Shown here one piece after another: positions 1-64,000 of a stretch of DNA of 64,000 nt. Both the position numbers and the translations under genes were made by a program. How positions within the stretch are numbered: the first letter of the stretch is position 1; every line of letters starts with the position of its first letter. The stretch lies in assembly GCA_020635235.1 (NCBI GenBank), contig JACKAF010000002.1:63614-127613 (forward strand), written 5' to 3'. The notes under the pieces were generated by a model. That model searched no databases and was not told where the DNA came from. It worked only from the letters and a program-made list of their open reading frames with translations. The stretch is from Pseudobdellovibrionaceae bacterium (GTDB lineage: Bacteria; Bdellovibrionota; FAC87; UBA2466; JACKAF01).

Positions 1-2
1 AA

Positions 3-944
3 GAGAACCGGATTTACCTTAAGGATTTCAATTCCAATACGATTAAGGGTAAGCACATTGCACCCCACACCATCGACATGGCGTCCATGTGGGCGGTTTT
101 GACCCGTTTGGAAGTTCCGAAGAAGGCGAACCTCACCTTATTGCAGAAGCTAAAGCTCTACAATGGTAAGACGCTGGCAGGCTTCACAGAGGACAACGTT
201 CGTGAGCTCCGTAAGGAAGCTGTCCGCGAAGGCATGGAGGGGATTTCACCTCGTTACATTCAGGACAAGATTTCTAACGCTCTGGTAAACACCAAAGATG
301 GAAACGTGGGCTGTATCAACCCCTTCATGGTTCTCAATGAGCTGGAAGCGGGGCTGCGCAGCCACTCGCTTATTTCTTCAGAAGAGAAGAAAAAGCACTA
401 CCGCGAACTTTTGGCGGTGGTGAAGCAAGAGTTCGAAGACATCGTGAAGAGCGAAGTCCAACGCGCTATTTCTGCGGACGAAGAAGCGATGGCCCGTCTT
501 TGTGCGAATTACATCGACAACGTAAAGGCTTACACGCAGCGTGAGAAGGTAAAGAACCGCTACACGGGTCAGGACGAAGAGCCCGATGAGAGATTGATGC
601 GCTCGATCGAAGACAAGATCGACATTCCGGAAAGCCGCAAGGACGACTTCCGGCGTGAGATCATGAACTACATCGGCGCCCTGGCTTTGGAAGGCCGTCC
701 GTTTGATTACAAAACGAACGAGCGTTTGCACAAGGCTTTGGAACTTAAATTGTTTGAGGATCAAAAAGACACCATCAAGCTTACCAGCCTAGTGTCCAAT
801 GTTGTGGACCAAAGCACGCAGGAAAAGATTGATATCGTCAAAGGGCGTCTAATCAAGAATTACGGTTATTGCGAAATTTGCTCTACCGATATTCTCACCT
901 TTGTCGCCTCAATCTTCGCGCGCGGTGACGTAAAGCGGAAGTAA
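3..944 (+). CDS. prkA: PrkA family serine protein kinase, C-terminal part (5' end lies outside the window)
   Basis: The frame is open from nt 3, with no stop before the first Met at 78. The sequence looks like a PrkA C-terminal region. It is followed by yeaH-like and spoVR-like genes, which together form the conserved triad. Confidence 0.85.
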
Positions 945-965
945 ACGCCGAAGGGAAAACACCGG

Positions 966-2072
966 ATGATCGCCGGAATCAAGCGAGATCACCTACGTTT
1001 TAAACAGATCGTTAAGGGTAAGATTAAGCGAAATCTAAAGAAGTATATTACCCAGGGCGAAATGATAGGGCGGCAAGGGAAAGACTACGTCAGTATTCCC
1101 ATTGCTCAGATCGATCTGCCTCGCTTCAAGTTTGGAAAGAAGCAACAAGGTGGAGTCGGTCAGGGCGAAGGTGCGCCCGGCTCTCCCGTAGGCCAAGGGG
1201 ATCAAGAGGGCGAAGGTTCCAAAGCGGGGCAGGGTGAAGGCAAGCACTTCCTCGAAGTGGACGTGACGCTTCAGGAGCTGGCGGAAATGCTGGCCGAAGA
1301 GCTTGAACTTCCGCGCATCGAACCCAAGGGTCACCGCCAGACGGAAAGCATGCGACGGCGGTACAGCGGCATCAATACGGCCGGGCCAGACTCTCTTCGC
1401 CACATCAAGCGTACCTACCGCGAGGCCTTGAAAAGGCAGATTCTTTCGGGAATGTATAACCCCAAAGATCCCGTCATCATTCCTATCAAATCAGATTTTC
1501 GTTACCGTACCTGGAAGAACGTTCAGGTGCCGGAGAACAATGCGGTCATCATCTACATGATGGACGTTTCCGGCAGTATGGGAGATGAACAGAAAGAAAT
1601 CGTGCGAACGGCCTCTTTCTGGATCGATACCTGGATTCAGTCTCAGTATAAGGACATCGACGTCCGCTATATTATTCACGACGCAACCGCGAAGGAAGTC
1701 GATCAAAACACTTTTTACCACACACGCGAAAGCGGCGGGACGCTCATCAGCTCTGCGTACCGTCTATGCAATGAGATGATCGATCGCGAGTATCCACTGA
1801 GTGACTGGAATATCTACGCTTTTCATTTTTCTGACGGTGATAACTGGTCGGGAGAGGACACCAAGTTTTGTGTCGAGATGCTGAAAGAGAAGATCATTCC
1901 GAAGGTGAATGCCTTTTGCTACGGCCAAGTTGAGAGCCGTTACGGGAGTGGTCAGTTTATTAAGGATTTACTCGGTTTCTTCAAGGAAGATGAGAAACTC
2001 ATCACCTCAAAGATTGAAAACAAGGAAGCGATCTACCGTGCGCTTAAAGACTTCCTAGGCAAAGGGAAATAG
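966..2072 (+). CDS. yeaH: YeaH/YhbH family protein (DUF444, vWA-like)
   Basis: A Gly/Gln/Glu-rich loop is followed by a vWA/MIDAS-like '[12 protein letters not shown]' segment. The gene sits between prkA and spoVR. Confidence 0.85.
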
Positions 2073-2075
2073 CAA

Positions 2076-3569
2076 ATGATTCGAGCGCTGTCCCCCGAAT
2101 TGCAGAAGGCCCAGCAAGAGATACTCGAGCTTGCCCGTGGCTATGGTCTGGATTGCTTCGAAACAATTTTCGAGCTCGTCGACTACGACGAAATTAACGA
2201 GATTGCGGCGCTGGGTGGTTTTCCGACGCGCTACCCGCATTGGCGATTTGGAATGGAATATGACTACCTCCACAAGGGGTACTCCTGGGGACTGCAAAAA
2301 ATCTATGAGCTCGTGATCAACAACGATCCTTGTTACGCCTATTTGCAAATGGGAAACATGATCGTCGATCAGAAGCTTGTGATGGCGCATGTTTATGGCC
2401 ACTGTGACTTTTTCAAGAACAACATGTGGTTTTCCAAGACCAACCGCAAGATGCTGGATCAGATGGCGAACCACGGCACCCGAATCCGCAACTTCCAGGA
2501 CAAGTACGGTGTCGAAGCCGTTGAAGATTTTATTGATTGCTGCTTGTCGATAGATAACCTAATCGATCCGCACAGCGCCTTTATCAATCCGGCGCAACAG
2601 CCCGGTCTGCTGTCCTCTCGCGAAGAAGCGGCGCCTGCCGCTGAAGTCAAAAAGCTCAGATCGCACCGCGATTATATGGATCGCTACGTGAATCCGACGG
2701 AATTTTTGGAGAAAGAACGCGAGAAACTTAGCGAACAAGCTGAGAAAGAGCGCAAGTTCCCCGCTCATCCCGAGCGCGACATCATGAAGTTTTTGATAGA
2801 CTACTCGCCCTTGGAGCCCTGGCAGCAGGAGATCCTGTCTATCATGCGCAACGAGGCTTACTACTTCGTGCCGCAGGGACAGACCAAGATCATGAACGAG
2901 GGTTGGGCCTCCTATTGGCATTCCTTTCTCATGACTCGTCACATCTTGAAGGACTCGGAAGTCATCGACTTTGCGGATCACCATAGCGGCACTCTGGCGA
3001 CTAGCCCTGGTCAGATTAATCCCTACAAACTTGGGATCGAGTTGTTTCGTGATATCGAAGATCGTTGGAACCGCGGGAAATTCGGAAAAGAGTACGAGGA
3101 ATGCGATGACATCAAGGTCAAGCGCGGCTGGGACAAAAAAGTTGGTGAGGGCCGGAAAAAGATTTTTGAGGTCCGCAAACTCTACAACGATGTCACCTTC
3201 ATCGATACGTTCATGAACGAAGAGTTCTGTGAGGCCCAGAAGCTATTCACTTATGGCTTTAACCGCCGAACCGGTCAGTACGAGATTGTGGATCGGGATT
3301 GGCGCAAGGTGAAGCAGCAACTGCTGTTTGGCCTTACTAACTTCGGAAATCCGGTGATTACCGTGAACGACGCCAATTTTGAGAACCGTGGCGAACTGCT
3401 GCTGGAACACCGCCACGAAGGTATCGATTTGGATTACGAAAAGGCCGTAGAAACCCTGCGCAATTTGCATTATTTCTGGAAGCGGCCCGTAAATATTCTC
3501 ACCAAGTACAACTCTCAGGCCAAGCTTGTCAGCTTTGATGGCAAGGAAGCCAAAGAAAAAGACGCTTAG
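2076..3569 (+). CDS. spoVR: SpoVR/YcgB family protein
   Basis: 497 aa. The '[12 protein letters not shown]' and '[10 protein letters not shown]' segments are typical of the SpoVR family. It is the third member of the PrkA triad, 3 nt after yeaH. Confidence 0.85.
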
Positions 3570-3593
3570 AAAAAAACGCCAACAGGAGAGGCT

Positions 3594-4586
3594 ATGGATA
3601 CGCCACACAACGCGGGTCCGCACGAAAAGCCCCAAAAGATTATTATCGGGGACTTTGCACCGGTTAAGTTTGAAATGCTTATCCGGATGTGGAACAAGCA
3701 GAATATCGTCAGCGAAGCGGTGACGGAGGCAGGCGTGTTTCTAAGCCAGCTGAAAAGGAATCACTACGATCTTGCTATTGTGAATTTGCTACTGGGGGGC
3801 ATCGGCCCGAACAAACTGATAAAGGACGTGAAGGCTCTCTCCGCCAACAAAGATATCCGAGTTGTCGTGGTTTCCAAGCAAGTGCATCGGCTGAACATTG
3901 AAAATGCGGTCCGCGCGGGCGCGGATGATTTTGTAGCGGAGCCTTTTGATCGAGAGAACGTTTTTCATCGAATTATTTACCATCTCGGGCCCAAGAAGGT
4001 TGTTGAAGAACAGGCGCTGGAAACCGCACGTGCGGCCAACTCCTTACTCGATCACAAGGATTTCATTTCGCTACTATTAAATACGGTCGAGTCCCTCAGT
4101 CGCGAAAGCACGGAGAAGTCTCAGAACGCCATACTCCACTCGCTTCAAGGAGTCGCCCGTCTGCTGGATTCCAACCGCACCTCCCTCATATTGTTTGAGG
4201 ACAAGGTAGAGACTGGCCTTGTGGTCGCGTCGAGTGACGATCCGGACTTTAAAGACTTCCGTATTAAGTTGAATTCCTACCCAGAAGTGCAGCACGTGGC
4301 TACCACCGGGCAGATTGTCCTGGTAGACGATGTGAACCGCAATCAAATGACCAAGAACATCCAAGACAAGGTGAAGTCCATTCAGATTGGCTCCATCATG
4401 GTCTTTCCGGTGCGTTTTCACGGCAACATCATTGGGGTGCTCGTGGTGCGGCGCAAAAACTCCCAGGATCTGCCGCCAGTTGAGGTGCTCTCCATGCTGC
4501 AAGCGCTCGCCAACATCCTCGCTTCTCACTGCAATATCAAGCTATTGCTTCGCAAGATCTATAGTGACTTTGCGGCCAATGGATAA
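3594..4586 (+). CDS. Receiver-like (pseudo-REC) domain plus GAF domain protein
   Basis: The N-terminal ~120 aa has REC-like beta/alpha periodicity. However, the phospho-acceptor position reads 'YDLAIVNLLL' (Asn, not Asp), and the conserved Lys position reads 'AEPF'. The C-terminal ~150 aa looks GAF-like. Confidence 0.55.
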   Translation: MDTPHNAGPHEKPQKIIIGDFAPVKFEMLIRMWNKQNIVSEAVTEAGVFLSQLKRNHYDLAIVNLLLGGIGPNKLIKDVKALSANKDIRVVVVSKQVHRLNIENAVRAGADDFVAEPFDRENVFHRIIYHLGPKKVVEEQALETARAANSLLDHKDFISLLLNTVESLSRESTEKSQNAILHSLQGVARLLDSNRTSLILFEDKVETGLVVASSDDPDFKDFRIKLNSYPEVQHVATTGQIVLVDDVNRNQMTKNIQDKVKSIQIGSIMVFPVRFHGNIIGVLVVRRKNSQDLPPVEVLSMLQALANILASHCNIKLLLRKIYSDFAANG

Positions 4587-4603
4587 TACAAACACCCAAT
4601 AAT

Positions 4604-5938
4604 GTGGGAGAGGCCATAGCCTCTGATTCGAATATGAGTGACGCGAAAAACGATGTCATAGATGAAGAAGAGGGCGGAGAAGCCCCCTGGGAAGGGCACC
4701 CCATCTATAAAAACGCCCTAAACATCATGCGATCGGTCGGCGATGTGATCGATTTCGATGTGAACGTCTTTGCCAGACTCTCCAAACCCAGGCGTGTTCT
4801 GTACGTATCGGTGCCGGTCCGGATGGATGACGGTTCGATCAAGACTTTTGACGGCTATCGGGTGCACCACAACACTACACTGGGCCCCGGAAAGGGGGGC
4901 GTGCGCTACCATCCTGGAGTTTCGCTTGGCGAAACAGCGGGACTAGCATTGCTCATGACCCTCAAGAACTCATTGGTTCGCCTGCCTCTGGGGGGGGCCA
5001 AGGGTGGCATCAAAGTCGATCCCAACACGCTTTCCAGACGGGAAAAACAAGCGCTTACCCGCCGCTATACCAGCGAAGTGGCAATGTTTATTGGGCCGGA
5101 CAAGGATATTCCGGCCCCGGATATCGGAACGGACCCCCAAGCCATGGCGTGGATGATGGATACCTATTCCATGCACGCCGGCTATGCGGTTCCTGGTGTC
5201 GTTACTGGGAAGCCCATCGAAATTGGCGGATCCTTGGGGCGTTTGGACGCCACCGGCCGCGGGGTTGTTTACTGCATCATCGAGGCCGCCAAGAGGTTGG
5301 GCCTGGAACTCGGTCCGGAAACCGACGTTGCAGTACAGGGTTTTGGAAACGTCGGGTATCACAGCGCCAAGATCATTGCGAATATTGGCTGTCGAGTAGT
5401 GGCCGTGACCGATGTCTCGGGCGGCGTGTACAACAAGAACGGTCTGGATGTCGACAAGCTTCGGGATTGGGTTGCTGAAAACCAGGTGCTAAAGGGCTGC
5501 CCGCAGGGGGATTACATTTCCAATGAAGAACTCCTTTTCCTGCCGGTGGACATCCTGATTCCAGCGGCTCTCGGAAACCAGATCACTGTCGGAAATGCAG
5601 ACAAGGTCCGTTGCAAGATTTTGGCGGAAGGCGCCAACGGTCCGACGACTCTAGAGGCCAACAAGATTTTGGATGAAAAGGGCGTTTTCACCATTCCGGA
5701 TATTCTGGCTAACTCCGGCGGTGTGATTGTTTCCTACTTCGAGTGGGTCCAGGGAATGCAGAACTTCTTCTGGAGCGAAAAAGACGTGAATAACAAGCTT
5801 TGGGAGATTATTTCCAACGCGTTTAACCGCGTATTCGAATGCCACCAAAGCCGGAACGTCGGGATGCGAACGAGCGCATTTACGGTCTCTATCGAGCACC
5901 TGAGCCGCGCGATGTTGTGGCGCGGTTTCTTCCCCTAA
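4604..5938 (+). CDS. gdhA: Glutamate dehydrogenase (Glu/Leu/Phe/Val dehydrogenase family)
   Basis: The catalytic 'LPLGGAKGGI' motif and the Rossmann motif 'VAVQGFGNVG' are present. The true start may be an internal Met. Confidence 0.9.
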   Translation: MGEAIASDSNMSDAKNDVIDEEEGGEAPWEGHPIYKNALNIMRSVGDVIDFDVNVFARLSKPRRVLYVSVPVRMDDGSIKTFDGYRVHHNTTLGPGKGGVRYHPGVSLGETAGLALLMTLKNSLVRLPLGGAKGGIKVDPNTLSRREKQALTRRYTSEVAMFIGPDKDIPAPDIGTDPQAMAWMMDTYSMHAGYAVPGVVTGKPIEIGGSLGRLDATGRGVVYCIIEAAKRLGLELGPETDVAVQGFGNVGYHSAKIIANIGCRVVAVTDVSGGVYNKNGLDVDKLRDWVAENQVLKGCPQGDYISNEELLFLPVDILIPAALGNQITVGNADKVRCKILAEGANGPTTLEANKILDEKGVFTIPDILANSGGVIVSYFEWVQGMQNFFWSEKDVNNKLWEIISNAFNRVFECHQSRNVGMRTSAFTVSIEHLSRAMLWRGFFP

Positions 5939-5960
5939 AATTTTACTTTTGCAAAAAGAA

Positions 5961-5996
5961 AAAAGCCCGTACCGCTTAGCGGCACGGGCTTTTTCT
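5961..5996. terminator. Bidirectional rho-independent terminator between convergent gdh and the Cys-repeat gene
   Basis: The sequence is aaaaGCCCGTaCCGcttagCGGcACGGGCttttt. A GC-rich hairpin with one mismatch is flanked by an A-run and a T-run. Confidence 0.75.
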
Positions 5997-6013
5997 TTAA
6001 TACGAGTCGCTGC

Positions 6014-6373
6014 TTACTTCTTCTTGGCTTTGCAGCTGTCTTTGCCTTTGCAGTGATCCTTGCTCTTGCAGTGGTCTTTGCCCTTGCAGTGATCTTTGCC
6101 CTTGCAGTGGTCTTTACCCTTGCAGCCGTCTTTGCCTTTGCAGTGATCTTTGCTCTTGCAGTGATCTTTGCCTTTGCAGCCATCCTTACCCTTGCAACCG
6201 TCGGCGCCTTTGCAGCTGTCTTTTGCGCCACAACCGTCCGCACCGTCGCAGGCGTCTTTGCCTTTGCAGCTATTTTTGGAGCCTGTGCTCGCGCAACCGC
6301 TTAGTACTGAAAGCGTCAATGCGCCGCTGGCAACAGTACCTAGAATTGTTTTTAGAAATTCTTTTCTTGTCAT
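6014..6373 (-). CDS. Cys/Lys/Asp/His hexad-repeat lipoprotein; candidate MNIO-modified RiPP precursor or metal-binding protein
   Basis: The signal peptide ends in the lipobox L-S-G-C (Cys27). After it come 14 Cys residues at exactly 6-residue spacing (residues 36 to 114) in C-K-G-K-D-[HGSA]-type units. The gene is divergent from the DUF692/DUF2063 genes. Confidence 0.75.
   Translation of the reverse strand: MTRKEFLKTILGTVASGALTLSVLSGCASTGSKNSCKGKDACDGADGCGAKDSCKGADGCKGKDGCKGKDHCKSKDHCKGKDGCKGKDHCKGKDHCKGKDHCKSKDHCKGKDSCKAKKK
6032..6283 (-). repeat. 14 tandem 18-bp coding repeats (hexapeptide array)
   Basis: Units of the form ttgcagtgatctttgccc recur with strict 18-bp phase through the CDS. 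Confidence 0.9.
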
Positions 6374-6410
6374 GCTGTCTCCTATTTATGGGTAAGTGTT
6401 TTGGTAAAAC

Positions 6411-6430
6411 GGTCAACAAAGAGTTTGACC
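6411..6430. promoter_or_regulatory. Inverted repeat GGTCAA-N8-TTGACC in the divergent intergenic region (candidate operator)
   Basis: Perfect 6-bp arms were read directly from the sequence. The site lies between the divergent precursor-like gene and the DUF692 gene. Confidence 0.3.
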
Positions 6431-6586
6431 TATTATTATCGAGCGAAATTCGAATTTAATCTACTAAACTCTTTGTAAAGAAACGGGGGTTTGCGGCGGT
6501 GCGTTGTGTTAAGAGGGTGGTTAAGCGGTTGCGAAACGGCTGTGTTTCGGGCTACCGTTATGTGACTGCTAAATTAGATTGAGGAA

Positions 6587-7462
6587 GTGGGTACATTGCT
6601 TTCTGTCGCAGAACAGTGTTCAAACCTTGGATTTGGTGTGGGCCTAAGGACTGTGCACTACACGGACTTTATGGAGTCCTGTCCGGAAGTCGATTGGCTC
6701 GAGGCCCTGACTGAAAATTATCTTGGGACGGGAGGGCGACCCCGCCAAGTCTTGCGCCAACTGTCGATGCGTTACCCGATCGTTCTCCACGGCGTCTCAC
6801 TTTCGATCGGCGGAAGCTCCCCAATAGACCGCCACTATTTGAAACTGCTCAAGGTCCTTGCCGACGAGGTGCAAGCGCGTTGGATTTCCGATCATCTGTG
6901 CTGGACCGGGTACGCGCACCACAACCTCCACGATTTGCTACCGATGCCGTTCACTGAGGCCTCGCTCGCGCATGTTAAGAACCGTGTCGACGAGGTCCAA
7001 AACTACTTGGGCCGTGCCATTTTGCTTGAGAACCCTTCGAGCTACGCTTCTTTTGTTTTTGACGGCATCTCGGAGGCTCAGTTTTTGCGGGAGATCGTTT
7101 TGTCGACCGGGTGCGGAATCCTTCTCGATGTGAATAACGTCTACGTCAGTAGCGTAAACCACGGGCTGGATGCCAAAGTTTATATCGATACACTGCCGGC
7201 CGAAGCGGTGGGGCAGTTCCACCTTGCAGGGCACTCCCAGCGCGAGGGTTACTTACTTGATTCGCATATTGGTCCTGTTCCCGAACCCGTTTGGGATCTT
7301 TTCCGCTACACCTTGGCCCGTGTCGGGTCACGGGCAAGCTTGCTGGAATGGGACGAGGAGATCCCCTCACTCGAGGTGCTGCTGGAAGAGAATGAGAAAG
7401 CCAAAACCCTGGCCGCGCTTCCAAGCCCTGCGATCCAGATTCACCCGGAGCTACATCTATGA
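6587..7462 (+). CDS. DUF692 family multinuclear non-heme iron oxidase (MNIO; MbnB/HvfB/BufB-like)
   Basis: 'GFGVGLRTVHY', 'DWLEALTENY', 'VLHGVSLSIG' and 'LLEWDEEIP' are typical of the UPF0276/DUF692 TIM-barrel family. The start could be GTG 6587 or TTG 6596. Confidence 0.85.
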   Translation: MGTLLSVAEQCSNLGFGVGLRTVHYTDFMESCPEVDWLEALTENYLGTGGRPRQVLRQLSMRYPIVLHGVSLSIGGSSPIDRHYLKLLKVLADEVQARWISDHLCWTGYAHHNLHDLLPMPFTEASLAHVKNRVDEVQNYLGRAILLENPSSYASFVFDGISEAQFLREIVLSTGCGILLDVNNVYVSSVNHGLDAKVYIDTLPAEAVGQFHLAGHSQREGYLLDSHIGPVPEPVWDLFRYTLARVGSRASLLEWDEEIPSLEVLLEENEKAKTLAALPSPAIQIHPELHL

Positions 7463-8225
7463 ATTTCGAAGAAGCTCAGAAGTGGATGCACGCTGCCATT
7501 GTGGCTGAAGAAGCGCCCGGAGAAGCCGACGAGGTACTGAAATCGACAAACGGAGTATGCGCCCACCGCCGGCTCGGCGTTTACCGGGATATGTACCGCG
7601 TAAGAATGTCTGAGTCCTTGCAGATGGACTACGGTCTGTTGCAGTCCGTGGTGGGGGAAGAAGAATTTGAGTCTCTGTGCTGGCGGTACCTGAAAGATTT
7701 TCCCTCGACGAGTTATACGCTGAACGATCTTGGAAGAAACTTCGCTGACTTCTTAGAAATTCAAGCCGATCTACCGCCGTACGTCGGCGAGATTGCGCGC
7801 CTGGAGTACGCCATCGTTCGCTCTTTTGATGCCTTCGATCCGACTCCAGCGGATTGGGTGGAGTTGAGTGCCCTACCACTTGAGACTCTTTGCCAGAAGA
7901 GCTTGCGTCCCCTACCGTCTTTTGTGGGTGAGAGGTTCAACTACAACTTGAATAGTTTGTACGATGCCTACGTGGATGAAACCCTGTCGCCAGGGATTGT
8001 TCCGCAAGAGCAAGTCTGCAATCTACTTTTTTTTCGCGAAAACTTTCAGGTTCGCCGGTTATCGGTAGAGGATCTCAGTTGGAAGCTCTACCAGGGGCTT
8101 CGAGAGAGCCGCGATTTCGGTGAGGCCCTCGATCCGGTTCTGGCCCTGGCCAAAACACCCGACGAGCAACAAAAATTGCTCGCCTCGTTTCAAGAGTGGG
8201 TGGGCCGATCACTCCTTTACTCCGC

Positions 8226-8229
<4 letters not shown>
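7459..8229 (+). CDS. DUF2063 domain protein (HvfC/BufC/MbnC-like MNIO partner)
   Basis: It overlaps the DUF692 stop in an ATGA junction. Its size and the N-terminal 'F..A.......P........R..VYR' pattern fit DUF2063 partners of DUF692 enzymes. Confidence 0.7.
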
Positions 8230-12441
<4,212 letters not shown>

Positions 12442-12445
<4 letters not shown>

Positions 12446-13671
12446 ACTTTTGCTTCCAAAAAGTAAGTGGACGCCGCGCCGACGCCAGCCCCAGGGGTAC
12501 ATTCATGGCCCAGAGCTCGCAGCGCAATGTCCAGCGCTCCGAGGATGGTGAGGATGTCCAATTCGTCATAAAAACCCAGGTGTCCGATGCGGAAAATCTT
12601 TCCTTTGTACTCGTCTTGCCCTCCCGCAATCGTAATCGCGAAGCGATCGCGCATGTAGGAGACGATCTTCTTGCCGTCCTCAATACTGGGGGGGACTTCG
12701 ACGGCGGTAACGGCCGACGAGGGGGCGGTTGGAGCAAAGAGTTTCAAGCCCATGGCTTGGACCCCGGCTCGCGTGGCAGCTGCCAGTCTTTCGTGGAAAG
12801 AGAAGAGCGCCGGTAAGCCCGCTTTTTGGATATTCTGCAAAATGATTTCCAAACCTGAAATGAGCGAGACCGCAGGCGTCCAGGCCGTTTGGCCGGTCCC
12901 CATCGCCTTGTCCTCGGCGATCAAATCAAAATAGAACTTAGGGAGTTTGCTTTCCTTCCGGGCCGCGTGCGCCTTCTGAGACAAAGCCAAAAAAGCCAGG
13001 CCGGGGGGAAGCATGAGCGCCTTTTGAGAACCACTGACGATGGCGTCCAACTTCCATTCGTCCATCGGCAGGTTCACCACGCCGAGGGCGGTAATTGCGT
13101 CCACAATGACAAGGGCATCGCTATTTGCCCGTACTGTCTCGGCTATTTCCTTTACCGGGTGGTAGGCCCCGGTGGAGGTTTCTGAGGCCTGAAAAAGGAC
13201 CCCCTTAATCTTGGGGTGTGCCTTCAGCGCTTCGGCTACGGCCTCGGTCGAGACCGCCTGTCCCCACGGAACGTCAATGGTGCGAACTTCAAGACCATAC
13301 CGGGCGGCAATCTTGCCCCAGCGCTCGCCGAATTTCCCGCCGTTGATTGTGAGCACTTCATCCCCAGGCGAGAACAGGTTCACAATCGTGGCCTCCATGG
13401 CACCCGATCCGGAGGCCGCCAGGACGTACACGGGTTGCTCGGTTTGGAACAAGTACTTCAGACCCTCGCGCACGTTGCCCAGTACCTGACTGAATTCCTT
13501 GGTGCGGTGGTGCAGCGGCGAGCGCGACAAAACCGCCAGAACCTCTTCAGGGACTGGAGTGGGGCCAGGGGCAAAAATACGCAATTTTTCAAATACAGGA
13601 TGGGATTTCACAGGCGCGAAATTATTGGAGAGTCTGAGTACCGTCAAGTTTGGAGTGACAAAATAGGGCAC
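12442..13671 (-). CDS. Class V aminotransferase (serine-pyruvate/phosphoserine aminotransferase-like)
   Basis: 'FAPGPTPVP' at the N-terminus and 'SGSQKALMLPPGLAF', which contains the PLP-binding Lys, are present. The gene is coupled to serA, so a role as phosphoserine aminotransferase is plausible. The start is uncertain. Confidence 0.75.
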
Positions 13672-13706
13672 TCAAGGAAGTGGTAATGCGGCGCGTAAAT
13701 TGTCTC

Positions 13707-13735
13707 TTGATCTGCAAGTCCGCGATCCCTATAAT
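13707..13735 (+). promoter_or_regulatory. Sigma-70-type promoter (TTGATC-17 nt-TATAAT)
   Basis: The -35 element ttgatc is at 13707-13712 and the -10 element tataat is at 13730-13735, with a 17-nt spacer. The promoter lies about 50 nt upstream of the GTG start at 13786. Confidence 0.6.
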
Positions 13736-13785
13736 ACAACTCCCATAACTGTTTCTATCGTTCAATTCTAGCTGAAGGGGTCGCT

Positions 13786-13986
13786 GTGAAAGAGAAAGCT
13801 CGTGCGCACGTACGTTCCAAAAAGCCGAAGTCCGTTTACCAATCGCCGAAGAAAAAAAGCAAAACGCCGACACTCAAACAACTGATTCGCCAGAAGGACA
13901 TCGCAACTTTTCTGAAGTTTGTGGACTTTTATGGTTTGAGAGCGGAAGCGCTCAAAGCCATCAATGAACGTATTGCTGACGCTTAA
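13786..13986 (+). CDS. Small Lys-rich hypothetical protein
   Basis: 66-aa ORF with a GAAGGGG RBS-like sequence upstream and a promoter upstream. I recognised no family. Confidence 0.4.
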   Translation: MKEKARAHVRSKKPKSVYQSPKKKSKTPTLKQLIRQKDIATFLKFVDFYGLRAEALKAINERIADA

Positions 13987-14004
13987 TTCTTTATTGGAGG
14001 AATC

Positions 14005-14274
14005 ATGACATTGAATGGGTATGAGAAAATGCGCTTAGATCTGGCTATGCCGCTTTTGATCATTCGGGGGAAACGCGGATTTGTGTCCAATCCTTATATG
14101 AACGCTTCGGTTTGCTCACGCAAAACAAAAGAGGCGTGCGCGATTGTGGCAGGTGAAATCCACTCGCACCACGAGATGATTGAAGCGAAAGTTATCGAAG
14201 TATCGGATACCGCCCGCGCGCTTGGAGTACGGGTAGGGATGACTGGCGGCGAAGCTTTGGCCCGCTTCAAATAG
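14005..14274 (+). CDS. DUF1805 (YunC-like) domain protein
   Basis: 89 aa. The pattern 'LLIIRGKRGFV...Y' followed by 'V.GM.G.EAL' resembles the YunC family. Confidence 0.6.
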   Translation: MTLNGYEKMRLDLAMPLLIIRGKRGFVSNPYMNASVCSRKTKEACAIVAGEIHSHHEMIEAKVIEVSDTARALGVRVGMTGGEALARFK

Positions 14275-14334
14275 GATCAGCTCCGGCCTTTCCTTTAGTT
14301 TGCCATTGCTCGTAAATTTAGTATCACTTCACCG

Positions 14335-17079
14335 ATGGAACCCAAGAGCCAAGCCCTGGAGGAGTCTACTCTTTGGCACTCGCTTCCTGTGACTGAGGTA
14401 GAAGCACGCCTTCAGTCCGATCATACGGTGGGTCTTAGTTCGGAAGACGTCCGTGAACGGCAATTGCGATTGGGTGAAAACAAATTGCCAGCATCCCGTT
14501 CGGTGCCTTGGTTGCTTCGCCTTCTTTCCCAGTTCAACCAGCTGCTTATTTGGATTCTATTTTTGGCCGCGATCTTTTCTGGCTACCTCGGAGACTGGGG
14601 TGAGGCCGTTGCGATTCTTGGCATCGTTCTACTCAATGGCTTGCTGGGATTTTTTCAAGAGATAAGAGCTGAAAGATCGATCCAAGCTCTCCAGCAACTT
14701 ACCGCTCCGTTGGCGCGTGTGCGGCGTGGGGGGCGCCAGTGCCTGGTGCCGGCGGCGGAACTGGTGCCGGGCGACACGGTCGAGCTTGAGGCCGGTGACA
14801 AATTACCCGCGGATTGTCGTGTGGTGTCCGCCTTTTCCGTTAGCGTCGACGAGGCCTCATTAACAGGCGAGTCGGTGACCGTATCCAAGAGCGCCGAAGA
14901 GTTGGCGCCGGCCACGCCTTTAGTCGATCGCCGCAATATGTTTTACTCCGGGACTGTGGTGACCTCGGGTAAAGCAACAGCCATCGTCGTGGCCACCGGA
15001 GTGCGCACAGAACTTGGAAAGATTGCTAACCTCCTGGAAAGCGAACCCTGGAAAGAAACCCCGCTACAGAAAAGGTTGCGTGAGTTAGGTAGGGTCCTGC
15101 TCTTCGCCTGCTTGGCCATCGTCGCGGTGATATTCGGACTTCAACTCTTGCGGGGCGGGCAGATCCTAGAGACGCTTCTCTTTTCGATCAGTTTGGCCGT
15201 GGCCGCAGTGCCCGAGGGGCTCCCTGTTGTCGTGACTGTCACCCTTTCTATAGGGCTCCAGCGCATGGCTAAACGCAATGCAATTATCCGCTCGCTACCC
15301 AGCGTAGAAACCCTCGGCTCTGTTAGTACCATTTGTTCTGACAAGACGGGCACGCTCACTCGGAACCAGATGACAGTTCGAGAAGTCTATGCGGGGGATG
15401 CCCGTTATTCGGTGGAGGGGACCGGCTATTGGCCGACGGGGCAGTTTTTTTTGCAAGGGGCTCATGGGAAGGCAGCCGAGAACCCCTGCGCGGATCCCCT
15501 GCTCACGAAGTTAATGCTTGCTGGCAGTCTCTGTACGAACGCGCGCCTGTACTCGGGGACTACGGATGACGCCGAACCGAGCGTTGTTGGGGATCCGACT
15601 GAGATAGCGCTGCTTGTGCTTTCCGCCAAGGCAGGGCTCCGCGCGGACGGCTATTTCAAAGAAGCGGAGATTCCATTTGATTCAAATCGCAAAATGATGT
15701 CGGTTTTGGTACGCGATTCCGCGGAGAATCATACTGTTTACAGCAAAGGAGCCGTGGAAGCGATCCTCGGGGCTTGTGGCCAGGAGAGGCTTGGGAATGT
15801 AGAGGTCCCCTTGGACGACCGACGCGGGCTTTGGTTGCAGCGTGCCCACGAACTGTCGGCAAGGGCATTGCGGGTGCTCGCGTTGGCGTACCGCGAGGGA
15901 GGTGCCTCAGAGGGTCGAATCGAGGAAAAGGACCTAGTTTTCTTAGGACTCGTCGGAATGATGGATCCCCCGCGGAGCGAAGTGGCGGATGCCATCCAAA
16001 AATGCAAGAGCGCGGGTATCCGTCCTATCGTGATTACAGGTGACCATCCTGCGACCGCCCTGGCGGTCGCCCAAGAGCTCGGCATCGTGGGAGCGGAGGC
16101 CAACGCGACTACGGGAGCTGAACTGGATGGGCTTAACGGAGACGAACTCGACGCCAGAGTGCGAAAAACCTCCGTGTACGCGCGCGTTTCGCCGGAAAAT
16201 AAACTTCAAATTGTCCGAGCTCTAAGGCAGCAAGGGGAGACGGTGGCGATGACGGGCGACGGCGTGAACGACGCGCCAGCAGTAAAAGCCGCGGATATCG
16301 GAATTAGCATGGGTTTGACAGGAACCGAGGTGACCAAGGAAGCCGCGGACATGGTTCTTGTGGATGACAACTTTGTATCGATCGTCAACGCAGTCGAGGA
16401 GGGACGTTGCCTTTTTGAGAACCTGCAGAAGTTTGTCCACTATTTGCTAGCGTGCAACGTGAGCGAAATTCTCCTGGTTTTTGTCGCGGCGGTCTTGGGC
16501 TGGCCCCAACCGCTTTTGGCGATTCAGATTCTTTGGATCAATTTGGTCACAGATGGCCCGCCAGCGCTGGCGATGGCCTTTGAAACCCCCGCGCCCGATG
16601 TGATGGTGCGCGCCCCTCGCCCGGTAACAAGAGCCTTTTTTGATGCGCAGATTGTCCGGGACATCATTGGCCATGGGCTTCTCATCTCCGCCGCTTCGAT
16701 TATTGGTTTTTGGAGCGTTCTACCTGGACCCGACGCCGGCCCTCCAGAAATCTCCAATGCCCGCGGGGTGGCGTTTTGTGTCTGCGGGTTTGCTCAATTG
16801 TTGTTCGCGTTTGCCTGTCGGAGCAACCGGTTCACCGCTCTGCAACTCGGGATTTTCTCCAATCCAGTTCTTTTTTTTGGTGTTGTGACATCCGTTTTGC
16901 TGCAAGCATGCATTGTCCTTTTCCCTCCCGCACAAATAATTTTCTTTGCTCACGCACCTGATTTGAGTCCTTATTGGCTTCGCATTGCCTGCCTGTCCTT
17001 CTTGCCACTCTTACTCGCCGAAACATTCAAGTGGGTGTCCAATTTGAGGATAAAAAAACGGGAGTCTCGAAATGCTTAG
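14335..17079 (+). CDS. Cation-transporting P-type ATPase, type IIA (Ca2+-ATPase-like)
   Basis: The phosphorylation motif 'CSDKTGTLT', the A-domain motif 'TGES', the hinge 'MTGDGVNDAPA' and 10-TM-like hydrophobic segments are all present. Confidence 0.9.
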   Translation: MEPKSQALEESTLWHSLPVTEVEARLQSDHTVGLSSEDVRERQLRLGENKLPASRSVPWLLRLLSQFNQLLIWILFLAAIFSGYLGDWGEAVAILGIVLLNGLLGFFQEIRAERSIQALQQLTAPLARVRRGGRQCLVPAAELVPGDTVELEAGDKLPADCRVVSAFSVSVDEASLTGESVTVSKSAEELAPATPLVDRRNMFYSGTVVTSGKATAIVVATGVRTELGKIANLLESEPWKETPLQKRLRELGRVLLFACLAIVAVIFGLQLLRGGQILETLLFSISLAVAAVPEGLPVVVTVTLSIGLQRMAKRNAIIRSLPSVETLGSVSTICSDKTGTLTRNQMTVREVYAGDARYSVEGTGYWPTGQFFLQGAHGKAAENPCADPLLTKLMLAGSLCTNARLYSGTTDDAEPSVVGDPTEIALLVLSAKAGLRADGYFKEAEIPFDSNRKMMSVLVRDSAENHTVYSKGAVEAILGACGQERLGNVEVPLDDRRGLWLQRAHELSARALRVLALAYREGGASEGRIEEKDLVFLGLVGMMDPPRSEVADAIQKCKSAGIRPIVITGDHPATALAVAQELGIVGAEANATTGAELDGLNGDELDARVRKTSVYARVSPENKLQIVRALRQQGETVAMTGDGVNDAPAVKAADIGISMGLTGTEVTKEAADMVLVDDNFVSIVNAVEEGRCLFENLQKFVHYLLACNVSEILLVFVAAVLGWPQPLLAIQILWINLVTDGPPALAMAFETPAPDVMVRAPRPVTRAFFDAQIVRDIIGHGLLISAASIIGFWSVLPGPDAGPPEISNARGVAFCVCGFAQLLFAFACRSNRFTALQLGIFSNPVLFFGVVTSVLLQACIVLFPPAQIIFFAHAPDLSPYWLRIACLSFLPLLLAETFKWVSNLRIKKRESRNA

Positions 17080-18058
17080 CGCGATTCTTCAGTTCGTAGC
17101 GGCGGGTGCGGTGATCTTTCTCGCGGGTGCGGCGTTGACGCGCTTCGCGGATGTCATCGCGGATCTTACTAAGATGGGACGCCTACTGGCGGGCAGTGTC
17201 CTACTGGCTTCGGCGACCTCTCTTCCCGAGCTAATAGTGGATGTTTCTGCTGCCCGTTCCGGTCTGCTGGATCTTGCGGTCGGGGATCTCATGGGGAGCA
17301 GCCTTTGCAACCTGTTCATCCTTGCTGTTTTGGACATCGTCAGTCGGCCGCAGCTTCGCGCCTTGGGGCGAGCGTCCACATCCCATGCTTTGGCCGGCGT
17401 CGCGAGCATTTCTCTGGCGGCAGTGGCCGCGCTTAGCATACTTCTCGGGCCTCGATTGGCGCCCTTTGAAGTAGGTAGCGTAGGAGTAGGCTCGATCGCC
17501 CTGCTCATTACCTACTTGTTTGGTCTGCGTCTGGTATTCTTCGATCAACGCTTGGAACCGGCTGGGGCAAAAAGCAGTTCGCCCCCGATGCACCTGTCCG
17601 CCGCTGTTTTCGGGTACCTCGCGACTGCCGGACTTATTCTCTTGGCGGCGCCTTACCTTGTCAGGGCCGCCGCGCAAATCGCTACAAGCGCGCACATTGG
17701 GACCACCTTTGTAGGGACGACGATGGTGGCTCTTAGTACCTCGCTGCCCGAGCTTGTGACAACACGCGCGGCGCTAAAGCGGGGAGCAAGCGATTTGGCC
17801 ATTGGGAATGTACTAGGAAGCAATGCCTTTAACATGGTTATCCTCGTGGCGTTGGATTTCGTGGTGGAGGGCCCCGTGCTTAGCCGAGTTTCCAGCACGC
17901 ACGCGCTGACGGCCATCTGCACAATCTTCGTTACGACGATAGCCATCATGAGCCAACTGTACCGCTTAGAGAAAAGAAAGATACTTGTCGAACCAGACGC
18001 GTACTTGGTTCTCATTCTGGTACTTGCGTCGTTGGGACTTGTATTTTGGATTGGATAA
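17072..18058 (+). CDS. Sodium/calcium exchanger family (CaCA, YrbG-like) membrane protein
   Basis: Two alpha-repeat motifs, 'ATSLPELIV' and 'STSLPELVT', are present in a polytopic protein. It overlaps the ATPase gene's stop by 8 nt. Confidence 0.85.
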   Translation: MLSAILQFVAAGAVIFLAGAALTRFADVIADLTKMGRLLAGSVLLASATSLPELIVDVSAARSGLLDLAVGDLMGSSLCNLFILAVLDIVSRPQLRALGRASTSHALAGVASISLAAVAALSILLGPRLAPFEVGSVGVGSIALLITYLFGLRLVFFDQRLEPAGAKSSSPPMHLSAAVFGYLATAGLILLAAPYLVRAAAQIATSAHIGTTFVGTTMVALSTSLPELVTTRAALKRGASDLAIGNVLGSNAFNMVILVALDFVVEGPVLSRVSSTHALTAICTIFVTTIAIMSQLYRLEKRKILVEPDAYLVLILVLASLGLVFWIG

Positions 18059-18062
18059 GATG

Positions 18063-20381
18063 CTAGGCCGCTTTTTCAAGTTCGCTGATTTCTTTTAGCA
18101 ACTTCTCTTTTTCAATGGCCCACTGAGTGTGCATTTGAAGCCACAGGGCGTTGGTGATCTTGCCGCTTATCTTGTCTTCGTAGGCCTGTTGGATCTGCAG
18201 TTCGACTTCCTTGAGCCGCGTCCGAGCCTGATCGAGAGGGGAAAGATCCGAGTGCGAAGGGCTTTCTGGTGCCTTTGTCTCGTTGGACGGAGCGTCCCAA
18301 TTTGCCTGCGAAGGGCGGTTCCAAAGCGGGGCTGGCGGTTTGGGTAGACCGCTTCCTGTTTGGTTCTCCTCCTCCGGATCGGATACCGAGGCTCCCCAGA
18401 AGGCATTTTTGGAATCGGTTTCGTTCCAGCTTCCCTGCTTTTCTTCCCAATCTTTATCCTCTGAAGCTTCTGTCTCGGATTCTTGCGCGGGTCGCTGCGC
18501 GCGGCGAGCCTCGATCTGATCGAGGATATCCTGCATCGATTCCGCCGTAATATTGGGCGGGGGAATTTCTGTGTTGGTTTGTTCTATGTCGGAATCTGAA
18601 TTCGCATCCGCGTCCAGATCGTCACTTGCCGACACACCAGAGTGCGTGACGGTATTTTCGTCTTTTTCTTCCGCGCGTTCTTGCTGCATTTTTTCGAGAA
18701 GTGTCGCCATGGCGTTGGAAGCTTCATCGGCCTCGGTGTATTCGGTAGAGGCCGAGGCTTCAGCTGCGCTCTCAGGACTCTCTTGTTTGGGGAAAGACTC
18801 ACCTAGTGGAATTCCACCAAAGGCGACTTCTGGGGGACGCATGGGCCCCGATACTTGCGGTTCCGGAAACTCTTCTAGCGCTTCCTCGGACTCATGGGTG
18901 TTGTTGTCGGTCGGGATGCCTCCGTAAGACATCTGATCCGGCATCGAGTGTTCTGTCGAGGCGGGTGTACTGACCTGCCATTCGGAAGCGTCTTCTTTTG
19001 TTTCCCCGTCTGTACTTTCGTTAGCTTCAGGAGTCGCCACGGCGTGCTCACTAGACTCCGTAACCGGCTCTTCCGCATGCGCGTGAACGATTATTTCCTT
19101 CGATTCTGTTTCAGGGGTGTCGTGAACGATGGTTTCCTTCGCTTCTGTTTCCGAATCTTCGTGAACAATGCTCTCTTTTGCTTCTGCAGAGGCGGCTAAC
19201 AAAATCTTATCTTCTTCCGGCACATCCCCTTCGACAATCAGATCAGGATCGACGGAGGGCTGGGCCGCGTTGGTCGAGCTTTCGTGTGTCGGGGTGGCTG
19301 CCTCGGGCGCTTCGTCTACCCAGGTGTTTTCGAGTGGCTCGCCGACATCCGCTGATGCTTCGCTTTCGCGGGATTCTTCCGTTTCGGCAGCCTGTTCGGA
19401 GGCCTCCAGCTGAGCGAGAAGATCGGAAGAAAGCGGCTCGGGTACTTCGTCTTGTGATTCGGGGTGGCTCTCTTTATTAGCGATCTCGACCACTGTCTCC
19501 GTAACCTGTTCGGCCTCGTTCTCAGTCGGGGTTTCCACTTCCGCCATCGCTTCCAGTACCGGGCTCGGCGATTGGGGCTGGGAGGTGTGCGTCTCGCGGG
19601 CGTGCCCAGTATGGGTTTGGTTCCGATTGTTCCATACGAACGAAAGTAGGCCGCCGATCTCTTCTCCCAAAGTGCGCAATTTGCTATGGACCGGGAACAT
19701 CAGGTTGAGGCCACTCAATCCTACGAATAGGGCCATGCCCAGCGCTGCGGGCCCAAAAAACCATGAAACCGTATGCGCGAAATCTCTCAGCGGGGCGATG
19801 TCCATCGGCGTTTCCGCGAGCCGGTTGACGAGCTCGGGGATGGCAGCCGCGACACCCAGGCACGAAGCGAAGACTCCGAGGAGAAAAAGAATTCCGGGAA
19901 GCGCGCCTACAAAACGGGCGCCGCTTTCTACAGGAATGCCTCCCAGAAGATGGGTGAGGGAGCGGGTGCTGGCGCGCGCGGCGCGGACGGCAGAACGAAA
20001 GTCTTCCTGCGTGAGAGCCCCGTGGCTGTTTTCTACCCACGGGCGGAGATTGGTGCGAAACTCCTCCCAGTCGGTTCTTTGAGTAAATAAGTAGTCAATG
20101 AGGCGCGAAAGGAATCCCGATTTGGCGCGCAATTCGGTTTCCGCTTCTTTCAGAATGCTGTCGACCAGCTCGGCGTAGCTAGCGGCCTCCTGCGAAAGCC
20201 AGTTGGGAGCGACCTGCTGGGCACGCAACGCAAACTGCTCCTCTTTGCGAAGAGTGCGCGACGCGCTGATGCGAACATAAAGTGCAATGAGGGAAACAAA
20301 CAACATGAACGGGGCGGCGCCGATAGAGAGAGTGTGTATCGCCATTTGAATGGTGGCTTCATCAAGGCTTGGCATGGGCAT
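18063..20381 (-). CDS. Membrane protein with ExbB/TolQ/MotA-like topology, a long polyacidic disordered tail and a C-terminal coiled coil
   Basis: TM1 is near residue 20, followed by a ~120-aa loop and two TM segments around residues 158-230. Residues ~265-700 are rich in E/D/S/T/P. The protein ends in a heptad-like 'LKEVELQIQQAYEDK...LLKEISELEKAA'. The family assignment is tentative. Confidence 0.45.
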   Translation of the reverse strand: MPMPSLDEATIQMAIHTLSIGAAPFMLFVSLIALYVRISASRTLRKEEQFALRAQQVAPNWLSQEAASYAELVDSILKEAETELRAKSGFLSRLIDYLFTQRTDWEEFRTNLRPWVENSHGALTQEDFRSAVRAARASTRSLTHLLGGIPVESGARFVGALPGILFLLGVFASCLGVAAAIPELVNRLAETPMDIAPLRDFAHTVSWFFGPAALGMALFVGLSGLNLMFPVHSKLRTLGEEIGGLLSFVWNNRNQTHTGHARETHTSQPQSPSPVLEAMAEVETPTENEAEQVTETVVEIANKESHPESQDEVPEPLSSDLLAQLEASEQAAETEESRESEASADVGEPLENTWVDEAPEAATPTHESSTNAAQPSVDPDLIVEGDVPEEDKILLAASAEAKESIVHEDSETEAKETIVHDTPETESKEIIVHAHAEEPVTESSEHAVATPEANESTDGETKEDASEWQVSTPASTEHSMPDQMSYGGIPTDNNTHESEEALEEFPEPQVSGPMRPPEVAFGGIPLGESFPKQESPESAAEASASTEYTEADEASNAMATLLEKMQQERAEEKDENTVTHSGVSASDDLDADANSDSDIEQTNTEIPPPNITAESMQDILDQIEARRAQRPAQESETEASEDKDWEEKQGSWNETDSKNAFWGASVSDPEEENQTGSGLPKPPAPLWNRPSQANWDAPSNETKAPESPSHSDLSPLDQARTRLKEVELQIQQAYEDKISGKITNALWLQMHTQWAIEKEKLLKEISELEKAA
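19083..19199 (-). repeat. Three tandem 39-bp repeats encoding [A/S]KE[S/T/I]IVH-acidic 13-mers
   Basis: The gtgaac units start at 19083, 19122 and 19161. The translated units are AKESIVHEDSETE, AKETIVHDTPETE and SKEIIVHAHAEEP. Confidence 0.8.
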
Positions 20382-21309
20382 CTCCGCTCTCTTTAAATTG
20401 AACTCTAAGCACTATCTTTTTGGGGTCCTCACAACCGTAGTGCTGACACAGGCTGGCCGCGGCGTCCTTTTTGTTTTGGAGGCTGGGCTGGGCGTCTAGA
20501 TAGTTGATCCGAGAAACCTTGATCAGCTTCATCAAATCCTTCTGGTTCTTGAATTTGGTTTTCTTGCTATCAAAAATGGATCGGTAAATGGAGCGTGAAC
20601 GTTGGTAACCGAGATCCATGTCCAGCGTGTTTTCTTTCTTGTCTCCCAAGGCCACCAGCTCAATTTGCGCGATGTTTCTCTTAAAGTTGGGATGGTTAAA
20701 AATGTGATCGGCGTAGATAGTGAAAACCGAGTTGAGGTTTTTCTGCAGTCGAGGCGTCACACGAGAACTCCCTCGGGTGAAGTAGCTGCCTGCCAGGTGA
20801 ACGATCACCTCGCCTTGCCTTAGCTTGATCGTTGTGTTGAAGCCCGCCTCCGCGAGCCCGCGTTCCAGTTGAGCCATCAGGTCGCGGCGGGTTCCTGCCT
20901 GCTTGCGCATTGTCGTTAGCTGGCGTTGCAATTTTGGGTTTCCGAGCAGGGTCGAAGCCACATCCATGCTGGCTACTTGCGGCTGGCGAGCGATTTCTGT
21001 CGCTGCGGCCCTTTCCACCACTTCGATTTCCGAAAGCAGGAGTCCATAGATATCCGCTTCTTCATTTACTGCCTGGTTTCCCAAAAAGGCTTTTACGGCG
21101 TCGTGCCGAGCGACCCGGTGTTTGAGACGGGTGTTTTCGCTTTTGGCTGTGCTTAGGGCGGTCTGGTAGGCCCACGTGCTTACGGCGCCGTGGATTCCAC
21201 CTAGAGCGCTCCCCATTAAAAGGAGGACGGAGAGGCCCACCAGGGCGTAGGCCCACGGGACCTCGTAATCATTGGGTTTTGACCCATCGTACCAGTCGTT
21301 TAGTGCCAA
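20362..21309 (-). CDS. Single-pass membrane protein with a divergent OmpA/MotB-like C-terminal domain
   Basis: It has an N-terminal TM segment (VPWAYALVGLSVLLLMGSALGG) and a central coiled coil. The C-terminal 'YFTRGSSRVTPRLQKNL...IELVALGD...LGYQRSRSIYRSIF' resembles the OmpA_C pattern. It overlaps the downstream gene's start by 20 nt. Confidence 0.45.
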   Translation of the reverse strand: MALNDWYDGSKPNDYEVPWAYALVGLSVLLLMGSALGGIHGAVSTWAYQTALSTAKSENTRLKHRVARHDAVKAFLGNQAVNEEADIYGLLLSEIEVVERAAATEIARQPQVASMDVASTLLGNPKLQRQLTTMRKQAGTRRDLMAQLERGLAEAGFNTTIKLRQGEVIVHLAGSYFTRGSSRVTPRLQKNLNSVFTIYADHIFNHPNFKRNIAQIELVALGDKKENTLDMDLGYQRSRSIYRSIFDSKKTKFKNQKDLMKLIKVSRINYLDAQPSLQNKKDAAASLCQHYGCEDPKKIVLRVQFKESGDAHAKP

Positions 21310-21385
21310 AGAATCCTCCGGATGTAGTATCGGCTTGCGGCAAGGCTAGCTAAAGTCGGTGGGCTGGCGTAGAGTACGCCCCGTG

Positions 21386-22201
21386 ATGCTACGCCAAAAA
21401 CCCCTTGTGATGGGAATAGTCAATGTCACGCCGGATTCCTTTTCTGACGGCGGTTGCTACCTGGAGCCGGAACGCGCCATTTTGCAGGCCGCCCGCCTCG
21501 TGGGTAGCGGCGCGGACATCATCGACATAGGCGGGGAGTCCACCCGACCCGGTGCTTCGCCGGTGAGCGCCGAAGAGGAGATGGAACGGGTTCTACCTGT
21601 CGTAGAGGGTGTTGCGCGTCGCCTCGATGTGCGGGTTTCCATCGATACTCAAAAATACGAGGTCGCCCGGGAGGCCGTTCGGCTGGGTGCGAGTCTCGTG
21701 AATGACGTCAGTGGCGGGAGTGATATTCGCATGGCCACACTCGCCGCCGAGACCGGCGTGACCGTGGTCCTCATGCACATGCTTGGGACCCCACAAACCA
21801 TGCAGCTCGATCCCACTTACCAGGACGGGGTGGTGGCGGGCGTTTACCAGGCGCTTCTTTCGCGCGTAAGAGCTTTTGAAGAGTGTGGCGTAAGTCGGGA
21901 AAATATCTGGATCGATCCGGGGATAGGTTTCGGCAAGACCGTGCCCCACAATTTGGAACTCCTGGCTCATCTCTCGCGTTTTACGGATCTTGGTTCAAGG
22001 ATCGTTATCGGGACTTCTCGCAAATCCTTTCTTGCACGTGTTTTGGAGAATCCGGATCTTCCCATCGCAAAAAGGGAGTCGGCGACGATTGCCACCAATT
22101 TGTATGCCTACACCCGAGGGGCCTCAGTTTTTAGGGTGCACCGGGTAGCCGGATTTCGAAGGGCGCTGAAACTTTGGACTGCCTGCGAGGCCTACGAATG
22201 A
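21386..22201 (+). CDS. folP: Dihydropteroate synthase
   Basis: 'MGIVNVTPDSFSDGG' and 'DIGGESTRPG' are present. I placed the start at ATG 21386; the track ORF begins at GTG 21359. Confidence 0.9.
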   Translation: MLRQKPLVMGIVNVTPDSFSDGGCYLEPERAILQAARLVGSGADIIDIGGESTRPGASPVSAEEEMERVLPVVEGVARRLDVRVSIDTQKYEVAREAVRLGASLVNDVSGGSDIRMATLAAETGVTVVLMHMLGTPQTMQLDPTYQDGVVAGVYQALLSRVRAFEECGVSRENIWIDPGIGFGKTVPHNLELLAHLSRFTDLGSRIVIGTSRKSFLARVLENPDLPIAKRESATIATNLYAYTRGASVFRVHRVAGFRRALKLWTACEAYE

Positions 22202-22737
22202 AGCAAAAAGTGCGCGTGGCGATCTCGCTAGGAAGTAATCTCGGCGATAGACTCGAGTTTCTTACGCTGGCGGCCCGTCGGCTTGCTGGCGAGTTTTTGG
22301 AACGAGCGCAAGCGAGCCGGGTCTACGAGACTGAGCCGTGGCGGGGGATGGATCACCCTCTTTATCTCAATGCGCTGATCGTTGGCGAAAGCGAATGGAA
22401 GCCCCCTGCGATCCTCAACTATCTCCAGGAAGTCGAGCGGGATTTGGGTCGGACTCCCGGTGAGCGCTATGCCCCGCGGGTTGTTGACCTGGATTTGATT
22501 GCGTATGGCGAGCAGAGTTGGGAGTCGCCCGGCGTGTGTGTGCCGCACCCGTTTATGCACGAGCGGGATTTTGTTCTCGTTCCGATGCTGGAGCTTTGGC
22601 CTGATTGGCGTCACCCGAAACTGGGGAAAACGGTAAAGCAGTTGTGGGCGGAACTTCTTGAGACGAGTCCTCAGAAAAACGCAGCGGCAGGCCCAAGAGT
22701 TTTCGCACCGCCCCTATTAGATACAACGAACCTGTAA
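22198..22737 (+). CDS. folK: 2-amino-4-hydroxy-6-hydroxymethyldihydropteridine diphosphokinase (HPPK)
   Basis: 'VAISLGSNLGDR', 'RVVDLDLI' and 'PHP...ERDFVLVP' are present. Its start forms an ATGA overlap with the folP stop. Confidence 0.9.
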   Translation: MKQKVRVAISLGSNLGDRLEFLTLAARRLAGEFLERAQASRVYETEPWRGMDHPLYLNALIVGESEWKPPAILNYLQEVERDLGRTPGERYAPRVVDLDLIAYGEQSWESPGVCVPHPFMHERDFVLVPMLELWPDWRHPKLGKTVKQLWAELLETSPQKNAAAGPRVFAPPLLDTTNL

Positions 22738-23905
22738 CCAATAGAGTCCCCTCAGCAGCGGCCGATCTCGTTTTGCTCAAAGCGACTTCCAGATCGGGTT
22801 CGATCACGGTGCCTTTAGGCCACTCGCTGGGTCCCGGAGTGCGTGCCCCCGGGTTGTCCGTAACCAAGACCGTATCGGCGACAGAATCCAGCAGTTCCAA
22901 CATCTCCTGGTACGGTTTGTCGCCAGAAAAGCCACAAAGCACATGAAGGCGGTCTAGTTGCGGCAGCGACTCCAGCGTTTTTCGCAGGCTTTCCACTCCA
23001 TGGAGGTTGTGCGCCCCGCACAGAACGATTCTCGGATTCTTACCCAGTACCTCAAAACGCCCTGGGAAACGTGCCTTGGAAAAACCGGCTTGCAACGTTG
23101 TTACCGGAATCTCGGGAAACTCGCCCTGCAGAACCCGCCAAGCGAGAGCCGCGTTTTTGGCTGTGGCCTCCGAGGGATCCCGAAGCCAGACGCGGTGACC
23201 TTCTAGTTCCAGGCGTTGCCCGCTCCAATCGCGTGCAAGCAAACGGGCTGCTTTCGGTGTGTCCACGGTAACGGCGTGCCCAAGCGCGTACGCCTCGACT
23301 TGGGGGCGCAGATCGCAGGCGATACCAGTATAGAGCGTGCGGCCGGTTCGGCTAATTTGGATTTTGTCGGCAAGTATGATCTCCCGCGTCGGGCCTAAGT
23401 ATTCCTGATGGTCCAAGTCGACATTGGTCAAAACGCTCGCAATCGGATCGCATACGTTGGTGGCGTCGAGCGCCCCCCCGAGGCCCACTTCGACGACGGC
23501 GCAGTCGGTCTGCTGCTGCCTGCACCAGACGAAAAATAGGAGTGTTAGAAACTCAAAGTAGCTTAGCGAATAGCGCCGAGCTAGGGCTTCATTTTGTTCG
23601 ATTAGCGCTAAGAGAGACTCCAGCGAGATGGGCTTTAGGTTTTCCAGAAAACGTTCAGTCAAACTAAATAGGTGTGGGGAGGTGTAAGTTCGCACCCTTA
23701 GACCGTGTTCGCGCAGGGCCGCACTCAAAAGCAACGACGTGCTGCCTTTGCCATTTGTTCCGCCAATGAGGAGGCATCGAGTTTTGTTTACGGGGTGATC
23801 GAGTTCGGCGAGCGCGCTTCTCAGATTGTCCAAATCGTAATGCGGGCGTCGTTCCGTCCCAAATGGAGCCAGGCGCTCCTGTATATAAGTCTCACACAAT
23901 CGCAC
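22553..23905 (-). CDS. folC: Bifunctional folylpolyglutamate synthase/dihydrofolate synthase
   Basis: The Mur-ligase P-loop 'IGGTNGKGST' is present and the sequence is FolC-like up to 'GSLYLIGAVRKLL'. The last ~45 aa form a non-conserved tail that overlaps folK on the opposite strand. Confidence 0.85.
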   Translation of the reverse strand: MRLCETYIQERLAPFGTERRPHYDLDNLRSALAELDHPVNKTRCLLIGGTNGKGSTSLLLSAALREHGLRVRTYTSPHLFSLTERFLENLKPISLESLLALIEQNEALARRYSLSYFEFLTLLFFVWCRQQQTDCAVVEVGLGGALDATNVCDPIASVLTNVDLDHQEYLGPTREIILADKIQISRTGRTLYTGIACDLRPQVEAYALGHAVTVDTPKAARLLARDWSGQRLELEGHRVWLRDPSEATAKNAALAWRVLQGEFPEIPVTTLQAGFSKARFPGRFEVLGKNPRIVLCGAHNLHGVESLRKTLESLPQLDRLHVLCGFSGDKPYQEMLELLDSVADTVLVTDNPGARTPGPSEWPKGTVIEPDLEVALSKTRSAAAEGTLLVTGSLYLIGAVRKLLGLPLRFSEDSSQEVPPTTALPFSPVSGDANQAKAPASEREQNPARA

Positions 23906-24051
23906 TGTCCAGAGGGCATACAGTTTTGTGTTTTTAATTTCAAGACCTTAGCTTTCGCTGTCATCAGGATGAACAGTTTTAAGAACCGGTGCCTACGTTC
24001 TTTTCAAGAGTTAACCCATCGGGAATACAGGTGAAACGTCAAAATCCGATG

Positions 24052-24067
24052 TGGCCCACCCCTTGCA
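24052..24067 (+). promoter_or_regulatory. Sigma-54-type -24/-12 promoter (TGGCCC-N5-TTGCA)
   Basis: TGGCCCACCCCTTGCA matches the TGGCAC-N5-TTGCW register exactly (GG and GC spacing). It lies 78 nt upstream of ATG 24145. Confidence 0.6.
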
Positions 24068-24144
24068 AATTATCCCACTATTGAAACCCATTTGGTTTCG
24101 CGCGGCTTTGCAGAAGCCGCTAAGGGGAAAAAGAGGGGAACACA

Positions 24145-24996
24145 ATGAACACTCCATCCAATATTTATGATTTCACGGACTACCGTGATTTTTTGAAAGA
24201 CCGCTACCGCCAATTGAAAGAAACTGATCCGGCCTTTAGCTTTCGCTATTTTTCGAAGCAGGCGGGTTTTGGTTCACCCAACTACCTGAAGTTGGTGATG
24301 GACGGAAAACGCAACTTGAGCGATGAAGCGATTGGCAAATTCGCCAAGGGCCTTCGTTTGGATAGCCACGAGAGTGAATATTTCAAATTCATGGTCGGCT
24401 ACAACCAGTGCGAAGATCGCATCAAAAAAGAAGTTTATGAAGCGAAGCTGCATTACCTTCGTGAGCTGTTCAAGGTGAAGGAACTCATTCCTGAGCACTA
24501 CGACTACTACCACGATTGGTACCATGCCGCGATTCGCGAAATGATCAACAACAAGGGCACTGTGCGCAACAACCCTGTGGTTATCGCCGCCAAGCTCTCT
24601 CCGCAGATCAGCGAGGAAGATGCAGCGAACTCCATTAGCCTGCTCAAGAAGCTCGGCTATGTCGTTGAAAACGGAAACGGCGATCTGCAACCCGGCCAAG
24701 GCACGGAAACGGCCGTCGCGGGTGCGGAAATGGCCCAGAAGATTTACCACGAACAGATGGCGGAACTTGCCGCGAAGTCTCTCTACACCCAAGGGTCTGC
24801 GACCCAAGAGTTTGAGAGCGTTACGGTCGCTCTGCCTGCGAACAAGGTGGCCGAGCTCAAGCAGAAGATTAAAGAGCTCGTCGCTGAAGTAAGCAACGAA
24901 CACGGTGGGGAGCAGGTGTACCAATTCAACGTACAGCTGTTCGCGCTGACCCAGGAAGACGGCGAAGAAACTGCGCCGCAGCCTGAAGTCGCCTAA
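24145..24996 (+). CDS. TIGR02147/DUF4423 family protein (paralog 1)
   Basis: The N-terminus 'YDFTDYRDFLKDRYRQLKE.DPAFSFRYFSKQAGFGSPNYLKLVMDGKRNLS' is the hallmark of this family of unknown function. Confidence 0.8.
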   Translation: MNTPSNIYDFTDYRDFLKDRYRQLKETDPAFSFRYFSKQAGFGSPNYLKLVMDGKRNLSDEAIGKFAKGLRLDSHESEYFKFMVGYNQCEDRIKKEVYEAKLHYLRELFKVKELIPEHYDYYHDWYHAAIREMINNKGTVRNNPVVIAAKLSPQISEEDAANSISLLKKLGYVVENGNGDLQPGQGTETAVAGAEMAQKIYHEQMAELAAKSLYTQGSATQEFESVTVALPANKVAELKQKIKELVAEVSNEHGGEQVYQFNVQLFALTQEDGEETAPQPEVA

Positions 24997-25033
24997 CGCC
25001 CTGCAGTGTAACGGATGGAAATTATTGGAAAAA

Positions 25034-25062
25034 GGAAACGGGAAACCGTTTCCTTTTTTTTT
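25034..25062 (+). terminator. Rho-independent terminator
   Basis: The hairpin GGAAACGG-gaaa-CCGTTTCC is followed by T9. Confidence 0.85.
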
Positions 25063-25096
25063 GTTCTGCCGATAAGTCTATTAGGGAATCCCAGAC

Positions 25097-25879
25097 ATGG
25101 AAGGTCTATCCGTTCTCATACCGGTCTTCAACGAAGCCCCCAAGATACGCAGTGTTTTTCATCACTTGTTCCGATCCGCCTGCTCCGTTGAGCGGGAGTG
25201 GATCGTGATTGATGACTGCTCTACCGATGGAACTTCTGAAATCTTGGCCGAGCTGCAGTCTCAGTATGGATTTAACCTCATTAGACATGACCGCAACCGG
25301 GGCAAGGGCGCGGCTATTGTAACGGGTCTCAAACACGCCACACGCCATCTGGTAATGATTCAGGATGCCGATTTCGAGTACGATCCACGAGATATTCCGA
25401 AGCTCATTGCTCCTTTAATGACTGGGGATGCCGATGTGGTCTATGGCTCGCGTTTTAAGAATAGCCTCCAGGTGCACCGTACCTACCATTACTTTGTGAA
25501 CCGGACGCTGACTCTACTGAGTAACTTGCTTTCGGGGCTGTATCTGACGGATATGGAGACCTGCTACAAGATCTTCCGCCGGGATCTGTTGAGTGAAATG
25601 CGCCTGCGTTCGCAGCGCTTCGGGATTGAAGTGGAGTTAACCGCCTATGTGGCCAAGGTCCGTGCCCGCGTTTTTGAAATACCCATCCGCTATTACCCAC
25701 GTACCCGCCTGGGCGGGAAGAAGATTTCCTGGAAAGACGGATTGGCTGCCTTGTGGCACCTCGTGCACTACAACCTGATGACGCCGGTGCAGAAAGCCTA
25801 CCGTGAAATCCCCGCGCAGTACGTCTTGCGGGATGTGACGCTTCCAGTACCCACCGCCGATCTTCCTGCTGCCAGCTAA
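25097..25879 (+). CDS. Glycosyltransferase family 2 (polyprenol-phosphate sugar transferase-like)
   Basis: 'LSVLIPVFNE', 'VIDDCSTDGT' and 'IQDADFEYDP' (DxD motif) are present. Confidence 0.85.
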   Translation: MEGLSVLIPVFNEAPKIRSVFHHLFRSACSVEREWIVIDDCSTDGTSEILAELQSQYGFNLIRHDRNRGKGAAIVTGLKHATRHLVMIQDADFEYDPRDIPKLIAPLMTGDADVVYGSRFKNSLQVHRTYHYFVNRTLTLLSNLLSGLYLTDMETCYKIFRRDLLSEMRLRSQRFGIEVELTAYVAKVRARVFEIPIRYYPRTRLGGKKISWKDGLAALWHLVHYNLMTPVQKAYREIPAQYVLRDVTLPVPTADLPAAS

Positions 25880-26083
25880 TCCTAAGTGAATTTCAAAACC
25901 CGTCTGTAAAAAGTGTAAAAAGCGCCTGCAATCAGGGTGTCAACGACATGTACAATTCAAAGCATGTGATTTCAGCTAGTTGAGTTTGCATGTACCTGAA
26001 GTCTACAGTGGTGATGACGCCTGAATACACTCTTAGCAAAAGCTAAACGCTTAAGAATACAGCACAATCAAAAACTCCCAGCC

Positions 26084-26099
26084 TGGCCCGCTCATTGCA
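26084..26099 (+). promoter_or_regulatory. Sigma-54-type -24/-12 promoter (TGGCCC-N5-TTGCA)
   Basis: TGGCCCGCTCATTGCA has the same register as the element at 24052. It lies 47 nt upstream of ATG 26146. Confidence 0.6.
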
Positions 26100-26145
26100 A
26101 ACCTAGAGCGTAGGGGAAAGTTACGAACTTTAGGGGGTTTTGAAG

Positions 26146-26997
26146 ATGAACACTCCATCCAACATTTACGATTTCACGGACTACCGTGATTTCCTGAAAG
26201 ACCGCTACCGTCAATTGAAGGAAAGCGATCCAGCTTTCAGCTTCCGACATTTTTCCAAACAAGCAGGTTTTGGTTCACCCAACTACCTGAAGTTGGTGAT
26301 GGACGGAAAACGCAATTTGAGCGATGAAGCGATTGGCAAGTTCGCCAAGGGCCTTCGTTTGGATAGCCACGAGAGTGAATATTTCAAATTCATGGTCGGC
26401 TATAACCAGTGCGAAGACCGCATCAAAAAAGAAGTTTATGAAGCGAAGCTGCATTACCTTCGTGAGTTGTTCAAGGTGAAGGAACTCATTCCTGAACATT
26501 ACGACTACTACCACGACTGGTACCATGCCGCGATTCGCGAAATGATCAACAACAAGGGCACTGTGAAAAACAACCCTGCCGGCATCGCCGCCAAGCTCTC
26601 TCCGCAGATCTCGGAAGAAGACGCCGCAGCTTCCATTCTGTTGCTCAAGAAATTGGGTTACGTGACGGAAAACGCGAATGGCGAACTGCAGGCCGGCGAA
26701 GGCGCGGACGTCATGATGGCGGGCGCTGAAATGGCCCAAAAGATTTACCATGAGCAAATGGCGGAACTCGCCGCGAAGTCTCTCTACACCCAAGGGTCTG
26801 AGACCCAAGAGTTTGAGAGCGTCACGGTCGCTCTGCCGGCGAACAAAGTCGCCGAGCTCAAACAGAAGATCAAAGAACTGGTCGCTGAAGTCAGCAACCA
26901 GCACGGTGGGGAGCAGGTGTACCAATTCAACGTACAGCTGTTCGCGCTGACCCAGGAAGACGGCGAAGAAACCGCGCCGCAGCCTGAAGTCGCTTAA
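26146..26997 (+). CDS. TIGR02147/DUF4423 family protein (paralog 2)
   Basis: 283 aa, collinear with paralog 1 and without indels. I placed the start at ATG 26146; the track uses TTG 26140. Confidence 0.8.
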   Translation: MNTPSNIYDFTDYRDFLKDRYRQLKESDPAFSFRHFSKQAGFGSPNYLKLVMDGKRNLSDEAIGKFAKGLRLDSHESEYFKFMVGYNQCEDRIKKEVYEAKLHYLRELFKVKELIPEHYDYYHDWYHAAIREMINNKGTVKNNPAGIAAKLSPQISEEDAAASILLLKKLGYVTENANGELQAGEGADVMMAGAEMAQKIYHEQMAELAAKSLYTQGSETQEFESVTVALPANKVAELKQKIKELVAEVSNQHGGEQVYQFNVQLFALTQEDGEETAPQPEVA

Positions 26998-27024
26998 CCC
27001 CTTCTTCTGGATGGAGATTTGAAA

Positions 27025-27053
27025 GGGAAACGGGAAACCGTTTCCCTTTTTTT
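27025..27053. terminator. Rho-independent terminator, shared with the convergent CYTH gene
   Basis: The hairpin GGGAAACGG-gaaa-CCGTTTCCC is followed by T7. It has the same core as the terminator at 25034. Confidence 0.85.
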
Positions 27054-27717
27054 ATTTCTTCTTGCGCCGACGTTTCTTTTGCTCGGCGGCCCGACCTTTC
27101 TTCAACTCCAAAAGAAAACGTCTCAGTTTAGAAGTGCGGCGTGGGTGCAGTTCTATTCCTTTTTCGTGGAGCCAAGCGCGGAGCCACGTGTCCGCTTCTT
27201 TGGGACGGGTACTTTCTAGCTCTATCTCGTAATAGTTTTTTGAAAATAGCTTGTAATGGTCCAGTTCAACCTTGAACTTTGGGTGGGGCGTTGCTGTGTA
27301 ACGCAAATTGCTGAGGCAACCCAAGACTTCTAGCTTCTCCCAATGCGTTTTTTTCAGCTGCTGCTGCAAAATTGTGGGGATATGGTTATTAAGCCGCAGG
27401 ACCTTTTGCGGATCTCGTAGCACGGCGCGCGCCGCACCGAGCGGGAGTGAGTACTCCCACTCTTTTCTTACCTTGAGGGCGCGGGGACCAGTTTTTCCGG
27501 TGGGAACGAAGGACTGCTTCAAGGTGACTGTGGCGTGTCGCTTGTTGGTAATGCGTACGCGCAAGCCAATCTTCTTGGAACGAAGACGAAGGCGCGGGTT
27601 GTCGATGTAATAATTGTCCTGCTCTTCGCGGCTCGCGATGTGTGAGCGCAAACTTCGCAGAACTTTCTTGTATTCCGACTCCGTCAGTCCGTACTTGAGT
27701 TCCTTTTCTAATGCCAC
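27052..27717 (-). CDS. CYTH domain protein with a polybasic C-terminal tail
   Basis: The N-terminal 'LEKELKY' fits the ExExK CYTH signature. The size matches the triphosphate tunnel fold. The tail reads 'AAEQKKRRRKKK'. Confidence 0.55.
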   Translation of the reverse strand: MALEKELKYGLTESEYKKVLRSLRSHIASREEQDNYYIDNPRLRLRSKKIGLRVRITNKRHATVTLKQSFVPTGKTGPRALKVRKEWEYSLPLGAARAVLRDPQKVLRLNNHIPTILQQQLKKTHWEKLEVLGCLSNLRYTATPHPKFKVELDHYKLFSKNYYEIELESTRPKEADTWLRAWLHEKGIELHPRRTSKLRRFLLELKKGRAAEQKKRRRKKK

Positions 27718-27753
27718 AAGACGGAGCGTAGCACGGCTGAAGCGCTACGGGAA

Positions 27754-28563
27754 CTAGCGACGGCGGGAAGAGCGCCGTTTCTTAGCAACGGACTTGCGGT
27801 TTTTGCGGGATTCCGCGACTTCCGCCTTTTTCTTTGCGGTCGCTTCTGTGAACTCCGAAAGATCCGAAGTCGGGGGTTCCGGACGTTTCGCGATCTCCGC
27901 CGGTCGGGCAACCTTTGCTTTTAGCGAATTTACGGCGGCCGCAACAGGTTTATCCAAAACCGTTTGCCGGACAGATTGGGAATACAACAAGCTGATCCCT
28001 GAGAGTACTAACGCCACTAAACTCGCCACCAGAGCCGCTTTCACTCCCTTGGGAGGCTTTGCTTGGTGTTGCTTTGCCATTTCTTGGAGCATCCTGTCGT
28101 ACGCGATAGGAAGTTCGCCGAGCATACCGGAGACGCGCTCAAAATTCTTGGAGACGTGCTCAGTCGTGTCTTTCACCATGGTCCACTGCTTCGCCATGGA
28201 CTCCATGCTTTGCTGCATGGCGCCGGCTACCAAGGTGGCCTCCTGGCGTGGGCTTTCCAGAGAAATTTCGATAGGGGAGGCTTCATCGGAAAGAGAATCC
28301 GGCTCAATGGCTTCGACTTCTTCTTCCGCTGCCTTGGCTTTCTTGCTGCTTTTTTTCTTAGCCTTTTTCTTGGACTTCTTGGCGGTCTTCTTGGGTTTTG
28401 CCTCTTCCAGTTCCAATTCTACCGTGGCTTCTTCGTCAAAGTCCTCAAGCTCGAGCTCGGAGGCTTCTTCGCCATCGTCATCCAAATCGAGATCCATCTC
28501 TTCGAGATCGATTACGTCTGTCTTTTCTTCGATCTCACTCTGATTCTTTTTCTTGCGCCCCAT
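27754..28563 (-). CDS. Hypothetical single-pass membrane protein with acidic and Lys-rich low-complexity regions
   Basis: 269-aa ORF with one hydrophobic segment (AALVASLVALVLSGISLLY). I recognised no family. Confidence 0.4.
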   Translation of the reverse strand: MGRKKKNQSEIEEKTDVIDLEEMDLDLDDDGEEASELELEDFDEEATVELELEEAKPKKTAKKSKKKAKKKSSKKAKAAEEEVEAIEPDSLSDEASPIEISLESPRQEATLVAGAMQQSMESMAKQWTMVKDTTEHVSKNFERVSGMLGELPIAYDRMLQEMAKQHQAKPPKGVKAALVASLVALVLSGISLLYSQSVRQTVLDKPVAAAVNSLKAKVARPAEIAKRPEPPTSDLSEFTEATAKKKAEVAESRKNRKSVAKKRRSSRRR

Positions 28564-28755
28564 AGTTACCTCTGCTGAATGTCCGGCCTAGGCGAGGCTT
28601 TGCGCCACACCCGCCAGAGTGTCCGATAGAGTAAGCAAGCCTAATGCCACAAAAATTCCCGCTTTTACTGCCTGACAAAGCTTCGCGGGTGACGTTTTTG
28701 GGCTCCTCGGCAGTAGGGTGTAGCCAATTTGTGCGCACTCAAGTAGCTTTCCCGG

Positions 28756-30396
28756 ATGTTGAGCTGGGCGCGGAAAAATTGGGCTTTATCCGTCACACTT
28801 CTTGGGGCCGTGCTCGCCTGCTACTTCACGGTAGGTGCTGATTGGGGCAGTCTGCGGGATCGTCTTTTCGACGACGGGGACTTGATCACGGTGCTGTGGA
28901 CGATGGACTCCGTCGGTTACAACGCCACCCACGGCATCCCCGTTGCCGATCTTCCAATGCTTTTTCCAAACAAGGGCGTCTTGTTTTTTAGCGGCCACTT
29001 GCTGCTTCCCTCGGCCTTTTATGCGTTCTTCAAGTTTCTAGTCACGTCGCCAGTGTTTGCCTTCAACCTCACTGTCCTTATGTTTCTGGTTCTGAATTTC
29101 TTATCTATGGTTTTGTTTTGTAGAAACTTTGCGGGGCGAGGGCCCGCTGTGCTCGGAGGCATCCTATTCGCGTTTGCTTCTTTCCGCCTTTCGCAGATCG
29201 GGCACCCTCAGATCATGGCGCAGTTTTTCCTGCCTCTCGTAGGGCATTTCATTTATCGCTTCGAGTCCACTCGCCGGCAACGCGACTGGGTGTTCGCCGT
29301 TCTTTGCCTGGTGGCCCAGTTTTACCTGGGCATCTACCAGGGGCTGATTGCTTGCCTGACGGTATTGCCCTACCTGTTGGTCCGAGGCTTTTTCAACCCG
29401 ACTCCGGGGCGTTGGGTTTTTAGGCTGTTTCTGTCGTCGTTATTGTGGGGAGTTCTGCTCCTTCCCTTGGCAGTGCCCTATTGGAAAGTGATGCACTCAC
29501 AGCGTGTGGAGCGTCCTTTATCGGAAGCCCACATCTATGGGGCGCACCTCAGTCATTTTCTGGCCGTGCCCGAATCGGGCCTATGGCATTCGGTGACGGA
29601 ACCCTTTTTGCGTGCTCGCCACCACATGGTCGGTAAAAGGCTTTTTGTGGGAGTGGCCGCTTTCATTCTAGTTTGGCTGGCGTTTGTGTACTTGAGTCGA
29701 GCGGGCAGAGAGAAGCGATTCCTTCTTTGGTTGTGTGGAAGTTCGTTGGTGTTCTTAATTTGGATGACTCACGGCCCACAGGCCGTTCTCTACAACCTCT
29801 TCCACGATTATGTTCCAGGATTCAAAGCGCTGCGAGCGCCATCTCGGATCGGGTTTGGGTATTTGTTTGTTGTAGCCGGGCTGGTTGCCCTCGGAGCCGA
29901 AAGTTTACGCCGCCGGCATACGATCGTCGCAACAGGACTCGCGCTTTTTTTGGCGGTCCTACTTGTCGCGGAAAATAAGATAACGCTCGATAGAAAAATT
30001 CCGCCTACGGAGTATGCGGCGATCGCCGATGTACTGGCCACCGGGGCGGGGCCCATTGCGCTTTTGCCTCTCGATCGACCGATTTACCCGCGCTTTTTTG
30101 CATCGCTGCTTCACCACCGGCCCATGTTTAACGGGGAGAGCGCGTTCCTGCCTGAGCCCCAGAGAAGCGCCTACCAAAGAGAGGCTGCAGAGGGGCCAAC
30201 GCTTTCCCTGCTGGAGAGCCTCCTGGGCCATGGGGTGCAGGAATTCGTCGTGGAGCAGGGTAGCGCTTGGGATAGGGTCCTACAGGGCCATTGTCTGCCT
30301 CTGGCCCAGCGGGCCCCGCACGCGCTCTACCGGTGCCCCTCAGAGCACCGCTTGGGAAGGGCCACGGTCGGAAAGCCAATCTTGAAGTTCAAATAA
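28756..30396 (+). CDS. Polytopic membrane protein, possibly a GT-C-like glycosyltransferase
   Basis: It has about 10 or more hydrophobic segments followed by a soluble C-terminal ~120 aa. I am not sure of any family signature. Confidence 0.4.
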   Translation: MLSWARKNWALSVTLLGAVLACYFTVGADWGSLRDRLFDDGDLITVLWTMDSVGYNATHGIPVADLPMLFPNKGVLFFSGHLLLPSAFYAFFKFLVTSPVFAFNLTVLMFLVLNFLSMVLFCRNFAGRGPAVLGGILFAFASFRLSQIGHPQIMAQFFLPLVGHFIYRFESTRRQRDWVFAVLCLVAQFYLGIYQGLIACLTVLPYLLVRGFFNPTPGRWVFRLFLSSLLWGVLLLPLAVPYWKVMHSQRVERPLSEAHIYGAHLSHFLAVPESGLWHSVTEPFLRARHHMVGKRLFVGVAAFILVWLAFVYLSRAGREKRFLLWLCGSSLVFLIWMTHGPQAVLYNLFHDYVPGFKALRAPSRIGFGYLFVVAGLVALGAESLRRRHTIVATGLALFLAVLLVAENKITLDRKIPPTEYAAIADVLATGAGPIALLPLDRPIYPRFFASLLHHRPMFNGESAFLPEPQRSAYQREAAEGPTLSLLESLLGHGVQEFVVEQGSAWDRVLQGHCLPLAQRAPHALYRCPSEHRLGRATVGKPILKFK

Positions 30397-30466
30397 ATTC
30401 AGTAACTTAAGCGCTGTCCGTGACGCCGCGGGTGCTTCGGGCGCGCTAAGTTGCTAAAATAGTTGT

Positions 30467-30637
30467 ATGGACAACAAAATGGAAAACCATTCCCCGCTCG
30501 CCGATCTTTGGGCTTTTGCCCGGACGCGGAAGAAACTTTGGGTCCTTCCTCTGGTCCTGGTGCTGCTGATGCTAGCGCTTTTGATGTACATGGTGGAGGG
30601 GTCCACCGTATCCCCCTTTGTTTACACCCTTTTTTGA
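30467..30637 (+). CDS. DUF5989 (SxtK-like) small membrane protein, 56 aa
   Basis: My own translation is MDNKMENHSPLADLWAFARTRKKLWVLPLVLVLLMLALLMYMVEGSTVSPFVYTLF*. The 'LW.F.R.RKK.W..P', TM and 'APFIYTLF'-like C-terminus pattern fits the family. The ORF is not in the supplied track (below the length cutoff, and in a different frame from the 30463 ORF). Confidence 0.7.
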   Translation: MDNKMENHSPLADLWAFARTRKKLWVLPLVLVLLMLALLMYMVEGSTVSPFVYTLF

Positions 30638-30711
30638 TTTCTCGGTCAGGGCCCTCTAGCGGATCTTGAGCCTGTAGTCAGAGCTGCCGATAAACAGGCT
30701 GGAGGTTTGTT

Positions 30712-31320
30712 TTGTTTAGGGTGCGGCATGTCATCTTTGCGAGCTTGCTTTTGTGCGCACCGCTTTTTGCGGAAGACGAGGGCGAAACCTGGGACTACCA
30801 GCTGACGCACGCACACCAGCTCAAAGTGGCCCTGCCCATTTATGGTGGGGTGGCCGTTGGCGCTTCGCTCGCCGGAGACACGAACAGACTCGGTGGAATT
30901 TTTGGTTTCGGTTTTGATTTTTGGTACGGGCGACGAACTTGGAGCTTGGAAATTGGCTTGCTTTCCGTCGCCAAGGGTTACGGGCTCGCCGGGACAACGG
31001 CGAATTTAGACTACGTGCAGATTCCGCTGATTTGGCGTTGGACATGGCGGAATAAGTTTTCATTAGGCGCGGGCGGTTACGCCGCGCCGGTCACGGTTGC
31101 CGCGAATACAAAAGCGGGATCCGTTGCGACAGACAGTTCAGATTTTTCGGGAGACTACGGTTTGGTGTTTAGCGTGCGCTATGCCGGCCGCATCCTTCCG
31201 AAGGTTCGCTTTGGGATGGAAGCCCGCTACAACTTGGGCTTATCCAACGTGTCGCGAACCAGTACGCAGCAGCTTAGGACCTGGCTGTTGCTCGCAACAT
31301 TGGAGTTTGGCCTATGGTAG
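30712..31320 (+). CDS. Outer-membrane beta-barrel protein (OmpW/porin-like small barrel)
   Basis: It has a signal peptide, alternating hydrophobic beta-strand periodicity, and an aromatic C-terminus ('LEFGLW'). Confidence 0.6.
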   Translation: MFRVRHVIFASLLLCAPLFAEDEGETWDYQLTHAHQLKVALPIYGGVAVGASLAGDTNRLGGIFGFGFDFWYGRRTWSLEIGLLSVAKGYGLAGTTANLDYVQIPLIWRWTWRNKFSLGAGGYAAPVTVAANTKAGSVATDSSDFSGDYGLVFSVRYAGRILPKVRFGMEARYNLGLSNVSRTSTQQLRTWLLLATLEFGLW

Positions 31321-31334
31321 TTTTGGAGGCAGTC

Positions 31335-31763
31335 ATGAAACAAGGAAGTTGGCTCGGCTATATTGTCGGGCTCTCGCTCTTCTATTCGCCATTGATGGCG
31401 GAAAACCGCGTAGGCGGTGGGGCGCCGGTGAAAACCCCTCCGGGTTACGGAGTGCAGGTTTTTGACGACGCTATTTTTCAAGATACGGGAAAAAAGACGA
31501 CTGAAGAAACAACAGAGAGCTCCGTTACTGGCACTAAACGCTACGTGAACGGTGAGTTTGGACAGTACAACGAGCAGCAAGTGCAACAGTGGAGACAAAC
31601 TTGCGCGGGCGAAGCGGCCAATCCGTCGGCCTATTCCGAGTGCGTCCGCCGCGAGCGCTCCCGATCGACAGAAGTTTTGAAAGAAACGGAAAAGAACGTG
31701 GAGGGTCGGCAAAACTCTCCGCTGCGTCGGCAGAGCACGACGCCCGGCTTGGACGGGTTCTAA
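31335..31763 (+). CDS. Secreted hypothetical protein
   Basis: A GGAGG RBS precedes ATG 31335. The signal-peptide-like sequence is 'MKQGSWLGYIVGLSLFYSPLMA'. I recognised no family. Confidence 0.45.
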   Translation: MKQGSWLGYIVGLSLFYSPLMAENRVGGGAPVKTPPGYGVQVFDDAIFQDTGKKTTEETTESSVTGTKRYVNGEFGQYNEQQVQQWRQTCAGEAANPSAYSECVRRERSRSTEVLKETEKNVEGRQNSPLRRQSTTPGLDGF

Positions 31764-31802
31764 GTCGGTGCAAGAAGCACGGGCTCGTGTTAAGGGATAG
31801 GA

Positions 31803-32213
31803 ATGGATTTGAAGCTTTCCCATGTGGCTATCGCCGTTCCTGAGATTAAGACCATCGCCGAGCGCTTAAAGGCCTTGGCGTTGCAGGTAGCTGAAACGCA
31901 CCGGGTAGATACTGAAAAGGTCGTTGCCGCGATGATCCCGGTGGAAGTCTCCTCGGAGTTTCGTATCGAACTACTGGAGCCTTCAGCTTCCGGTTCGCCG
32001 ATTGCGAAGTTTTTGGAAAAGCGTCCCGCCGGAGGGATGCACCATTTGAGTTTTGAAGTTTCAAACCTTCAAGAGTGGAAGAAGGTTTTGGAAGAGAATG
32101 GCTTTGAGATACTGCCGCCGGGCATACGAAAAGCTGCGCGAGGGATAGCGCTCTTTATCCACCCCAGAAGTATCGGGGGAGTTCTGGTGGAATTGGAGGA
32201 GATCCAAGCCTAA
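31803..32213 (+). CDS. mce: Methylmalonyl-CoA epimerase (VOC/glyoxalase family)
   Basis: 'LSHVAIAV', 'GGMHHLSFEV' and 'IHPRSIGGVLVELEE' are present. Confidence 0.8.
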   Translation: MDLKLSHVAIAVPEIKTIAERLKALALQVAETHRVDTEKVVAAMIPVEVSSEFRIELLEPSASGSPIAKFLEKRPAGGMHHLSFEVSNLQEWKKVLEENGFEILPPGIRKAARGIALFIHPRSIGGVLVELEEIQA

Positions 32214-32221
32214 GGGGAGCT

Positions 32222-33001
32222 ATGCGCTACGATCAGATAAGCCCTGTCCCACCGCTCACAAAGGTCACGAAAAACGTGATCATTCTGTGCGTCGTTGTCT
32301 ATTTCTTCGACCTCATCACTGACAGCCTCGGAATCCGTTTCGGCTTTTATCGACTCAATGAGATTTTTGGTCTCGTGCCCGCTTTTGTACTCGAAAAAGG
32401 TTGGGTCTGGCAGTTTGTTACCTACATTTTCATGCATGGGCACATGTTGCACTTGCTGATGAACATGCTCATCCTTTGGTACTTCGGTGCCGAGATTGAA
32501 ATGCGCCTCGGTGAGCTCAACTTCTTCAAGTACTTCTTACTCTGTGGCGTCGGCGCCGGACTCTTCAACTTTGGTGTGAACCTTCTGGTCGCCAAAATGA
32601 CCGGAACACGCGTACTGAGCAACCCGATTGTCGGCGCCAGCGGGGCCATTTTCGGAATTCTTGCTGCCTACGGAATCTTTTACGGCAATCGCTATTTTCT
32701 GGTTTTCTTTCTCTTTCCCATGAAGGCCAAGTACTTTGTGCTGTTGATGGCCGGCATCGAACTCGTGATGGGAATTGAAGCCAACCCGCGAGATAACGTC
32801 GCGCACTTTGCCCACATCGGCGGTATGGCCGTGGGCGCTCTCTACATCTACCTCAAGTACGTCAAGGGCCCCCTATTCGGTCGTGGTCAAAGCAAGAAGG
32901 ACGCAGAACGCGACAAGCTCCGTCGTCAGTTCCGTCTCATCGTCAATCAAGACGACGAAGAGAACAAACAAGACGGTGGTGGCCCCTCCTACTGGAACTA
33001 G
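32222..33001 (+). CDS. Rhomboid family intramembrane serine protease
   Basis: The 'HMLHLLMNM' region and the catalytic 'GASGAIFG' and 'AHIGG' motifs are present in a polytopic protein. Confidence 0.85.
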   Translation: MRYDQISPVPPLTKVTKNVIILCVVVYFFDLITDSLGIRFGFYRLNEIFGLVPAFVLEKGWVWQFVTYIFMHGHMLHLLMNMLILWYFGAEIEMRLGELNFFKYFLLCGVGAGLFNFGVNLLVAKMTGTRVLSNPIVGASGAIFGILAAYGIFYGNRYFLVFFLFPMKAKYFVLLMAGIELVMGIEANPRDNVAHFAHIGGMAVGALYIYLKYVKGPLFGRGQSKKDAERDKLRRQFRLIVNQDDEENKQDGGGPSYWN

Positions 33002-33014
33002 CCAAATCCTAAAT

Positions 33015-35084
33015 TTATTTGGGAGCTTTAGAAAAATCGATATAGAGCTTTTCGTAGGCTTTCTTGGAAAGGCCTTTGGTGAGTCTCTGCAAATCCTCTT
33101 CACTGGTGAAGCAACCGTGGATACGCTGCATGGGTTTGCCGGGAAGGATCATCAAGCTATCCCCGCGACCGATGAGGTCTTCGGCACCTGAGGTGTCTAA
33201 TACAGTGCGAGAGTCCACTGAGGACGGTACTTTGAAGGCGAGACGCGACGGGATGTTCGCTTTGATTAGGCCCGTTACGACGTCGGTAGACGGGCGCTGG
33301 GTGGCGATAACCAAGTGGATCCCTGCAGCGCGAGCTTTTTGCGCCAGTCGCGTGATTGCCTCTTCCACTTCGCCCCCGCTGGTGAGCATCAAATCCGCCA
33401 ATTCGTCTACCACGATAACGATGTAAGGAATCTTATTGGCCGCGCTCTTCATGCTGGCGTTGTAAGAGTCGATGTTTTTGGATCCGTATTCCGCCATGAT
33501 GTTGTAGCGGTTTTCCATTTCCATCACCGCCCAATTCAGCGCATTCACCGCGTGCTGTGGCCGGGTGATGATATTGCTGATCAGGTGAGGTAGCCCTTCG
33601 AAGACGTTCAGCTCCAGCATTTTGGGATCAATGAGAATCATGCGCAGTTGCTGCGGGCTCATTCGGTACAAAAAGCTTGTGATGAGTGAGTTTACGAACA
33701 CCGATTTACCGCTACCGGTAGCACCCGCGACAAGTAGGTGAGGCATAGCGGCGAGATCCCCAATCATGGCCTGGCCGTCAGTAGACTTCCCTAATGCCAC
33801 TGGGATACGAATTTTCTTATCCGCGAACTCTTTGGAAGAGAGGATCTGCTTGAGCGAGATGATCTCGGACTTGGGCCGCGGGACTTCAATCCCTACAACC
33901 GTTTTGCCGGGGATAGGGGCCACGATACGTAGATCGGGTGTCCCCATCACAATGCCGAGGTCTTCCTGGACGTTGGCGATGGCTTTGAGCTTCACGCCCG
34001 CCGATGGCTTAAATTCATAGGTGTTGATGACCGGCCCGACGGACACGGTTTCCACTTCCCCCGTAATATTGAATGACACCAAGTGTTCGCAAATCTTGCG
34101 CGTATTGTCCCGTATTTCGCTGCGAGTGGGCTTTTTCGCGCCACTGTCATAGTTCTGCAATGAACGAAGAGAGGGGAACTTGTAGGTCTCTCGGTACGGT
34201 ATCACTTCCTGGAAATCTGCTTCTGCGCTTTCTTCGGAGCTGTCATCGCTGTCCGAATCCTCTTCATCGTCGAGCTCGTCCAGTTCATCATCCAGTTCTT
34301 CATCTTCGTCGTCATCGGTCTTTTTCTTCGCTGCCTTTTTGGGCTTCTTCTTTTTGGCCGGCTTCGCTTTTGCCTTTGCTTTGGGCGCTGGCGTACGCGC
34401 AATAATTTTTTCTTCTTCTTCGGCCGCGTCGTCCTCTTCCTGCTCGTCCTCTTCCTCGTTGCTCAAGTCAATTTCTTCATAGTCTTCGAAGGTGTTGCCT
34501 ACCAGCGGTCGGAACAGCCGCCGCAAGCTCAAGTCGGTCGTCAACATCAGGGTTACGAGAAAGCCGCCGCCGAGCAAAAGCCCCGCGCCGGTTGAATTAA
34601 AATACCGGTAGAGCCAGGCCCCACCGGTCTTGCCGATGATGCCCCCCATGAGTGGACTCAAGTCTGAGACGGTCTGGTGAAACAGCACGTAACAGGCCAT
34701 CGATCCTAGCGCAGCCGAAAGTCCCCCACCCAACATGAGCAGGAAATTTTTGCGCATTGAAGCCCCGGAGAAACTTAGAAAAGATAGAAATGAAGTGAGA
34801 CCGAGCAAGCCGTAACCCATTACGCCGAGATAGCCGAGCAAGTATTCTGCGAGCCAGGCGCCAACGATGCCACCCAGGTTGTTTATCTGATCCCACTGGT
34901 TGTGTTTGAGGTTGTAGGTATCGATCGGAACATAGGACGTGAGGGCAACGAGCACAAAAAGAGTCACGAGCGTGAAAATGCTGCCTTTGAGCTCGCGTGC
35001 TGTGCGGTCGTCGTGTTTCGGGCGGACGTCTGCCTCGCTGTCCCGCTCGAAAACACTTGAAATGGCCTGCCTCAATTTGCTCAA
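33015..35084 (-). CDS. ftsK: DNA translocase FtsK/SpoIIIE
   Basis: It has N-terminal TM segments and an acidic/basic linker. The motor domain carries Walker A 'GATGSGKS', 'VVDELADLM' and 'RAAGIHLVIATQRPS'. Confidence 0.9.
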   Translation of the reverse strand: MSKLRQAISSVFERDSEADVRPKHDDRTARELKGSIFTLVTLFVLVALTSYVPIDTYNLKHNQWDQINNLGGIVGAWLAEYLLGYLGVMGYGLLGLTSFLSFLSFSGASMRKNFLLMLGGGLSAALGSMACYVLFHQTVSDLSPLMGGIIGKTGGAWLYRYFNSTGAGLLLGGGFLVTLMLTTDLSLRRLFRPLVGNTFEDYEEIDLSNEEEDEQEEDDAAEEEEKIIARTPAPKAKAKAKPAKKKKPKKAAKKKTDDDEDEELDDELDELDDEEDSDSDDSSEESAEADFQEVIPYRETYKFPSLRSLQNYDSGAKKPTRSEIRDNTRKICEHLVSFNITGEVETVSVGPVINTYEFKPSAGVKLKAIANVQEDLGIVMGTPDLRIVAPIPGKTVVGIEVPRPKSEIISLKQILSSKEFADKKIRIPVALGKSTDGQAMIGDLAAMPHLLVAGATGSGKSVFVNSLITSFLYRMSPQQLRMILIDPKMLELNVFEGLPHLISNIITRPQHAVNALNWAVMEMENRYNIMAEYGSKNIDSYNASMKSAANKIPYIVIVVDELADLMLTSGGEVEEAITRLAQKARAAGIHLVIATQRPSTDVVTGLIKANIPSRLAFKVPSSVDSRTVLDTSGAEDLIGRGDSLMILPGKPMQRIHGCFTSEEDLQRLTKGLSKKAYEKLYIDFSKAPK

Positions 35085-35354
35085 GTCCCAATACTCCTAA
35101 ATGCCTGTGGGCACACCTACCCACGGATCCGACTCAGTCGGATCTCACTTTTTGCAAGTAGAGTGCCGGGCGTAGACAGCCAGTTTCATGCTCAAGATAG
35201 GAAAGTCGAGGCGGAACTGTGCCCAAATTCGGCGGTTTCAGCGCAAGTCCGGCCCTGGATTGTCACCAAGAACAGTGCATAGACATGCCTGCAGGCAGAA
35301 GGGCGACTGGCGCGAAGCTTGCTTGAAGAGCGCGGAGCGAACGGAGGAGGCAAG

Positions 35355-35720
35355 GTGTCGCGCTGGTATTTTTTGATAATTTGGGTGGTGGCTTTTTTGG
35401 TGAGCGTAGCGCAGGCCGAAAACGGGATGACCGTTTTGGATCCAGACTACTTTGATCGCCTCGAGGGTTCTGAAAATCTCGGGAATGCGGGTGACGATGA
35501 ATACGCATGCCAGCGCTTTACCGGTTCCTCTCACACGGTGATGACTTCTACCGCGTTCAGAAAAATCAAAAAGTCTTGTGGCGGGGATCTAGTTGTTCAA
35601 CACATCCAACCTCGAAAACGCTTTGTGCCCATGAATGAGTGGAAACAGCATGAAACGGGGTACCTGCTCGTTTGCTGCCGTGGAAAAGCCCGTTCCCGGC
35701 GCAGTTTTTCCCGCGACTAG
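35355..35720 (+). CDS. Small secreted hypothetical protein
   Basis: A GGAGGA RBS precedes GTG 35355. The signal-like sequence is 'VSRWYFLIIWVVAFLVSVAQA'. I recognised no family. Confidence 0.35.
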   Translation: MSRWYFLIIWVVAFLVSVAQAENGMTVLDPDYFDRLEGSENLGNAGDDEYACQRFTGSSHTVMTSTAFRKIKKSCGGDLVVQHIQPRKRFVPMNEWKQHETGYLLVCCRGKARSRRSFSRD

Positions 35721-35753
35721 CCAGTTTTTTTTTGCTACGCTTTTTATGATTCT

Positions 35754-36791
35754 ATGACAGATGAAACGCGCAGCCTTGACCTGACGGTCAGTATTGTCAC
35801 CTCAGGGCGGCTGCCGCTACTAAAACGTTGCCTCCGTTCTGTGGCAGACTCTTTGCCGCTCCGAGCAGAGATTTTGCTCGTCGTAAATGGGGCAGATAGA
35901 CAAACTATCGAGTGGCTAAGCAACAACCCCGTTCCAGGCTTGTATTGGGAGCAGCGTGGAAGAGGCTCGCTCGCTTCACACCGAAATTTTGCTCTCTCTA
36001 TCGCACGTGGCAGGATTTTTTACTGCTTGGATGATGACGTTGAAGTTCCCGAGTTTCTTTTTGCAGAAGTACTTCGTTTCTTTGACGAGCACCCTGACGT
36101 GGGCGTGCTCGGTGGTCCAAACAAAACGCCTGTACTGAGTTCTCGCAATCAAAAGCTATTTGGAGCGGTAATGACGAGCTGGTTTGCCGCTCCATGGGTT
36201 CGAAGACGATACGGTGCGGGGGGTGGGGAGTCTCTTGCAGATTTCGATTTGATGTTTTGCAACTTGGCATTCCGGGCGGCAGCCCTTCCCCCTCGCTTGC
36301 GATTTGTGGAAACGCTTAGGAGCAATGAAGAAAACACGTTTGTTAGTTGCTGCACCGCCTCCGGCATAAAGCATCGATTCATCGATGCTTTCTACGTGTA
36401 TCATGAGCGTCGAGCGTATCTGAGTGGGTTTTTAAAACAGATTGCTTCCTATGGGCACGGCCGCAGCCAACAAATTCGACTAGGTTGGACATGGTCTCAG
36501 GCGGGGTTTTTGGTGCCGCCCGCGGTATTCGCGCTTGCAGCAAATTTGCTCGCTACGGGCTCTCTTCAGGCCCTCGCTACGCTAACGGCGATTCATCAAC
36601 TCCTCGCGTTTTGTTCGGTTGTGGTAGGTCGGGACGAGATACGAGCCCTCCCAGTTACGCAACGTATCAGTCTCGTCCCGCTCATCGGGTTGGTACATCT
36701 CGCGTATGGATTTGGTTTTTGGCGAGGTATTTTGCTTGGCTCCCCCCGTGTTTGGCCGGGCTTAAAAGCATTTCCCAATCCTGCCAGATAG
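35754..36791 (+). CDS. Glycosyltransferase family 2 with a C-terminal membrane region
   Basis: 'VSIVTSGRLPLLKRCLRSV' and 'CLDDDVEVP' (DxD motif) are present. The C-terminus is hydrophobic. Confidence 0.7.
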   Translation: MTDETRSLDLTVSIVTSGRLPLLKRCLRSVADSLPLRAEILLVVNGADRQTIEWLSNNPVPGLYWEQRGRGSLASHRNFALSIARGRIFYCLDDDVEVPEFLFAEVLRFFDEHPDVGVLGGPNKTPVLSSRNQKLFGAVMTSWFAAPWVRRRYGAGGGESLADFDLMFCNLAFRAAALPPRLRFVETLRSNEENTFVSCCTASGIKHRFIDAFYVYHERRAYLSGFLKQIASYGHGRSQQIRLGWTWSQAGFLVPPAVFALAANLLATGSLQALATLTAIHQLLAFCSVVVGRDEIRALPVTQRISLVPLIGLVHLAYGFGFWRGILLGSPRVWPGLKAFPNPAR

Positions 36792-37854
36792 CTTTTGCGT
36801 ACAACGCTGGGTCCATTCCGTAAATCGGCGGGTCGGGAAGCGGGTGTTGGCCCAATTGGTGAAGTTGCCCCACGAGCTCTTGCAAGTGGGAGAATACCTG
36901 AACCCAATTTCCATCGGGAACAAGACGAAGAGGAAAAGGACCCGGTTGGTAGTGCGCAACGAGCAAGGGGCGTTGTAGAGCCAGGCTTTCGAAAAAACCG
37001 GTACTACTTTGCCCCAACACGGCGGTACATTCCGCGGCAAGCTTGCGCAGGGATTGGTTCGGGGGCGCGATGTTGACGAAGGATTCTCTGCAGGCGAGCT
37101 CGCAGACTTTTCGGCTGGATTCTGGATCGCGCGGATGAAGCTTTAGGGTCACTTCAAATCCGGTCTTGGCGGCTGCGTTAAGCACATCTTTTACGATCCG
37201 CGCTTCAAATTGAATCCCCTGAAGCAGGTAAATTAGCTGCTTCTTTTTTGGGGGCAAATACGCAGGTTGCGTATCGCATGGAATTCCCAAGTGTTGCACT
37301 CTTGTGCCCGGGGGTACAGTTCGATCAAGCGCACGCCTGAGACTTTCGGCAAATACAACGTAATGATGGGCCGCCGGCCTTAGACTCACCGGGTAGCTCG
37401 CGAAAAGTTGGTAGTAGAGCGGGAAGAGGACGCCTCGGCGGATTTTCGGAAAATTCGCCAGTACTAGACTTGCGAGAAGGCCGCGCGCGTAATCTGTCTC
37501 CTCTGGTAGGATGACGAGATCGGGGTTGAAACTTCTCAAGAACGAGGCAAGTTTTTTTTCGAGTTTCTCTAGTCGTGCAACGAGATTGTACTCTCGGTAC
37601 CGCTCAAACCAATCGTCAAGCCACTGAAAGAAGAATGGGTCCGAAGAAGCGCCTTCGCGCCCTACGGCTCTAGGGAGCATTGTTGGTTCTTCCGTTAGGT
37701 GCACTACGGCTAGCCCCTCCGGAACCCAACGCTCTGCTTTCCTTTGTAGTGCTTCGAAGTCAAAGCCAGGAACAAGAACGCTCTCCCACTGGGAGTGATC
37801 GCAGTGCGCGACCAATGGTCTTAGGACCGAGTAGTTGGGTTCAGTAAAAAACAA
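36682..37854 (-). CDS. Hypothetical protein, possibly GT-B/capsule-biosynthesis-like
   Basis: 390-aa ORF in the glycan cluster. 'VTLKLHPRD' and a Rossmann-like C-terminal half give only a weak resemblance. Confidence 0.35.
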   Translation of the reverse strand: MFFTEPNYSVLRPLVAHCDHSQWESVLVPGFDFEALQRKAERWVPEGLAVVHLTEEPTMLPRAVGREGASSDPFFFQWLDDWFERYREYNLVARLEKLEKKLASFLRSFNPDLVILPEETDYARGLLASLVLANFPKIRRGVLFPLYYQLFASYPVSLRPAAHHYVVFAESLRRALDRTVPPGTRVQHLGIPCDTQPAYLPPKKKQLIYLLQGIQFEARIVKDVLNAAAKTGFEVTLKLHPRDPESSRKVCELACRESFVNIAPPNQSLRKLAAECTAVLGQSSTGFFESLALQRPLLVAHYQPGPFPLRLVPDGNWVQVFSHLQELVGQLHQLGQHPLPDPPIYGMDPALYAKAIWQDWEMLLSPAKHGGSQAKYLAKNQIHTRDVPTR

Positions 37855-37870
37855 GAACGCGACTTTTTTT

Positions 37871-38329
37871 CTAGAAATACCTCACCTCCAATGGAATTCG
37901 GAGTTGAGACACCACCCATTCGACAGTACCTGGCGGGGGCTCGAACTCGTCAGAAGTTCCCGTTACGTACCAGATTTGTTTGATGGTATTTAGTGGCCCC
38001 AAACTGTCTAGCAGTAAGGATAGTTGCTTTGACTCATGAATGAGAAGGTTTTCCCAGCATTCTAATACGATTTGGCTGCTCCCCAGGTTTCTAGACTTTA
38101 CATAAGTGCGTACTTGATCGCCGCGGCCTGCCCAAAGATCCGCCCATGTAAATTTCCCACTTGCATGCGGTATCGAGTGCAGCTGGAGCAGAGTGCGCGC
38201 ATGCTCATGGAGTGGAATGAGCGTCGCCTTCCGATCGAGCCACTTCTCAAACGCGTCCCAATCTACGACTCTATCGAAAAAGACTGCGGATTCCATCGCG
38301 GTTCTCGTGCGTATATTATAATTCATCAT
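37871..38329 (-). CDS. Hypothetical protein
   Basis: 152-aa ORF, co-directional with and 16 nt from the 36682-37854 gene. I recognised no family. Confidence 0.35.
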   Translation of the reverse strand: MMNYNIRTRTAMESAVFFDRVVDWDAFEKWLDRKATLIPLHEHARTLLQLHSIPHASGKFTWADLWAGRGDQVRTYVKSRNLGSSQIVLECWENLLIHESKQLSLLLDSLGPLNTIKQIWYVTGTSDEFEPPPGTVEWVVSQLRIPLEVRYF

Positions 38330-38337
38330 GGAAGAGC

Positions 38338-39087
38338 ATGGGGGGCCGGATAAAAGAGTTAATCATCAATTGTGACGATGTTGGAATGCACTGGTCCATC
38401 AATGCCGCAGCGCTCCAGTTGCTCGAGAAGCACCGATCCGTCCGCGTCTCCCTGATGGCGACCGGGAATTATTTTCAAGATGCGGTAGAGCGATTGAGAG
38501 CAAATGGATTTGGCAGCTGCGGGGTACACCTTACAATGAACTCCGAATTTCAAAAACTTCCCACTTCGCCGTTGACGCGGGCTTCTTCGCTTTGTGATTC
38601 GAATGGACACTTTCACGGACGGATCCAGGAAACACGGCAAACTGCTGTTAAGGCGGACATTCTGACTGAATGCGTGGCGCAGATTGAAGCCGTCTTGGAT
38701 CGCGGTCTCCGTGTCACCCACCTAGATTCCCATATGTTTTTTTCAGATTCCTCTGTTTGGGGAGATACTTCTCTATGCGAGGAGATCGGGCACCTAGCGT
38801 CTCAAATGGGCATTCCATTTAGGATTCTGGGCAGTGACAACATCGTTTTTATTTGGGAAGAGCATCGGGATTTTGATTCTAGAGTTGCATTTTATGACTC
38901 CTGTTTTTCGGATTTAAATCCCGGGAGTAACGAGCTCATCCTACATCCGGCGCTCGATGAAGCGAGTATTGCCAGCTTTACCCAATCTGGCCCCAGGCGA
39001 GCTGCTGATTACGAATATTTTTCCGGAGCTCGCTGGCTGCAACTCTGCTCACAAAACAATGTTCTTTTAACTACGAGAGGCTTTTAG
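38338..39087 (+). CDS. ChbG/YdjC/HpnK family carbohydrate deacetylase
   Basis: 'IINCDDVGM', 'GVHLTMN' and 'THLDSHM' are present. Confidence 0.75.
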   Translation: MGGRIKELIINCDDVGMHWSINAAALQLLEKHRSVRVSLMATGNYFQDAVERLRANGFGSCGVHLTMNSEFQKLPTSPLTRASSLCDSNGHFHGRIQETRQTAVKADILTECVAQIEAVLDRGLRVTHLDSHMFFSDSSVWGDTSLCEEIGHLASQMGIPFRILGSDNIVFIWEEHRDFDSRVAFYDSCFSDLNPGSNELILHPALDEASIASFTQSGPRRAADYEYFSGARWLQLCSQNNVLLTTRGF

Positions 39088-39091
39088 ATCC

Positions 39092-40537
39092 ATGTCTTTG
39101 ACACTCCAGGATCAGATAAGAACGGCGTTTAGATTCCACCTAATGTTGCGGCCGCTCCGAGTGGCGCTTTACTTGGTTGTGCCCTTTTTAATTGGGAAGT
39201 TTCTTGTACCAGAAGAGTATGGTGTTTTTACGGCAACATTTGCGGTGGTGACACTCGTTGAAGGCCTGTGTCTTCCCGGAGTAGGGCCACTACTCATCCG
39301 GTCTGCATCGTTGGAAGCGGCAAGCTCCTTATTTTGGCTTGCGCTGATCGTGCGCATGTTTATTTGCCTGGGATTCTACGGGATGGCTCCGCACCTCTCG
39401 GCACTATTGGGGCTTAAGGATGGCGCCATCTATTTCCAGGTTCTAAGTGTATGGTTTGTCCTGGAAGGGCTAAGAGTAATTCCGGACGCTATCCTCGTTC
39501 GCAAGTTGGCCTATCGAACTCGGTTCCAGATCTACGCACTGGCGGACTTGGTGGGGATTGCGGCGCTTGCAATCTTGCTTTACGGCGGTTTCGGAGCGTG
39601 GGCGCTCGTAGGGCGCTTGCTATTTGTGTCTACAACGATATTGCTGTTGAGTGCCACTGCAGGAAATTGGCGTCCGCGTTTTGAAGTCCGCTCTGAGGTA
39701 ATGCGCGAGTTTTTCTCGCTTAACCGGGATTTGACAATCGTAAGACTCACAAACCAATATCTTTCCTCTATCGATAGTTTGTTGATTGTGTCGTTGTGCG
39801 GGGGGGCAGAGGCGGGTCTTTTCGGTATGGCGGTGAAGTTTGTATTTTTGCCGCTCCATCACATGCTCTGGCCGGCGGGAGAATTATTGCTTCCGATTGG
39901 GAAGGCAACGGCCAAGGGGGATGTGGCAGCGCTCTATTTTCGCTATACCCAAGTTTCCGTATTTGTTTGTTTGCCGCTTCTAATTTCCTTAACCTTCCTC
40001 GCGGATCATCTGGGAGCGTTGCTCGGGTCCAGTTGGGCGGCGCTCCCGCCGTTGATTGCACCTATGTCCGCGGTGGCTGTTGCATTCTGTTTCGCACCTC
40101 CAGCGTCGCTTTACGTGTTGACTCATTCGAGTGACTTGGATTCCAGACTTTCAATTTTTGAGGTTTTCCTGGTCTCCGCTGGCATTATCCTGGGGGCCCA
40201 CTGGGGGGTGTGGGGTGCGGTTTCCGGAATGGCGGCTTCTGTGGCGTGTGCCTTGGCTGTGCGCTTGCCCCTGACGCTTAAGAGAATAGGAATTCCATTT
40301 GGTCGTTTTTATAAGGAGCTTAAGTGGGTTGGCGCCGCTAACATCCTGCTAGCTCTTGCGCTATTTGGACTTCGAGCGTCGGCCGGCGGCGTCTCAAGTA
40401 CCTGGGTGTTGGACTTAGGTTGCCTCGGGCTATGTTTAAGTTTTTATATGCTCTATTTTCATAAAAGTGAACCATTTTGTATATTGAAGGACGTCCTCGC
40501 TATTCGCTTGGCCCGCCACCAGAAGGTACCGCAGTAG
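39092..40537 (+). CDS. Polysaccharide biosynthesis protein / oligosaccharide flippase (MOP/Wzx-like)
   Basis: It has about 12-14 TM segments. Its N-terminal organisation is typical of Wzx-type flippases. Confidence 0.7.
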   Translation: MSLTLQDQIRTAFRFHLMLRPLRVALYLVVPFLIGKFLVPEEYGVFTATFAVVTLVEGLCLPGVGPLLIRSASLEAASSLFWLALIVRMFICLGFYGMAPHLSALLGLKDGAIYFQVLSVWFVLEGLRVIPDAILVRKLAYRTRFQIYALADLVGIAALAILLYGGFGAWALVGRLLFVSTTILLLSATAGNWRPRFEVRSEVMREFFSLNRDLTIVRLTNQYLSSIDSLLIVSLCGGAEAGLFGMAVKFVFLPLHHMLWPAGELLLPIGKATAKGDVAALYFRYTQVSVFVCLPLLISLTFLADHLGALLGSSWAALPPLIAPMSAVAVAFCFAPPASLYVLTHSSDLDSRLSIFEVFLVSAGIILGAHWGVWGAVSGMAASVACALAVRLPLTLKRIGIPFGRFYKELKWVGAANILLALALFGLRASAGGVSSTWVLDLGCLGLCLSFYMLYFHKSEPFCILKDVLAIRLARHQKVPQ

Positions 40538-41523
40538 TCTAGAAGGCCGTGCCAAGACCGGCGGTAGCTGCGGTTCTTGAACGTAAAACAGTGTTCAATT
40601 TTCGGCTTATATCTATGTTTATAGCTTTCGGAACCTCTTAGAAAATCCAAATGAACCAGCCGGCTTTTTTTTGCCTCTGATAGAATGTACGCGAGCAAAA
40701 GTTTCCCAGGGCTTTTCTTCCAATAGTTGGTGTCGTAGGCGGCAAGGTACATTCCCTTAGTCCCGTTCCGCTCCGTCCCCAAACAACCCGCCAAGAGATT
40801 GTCACCCAAAACGAGTGCATCCAGTGTGAGTCGCGATCGGGGGGCAAAGGTGGAAATCAGTTGAGAGCAGAAATCGCGATAAATTGGTTTTGTGAATGAA
40901 CTAGGTGTTCGTGTGCTGCTCCACCTTCGTTCGTGTAATTGAGCAAACTGGGGGAGCCACTTTTCGATGTCTGAGCGAGTCTGAAGTTTCAGGTAAGTAA
41001 AATCTCCCTGTTTGCGATACCAGTTAATGAGGTTCTTGTAACGATGGGTTTGGATTCTGTGCCCGAGCGCGTTAATCTCCTTTGAGGTGAAGTGTAAGCG
41101 TGTTGCCGAAGTATAGGTGCCGGGTTTCGGGCAGAGTCGTCCGAGTGTGGTAGTACGACCAATGCTCGGAACTATTACGGGTTCACCGCTTTCTTCTAGC
41201 ATTTGCCAGAATGTTGACACCGCAGCCGTATCGTCGTTAGAAAAAATGATCAAGGGGTGATCGGCATCTCTGTCGGCGCATAGGCGCCAACTGTAGTCTC
41301 GGTAATAGAAAGGAGCCGCCAGTCTGAGTTTCACAGTGTCACGGATCATCAATAGCTTAATTGGGCTATTGCCCGCGAAAAACCGAGCCCAGATGTTGAA
41401 GAATTCACGTTCAAAATAGAACATGTTGGGACGCATTTCGCTTGCGAGCGCATTCCATTCTTCTTTTAGATCTGCAGCCTCCTCTGCAGTAATCCAGAAA
41501 CCTCGTAGCGATCGATCCTCCAT
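40459..41523 (-). CDS. GNAT-fold acetyltransferase of the CelD/BcsL (BioF2-like) type
   Basis: The C-terminal 'LDFLRGSESYKHRYKP' matches the family's characteristic 'DF.RG.E.YK.R' pattern. Confidence 0.65.
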   Translation of the reverse strand: MEDRSLRGFWITAEEAADLKEEWNALASEMRPNMFYFEREFFNIWARFFAGNSPIKLLMIRDTVKLRLAAPFYYRDYSWRLCADRDADHPLIIFSNDDTAAVSTFWQMLEESGEPVIVPSIGRTTTLGRLCPKPGTYTSATRLHFTSKEINALGHRIQTHRYKNLINWYRKQGDFTYLKLQTRSDIEKWLPQFAQLHERRWSSTRTPSSFTKPIYRDFCSQLISTFAPRSRLTLDALVLGDNLLAGCLGTERNGTKGMYLAAYDTNYWKKSPGKLLLAYILSEAKKSRLVHLDFLRGSESYKHRYKPKIEHCFTFKNRSYRRSWHGLLDYCGTFWWRAKRIARTSFNIQNGSLL

Positions 41524-41590
41524 TTAGCGATGTTAACAGTAAAAGTGAAAAAGCATAAGGATTCGGTTAGAATTCATTACGATCTTTCCG

Positions 41591-44239
41591 ATGAAAGTAG
41601 CTATCGAAATTACTGAGGCAATACGCGCCCACCGAGGCTGGGGTCGCTTTGTGGGTGAGCTTGCCCAGGCGCTTGTGAAAATTGATCGTCAAAATAAGTA
41701 TGCTTTTTTTTATCACTCTACTGAAGCACATCGGGAATCGGAACGCACGTGGTGCGATCGTTTGGCTTCGTCGAATGTAACGCTGATCCCGGTGAACGTG
41801 GGGCGGGCGGAATACGATGCCCTTGAGGAAAATCGGCAGTCGTCGTTTGTTGAAAAGCTTGTCCCGGACGCAGATGTCTATCACGCCGTTACAGAATTCC
41901 CTTTTTACGTAAGCCGAATTCCAAAAATCACCACCCTCCACGAGATTTCACCGCTCTTGTTTCCGTGGAAGTTCTCTGAAACGTGGCTGGATTATTTTTT
42001 TTCTTATATGCGCGAAGCTCGCTCAACTTCGGAAATGATTGTTACCGTGTCCGAGAATACACGAATTGAGTTGATCGAGTGGATGCAAGTGAAAAGGAAT
42101 AAGGTAAAAGTGATCCCCAATGGGGTTTCTCCTCTTTTTTTTTCGCAACCCACGCTGATCCCGGAGCGGCGGCCGGACCTCGAGCTGCTTTATGTCGGGC
42201 CCGTCGAGGATCCTCTCAAGAATTTTGAGTCGCTTTGGAGCATGTTCCTGAAATCCCCCCTGGGTACCAAGTTGCACCTAGTATCAAGCGATACCAGTTA
42301 CGAGCGCCTTGCCAGAGAGCGAAACATACCGCCAGAACGGGTCGGCTCAGTTCGTGTGTCTTCGGGCGTGGCGGACCAGGAGCTTTTTCGGATTTATCAA
42401 CAAGCGTCAGTTCTGGTTTTTCCTTCGTTGCATGAAGGCTTCGGCCTGCCCGCGTTAGAGGCGATGGCGGTTGGCTTGCCGGTTGTGTGCAACGGGCATT
42501 CAGGTTTGGGAGAGGCGACTTTCGGTTTGAACTTCTCGTTCTCACCCCACTCGCACCGGGATCTTTGGCGGGCGGTTTGTACTGCCGCAGCGGCTCCTTC
42601 GTCCCATCGGGAGTTAGGGCGGCAGCGAGCGGCGGAGCGCACGTGGGAGCGAGCCGCCGAGCAATATATCAAAGTCTACGAGCGGGCGGCGAGAGCGCGG
42701 GGGAGCGGGCGTCTACGGGTTTGGGGCCACGCACCGCAGCTACCGGCCATCAGAGCTGGGGGGAGTTTTGAGGAAATAGGTCGGCGGGTAGGCACGGACT
42801 ATGGTGATTCGGTCCTCTCCAGTATCGACTATTGCTCGACGTTATTTTTCTCGGACTTTCGTAGACTTCGGAGCTTACCCGTGAGGGTCAAAAAATGGCT
42901 GAGGCGCACGGTTGGTGCTGCGTATTGGTTCACCTTCGATCCGGAAACTCGGGCGTTCATTTGGGGGCTTCGCAAGGCGGATGCGAAGAGGTTTTCCTTT
43001 TTGGATCTCGCTTTCATAAACGCCTATCCGGATTGCCGAGTGGTTTTTCGGAGCCTATTCATGCAGGTTTTTAGGCCAATTGGTACCTCTGCGGTGAGTT
43101 GCGGAGCTTTGTGCAGTCTGACCACATCCGCGGGGGAGACTTTGGCCGTTCACGGACGACACTTGGACCACGACCTCTGTCCTGAGATCGGTTCGGCTGT
43201 TCGTTTTCACACCGTGGTTCCGCAGGATGGTTTTCCTTTTGCGTACGTGGGGTTGGCGGGGACTTTGAGTGTACTTACTGGGATTAATTCCGAGGGGCTT
43301 AGCGTTTCCGAAATTGGGTCGCCGACTTTAAAAGCTCGATTTTGCCGGCCTTGGGGACAGCATTTACGACGTCTGCTTCAAAAATGTCGCTCCGCGGATG
43401 CGGCGGATGCACATCTACTGGACCCGAGGCTCTTTTCCTATAGTCACAGGATCACTCTTGTTTCGTCGGCTCCATCGGCGAAGGTGCGGGTTCTTGAAGT
43501 GAGCCCGCAAGATGCCATCGTCCTTTCCAACAAAGATCCGAATCTGGTTTTTACTTGTGAACGACCCGAGAGCCCGGTCGTCATGCGATCTATTTTGGCA
43601 GGCAAAAGCCTGAGGGATATCGATCGCGCACAGAACTATTGGGACACGCGCTTTGGTTCTTTTGAGCGGCTCTTTCGGATTTGCCGGGAACATTCTAAGG
43701 GGCTCGACATTAAAGACGTTAAGACCTGGCTGAAACTGGTCTCCCCCTACAAGTGCATTGGGCAGCTCGTAACCGATAGCGGTACGTTGAGTGGCTATGC
43801 GGCGGTTGCCCGGGCGGACGATAGCGGGCGTGTTTTTCCCGTTCGGGATGTTGAGCTCAAACCCATATCTCTAAGCGATTCGCTAGTGCGGGTTGTTTGC
43901 GACGAGCGGACCAAGCGTTTGCTCCTTTTTTTTCCACGTAAGTCGGTCTCTTCTAGGAAGTTCTTGGTCTTGTTTTCGGAAGCCAATGAAAAAGTGCAGA
44001 TCGAGATCCACCTGCCCAGAGGAAGGCAGGTGGTTTCGTGTGACCTTCCAAGATTTGTTCTCGAAAAAAGAAGCTGTATTTCGTTGTTGGACTTTGAAAC
44101 AAAGGAGGAATTACTGAATTTTTCCCTTTGTGGTCTAACTTCCGCTTCGCCTCTCAAGAAGCTCTTTCAGGTGTCTTTTAAGTTGTTCCGTGGGAAGCTG
44201 CAGGGACTCCCACACGCTTGTCAACGGAATGTCGTTTAG
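41591..44239 (+). CDS. Fusion protein: N-terminal GT4 (GT-B) glycosyltransferase plus a C-terminal Ntn-hydrolase (peptidase C45/acyltransferase)-like domain
   Basis: The N-terminal ~370 aa carries 'FPSLHEGFGLPALEAMAVGLPVV'. The C-terminal part carries 'SCGALCSL...GRHLDHD' and 'YVGLAGTLSVLTGINSEGLSVSEIG', which resemble C45/Ntn motifs. Confidence 0.6.
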   Translation: MKVAIEITEAIRAHRGWGRFVGELAQALVKIDRQNKYAFFYHSTEAHRESERTWCDRLASSNVTLIPVNVGRAEYDALEENRQSSFVEKLVPDADVYHAVTEFPFYVSRIPKITTLHEISPLLFPWKFSETWLDYFFSYMREARSTSEMIVTVSENTRIELIEWMQVKRNKVKVIPNGVSPLFFSQPTLIPERRPDLELLYVGPVEDPLKNFESLWSMFLKSPLGTKLHLVSSDTSYERLARERNIPPERVGSVRVSSGVADQELFRIYQQASVLVFPSLHEGFGLPALEAMAVGLPVVCNGHSGLGEATFGLNFSFSPHSHRDLWRAVCTAAAAPSSHRELGRQRAAERTWERAAEQYIKVYERAARARGSGRLRVWGHAPQLPAIRAGGSFEEIGRRVGTDYGDSVLSSIDYCSTLFFSDFRRLRSLPVRVKKWLRRTVGAAYWFTFDPETRAFIWGLRKADAKRFSFLDLAFINAYPDCRVVFRSLFMQVFRPIGTSAVSCGALCSLTTSAGETLAVHGRHLDHDLCPEIGSAVRFHTVVPQDGFPFAYVGLAGTLSVLTGINSEGLSVSEIGSPTLKARFCRPWGQHLRRLLQKCRSADAADAHLLDPRLFSYSHRITLVSSAPSAKVRVLEVSPQDAIVLSNKDPNLVFTCERPESPVVMRSILAGKSLRDIDRAQNYWDTRFGSFERLFRICREHSKGLDIKDVKTWLKLVSPYKCIGQLVTDSGTLSGYAAVARADDSGRVFPVRDVELKPISLSDSLVRVVCDERTKRLLLFFPRKSVSSRKFLVLFSEANEKVQIEIHLPRGRQVVSCDLPRFVLEKRSCISLLDFETKEELLNFSLCGLTSASPLKKLFQVSFKLFRGKLQGLPHACQRNVV

Positions 44240-45655
44240 CTCAGTAAGAGATGAGTTCACGTAGTGCTCACGTGCGCGCTCAGAAAGCCCGTCAAGAAAC
44301 GAAAGTGGCCTGAGTTGAACCCGACCGCAGTGGATCATTTCTATCAGCGCACTGGCGGTAGCGAACAAGTCGATCAGATAGTTGGTCTCTCCGCCTCGAA
44401 GACAACTTTCCATCATGTCGAAGCATTCTACGGCCTCAAGGACAAGATCCGGTTGTTCCACTTGGTAGCTTTGGTCACTGCTACATCGAATCAGGTTTGT
44501 GGAAATATTCCAATTCCAGGCTTCAAAGAAAATCTGAGCTAGCGGATCCAGGGTGAGCCATTTTTCAAATTGATCTCTTGATAGCACTACCGGGAAACTC
44601 GGGGTCATCCCGAACGGGATTGCTGAAAGCCTAGGCGAGAGTGCATGACTGGCCGCTAGCAGATTGCTCAAGGCTGTCTCTTGGAGGGGCCGTTCGTATA
44701 AAACAACGATGGCATTTTGAAATTTGTAAGGGCGAATTGGAAAACACATGATTTCAATGGGAGTCTCGCATTCCAAATTCATCAGAGGTGCCAATGCTGC
44801 TCGTAGCGCGCTCTGGATCGGGATCCTTGGGCCCTCAAATAAGCCTACCGTCTTTATGTCCACTGTTTTGAGCTGAGTTCGTTCGTTCCCAATCTCGGGA
44901 AATTGAACCGGGAGGCTCAAGATGTGCTCGGTTTCGCTTAAGATTCCGTGTGCAGGCAATCTTTGGTGCCTGTGCGGGTACTCGAGAGCAGGGATAACCG
45001 CATGGGTTCTGCGGCTAAGCCAAGTTTCGCGCCAGCGAAGCTTACTGAGGCGTCGGGAGGCCACGGTGATGCCAATCCGGTTTTTTCCGAAGATTCCTTC
45101 GCGAATTCCCGGGATAGTGTAAAAGATGCGTTCGCGCTGTTTTTTCTTCCATTCTGATCGCGAGATTGAAAGATCGGAAACGTGCAGAGGGATTCGAGAA
45201 AATACCGAGCAGTTTACTAAAGGTGCTGCGTAGTCGGTTACGCGAAATAGCGCGTGCTCTTGCCAACGGTGTGATCGAATAATCCAAAATTCTCCACAAA
45301 ACGGGATGATCCGGCGCACCCACCGGAGTCTACGCCTAAGACTGTGTAGGAATCGCGGCTGGTCAATTCGTTCGTTGACGAGGAGCGTCAAGTCCAGGTC
45401 GCTTTCGCCGGCAAATGCGTCCTTTAGAACGCCCGGGCGGCGAAGTAAAATAGCGTCAATGGCTGGATTCACCCTAAACGTCACTGAGAGGAGTAGTAGG
45501 CCCAAGCGGTACAGCGCGCGAAAGCACGCCGCCATCGGCGCGAACTCTGAGAGCCTTACTGTGATCCGGCGAAGTGCGTTCCATGGTGTGAGTGCCCCGA
45601 TAGCGACTTGCGATGGCTCGTAGTGTGGGCTTGCATTGTGATGAATCTTGAACAT
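44135..45655 (-). CDS. Hypothetical protein with a Pol-beta-type nucleotidyltransferase-like motif
   Basis: 'FAGESDLDLTLLV' fits the hG[GS]-x-D-h-[DE] motif of the NTase fold. The rest of the protein could not be assigned. Confidence 0.35.
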   Translation of the reverse strand: MFKIHHNASPHYEPSQVAIGALTPWNALRRITVRLSEFAPMAACFRALYRLGLLLLSVTFRVNPAIDAILLRRPGVLKDAFAGESDLDLTLLVNERIDQPRFLHSLRRRLRWVRRIIPFCGEFWIIRSHRWQEHALFRVTDYAAPLVNCSVFSRIPLHVSDLSISRSEWKKKQRERIFYTIPGIREGIFGKNRIGITVASRRLSKLRWRETWLSRRTHAVIPALEYPHRHQRLPAHGILSETEHILSLPVQFPEIGNERTQLKTVDIKTVGLFEGPRIPIQSALRAALAPLMNLECETPIEIMCFPIRPYKFQNAIVVLYERPLQETALSNLLAASHALSPRLSAIPFGMTPSFPVVLSRDQFEKWLTLDPLAQIFFEAWNWNISTNLIRCSSDQSYQVEQPDLVLEAVECFDMMESCLRGGETNYLIDLFATASALIEMIHCGRVQLRPLSFLDGLSERAREHYVNSSLTELNDIPLTSVWESLQLPTEQLKRHLKELLERRSGS

Positions 45656-46552
45656 GCAGAAAAGATTAGTGTAATCGTTCCCGCGTGCAACGCGGAGCCC
45701 TATATTTCAAGATGTTTGGACAGCCTGCTCCGAAACACACTGGTACCATCCGAAATCATCGTTGTTGATGATCACAGTGAGGACGGAACCGCAGTCGCAG
45801 TCGAAGCGCACAAGAACCGAATTGTGAAATTGGTGAGAATGGGGTCGCGTGATGGCGCCGGAGCCGCGCGCAACCGCGGTATTGCTGTTGCAACTGGGAC
45901 TTTGCTTTTTTTTCTCGATTCCGACTGTATGGCGGCGCAAGACTGGATCGAGCGCGGCGTTGAGGCTTTCCGGAACTCGGAGATTGTTGGTGTCTTTGGG
46001 GCAATTTACTACGAAACAATACCGACTCAAATTAGAGAGAAGATTCCTGTAAATCCCTTCTACCATTCTCCCCTCGTGAACCCGGTCAACGGCAGGTTTC
46101 CAGATTTTGCGGCCGGAAACGTTGCCTACCGCGCCGAGATCGCTAGGCGATTGGACGGTTTCGATACCCGCCTTTTTAAAAATGGCCGCGAGGACACGGA
46201 CTTTGCGCTGCGGGCTCTGCAATTTGGAAGAGTTGTCTACCAACCGCAAATGAAGGTTACCCATTCGAGTGGAACTTGGACGTGGGGGCAGCTCCGAGCG
46301 AGTGCCAAGCGCTACCAGTCCGATGTGATATTTTTTGGGAAGTATCAGAAATTTGCATTCTGTCGGGGGCGTGTTTTGCACCCAAAAATGCTTTTGTTAG
46401 CTCTGTTTCCTTTGGCCATTCCTGTCGTATATGGGCGATGGCTAAGAAGTTTGAAGGATTGGCTCTTTTTACCGTTCCTTTGGCTGTATTTTCTCCTGGT
46501 CCGTTGGAACATTTTTGTCGCGGCAGTCAGAGAGCGGGTTGTCGTGTTTTAA
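45641..46552 (+). CDS. Glycosyltransferase family 2
   Basis: 'ISVIVPACNAEPYISRCLDSL', 'VVDDHSEDGT' and 'FLDSDC' are present. I placed the start at MNLEH. Confidence 0.85.
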   Translation: MNLEHAEKISVIVPACNAEPYISRCLDSLLRNTLVPSEIIVVDDHSEDGTAVAVEAHKNRIVKLVRMGSRDGAGAARNRGIAVATGTLLFFLDSDCMAAQDWIERGVEAFRNSEIVGVFGAIYYETIPTQIREKIPVNPFYHSPLVNPVNGRFPDFAAGNVAYRAEIARRLDGFDTRLFKNGREDTDFALRALQFGRVVYQPQMKVTHSSGTWTWGQLRASAKRYQSDVIFFGKYQKFAFCRGRVLHPKMLLLALFPLAIPVVYGRWLRSLKDWLFLPFLWLYFLLVRWNIFVAAVRERVVVF

Positions 46553-46581
46553 AGAAGGCTTTTCGTTAGAATAACTAACAT

Positions 46582-47757
46582 ATGGGACGAGTGAGCGAGT
46601 GGCGAGAGCAGGCGTATTTTGTCGTTATCTTACTTACTCTTCCGATCGCGGTCGAAGCGATGTTGAGACTTCAGAATGTGCTGCCCATCCCGCGGAGACA
46701 CGTGACTTTGAACCGCTATGTTCCACGCCGGCATCGTGAGAATCTCAGACTCCAGCTTTTTCCCAATCCGGAAATTTTGCCGGAACTCCCGCCTTCATCA
46801 CGCTTTTCCACCGATGCGCATGGCTTCCGAACCAGAGGCACGGCAGGTGTAGAGAGAGAAGGGGGCACAAGGGTGGTTTTCTTGGGAGACTCAACGATGG
46901 AAAGCTCTCTGCTGGACGATTTGGCAACCTGGCCGGCAGCGGCCAGTGAGCTCGCGGAGCAAATCGCAGGAAGGGGAGTCCGGTTGGAAGACCTTAATCT
47001 GGGATTAGCCGGCGCGGACTCGCGAGATCAAATTGCTCTGTTCTCGCAGTACTTGGTTCCCTCCAAGCCGGAAGTTCTCGTATTGTCTGTCGGCATCAAC
47101 GACCTGTGGCTACAACTTGATCGGTCGTATAATAGCTACCGACAAGAAGACCGTTCATACATTAAACTATCGGACTGGGCGACAGGGAGTAAAATTTTCG
47201 AACCTTTTTATTTCTTACGGTTATGGCGTCTGCAAAAAGACGGTGATATTCAATGGTCTTGGTTCGGCCCGAAAGTTCGCTACAGGGTTGGAGACTTTAT
47301 AAAAGAAAATCGAGCCATCCGGGCCAAGTTGCCTTACAAGGGAATCGACACAGTCTCCCTTCCTTTTCCCGAGTTTGAGCAAAACCTAAGAAGTCTTATC
47401 GGCATGGCTCTCGCAAACCACGTAAGCGTAATTCTGGTGACCCAATCGTGGCTCTATGGCGAAAATGTTTCCCCTGAGGCTAAAAAGAAGTTTTGGAACC
47501 ACCAAGTCAAATTTAAATATCGGGAGGAAGCGTTGGATCGGGTGTTGCGTAAATATAATGATGTTACTCGGAAGCTTGCCAGCGAATTTCATCTGAACGT
47601 TGTTGACCTCGAGCGAAATCTCCCAAAAGATCCTGACTATTTTTATGATGAGATGCACTTTACTCCGTTGGGGGCACGAAAAGTAGGGGAGCAATTGGCT
47701 CCCATTTTGGCCAAGGAGATTAGTCCCAGGTACCACCACGATTCTCGCAAACTCTGA
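46582..47757 (+). CDS. SGNH/GDSL family hydrolase (probable glycan O-acyl esterase/transferase)
   Basis: Block I 'VVFLGDSTMES', block III 'GINDL' and block V 'DEMHFTPLG' are present. The protein has an N-terminal membrane anchor. Confidence 0.75.
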   Translation: MGRVSEWREQAYFVVILLTLPIAVEAMLRLQNVLPIPRRHVTLNRYVPRRHRENLRLQLFPNPEILPELPPSSRFSTDAHGFRTRGTAGVEREGGTRVVFLGDSTMESSLLDDLATWPAAASELAEQIAGRGVRLEDLNLGLAGADSRDQIALFSQYLVPSKPEVLVLSVGINDLWLQLDRSYNSYRQEDRSYIKLSDWATGSKIFEPFYFLRLWRLQKDGDIQWSWFGPKVRYRVGDFIKENRAIRAKLPYKGIDTVSLPFPEFEQNLRSLIGMALANHVSVILVTQSWLYGENVSPEAKKKFWNHQVKFKYREEALDRVLRKYNDVTRKLASEFHLNVVDLERNLPKDPDYFYDEMHFTPLGARKVGEQLAPILAKEISPRYHHDSRKL

Positions 47758-47771
47758 GGGGAGAAACGTCG

Positions 47772-49322
47772 TTGCAACCACAACTTCAAGCAAGCGAGTC
47801 TTCCGAAAAACAAGCTCCGCCATATGATGGTTTACCACCAGCGCGCGGTTCAATGACTCTAGTTCTTTTTTCACAGAAGACGCCGTATTTCGTTTTTGCA
47901 TTGGCACTTGTCTTGCGTCTGCGCGAATATCTTCACAACCGTTCTCTTTGGCTGGACGAGGCTCACGTAGCTTTAAAGGTGCTTGCGCCGAGCTTCTGGG
48001 ATGACATCCTGAGCGGAAATTGGTACCAAACGCTGCCAGTGGGAATTGCGGTTCTCACGCGGGTGCTTGTCGCGGTTTTTGGCGACTCGGAGTATGTGCT
48101 TCGACTGCTTCCACTTCTGTGTGGTTTGCTCTCGTTCCCATTATTATTCCGTTTTTCGCGGGAATATCTTAAGCCGCAACTTGTCCCGCTAGCGCTACTC
48201 CTTTTTTCCGTCGCTCCCCCTTTGGTCTATTACTCTTCGGAGGTGAAACAATACTCCAGTGATGTATTCATTTGTCTTTCTTTGCTAGTTCTAGCCGCAG
48301 ACGCGATGCGATCAAATTTTAAGACCAGAGTTTGGCCATTAGGCCTGCTTGCGTCGTTGCTCACTTGGTTTTCGTTTCCCGCCGTGTTTGTGTGTCTTGG
48401 TATTGCGATGGCATTCGCTGCGCAAATCCCGTCCGGCGAACGCCTAAAGAAGATAGCGAAAGCCGTGCCTTGGGCTGTGTTTTGGGGATTGAGCTTGGGC
48501 CTTCATTACTTCACCTTTCTTCGCTACATTTCCACAAACTCGAAGCTAGTCCAACAATGGGAGGGCTGGGGAGGCTTTGGTCCCTCAAGTGGAAGTTTGG
48601 TGGTCTGGGCTAGATGGCTAGTTACCGCTTTAACGACGTTCCCGGCAACGATCGGGATTTCTTTCGGGCGCTTTGCCGCGGCCCTTGCCCTATTTGGCGC
48701 TTTCGTTTTACTCCGATCTTACCGGCCCAAGAGTTATCTCATCCTGGCACCCGCCGCTTTCCTGGTGACTGCTGCGGCGGCCGGATATTATCCGGTGCTT
48801 TTGAGGGTCGTGCTTTTTGCGGCGCCGCTGTTCCTGATTGCTCTACTCAAAGGCTTGGAGGCAGCAGGGTGTACTCGGTTCACCAAAGTCCTGGCTTGGG
48901 GAGCGGCGATTATTCTTTCCGGACAAGTTGTAGTCGGGGCCGCCCAAAATTTTTTGCACCCTTCCGTTCGAGAGCACATTCGGCCGCTGCTCGGGCACTT
49001 GAAAAAGGAGCTTAAACGTGGTGATGCCGTCTACATTTCTCAATTCGCCAGTGACGCGTTTGAGTATTCGCTGAGGCGTGAGCCGTTGCCAGCCCCTACC
49101 TTCGTCGGGCAGTGTAGGGGGGTCCCGACGGAAGTATGCGAGAAGGACTTTTTGGGACGCGTAGAGGGTGCGGAGTACTTGTGGGTGTTCCTTTCGCACG
49201 TGACGCCTGAGGAAAGATACTTGTTGGTGCGAATCGCAGACAAATGGGGGGAGCGCCTGTCAGAGTTGGAAAGCGGAAACGCTTTACTTTTGTATTACCA
49301 TCGAAAAGAGCGTGAGCATTAG
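47772..49322 (+). CDS. GT-C fold glycosyltransferase (family 39/83, ArnT/PMT-like)
   Basis: It has a polytopic N-terminal ~400 aa with the 'SLWLDEAH' loop motif and a soluble C-terminal domain. The start is uncertain (TTG 47772 or ATG 47853). Confidence 0.65.
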   Translation: MQPQLQASESSEKQAPPYDGLPPARGSMTLVLFSQKTPYFVFALALVLRLREYLHNRSLWLDEAHVALKVLAPSFWDDILSGNWYQTLPVGIAVLTRVLVAVFGDSEYVLRLLPLLCGLLSFPLLFRFSREYLKPQLVPLALLLFSVAPPLVYYSSEVKQYSSDVFICLSLLVLAADAMRSNFKTRVWPLGLLASLLTWFSFPAVFVCLGIAMAFAAQIPSGERLKKIAKAVPWAVFWGLSLGLHYFTFLRYISTNSKLVQQWEGWGGFGPSSGSLVVWARWLVTALTTFPATIGISFGRFAAALALFGAFVLLRSYRPKSYLILAPAAFLVTAAAAGYYPVLLRVVLFAAPLFLIALLKGLEAAGCTRFTKVLAWGAAIILSGQVVVGAAQNFLHPSVREHIRPLLGHLKKELKRGDAVYISQFASDAFEYSLRREPLPAPTFVGQCRGVPTEVCEKDFLGRVEGAEYLWVFLSHVTPEERYLLVRIADKWGERLSELESGNALLLYYHRKEREH

Positions 49323-49357
49323 TAGTCTTTGCGTTCGTTTGGATCTAAGATGAGCGC

Positions 49358-50377
49358 ATGCTAGCAGCCTATCTAAACAAGTTTGGCGGACCGGAGGTCC
49401 TAGAGGTCGGCAACCTGCGTGCTCCGGGTGTCGCAGACAACGAAGTGCGCGTGGCCATCCGAAGCTCCGCCCTCAACCACCTGGACATATGGGTGCGCAA
49501 GGGGCTTCCCGGCCTGAAGGTGGAGTTCCCCCACATACTGGGTGGAGACGCTTCCGGCTTAGTGGAGGCGGTCGGCAAGAACGTGAAAGATCTCTTTATA
49601 GGGGATGAGGTCATTGTACACCCTGGCCTTTCCACGGCGCCCTGGGAGGAAGTGGAAAGTTTAGCTTCCGACTATCGGATCTTGGGTGAGCATGTGAACG
49701 GTACCAATGCCGAAATGGTGACCGTCCCTCGCGAGAACATTTTTCCTAAACCAAAGAATCTATCGTTTGATGAAGCGGCGTCGGTTCCCTTAGTTTTTAC
49801 AACCGCGTGGCAAATGCTTGTGGGACGGGGGCAGGTGAAGGCCGGCGACCTGATTCTCGTGCATGCAGCGGCCAGTGGCGTCAGTTCGGCCGCAATCCAA
49901 ATTGCGAAGTGTTTTGGCGCGACGGTAATTGCCACGGCAGGAAGCCCGAAAAAGTTGGACCTCGCCTCCCAACTGGGGGCCGATTGTGTTTTGGATTACT
50001 CTCGACAGAGTGTAGCAGCCGAAATCAAGAAACAGTTCGGAAAACGCGGTGTGGATACTGTCATCGACCATGTCGGAGCCGACACCTGGAAGTCTCATTT
50101 TGAAGTGCTTCGAAGGGGAGGTAAGATCATTACTTGTGGGGCAACCAGTGGTTTCGAGGTGTCACTCGACTTGCGTTATGTCTTTTACAAGCAAATTCAA
50201 ATTCTAGGTTCTACGATGGGTTCCAAAGGAGACTTTCCGCGGATATTGCGGCTGCTCGAATCTGGAAAGCTCCGCGCGGTGGTCGATAGAAGTTTCCCCC
50301 TGCGCGACATACAAAAGGCTCACGCCCACCTTGAAGGCCGGGAAGCACTCGGCAAGGTCATAGTTAGTGTGTCATAA
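49358..50377 (+). CDS. Zinc-type alcohol dehydrogenase/quinone oxidoreductase (MDR superfamily)
   Basis: It has a GroES-like N-terminus. The nucleotide-binding site is 'VHAAASGVSSAAIQIAK', and the C-terminus reads 'GKVIV'. Confidence 0.8.
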   Translation: MLAAYLNKFGGPEVLEVGNLRAPGVADNEVRVAIRSSALNHLDIWVRKGLPGLKVEFPHILGGDASGLVEAVGKNVKDLFIGDEVIVHPGLSTAPWEEVESLASDYRILGEHVNGTNAEMVTVPRENIFPKPKNLSFDEAASVPLVFTTAWQMLVGRGQVKAGDLILVHAAASGVSSAAIQIAKCFGATVIATAGSPKKLDLASQLGADCVLDYSRQSVAAEIKKQFGKRGVDTVIDHVGADTWKSHFEVLRRGGKIITCGATSGFEVSLDLRYVFYKQIQILGSTMGSKGDFPRILRLLESGKLRAVVDRSFPLRDIQKAHAHLEGREALGKVIVSVS

Positions 50378-50485
50378 CAGGGGTTTAGCGGCCCTTTCCC
50401 TGGTGTGGCGCAGCGCATTTCGTGGCTTGATTCTAATTTTTCAGCGTCCGATGAGTATGGTATAGCCTGCCTTGCAGGGGACAAG

Positions 50486-51538
50486 ATGATCGATCTGAGT
50501 AAATTCGCCGAAGAAATCCAGAAACTCGAGAAAGCGCTCAACGAGGCCAAGACCATACTGCTTACTGCGCCCGGCGTGGCAGACGGTGACTCCATTGGAG
50601 CGCAGCTCGCGCTCAGGCGAATGCTCAAGCACAGCTACCCCAAGACCGAAGTCCGGATCGTCAACGACGAACCTTTGCAGGATCGGTATCTGTTTTTACC
50701 CGACATCCAGTACGTCGAAACCCCGGAAACCTTTTGGGCGTCCAATCCGGTGAGCAATTTTGATTTGGGAATTATCGTGGATGGTGGCGTGGATCGCGCG
50801 GGGCGGGTGCGGGAGATCTACGAGAAATGCAATAAGACTGCGTTCATCGATCACCACATTGTGAGCGTGCAATTTAGCTATGACATTCGAATCGTCGAGC
50901 CAACGGCCTGCTCTACAACCGAACTTGTTTACCACCTTTCACAGCTCCCTGCGTTTTCGACCCCACTTTCTAAAGAGTTTTGTCAGCAAGTTTATTTGGG
51001 GCTGATTTTTGATACGGGCTTTTTTCGCCACTCCAGCACGACGCCCGAAGCGATGGAGCTAGGCGCCAAGCTTCTCCGTACGGGTTTTGATTTCACCCGT
51101 GTCGGGGAACGCGGCATGCTGGAACGCACGTTCAACAGTTTAAAGCTACTCTCCTACACGCTTGCGAGGGCGCAATTGCGTGCGGAGGGAAAGATCATTT
51201 GGTCGACGGTTACCCAGGATACTTTGCGGTCTTTCAAGGCGACGGATGACGACCGCGAGGGAATTATCGATCACCTCTTTCTTACCCACGGCATCGAGGT
51301 TGCAGTCCTCTTTTACGAGATGCCGGAAAGCAAGACCCGCCTGTCCTTCCGATCTCAAGGCGCGATTGACGTGGCCCGCTTTGCTCGCAGCTTGACAGAG
51401 CACGGTGGCGGGCATGAGAAGGCCTCTGGCGCCATGCTTGACATTCCTATGTCAGAAGCGGTGGAGTGGGTGTTGGAACGGCTCGAAGCGGCATTTGAAT
51501 CGGGCCAGTTCAACGCATCCAAAAAGAAGAAGAGGTAA
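50486..51538 (+). CDS. DHH family phosphoesterase (NrnA-like)
   Basis: 'DGDSIGAQLAL', 'IVDGG', 'IDHH' and the DHHA1 motif 'GGGHEKASG' are present. I placed the start at MIDLSKF; the track ORF begins at GTG 50405. Confidence 0.8.
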   Translation: MIDLSKFAEEIQKLEKALNEAKTILLTAPGVADGDSIGAQLALRRMLKHSYPKTEVRIVNDEPLQDRYLFLPDIQYVETPETFWASNPVSNFDLGIIVDGGVDRAGRVREIYEKCNKTAFIDHHIVSVQFSYDIRIVEPTACSTTELVYHLSQLPAFSTPLSKEFCQQVYLGLIFDTGFFRHSSTTPEAMELGAKLLRTGFDFTRVGERGMLERTFNSLKLLSYTLARAQLRAEGKIIWSTVTQDTLRSFKATDDDREGIIDHLFLTHGIEVAVLFYEMPESKTRLSFRSQGAIDVARFARSLTEHGGGHEKASGAMLDIPMSEAVEWVLERLEAAFESGQFNASKKKKR

Positions 51539-51541
51539 AGG

Positions 51542-51910
51542 GTGCTAGTCGAAGTACTGAAGTGCAAAATCCACCGAATCTCGGTGACGGACGCAGATCT
51601 GCATTATGAAGGCAGCATCAGCTTGGGCCGAGAATACATGGAATGTGCCCAGCTGCGAGCCTACGAGAAGGTAGATATCTACAATATCTCCAATGGCGAA
51701 AGGTTTTCGACCTACGTGATTCCCGGCAACCCAGGCCAGGTGTGTTTAAACGGAGCGGCTGCCTGGAAGGTACGTGTAGGTGATAAGATTATTATTGCTT
51801 CTTACGCCTGGATTGAGCGCGAGGCGATGGACCACCACCACCCACGAGTTGTACTCATCGGAGAAGGAAATCAGGTAAAGTCTGTCTCGGATGCGAGCAT
51901 GAACTCTTAG
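51542..51910 (+). CDS. panD: Aspartate 1-decarboxylase
   Basis: 'LKCKIHRISVTDADLHYEGSISL' contains the G-S self-processing site. The gene has a GTG start. Confidence 0.9.
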   Translation: MLVEVLKCKIHRISVTDADLHYEGSISLGREYMECAQLRAYEKVDIYNISNGERFSTYVIPGNPGQVCLNGAAAWKVRVGDKIIIASYAWIEREAMDHHHPRVVLIGEGNQVKSVSDASMNS

Positions 51911-52019
51911 CCTGGGGTGTCACATCATCACGCCGTTTGCGTCCGTATAGGTGTGAGGCGGCAAACTAAGAGCCCTGCTTGCGGGGCTGAGAAAAGTTAA
52001 TGGGTTACGGGGGAGGCGC

Positions 52020-52523
52020 ATGAACAGGCGCATTCTGTTTTTGTTTCTATTGATTCTTTCGGTTGGGGCGAGCGCTACGGAGGTAGCCACCCCCTTCAAA
52101 GTTCGTCGCTTGGAAATCAATGCTCGGCGCGAGCTGAACGTTTATAAAGATCCATCCATGTTTCTTCCCGACTTAGGGGAAATCCACGCGGATCCTTTGA
52201 GTGGTTGGGAAAGCTTGATGGAGAACACGCCCTTGCTGACCACCGTGGAGGGCCCTGTGTGCTTTCTCCAACTGGCAGCCGCCACTCCCTTCAAGAATTT
52301 TGGCCTGGTCTCCTACCTCTACCAGCTTGCGGACTCTAGGCTAAAGTCTCCGGTCACAGCGGCTACTTTCGGGGAAGCTACCCCGATGATCGTCCCGGTC
52401 CAGTTGTGTGGGGAGAGCGCCTACTCGGACTCTCTTGGTTTTGTTTTGGAAGAGGATTTGAAAGCGGTCCAGCAGGCCCGGGTGGAGCGGGGTTTACCCC
52501 CGACTGTTAGTACGCAGCCCTAA
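52020..52523 (+). CDS. Secreted hypothetical protein
   Basis: The signal peptide is 'MNRRILFLFLLILSVGASA'. I recognised no family. Confidence 0.45.
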   Translation: MNRRILFLFLLILSVGASATEVATPFKVRRLEINARRELNVYKDPSMFLPDLGEIHADPLSGWESLMENTPLLTTVEGPVCFLQLAAATPFKNFGLVSYLYQLADSRLKSPVTAATFGEATPMIVPVQLCGESAYSDSLGFVLEEDLKAVQQARVERGLPPTVSTQP

Positions 52524-53431
52524 GCGGCTTCGCGCATCACGGTGCGGTTTCGTCCACCTTGTTTGGCGGCATAAAGGCATTCATCTGCGGTACGGATGAA
52601 ATCTTCGATCGTTTCGAAATTGCCATTCTCAAACGTCGCCACACCCAAGCTAATAGTGATGAAGATGTTCTCGTTGCGGTAGGTGACGGGCTGTTTTTCC
52701 ACGTTTAGGCGCACCCGTTCGGCTATCTGCATGGCCGTGGTGGCGTCCACGTTTCTCAGGATGATGGCAAATTCTTCTCCGCCGTACCGACAGGCGATGT
52801 TCTCAAGTCTCAAGCTCTTGTGGAGGTACTGTCCAATATGCTTCAGCACCAGATCCCCAGCGATATGGCCGTGGGTATCGTTTATTTTCTTGAAATGATC
52901 CACATCGATCATCAACAAGCTAAGCGGTGTTTTGTTGCGCTTTGAAAAGCTGAACTCCTTGGAGAGCACGTCCACGAAGTACTTTTTGTTATAGAGCTGG
53001 GTCAAGCCGTCGATGTTGGCCGCGCGAAAAAGATTCTGCTGGTACGACTGGTCGACGCTATCTTGGTAGACGAATTTGAAGTAAAGGCGTGTTCCGATAA
53101 GGATCTTGTCCCCGTCGAGCAGGACCTGCTCCTGCACCTTCTTGCCGTTCACGAAGATTCCGTTCGTGCTCCCTACATCCCGGATAACCAAATCGCTGCC
53201 GTTGCGCCAGATGATTTCGGCGTGGTTGCGCGATACGTGAGGGTCATCCAGCGGGATCTGGCACGAGGGATCTCGGCCCAGCTTTACGTTGCGCCCCTTG
53301 AGGTTGTACATCTGGCCGGTTTCTCTTCCTGAAATCTGGATGAGGTACGGCTCATAGGTGCTACCGTTGTCGTCCAAGCGGACTTTTTCCGTGACGACGA
53401 TTGTCCGGTCGCGATTTTCGTTGTCCGACAC
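52520..53431 (-). CDS. FHA domain-containing diguanylate cyclase (GGDEF)
   Basis: The N-terminal FHA domain reads 'LGRDPSCQIPLDDPHVSRNHAEI...STNGIFVNG'. The C-terminal part is a GGDEF domain with 'RYGGEEF'. Confidence 0.85.
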   Translation of the reverse strand: MSDNENRDRTIVVTEKVRLDDNGSTYEPYLIQISGRETGQMYNLKGRNVKLGRDPSCQIPLDDPHVSRNHAEIIWRNGSDLVIRDVGSTNGIFVNGKKVQEQVLLDGDKILIGTRLYFKFVYQDSVDQSYQQNLFRAANIDGLTQLYNKKYFVDVLSKEFSFSKRNKTPLSLLMIDVDHFKKINDTHGHIAGDLVLKHIGQYLHKSLRLENIACRYGGEEFAIILRNVDATTAMQIAERVRLNVEKQPVTYRNENIFITISLGVATFENGNFETIEDFIRTADECLYAAKQGGRNRTVMREAA

Positions 53432-53662
53432 TGGGGCTCCTTCCCGCTCAGGGAATAAGGGTCTACCTAATGCTTATCGACAGAATTCCAAGCATCTTTA
53501 GGGGTTAGAGAGGCCCCGCGTCGGATTAAATACCCTGTGATTCCCTAGAATTATATTGCGTGGTGCCGGGCCCTATGGCACTTTTAGCCTACGAATTTGA
53601 GCTGAACCCCGGGGTGCCCAAAGCGAAAGTTGAGCTACCTCGGAATTGCGCGGAGTGAATAC

Positions 53663-53914
53663 ATGGCGGCTGACGAACCCACACTGTTGGAACTTCTTGA
53701 GGTCATGATCAAGGCTCTAGTCGATGTCCCTGAGGAAGTGAAACTCAACGAAATCAAAGGCGAGCAGACCACCGTTTTTGAACTCGTCGTGGCCAAGGGA
53801 GATCTTGGCAAGGTTATCGGAAAGCAGGGTAAGACGGCCAAAGCGCTGCGTACAATTCTCACCGCCGCTTCCACCAAGCTCCGCAAGCGCTCGGTGCTTG
53901 AAATTATCGAGTAG
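53663..53914 (+). CDS. KH domain RNA-binding protein (YlqC/UPF0109-like)
   Basis: 'VAKGDLGKVIGKQGKTAKALRTIL' is a GxxG KH motif. I placed the start at ATG 53663. Confidence 0.75.
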   Translation: MAADEPTLLELLEVMIKALVDVPEEVKLNEIKGEQTTVFELVVAKGDLGKVIGKQGKTAKALRTILTAASTKLRKRSVLEIIE

Positions 53915-53918
53915 GTAA

Positions 53919-54581
53919 ATGGCGTCATATTTTTCTTCTTCGATCGGGCGCAAACACGTTTTGGCCTTTACTGGCTTGGGACTTTGCGGATTCTTGGTGA
54001 CGCACCTCGCTGCGAACCTTCTGATTCCGTTTAACCCGCAAGCATTTAATACTTACAGTTACAACCTCATCCACAATCCGTTCATCTATTTGGCTGAAAC
54101 TGTTCTTCTGCTGATGTTCTTGGTGCACATTGTGCTGGCACTTTGGTTGAACCTGGAAAACCGTGCCGCTCGTCCGCAGCGTTACCACGCCAAAAAGAAG
54201 ACCGGGCAGGGGACTACCGTCGCTTCGTCCACGATGGTCGCCACCGGGCTTATCACGCTGGTGTTTCTGGTATTGCATCTGATGAATTTGAAGTTTGGTG
54301 CCGAGTACACTGTGACTTATGACGGTGTCGAGATGCGCGATCTGCACCGGCTGGTACTGGAATACTTTTCCAGTCTTCCGAACGTTGTTTGGTACGTCAT
54401 GGCTCACGTCGCTTTGGCGTTGCACACCTTTCACGGCTTTCAATCTGCTTTTCAATCTCTGGGCTTTAATCACCCTCGTTACACCAAATGCGTGAAAGCG
54501 ATTGGCAAACTCTATGCGGTTGCCATCGCGGGTGGCTTCGCCTTTATCGCTATCTGGGCTTACGGCCAGGGAGGCGTGTGA
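53919..54581 (+). CDS. sdhC: Succinate dehydrogenase/fumarate reductase cytochrome b subunit (b558-type, 5 TM)
   Basis: The N-terminus '[15 protein letters not shown]' is present, along with five hydrophobic helices carrying conserved His residues. It lies directly upstream of sdhA and sdhB. Confidence 0.8.
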
Positions 54582-56497
54582 TGTCAGACAGACTCAATTC
54601 CCAGGTCCCGTCGGGTGATATTCGTCAAAAATGGGAACAACATAAGTTCGATCTTAAACTCGTTAACCCTGCGAACAAGCGCAAATTTACCGTGCTTGTG
54701 GTGGGAACGGGACTCGCCGGCGGCTCAGCTGCCGCGTCTTTGGCGGAGCTCGGGTACAACGTGCTATCGTTTTGTATTCAAGATTCACCGCGACGGGCAC
54801 ATTCCATTGCGGCCCAGGGCGGGATAAATGCGGCCAAGAATTATCCCAATGACGGCGATTCCGTTTGGAGACTTTTCTACGATACCGTAAAGGGCGGAGA
54901 CTACCGATCGCGCGAGGCCAACGTCTATCGTTTGGCCGAGGTGTCAGCCAATATCATTGATCAGTGTACGGCGCAGGGAGTGCCGTTTGCGCGGGAATAT
55001 GGTGGCTATCTTGCGAACCGTTCTTTCGGCGGTGCACAAGTATCCCGTACTTTCTACGCCCGTGGGCAGACGGGACAGCAGCTCCTCCTGGGTGCCTATT
55101 CAGCCATGATGAAGGAAGTCGATCGCGGAAAGATCAAAATGTTTTCGCGTCGAGAGATGGTGGAGCTGGTTCTTGTCGATGGGAAAGCCCGTGGTCTTGT
55201 GATGCGCAATTTGGTGACGGGCGAACTGGAACGCTATGCCGGAGATGCAGTTCTTTTGTGTACCGGCGGCTACGGGAATGTGTACTACCTTTCCACGAAC
55301 GCGATGGCGTCGAATTGTTCGGCGGCCTGGCGCGCCCACAAACAGGGTGCCTTTTTCGCCAATCCTTGCTTTACGCAGATTCACCCAACTTGCATTCCTG
55401 TCTCGGGGCACTACCAATCCAAGTTAACTTTGATGTCGGAATCGCTTCGAAACGACGGACGGGTTTGGGTCCCAAAAAAGCAGGGAGATACACGGGCGCC
55501 GGAGGATATTCCGCAGGATGAGCGCGACTACTACCTGGAGCGCAAGTACCCGTCCTTCGGAAACCTAGTGCCGCGTGATGTGGCCTCGCGAAACGCAAAG
55601 CAGGTCTGCGATGAAGGCCGCGGTGTGGGGCATAGCAAGCTTGCGGTCTATCTCGACTTTAAAGACGCCATACAACGCGACGGGCGCGATACGATCGAGG
55701 CCAAATACGGCAATCTCTTTGAGATGTACAACCGTATTACGGATGAAGACCCGTACGTTTCCCCGATGCGAATTTATCCCGCAGTCCATTACACTATGGG
55801 TGGGCTATGGGTGGATTACAATTTGATGAGCACGATTCCGGGTCTGTTCGTCCTGGGAGAAGCAAATTTTTCAGATCATGGAGCTAACCGCCTCGGGGCT
55901 TCGGCGCTGATGCAGGGGCTTGCGGATGGTTATTTCGTCATACCGTACACCTTGGGTGGTTACCTCGCCGGCAACAAACTTGGCAAAGTTGCCATCGAAA
56001 ACGAAGCTTTTGCAGCCGCCGCCAAACGCGCGCAAGATCGCATTGATCAGTTCTTTGCCGCTAGGGGCAGTAAGACGGTTGATCATTTTCACAAGGAACT
56101 TGGCCGCATCATGTGGGATTACGTTGGGATGGCCCGCAACGAAGAAGGGCTTAAGACTGCGCTCACGGAAATTCCTAAATTGCGCGAGGCCTTCTGGACC
56201 GATTTGCGGGTTTCAGGCGAGGCCAACAATTTTAATCCAGAACTTGAGAAGGCCGGGCGCGTCGCGGACTTCCTGGAGCTTGGCGAGTTGATGGCCAAAG
56301 ATGCTTTGGAGCGCAAGGAATCGTGTGGCGGGCATTTTAGGGAAGAGTCTCAGACCGACGAAAACGAGGCGAAGCGTGACGATTCCAACTTTAGCCACGT
56401 GGCGGCCTGGGAATTCAAGGGCGTAGGGCAATTCGAACTTCACAAAGAGCATTTGGAATTTGAGAACGTGAAGTTGACACAGCGGAGCTACAAGTAA
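54581..56497 (+). CDS. sdhA: Succinate dehydrogenase/fumarate reductase flavoprotein subunit
   Basis: The FAD-binding site '[14 protein letters not shown]' and the '[14 protein letters not shown]' site (FAD-linked His) are present. The start overlaps the sdhC stop. Confidence 0.9.
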
Positions 56498-56507
56498 GGG
56501 GCCAAGA

Positions 56508-57263
56508 ATGAAGCTGCACCTGAAAATTTGGAGACAGAAGAACACAAAGACACCTGGAAAAATTGTGTCGTACGAGTTGAACGACGTTTCTCCGGACATG
56601 TCTTTTCTGGAAATGCTGGATGTCCTCAATGAGCAATTGGTAGGAAAGGGCGACGATCCCGTTGCTTTTGATCATGATTGCCGTGAAGGGATTTGCGGAA
56701 TGTGTTCGCTGATGATCAATGGGCAAGCTCACGGCCCGGAAGCGCTCACCACCACCTGCCAGCTGCACATGCGGAAGTTCAAAGATGGCGACACGATTGT
56801 CATTGAACCTTTTAGGGCTCGCGCGTTCCCGGTCGTAAAGGATTTGGCTGTCAACCGCTCCGCTTTTGATCGTGTCATCCAGGCGGGCGGCTATGTGTCC
56901 GTGAATACCGGCAGCGCCCAAGATGCCAACGCCATTCCGATACCTAAAGAAAATGCGGATCTCGCCATGGACGCAGCGGCCTGCATTGGGTGTGGGGCCT
57001 GTGTGGCGGCTTGTCCCAATGCCGCTGCGATGCTTTTTGTTTCGGCTAAGCTTTCTCAGCTCGCGCTTCTCCCGCAGGGACAGCCGGAACGAGAACGCCG
57101 GGCGCTTCGCATGGTAGATCAAATGGACAAAGAAGGCTTTGGCAATTGCACCAACCACTACGAGTGCATGGCTTCCTGTCCTAAAGGCATCGACGTGGAG
57201 AATATTGCTCGCATGAATCGCGAGTACGGCTTTGCGGCGGTTAAGACCCGCACCAAACACTAA
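56508..57263 (+). CDS. sdhB: Succinate dehydrogenase/fumarate reductase iron-sulfur subunit
   Basis: The Cys clusters '[10 protein letters not shown]', '[12 protein letters not shown]' and '[12 protein letters not shown]' are present. Confidence 0.9.
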
Positions 57264-57352
57264 GGCCGGTCCTCCCACCACGTCTGGACTTCTCATACTT
57301 ATGGCACAAGGGTTGCTCTCTCTCTGCCCAGAGGGCGCGGGGGAGGGCAGTT

Positions 57353-58750
57353 GTGCGGTCAAAGCCCCCCAAAAAGTCGAATTTTGTCACTTGTGGGGCG
57401 GAGATTGTCTTGAAAATCCCCAAAAAAATCAGCTTAGGCGAGAAGCCGCACGTGCTTTGGAAGCGCGTTTCGAGTTCCCTGTCCGTGGTGCTTGGTCTGG
57501 TGATTACCTTTTGGGTTTCCTCTATCGGCAAAGCGGCGGAGCGAGTACGAAAAACCGTAAAGACCAAAACATCTTCGTGGAAGGCTTCTTATTCCCAAAC
57601 ACTGAACGCTCGCGCGTGGCACTATTTTCGTCCCGCCTGGCAACCCGAGGCCCACTTGGGTCACCCGCTACCGATCGCAAAAATCCAAAACATCATCCAG
57701 GATCCGCAAGATCGTGTTGAAAAAAAATTCCGCGTGCCTCCAAGTTTACGTGGCCGAGTAGCGTTCTGGATCGATGTTTTCTCTAGGTTCGATAGTAACT
57801 ACCGAATTGTCCACGATCGAGATTTTCCTGAGCTCGTGTACGGAGTGATCGACTTCACCTCCATTAACAGCACGCTCCCTCCGGCGGTCGCGCGCTGGCG
57901 GCGTCGAGAAATCGAACGTCGGGTTATGTTAGAACTTAAGGCGCGCATTGGCGAAGCCACAGAGATGACCAAGCCGCGCAGACCTCGTCTCTCTCCGGAA
58001 GAGAAAAAAGACCTATTGCGAATTCTCAGCAAACACAACTTTGAGAACCGCTACGAAGTGCTGCGCCGCCTGCGTAGAATGCGTTCGCAAACGGGTCATA
58101 AAGATCATTTTCTTGCAGCGATGCGCCGGGCGAATGACCTCATCCCGCCGATCGAAACCTTGTTTAAGGAGCGCGGCCTACCAATGATCTTGGCGCGCCT
58201 GCCTTTTGTGGAGTCTTCGTTCAACCGATGGGCCGTCTCCAAGACTGGGGCCGTCGGGATTTGGCAGTTCATGCCATCTACCGCAAAACGATACGATCCT
58301 ACAGGTACGGCGGCCGAGCTTTCGGACCCCATTCGCCAGAGCAGAAGTGCCGCGCGTATGTTGACGATCTTATACGAACGTCTGGGACGCTGGGACTATG
58401 CCATCACTGCCTACAACCAGGGTGTTTTGCGTATCCAACGAATCGCGCACCAAAACCAAACTAACAATATTTCCGACATGATTGCTTTACCTCCAAAACG
58501 AGGGACGCTGGGCTTTGCCGGGAAAAATTTCTACGCCGAACTTCTCGCGGTAAACCTAATAGAAAAGTACAAAGAAAAAGTGTTTAAGGGGCATGAGTTT
58601 GGACCTTCGATACAATTGGTGAAGCGGAAAAAGACGCGCTACTCGGTCAGTTCGCCAGTCTATGGCCCTCCTGTCCCGAAAAAAGTCCGGCTGCAGCGCC
58701 ATTCTATTACCCGGCGGCACTCGGTGAAAAGGTTTCGCCGCGGTCGCTAG
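57353..58750 (+). CDS. Lytic transglycosylase domain protein (SLT/MltD-like)
   Basis: The 'VESSFNRWAVSKTGAVGIWQFMPSTA...AYNQG' catalytic region is present. The N-terminal start is uncertain. Confidence 0.8.
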   Translation: MRSKPPKKSNFVTCGAEIVLKIPKKISLGEKPHVLWKRVSSSLSVVLGLVITFWVSSIGKAAERVRKTVKTKTSSWKASYSQTLNARAWHYFRPAWQPEAHLGHPLPIAKIQNIIQDPQDRVEKKFRVPPSLRGRVAFWIDVFSRFDSNYRIVHDRDFPELVYGVIDFTSINSTLPPAVARWRRREIERRVMLELKARIGEATEMTKPRRPRLSPEEKKDLLRILSKHNFENRYEVLRRLRRMRSQTGHKDHFLAAMRRANDLIPPIETLFKERGLPMILARLPFVESSFNRWAVSKTGAVGIWQFMPSTAKRYDPTGTAAELSDPIRQSRSAARMLTILYERLGRWDYAITAYNQGVLRIQRIAHQNQTNNISDMIALPPKRGTLGFAGKNFYAELLAVNLIEKYKEKVFKGHEFGPSIQLVKRKKTRYSVSSPVYGPPVPKKVRLQRHSITRRHSVKRFRRGR

Positions 58751-59169
58751 GGCTTCATCGCGAGTAGGCCTACGCCCCCCGGATAGCGATCTTCACACCA
58801 TTTGAACTTGTCCAATACTTCTTCTGGGACTTTCTTTGGATCAATTTCCGTAAAGCCGATCGATCGATAGAGTTCCACCAAGTGGGCTAGCGGGATACAG
58901 TAAACCAGCTTTCCCTTCGCGCGTGCCAACAAGAAATCGATTACGGATTTTGCCACTCCAGTTCCGCGAAAAAATTCTTCCACAAAGATGCCGCCAAGCT
59001 CAAAAGAGTTTTCGTCAATTGGAATCAATCGCCCAACTCCGGCCTTTCGTCCATCCACTTCCGCAACGGCAATAGTTTCTTTGGTGAAATTTGATGCCAG
59101 GAAACCGGCCTGCTCGTACCGATTGTTTATCCAGGGATGATCTTCTTCACTTGCCAGTCTTACGTGCAT
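58747..59169 (-). CDS. GNAT family N-acetyltransferase
   Basis: 140 aa. 'FRGTGVAKSVIDFLL' is the acetyl-CoA binding motif A. Confidence 0.75.
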   Translation of the reverse strand: MHVRLASEEDHPWINNRYEQAGFLASNFTKETIAVAEVDGRKAGVGRLIPIDENSFELGGIFVEEFFRGTGVAKSVIDFLLARAKGKLVYCIPLAHLVELYRSIGFTEIDPKKVPEEVLDKFKWCEDRYPGGVGLLAMKP

Positions 59170-59177
59170 CCTGCCTC

Positions 59178-59957
59178 CTAAAACTCCAGACCTACCGATA
59201 AGTTAACAAATTCGGCGACCACGCGCAGCTTAAGTGTTTCGGACAAGCGAATCCCCAACCCTATTCCGAAGTTGGGATCTAGGTTTTGGAATAGGCCACC
59301 GGTGACGAAATGAAATCCGCCATCGGTAGTAGGGCGAGAGTCGTACTCAAATAGCCGCATGTGCATCCCTGCCAAGAATTCCAGAACGAGGGATTCGTCT
59401 TGCAACGGAACGAGCAATCTCAGCCGTAGTGGCAGTTGAAAGTAGATGTGAGTGAAACTGTCCACTAGAGGGAGAGCGCTCAGCCGCGAAAAGGTAAAAC
59501 CGAAGCCAAACTCTCCGTGCAGATACGCGTCCCCGAGTGCAAAGATGGGCAGGGAGGCAAGGAAATCTGCGCCGTAGGAGGTGAACCGCTTGTCGTACGT
59601 ATTTTCGCGGATAAGCGGTGTGTGCAACAGCGCACTCATGAATAGCGTGTCGAGCGGGTGGGCGACGGGGCGATCGTAGTGGATGCGCGGTCGGTAGACG
59701 CGGTCGCCAGGACGTTGGCGGGGGCGATTGCCTTCCAGAGGTTTTTGTTGTCTGCGCGGGGCGCTACGATTTTCGCGGACGCCCTTTTCTCGGGAGCGGC
59801 GAGTCGGGAGCAACGGAGGTTCCTCTTCAGATTCAATCTGATTTCGTGTTCTCCCTGTTGCGGCGTCGTCTTCGTAAACGGGCTCGGCACAAAGCGGTCG
59901 TATCGGCGACAGCCACAGAAGCAATAGCGCAAGATGCAAACAAGTTCGAATCATCAA
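59178..59957 (-). CDS. Hypothetical outer-membrane/secreted protein
   Basis: It has a signal peptide and an Arg/Pro-rich linker. The C-terminal half has beta-strand periodicity and ends in 'VGLEF'. Confidence 0.45.
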   Translation of the reverse strand: MMIRTCLHLALLLLWLSPIRPLCAEPVYEDDAATGRTRNQIESEEEPPLLPTRRSREKGVRENRSAPRRQQKPLEGNRPRQRPGDRVYRPRIHYDRPVAHPLDTLFMSALLHTPLIRENTYDKRFTSYGADFLASLPIFALGDAYLHGEFGFGFTFSRLSALPLVDSFTHIYFQLPLRLRLLVPLQDESLVLEFLAGMHMRLFEYDSRPTTDGGFHFVTGGLFQNLDPNFGIGLGIRLSETLKLRVVAEFVNLSVGLEF

Positions 59958-60034
59958 ATAGGTGTTCGGTACATTCTAGAACTCCAAATAAGAGCTGGCA
60001 ACGTCGGGTTCTCAGGGCTATACTCCGGAGCACC

Positions 60035-62284
60035 ATGGCAAAGATCGAAACTACAAAAGAACTTGTTGAATCAGCTTACAAGAAGATGGAAGAGCGCATC
60101 GCTCTTGTTAAGAAAAGGGTGAACCGGCCTTATACCCTCGCCGAGAAAATCCTGTTCGGTCATTTGCACGATCCCGCAACGCAGGAACTCAAAGCGGGTG
60201 AGAGTATTTTACAACTGCACCCCGATCGAGTGGCGATGCAGGACGCTACGGCCCAGATGGCCATGCTTCAGTTTTTGTGTACTGGTAAAAGCCAAACGGC
60301 AGTTCCTACAACAGTGCATTGCGATCATCTCATTCGGGCACACGTTGGGGCGAGCGACGATATGAAGACAGCGCTCGACGAGAACCGAGAGGTGTACGAG
60401 TTTCTCCGTTCGGCCTCTAGCCGCTGCGGGATCGGTTTTTGGGAGCCGGGAGCCGGTATCATCCATCAAGTCGTCCTTGAGAAGTACGCCTTTCCGGGCC
60501 TACTGATGATCGGAACCGATTCCCACACGCCCAATGCGGGTGGTTTGGGTGGTCTTGCGATCGGCGTAGGTGGTGCCGACGCGGTGGATGTCATGGCAGG
60601 TTTCCCGTGGGAGGTTAAGTACCCGAAGTTAGTAGGCGTGCACCTTACCGGAGAGATGAAGGGCTGGACCGCCCCCAAAGACGTCATTTGTAAGTTGCTG
60701 GGAATTTTGACCACCAAGGGTGGTACGAACCGCATCATCGAATATTTTGGACCAGGTGCGCGCACTATTAGTTGCACGGGTAAGGGCACGATCACCAACA
60801 TGGGTGCGGAACTTGGGGCCACCACCTCCGTTTTTCCCTATGACGATCGTATGAGCCGGTACCTTCGTTCTACGGAGCGAGCCGATTTGGCAGAACTGGC
60901 GGAGAAGAATAAGGCGTTGCTAGTCGCCGATCCCGAAGTGGAAGCGAACCCTTCCAAATACTACGATCAGATAGTGGAGATTGATCTTTCCACTCTGGAA
61001 CCGCAGGTAGTCGGACCGCACTCTCCTGATGTGGCGCGCGGTATTTCGGAATTGGGGCCCCAGGTAAAAGAGAACGGCTGGCCGGAGAAGTTGACGGCGG
61101 CACTCATCGGCAGCTGCACCAACTCCTCTTATGAGGATATTTCCCGTGCAACAGATTTGGCAAAGCAGGCCGTGAAAGCGGGGCTCAAGATTAACATTCC
61201 TTTCTTGGTAACGCCGGGATCGGACCAAGTCTTTCAAACCATCAAGCGGGATGGGCAGCTGGAAGCCCTCGAGGCCATTGGGGCAAAGGTTTTGGCCAAT
61301 GCGTGCGGGCCTTGCATCGGGCAATGGCGGCGAGACGATTACAAAAAAGGCGAGCGCAACTCTATTGTGAGTTCCTTTAATCGCAATTTTCGGGGTCGGA
61401 ACGACGGGAATCCCGAAACCTTGTCTTTTTTGACGAGTCCGGAAATTGTTCTGGCTCTCGGGTTGGCCGGAAACCTGACCTTCAATCCGCTTAAGGACGA
61501 TATCAACGGGACCAAACTTGAGGCCCCAGCACCCGCTCCGGATGTGCCGGAAAAGGGCTTTGTTCTATCTTATACCGGCTACGTTGAGCCGGGCGGCGGA
61601 TCAACCGACGTTAGCGTAAATCCAAAGAGCGAACGGATTCAGCTGTTACAACCTTTTGCCCCTTGGGATGGAAAAGATCTCGTGGAGTTGCCTCTACTCT
61701 TGAAAGCGAAAGGCAAATGCACCACGGATCACATTTCTCCGGCGGGCGTGTGGCTGAAGTTCCGCGGGCATCTCGACAATATCAGTGACAACATGTTTAC
61801 GGGAGCGACCAACTTCTTTGGAGAAGGGATCGGGACTGGAAAGAATCTTCTGACCGGTGAAAAGAACCAACCTGTTCCGCAAATTGCCCGCGCTTACAAG
61901 TCCAAGGGGCTGCGGTGGGTAGTGGTCGGCGACGAAAACTACGGCGAAGGCAGTAGCCGTGAACACGCTGCGATGTCTCCCCGCTTTTTAGGCGGAGCGG
62001 CGGTCCTGGTGAAGAGTTTTGCGCGTATCCACGAAACTAATTTGAAGAAGCAAGGGATCTTGCCGCTTACATTTGTAAACCCTGCCGACTACGATCGCGT
62101 GCAAGAAGACGATCGCGTGAGTATTTTGGGCCTCTCACAGCTCGCGCCGAACAAGGATTTGCGCGTCGTACTTAAACACGCCGACGGCAAGACCGACGAG
62201 ATCATGGTTCACCACTCGCTGACTAGCGAGCAAATTGGGTGGTTCAAGGCCGGATCTTCTTTGAATATTATTTCCGGCAAATAG
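60035..62284 (+). CDS. acn: Aconitate hydratase, mitochondrial type (about 750 aa)
   Basis: The sequence is collinear with my recollection of animal ACO2, including '[18 protein letters not shown]', '[14 protein letters not shown]', '[12 protein letters not shown]', '[11 protein letters not shown]' and '[14 protein letters not shown]'. I placed the start at ATG 60035. Confidence 0.9.
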   Translation: [749 protein letters not shown]

Positions 62285-63022
62285 CTACGGCGATTCGGAG
62301 TATCGGCGAAAGAGGGTTCCCCAGCTAAGGAGCGCCCTGGAAATCCTTCCTCCAATTTTTTGACCCAGAGTTCTTTTTCGACGACGGGGTTTAGCGCCCA
62401 GCAGTGCATCCACTTCTGGAGTTAGCTCTAGTTGGCCGTGGTAGGCGTGAAGAATGTGCGCCAAGTATTGGGCTTCGCGATCTAAATCATGGAAAAAAAG
62501 GGCCGGGGGTTCTTCTCCCTTCCAATAATGTCCAGTGTCCCCGTTGGCAAACGCGCTGAAGCCGGTCACGAATAGGCGTTCAGGTCGAAACCATTCCTTT
62601 ACGAGGTAGAGGGCGTAGAGCCCGGTGGTTAGTGGTCGGATGCGGTGGGCCTTGGGACCGGGAAGAACGTCCGGCACCCAGCTGAATAGGACCGGACAGC
62701 CGGCCGCCCATTCTAAAAAGTGATCAGGGGGTGTGTTGCGATCTCGCGGTGTGAGTAAGCAGACGATAGCTTTGGGCCGGAGTGTGCTCGCGGGTGGCGG
62801 GCTTTTTGCGAGGCTGTTCGCGATATTTGCGAAGAGAAGATCGGTGCGGTTTCCGACCGCCGTTTCATAACCGGATGTGCGGGCCTCATTAAAGCGAATG
62901 ACCAAGTCAGCGGCGTCGATCCGCGATCCTGCACGCCAATTTAGAACGCTGGCTCCGTTGCCGACCACCGCAATGGAGCGCGGATTGTTGGACAGCAGGT
63001 CATGCGGGAAAAGTACCTTCAA
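62285..63022 (-). CDS. Glycosyltransferase family 29 (animal-type sialyltransferase)-like protein
   Basis: The L motif is 'IAVVGNGASVL...GSRIDAADLVIRFNEARTSGYETAVGNRTDLLF'. The S motif is 'PLTTGLYALYLVKEWFRPERLFVTGF'. Motif III is 'GHYW'. The VS-like motif is 'HDLDRE'. Confidence 0.65.
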   Translation of the reverse strand: MKVLFPHDLLSNNPRSIAVVGNGASVLNWRAGSRIDAADLVIRFNEARTSGYETAVGNRTDLLFANIANSLAKSPPPASTLRPKAIVCLLTPRDRNTPPDHFLEWAAGCPVLFSWVPDVLPGPKAHRIRPLTTGLYALYLVKEWFRPERLFVTGFSAFANGDTGHYWKGEEPPALFFHDLDREAQYLAHILHAYHGQLELTPEVDALLGAKPRRRKRTLGQKIGGRISRALLSWGTLFRRYSESP

Positions 63023-64000
63023 TTAGTTTTCCAATGGCCGGTGCGCACGTTCATATTCTTGTTGCGCGCGCGTAAGGCTGTTTCTAAAACGTGCGTTCAA
63101 TTCGGTTCGGTTTTTGAAGTAAAGTTTTTGCCAGCGGACCCAAGACGACAAAGGGCCGGACGGACTGTGGAAATAATCCCGACGTTGCGTAAGTTGCAAG
63201 AGGGGGAAGCTCGCTAGCCGCGCCTGCCATCTTGTATTTAGCGCAAAAGGGGACAGGCCAAGCCGGTAGGGCAGGTAGTGGGTGAACCGGTAAAGACGAT
63301 TCAGCCTAGCCCAGTGCATGCTTTGCTGCAGATACACCGCCTTTTCAAGTCCTGCGCGAAGTTGCGGAGATTGAGGCCCTAGCAGGCAGCACGCTTGATC
63401 CCAAAGTGCCTTGAACTCGTAGTAGCCGTAAGGATCGGGTTGAGAGGTGTGGAAGCTATGCACTGCTTCGGTGGGCTCCGTACTGTGCCGGCACCAGGGC
63501 CCAAGGTTGTGTTTCTTACCTCTATAAATGGCGGGCTCAAAATACAGCGGTACTAGATCCAGATATCCCTGATCATCATAAAAATAGTCTCTTCGGTCGT
63601 GGACGCCATCGTGCAAACAGCGTTCGGACCACCATTTAAGAAAACGTTCACTCCCAGGGCGAGCGCCAAGAAGTCCCGCGTTGAACATGCCGTAACGGTG
63701 CACATCTCGAAGTGAGTCACTCCAGTGCGGGAATAGCAAGATAGAGTGATTGCCGAACTCTTCCAGTAAGGCGCTGGGTGGGCGGAAGAATAGAATGTCC
63801 AGATCACTGTAGAAGACGGGCTGCCGGGTTTGGGTGAGTACGTGATGCAGCAAGCGTCCCTTGGAGGCGAAGGCTTGTTTTGCAAGTGCCAATTGGTTGA
63901 GCCGAGGCCGTTCGTCTGAACTCCAGAGCTCAGACAAGGAAACAAAATTCATGTCGATCGCAGGGAAACGATTTCTCAAAAAATCTTGCAAACCTTTTTG
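63023..64000 (-). CDS. Putative GT-A fold nucleotide-sugar glycosyltransferase (5' end unresolved; frame open to the window edge)
   Basis: 'VFYSDLDILFF' (DxD motif) and 'MFNAGLLGARPG' are present. The track start at 63991 is a TTG, and the frame stays open to nt 64000. Confidence 0.45.
   Translation of the reverse strand, partial: QKGLQDFLRNRFPAIDMNFVSLSELWSSDERPRLNQLALAKQAFASKGRLLHHVLTQTRQPVFYSDLDILFFRPPSALLEEFGNHSILLFPHWSDSLRDVHRYGMFNAGLLGARPGSERFLKWWSERCLHDGVHDRRDYFYDDQGYLDLVPLYFEPAIYRGKKHNLGPWCRHSTEPTEAVHSFHTSQPDPYGYYEFKALWDQACCLLGPQSPQLRAGLEKAVYLQQSMHWARLNRLYRFTHYLPYRLGLSPFALNTRWQARLASFPLLQLTQRRDYFHSPSGPLSSWVRWQKLYFKNRTELNARFRNSLTRAQQEYERAHRPLEN

Follow-up and report, generated by a model that had tools for sequence, protein, structure and literature searches.

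Gene organization of the locus

The window, i.e. the whole 64,000-nucleotide stretch of DNA from an uncultured Bdellovibrio-type bacterium analysed here, carries two overlapping genes, recovered by ORF calling at the coordinates first given and hereafter called B and A; both, and all the features listed below, lie on the minus strand. Gene B (20362..21309) encodes a 315-aa ZorB/MotB-like single-pass protein and starts with TTG, preceded at 5 nt by a GGAGG ribosome-binding site (21315..21319) read directly from the sequence; no GGAGG-like site accompanies the other in-frame starts at codons 24 and 32. The protein consists of a transmembrane (TM) helix PWAYALVGLSVLLLMGSALGGIHGAV lacking an acidic residue (21181..21255, about residues 19–43 by hydropathy), a helical stalk (20848..21180, about residues 44–154, from the AF2 helices and alignment) and an OmpA/ZorB-like periplasmic domain (20392..20847, about residues 155–306, from AF2, Foldseek, motif counts and alignment). 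The first 18 residues of B are net acidic, which leaves its membrane orientation uncertain.

Gene A (18063..20381) encodes a 772-aa ZorA-like protein. The 20-nt overlap between the genes given in the preliminary description is correct for the called ORFs, but the real start of A is probably 20375, making the protein 770 aa long and the overlap 14 nt, since three orthologues begin with MPSLDE and the second ATG has a GGAG 6 nt upstream. Orthologue lengths are 770, 755 and 685 aa. The membrane domain (19602..20381, residues 1–260) comprises, by hydropathy, TM1 (about 14–36), a cytoplasmic helical loop of ~120 aa, TM2 (LPGILFLLGVFASCLG, about 156–184) and TM3 (FGPAALGMALF, about 205–229). It is followed by a polyacidic cytoplasmic tail defined by composition (18237..19601, residues 261–715), which includes a tandem repeat (19082..19186) of 13-aa units with a KE.IVH core, and by a C-terminal module of 57 aa ending in ...ELEKAA (18066..18236), delimited by identity with a congener and the alignment of relatives. 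The ten flanking genes include serA, a serC-like gene, a Ca pump and exchanger, folP, folK and folC.

Homology and fold of the two proteins

Neither A nor B is recognised by Pfam or NCBIfam. The PADLOC model ZorB1 (PDLC00609) nevertheless matches the window's B with E=1.1e-15 and the B proteins of relatives with 1e-27 to 1e-29, the canonical relatives also being weakly matched by MotB_plug (0.0035). The family B profile matches the ZorB-type chains 8vvi_A (6e-7) and 8qyd_F (6.6e-4). In the AF2 model the periplasmic domain reaches a pLDDT of 83–97, and the stalk is modelled as helices H20–79, H82–108 and H125–154 with a pLDDT of 50–65. The three best Foldseek matches of this model are the ZorB chains 8vvi_A, 8vvn_B and 8qyd_F (E about 2.5e-6), followed by PomB, MotB, Pal and OmpA-like domains. 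B is a subunit of the MotB/ZorB type whose C-terminus folds like OmpA, just as the preliminary description had proposed for this single-pass protein, except that its OmpA likeness is structural only, the Pfam OmpA model (PF00691) giving no match to the B sequence.

A family A profile built without the window sequence matches the window's A with E=1.1e-16 over 271 of 300 positions, and A is the only match to this profile in its genome. The same profile matches the ZorA chains 8qyy, 8qyh, 8qyk and 8qyd (3e-9 to 1.5e-7) and no MotA, ExbB or TolQ chain; the PADLOC ZorA models do not match the window's A directly. The AF2 model of the membrane domain (pLDDT 84, pTM 0.74) retrieved ExbB, TolQ and ZorA with Foldseek (probability ~1, TM up to 0.52), and A retains the motifs LPG and PEL as well as G215, N226 and W250. 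The first ~260 aa of A are a ZorA/ExbB/TolQ-type pentamer subunit, in agreement with the 1+2 TM layout first read from the letters, and A belongs to an unannotated ZorA-like family.

The B–A gene family

In 74 of 78 family loci in other genomes, distributed over two phyla, B lies immediately upstream of A. The adjacency is kept in all three congeners, and B also directly precedes A in five same-order genomes reached via B. The family occurs in Bdellovibrionota and some Gammaproteobacteria, and its loci have only B and A in common, apart from an FHA protein. The latter is present in 34 of the 45 Bdellovibrionota loci, most of which carry, after A, a third gene for an FHA/giant coiled-coil/TM protein. 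Members such as WP_408098656/WP_408098657 of Peredibacter sp. HCB2-198 and M899_3053 of Bacteriovorax sp. BSW11_IV are annotated as "hypothetical protein", and no publication on a B–A(–FHA) ZorAB-like family was found. It is scarcely credible that an acidic membrane protein and an OmpA-like anchor merely happen to be neighbours here with no joint function, as might be supposed from the blindness of Pfam and NCBIfam to both proteins and of the PADLOC ZorA models to A: the conserved adjacency contradicts this, and the gene overlap (14–20 nt) and the homology of A and B to one subunit each of the same known complex also speak against it.

The canonical B of the family has a MotB-type TM helix with an Asp, a periplasmic coiled coil of 450–900 aa and a disulfide-containing ZorB-like wall-binding domain, the aligned proteins being 518–1062 aa long. 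The canonical A is an ExbB/ZorA-type 3-TM subunit with a GIFGTF motif and is short, about 300–450 aa, as against the window's A with its 455-aa acidic tail. The window pair shares with the family the gene order, the tight coupling, the A core (1e-16) and the wall-binding domain of B including the two cysteines. It also has the C-terminal module of A in common with the nearest clade (L016–L018). The family tree broadly tracks taxonomy, as would be expected of genes inherited vertically and not of a defence island on the move, and the gene contexts are housekeeping genes differing from lineage to lineage. In this tree the copies of the window and its congener branch off on a stem as long as ~5.9 substitutions per site, and a split with 100 % support unites them with the Pseudobdellovibrionaceae copies L015–L018, a placement to be read in view of the very long branch and atypical composition. 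The window's copy is a strongly derived branch seen in a single genus, and we regard the pair as belonging to an unannotated ZorAB-like family within the 5:2 motor superfamily, as a member that was inherited vertically and has diverged extremely.

Comparison with known systems

For both subunits, by profile as well as by fold, the closest known relative is ZorA/ZorB of the Zorya systems (E. coli type I, 8QYD; Shewanella type I, 8VVN; Sulfuricurvum type II, 8VVI). ZorA resembles A in its ExbB-like 3-TM topology, the LPG kink and a long C-terminal extension, and ZorB resembles B in having one TM helix, an OmpA-like domain with conserved cysteines and the position of the YNxxLxxxR wall-binding motif. 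In contrast to Zorya, the order in the window is B then A and the context is a housekeeping one; ZorB lacks the helical stalk that B has between the TM helix and the wall-binding domain, and the ZorA tail is a long helical bundle while that of A is acidic, probably disordered judging by its composition, and ends in a short module. The ten flanking genes include no ZorC, ZorD or ZorE nor any other noteworthy PADLOC match, so the initial judgement that this is not Zorya proper, made from the inverted order and missing effectors, stands. A variant anti-phage system of the Zorya type, in which the effector gene lies at another locus or the acidic tail takes over the effector's role (perhaps by mimicking DNA), could be suggested by the relationship to the solved and modelled ZorA and ZorB structures and by the fact that ZorA too has a long C-terminal tail, required for signalling (PMC11946911). 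We consider it very improbable in view of the inverted gene order, the effector-free surroundings, the lineage-specific housekeeping contexts, a tree following taxonomy, and the absence of the residues needed for Zorya defence, which are described below.

The other two-subunit systems are more distant. ExbB–ExbD and TolQ–TolR, the Ton and Tol motors, resemble A in the 1+2 arrangement of TM helices and the large loop in the cytoplasm, ExbB 5sv0 (TM 0.52) and TolQ being among the best structural matches; there is, however, no significant sequence match, Pfam MotA_ExbB gives only 0.08–0.24 even for canonical relatives, B has an OmpA/ZorB-type domain instead of the ExbD/TolR fold, the gene order is B–A versus A–B, and there is no TonB- or TolA-like partner. 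As to the flagellar stator (MotA–MotB, PomA–PomB), the periplasmic domains of MotB, PomB and MotS superpose on the C-terminal domain of B, but A, unlike MotA and PomA, has three TM helices rather than four and no torque-generating interface, and no flagellar genes lie nearby. In MotAB and the homologues surveyed the B gene is downstream of A (PMC12505986).

Residues and domains lost in the genus

The TM Asp of B is present in all 62 relatives with an intact N-terminus (helix W.SYSDLF) and absent in the window's B, where the Asp–Leu columns are a gap in the MAFFT alignment, i.e. a two-residue deletion which also shifts the helix register. The Asp-less helix occurs in three assemblies, with an identical sequence in the independent MAG protein P0001; ZorB D26 thus has no counterpart in B. 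In A, the Thr of the GTF motif, found in 16 of 16 relatives identified independently of this motif, is replaced by Ser173 at the ZorA T147 position, and the TM3 Ser of 77 of 78 relatives by Ala212 at the position of ZorA S184, both replacements being unchanged across three congeners. By hydropathy and alignment, none of the four TM helices of A and B contains an internal Asp or Glu, the nearest acid being Glu183 of A at the periplasmic end of TM2, which is kept family-wide. Ser173 retains a hydroxyl, and two histidines, His40 in B and His16 in A, can be protonated.

The wall-binding motif of B is degenerate, reading LDMDLGYQR against the family's YNxDLSYxR: two of the four peptidoglycan-contact residues, mapped to EcZorB Y151/N152/L155/R159, are replaced, whereas parent-family members keep all four. 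A 17-aa loop is deleted from the periplasmic domain, with the Cys288/Cys293 pair conserved, and the ~110-aa stalk is the remnant of a coiled-coil rod of ~450–900 aa in relatives. The search for the FHA partner succeeded in the control genome G032 (1e-65), whereas G000, G001 and the four nearest-clade genomes gave no match, the window genome being 79 % complete, so that its missing part could hold the partner or a canonical second copy.

Zorya no longer functions when ZorB D26 is mutated, or when ZorA T147 and S184 are both mutated (PMC11946911; PMC11890865), and the TM Asp has been called universally conserved and essential in MotAB, ExbBD, TolQR and ZorAB (PMC11946911; PMC11890865; PMC9389320). 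The implication of the preliminary description that the pair works as an ion-driven stator is not supported, given the deleted Asp and the Ser and Ala at the polar-ring positions of A, so this reading is partly supported: the stator-like ancestry holds, but not the support for an ion-driven function. The pair could still be an ion-driven 5:2 motor using a non-canonical pathway, such as a water wire past the Ser173 ring, the protonatable His40 or His16, or Glu183, with the acidic tail as a rotating output like that of ZorA. Such a motor would account for the very tight constraint on the membrane domain (pN/pS 0.08, which also fits a channel working by other chemistry), the conservation of LPG, PEL, G215, N226 and W250, and the hydroxyl preserved at Ser173; moreover, GldLM carries its essential acid on the A-like and not the B-like subunit, so that 5:2 motors have some latitude in where the charge is placed (PMC8986121). 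This acid is the intramembrane Glu49 of GldL, however, and A has no intramembrane acid at all. Together with the loss of a universally essential Asp by a deletion that displaced the helix register, Ala at the second polar-ring position, and a stem whose ~5.9 substitutions per site point to a functional change, this makes such a motor unlikely.

The acidic tail and selection on the pair

The tail of ~450 aa described initially was confirmed by its composition of 112 D+E versus 22 K+R (net charge −90), 28 % S/T/P and 16 % hydrophobic residues, as were its tandem 13-aa repeats, for which Tandem Repeats Finder gave 2.7 copies of a 39-bp unit (score 112, 78 % matches). The repeat varies by species: G001 has a single degenerate copy, and P0028 lacks the block altogether. 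At least five tail islands are invariant in three congeners: LSxDLLAQLE; DMPDQMxYGGIPT...GPMRPPEVAFGGIPLGESF; EASNAMATLLE; EQTNTEIPPPNITAESMQ.ILDQIEARRAQRPA; and PPAPLWNRPS. By these alignments, the tail is an expanded linker carrying conserved islands and is low-complexity acid in part only. The C-terminal 57 residues, helical to judge by their sequence pattern, show the highest conservation within A (95 % identity to the congener) and form one alignment block with the C-termini of relatives; a homologous module is present only in the L016–L018 relatives (E 1e-25 to 1e-31), and among 5.8e9 proteins of comparable length the module was found only in the three congeners.

Against the congener, pN/pS is 0.08 for the membrane domain of A, 0.033 for its C-terminus, 0.09 for B and 0.385 for the tail (41 gapped columns), compared to 0.06, 0.13 and 0.29 for the control genes serA, folP and folC; since pS is saturated (~0.75), these ratios are rough only. 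Outside the tail both genes are under strong purifying selection and are not decaying. The lost hallmark residues, rod and partner gene, the variable length of A, the slippage-type repeats and a 1-nt indel at the start of B in G001 would suit pseudogenes in the making, whose tail expanded neutrally by slippage, but it is highly unlikely that A and B are such relics, as their frames are intact in three assemblies, pN/pS outside the tail is as low as in serA, and the tail islands and C-terminal module have remained invariant across three species with saturated synonymous sites.

Proposed function of the pair

The loss of the TM acid from genes that are nevertheless strongly conserved, together with the long acidic tail, suggests a fixed anchor rather than a motor. 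On balance, and by a small measure, we favour the explanation that the pair is an ion-dead "pseudo-stator", retained as an immobile anchor in the envelope and a platform for docking, and is not a Zorya defence system. In the genus of the window, the ion-coupling chemistry has been dismantled by deletion of the B Asp and reduction of the hydroxyl ring of A to one Ser, and two wall contacts of B, most of its rod and the FHA partner have been lost as well, while the linker between TM3 and the clade-specific C-terminal module of A has grown into a ~455-aa polyanion with conserved docking islands. A and B may still form a complex of the A5B2 type in the inner membrane, attached to the cell wall, which, to judge by its residues, would no longer conduct ions or rotate. 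We propose that this static anchor displays five long acidic tails with their terminal modules in the cytoplasm, where they may recruit or position partners. GldL–GldM and PorL–PorM, the motor of type IX secretion and gliding, which show no sequence or fold match to the window pair, offer an analogy only: in the GldLM 5:2 motor the long cytoplasmic tail of the A-like subunit is proposed to be anchored to a partner, and the B-like subunit forms a long periplasmic shaft (PMC9389320; PMC8986121).

Organization of the gene pair and features of the encoded proteins

Both genes are located on the minus strand, with B (20362-21309) preceding A (18063-20381). B codes for a protein of 315 aa and starts with a TTG codon 5 nt downstream of a GGAGG sequence, a site of this type being missing at the other in-frame starts, and A, which as called codes for 772 aa, shares 20 nt with B. 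The true start of A is probably the second ATG at 20375, which would give a 770-aa protein and a 14-nt overlap, because three orthologues start with MPSLDE and a GGAG sequence is found 6 nt before this codon. According to hydropathy, B possesses one transmembrane (TM) helix and A three, arranged in a 1+2 layout with a loop of about 120 aa. Residues 261-715 of A form a tail with 112 acidic versus 22 basic residues (net charge -90), made up of 25% D/E, 28% S/T/P and 16% hydrophobic residues. The ORFs, their overlap, the TM layouts and the acidic tail reported in the preliminary description were thus all confirmed by ORF coordinates, hydropathy and composition, and the three tandem 13-aa repeats that it placed in the tail do correspond to a 39-bp tandem repeat (19082-19186), which was, however, measured as 2.7 copies. 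The last 57 residues of A are its best conserved stretch and appear to be helical.

The GGIP motif occurs three times in A, at residues 147-150, 487-490 and 522-525 (about 19932-19943, 18912-18923 and 18807-18818). The first copy belongs to a conserved juxtamembrane segment directly before TM2 (LLGGIPVES); the other two, which might be mimics of this segment, occur in tail islands that are invariant (SYGGIPT and AFGGIPLGESF).

Relationship to ZorAB and other 5:2 motors

Neither protein was recognised in Pfam and NCBIfam searches, the only match being a spurious one to haloalkane dehalogenase (E 0.13). B matches the PADLOC ZorB1 model at 1.1e-15, and since no PADLOC ZorA model matches the window's A directly, the homology of the latter was shown via its relatives. 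When the window's sequence was left out of the family profile, the profile matched A of the window at 1.1e-16, covering 271 of 300 positions (16-286), and had no other match in the genome. The A-family profile also matches the ZorA chains 8qyy, 8qyh, 8qyk and 8qyd at 3e-9 to 1.5e-7 and, more weakly, 8vvn_C and 8vvi_F, with no MotA, ExbB or TolQ chain matched. With the B profile, matches were obtained to ZorB, namely to chains 8vvi_A (6e-7) and 8qyd_F (6.6e-4). Residues P162, G169, G176, P182, F201, G215, N226 and W250 are invariant in the A core, the window's copy included.

The AF2 monomer model of A residues 1-270 has a pLDDT of 84 and a pTM of 0.74, and nearly all its Foldseek matches are ExbB, TolQ and ZorA with a probability of about 1 and TM scores up to 0.52 (ZorA 8qyh_A: TM 0.51, probability 1.0). 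In the monomer model of B the C-terminal domain is confident, and its best Foldseek matches are the three solved ZorB structures (8vvi_A, 8vvn_B and 8qyd_F; E about 2.5e-6), followed by PomB, MotB, MotS, Pal and OmpA-like domains. The stator-like ancestry proposed from the sequence therefore proved correct both in the profile searches and in the structural comparison, whereas the OmpA-like C-terminus ascribed to B holds by fold and not by Pfam match. Homology of the pair to a ZorAB-like motor is considered practically certain, and ZorAB is its nearest known relative.

With Zorya the pair shares a ZorB-like subunit, consisting of one TM helix and an OmpA-like wall-binding domain, and a ZorA-like subunit. 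It differs in that ZorA has a long helical-bundle tail, whereas the tail of the window's A is acidic, variable in length and rich in indels, and in that the gene order is B-A and not zorA-zorB; this inversion had been noticed before and is borne out by the ORF positions. MotA has four TM helices and a torque interface in contrast to the three helices of the window's A, and the order B-A sets the pair apart from motAB as well. Compared to ExbBD and TolQR, the fold of A is similar to those of ExbB and TolQ, but the domain of B is of the ZorB/OmpA type and not of the ExbD/TolR type. No TonB- or TolA-like gene was found among the neighbours of the pair.

The B-A family

To describe the family, one genome per species was scanned, which resulted in 166 loci, of which 80 were taken, and counts are given over 78 loci. 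The search pattern that yielded these 78 included GIFGTF and was derived from an alignment that left out the window's sequence, so the invariance of this motif among the loci (L015-L094) is circular; the motif GIFGTF/GTF was nevertheless present in all 16 relatives found independently of it. The hosts are Bdellovibrionota, including Bacteriovoracaceae, Halobacteriovoraceae, Oligoflexia and Silvanigrellaceae, and many MAGs labelled Gammaproteobacteria; among the former are also the cultured Peredibacter sp. HCB2-198 and Bacteriovorax sp. BSW11_IV.

B is located directly 5' of A in 74/78 loci, the exceptions being due to contig ends or ORF calling. This order is a trait of the family, since in MotAB and the surveyed non-flagellar homologues the B gene lies 3' of A (PMC12505986). 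When related genomes were searched with the window's B, five of them, from other genera of the same order, proved to contain distant homologues with 23-31% identity, and in all five an A-like gene is located within a few bases 3' of the B-like gene. The pair co-occurs in other genomes in both of these sets, as the preliminary interpretation required, and chance adjacency of A and B is unlikely.

The canonical B proteins of these five genomes are about 650 aa long, contain a MotB-type TM helix (W.SYSDL), a coiled coil of about 450 aa and the same C-terminal domain, and give matches of 1e-27 to 1e-29 to ZorB1 and a weak one to MotB_plug. Their canonical A counterparts, 313-448 aa in length, reach about 1e-7 with ZorA models, over the TM2-TM3 region, and only 0.08-0.24 with Pfam MotA_ExbB. 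A word-index search with the window's B retrieved two congeners and nothing else, and when 1.84e9 representatives were searched exhaustively by phmmer with residues 1-270 of A, only 13 proteins matched at E <= 1e-3.

The only other recurrent gene at the family loci codes for a partner protein consisting of an FHA domain, a coiled coil of about 800 aa, a TM helix and a C-terminal domain of about 170 aa. It is found immediately 3' of A in 34/45 Bdellovibrionota loci and in 0/27 gamma-like loci. Other shared neighbours, namely genes for an ABC transporter, an enoyl-CoA hydratase, an aminotransferase and an SDR, were rejected as partners, as they represent housekeeping synteny among close gammaproteobacterial MAGs. 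The architecture of the FHA partner is constant at the Peredibacter sp. HCB2-198 locus (L068:9059-12427, WP_408098657) and 30 other loci, where its N-terminal FHA domain also matches the YscD cytoplasmic domain and is followed by a coiled coil of 550-1150 aa, one TM helix and a conserved C-terminal domain of about 160-200 aa with no Pfam match.

The gamma-labelled clade (L026-L069, e.g. L027:1143-4331 and L066:5062-8004) is monophyletic with 100% support, has the longest B (675-1062 aa) and the shortest A (about 299 aa), which often overlaps B by 1-4 nt, and never possesses the FHA partner. It could represent a transfer out of Bdellovibrionota or mislabelled bins. In most A proteins of L015-L094 the C-terminus is formed by small residues preceded by a basic one (KAA, EAA, KAS, KRA, RRA, KVA). 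The window's A (...ELEKAA) has such an ending too, and this ending may be a recognition motif for a protease, an adaptor or a docking domain.

Loss of motor residues and parts

In ZorB an Asp in the TM helix (D26; D24 or D21 in other types) is essential and is surrounded by a polar ring formed by ZorA T147 and S184, with both the ZorB D26N mutant and the ZorA T147A/S184A double mutant being dead (Hu et al., Mariano et al.; PMC11946911, PMC11890865). Among the relatives, this Asp is present in B of all 62 with an intact N-terminus, within the TM motif W.SYSDLF. It is absent from the window's B, the TM helix of which (PWAYALVGLSVLLLMGSALGG) contains no acidic residue and has WAYALV where the family has W.SYSDLF; the window's sequence reads PWAYALVGLSVLLLMGS, and in the alignment the Asp-Leu columns correspond to a two-residue gap. 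The same Asp-less helix is found in a protein from an independent MAG (P0001), the N-terminus of which is identical, and in the congener G001.

The congener differs by a 1-nt indel where the B TM helix begins (G001 L014:9480-9530 versus window 21235-21265, CTGGTGGGCCTC versus TTGCGGGCCTC), owing to which its annotated B starts at an internal GTG and is devoid of the first 18-24 residues. The indel is either an assembly error or a sign of a dispensable N-terminal cytoplasmic stub.

Changes are also present in A, where GIFGTF of TM2 is replaced by GVFASC. The Thr of this motif, aligned with ZorA T147, is Ser173 in the window, and the TM3 Ser aligned with ZorA S184, which is kept in 77/78 relatives, is Ala212, leaving one hydroxyl at the two positions of the polar ring. 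Judging by these alignments, the canonical ion site has very probably been lost in the window's pair.

The part of B facing the cell wall seems to be affected as well. The wall-contact residues Y151, N152, L155 and R159 of EcZorB map to YNxDLSYxR of the family, which keeps all four, versus L229, D230, L233 and R237 (LDMDLGYQR) in the window's B, where two of the four peptidoglycan contacts would be retained. A 17-aa loop is missing, the Cys pair is kept as in 75/75 relatives, and the rod is reduced to a stalk of about 110 aa compared to 450-900 aa in the relatives, the B proteins of which are 518-1062 aa long. The FHA partner is missing in the genome of the window (79% complete), in the congener G001 and in four genomes of the nearest clade, one of which is 100% complete, and the same search was positive at 1e-65 in the control genome G032.

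Descent and selection

In the tree of concatenated A and B sequences, the window and its congener are placed on a stem of about 5.9 substitutions per site, with typical branches being 0.1-0.6, and share a 100%-supported split with the Pseudobdellovibrionaceae copies L015-L018, which also come from their closest taxonomic relatives. This fits vertical descent with extreme acceleration, subject to the caveat of long branches. The C-terminal module of A is common to the window and L016-L018 and is found nowhere else in the family; a search of 5.8e9 proteins retrieved only three congeners among proteins of comparable length. It is related to no part of the FHA partner.

Selection was estimated from the window versus the congener as pN/pS instead of Jukes-Cantor dS, synonymous sites being saturated, and the values are approximate: 0.08 for the membrane domain of A, 0.033 for its C-terminal module, 0.09 for B and 0.385 for the tail of A, compared to 0.06 for serA, 0.13 for folP and 0.29 for folC used as controls. 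The tail accounts for the differing lengths of A in three congeners (770, 755 and 685 aa), one of which has no 13-aa repeat block. At the same time, at least five tail islands are invariant in the three congeners, including two GGIP-containing motifs and ITAESMQ.ILDQIEARRAQRPA. Gene decay or pseudogenisation, by which the missing residues would mark a dying pair, is therefore unlikely in view of the low pN/pS outside the tail and the invariant tail islands.

The pair descends from a ZorAB-like motor and has lost the ion-coupling residues, part of the wall motif, the rod and the partner, yet it is strongly conserved. It marks the last stage of a clear evolutionary series in a widespread, unannotated Zorya relative found in predatory bacteria, beginning with the canonical B-A-FHA module, continuing with loss of the FHA partner and gain of the C-terminal module on A, and ending with loss of the motor residues and expansion of the A tail.

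Possible function of the complex

To our knowledge, every characterised 5:2 motor (MotAB, PomAB, ExbBD, TolQR, ZorAB and GldLM) needs an intramembrane acidic residue. Deletion of this acid with both subunits under housekeeping-level constraint suggests a second, non-motor use of the complex; the same retention without the acid may reflect ion-coupling chemistry of a new kind. The latter, a motor with non-canonical chemistry, is the main rival explanation and would be in line with GldLM, where the acid is on the A-like subunit (PMC8986121), as well as with the highly constrained TM domain. No Asp or Glu was found inside any of the four TM helices of A and B, and we consider such a motor improbable.

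The evidence leans slightly towards the reading of the pair, taken as a whole, as a pseudo-stator scaffold, and the case for a static-scaffold function as such is evenly balanced. More tentatively, and with somewhat less than even confidence, we propose a natural pseudo-stator, in which an A5B2 energy converter has been exapted into a passive envelope anchor with its tails organising cytoplasmic partners at the membrane. A and B would still assemble as an A5B2-type inner-membrane complex, although the AF2 models are of monomers only, and the shortened stalk of B with an OmpA-like dimer would reach the cell wall; the membrane orientation of B is assumed here by homology, and its 18 N-terminal residues are net acidic by sequence. 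Having no protonatable group, the complex would be unable to turn. Five polyanionic tails of about 455 aa would project into the cytoplasm, every one of them carrying conserved islands and a terminal module, and serve as a docking platform or spacer.

If this is true, the pair would have no precedent among the members of the 5:2 superfamily seen so far, with the protonatable residue and half of the polar ring lost under strong purifying selection. It would show use of the 5:2 architecture without ion flow and provide a natural dead-motor control for an unstudied ZorAB-like machine of Bdellovibrionota. Comparison of the stages of the series could show which parts of the machine are input, engine and output. 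No publication describing the B-A(-FHA) family was found in a literature search. The A proteins of the family are named "hypothetical protein" in RefSeq; annotation pipelines label both A and B "hypothetical", and B could be wrongly reported as ZorB by defence-finder tools.

Genomic neighbourhood

The ten flanking genes are of a housekeeping kind and code for SerA, a SerC-like aminotransferase, a DUF1805 protein, a P-type ATPase, a Na/Ca exchanger, FolP, FolK, FolC, a DUF4423 protein and a GT2 glycosyltransferase. None of them gave a Zor or other meaningful defence match, in agreement with the earlier statement that no ZorC/D/E-like gene is present, and a Zorya-type defence role, although ZorA and ZorB are the closest relatives of the two subunits, is unlikely for the pair. 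A scan for promoters and terminators yielded no signal exceeding that expected from shuffling.

Between the serA/serC-like genes and A lies a block (14005-18058) with the genes for the DUF1805 protein, the P-type ATPase and the Na/Ca exchanger. Because serA and A are separated by only about 1.8 kb in the congener, this block seems to have been inserted or deleted in one lineage, and the Ca module is probably not adjacent to the pair there. The tail as a cation binder linked to the Ca2+ pump and exchanger was considered and rejected, as the pump and exchanger genes are convergent and the distance in the congener is too small to hold them.

On either side of the GT2 gene there are two near-identical DUF4423/TIGR02147-type paralogues (24145-24996 and 26140-26997). 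Another membrane protein with segregated charges is encoded at a distance of 6 kb from the pair, at 27754-28563 on the minus strand. Of its 269 aa, the N-terminal third is strongly acidic (DLDLDDDGEE..ELELEDFDEE), and a block rich in lysine, one TM helix and a basic C-terminus follow.
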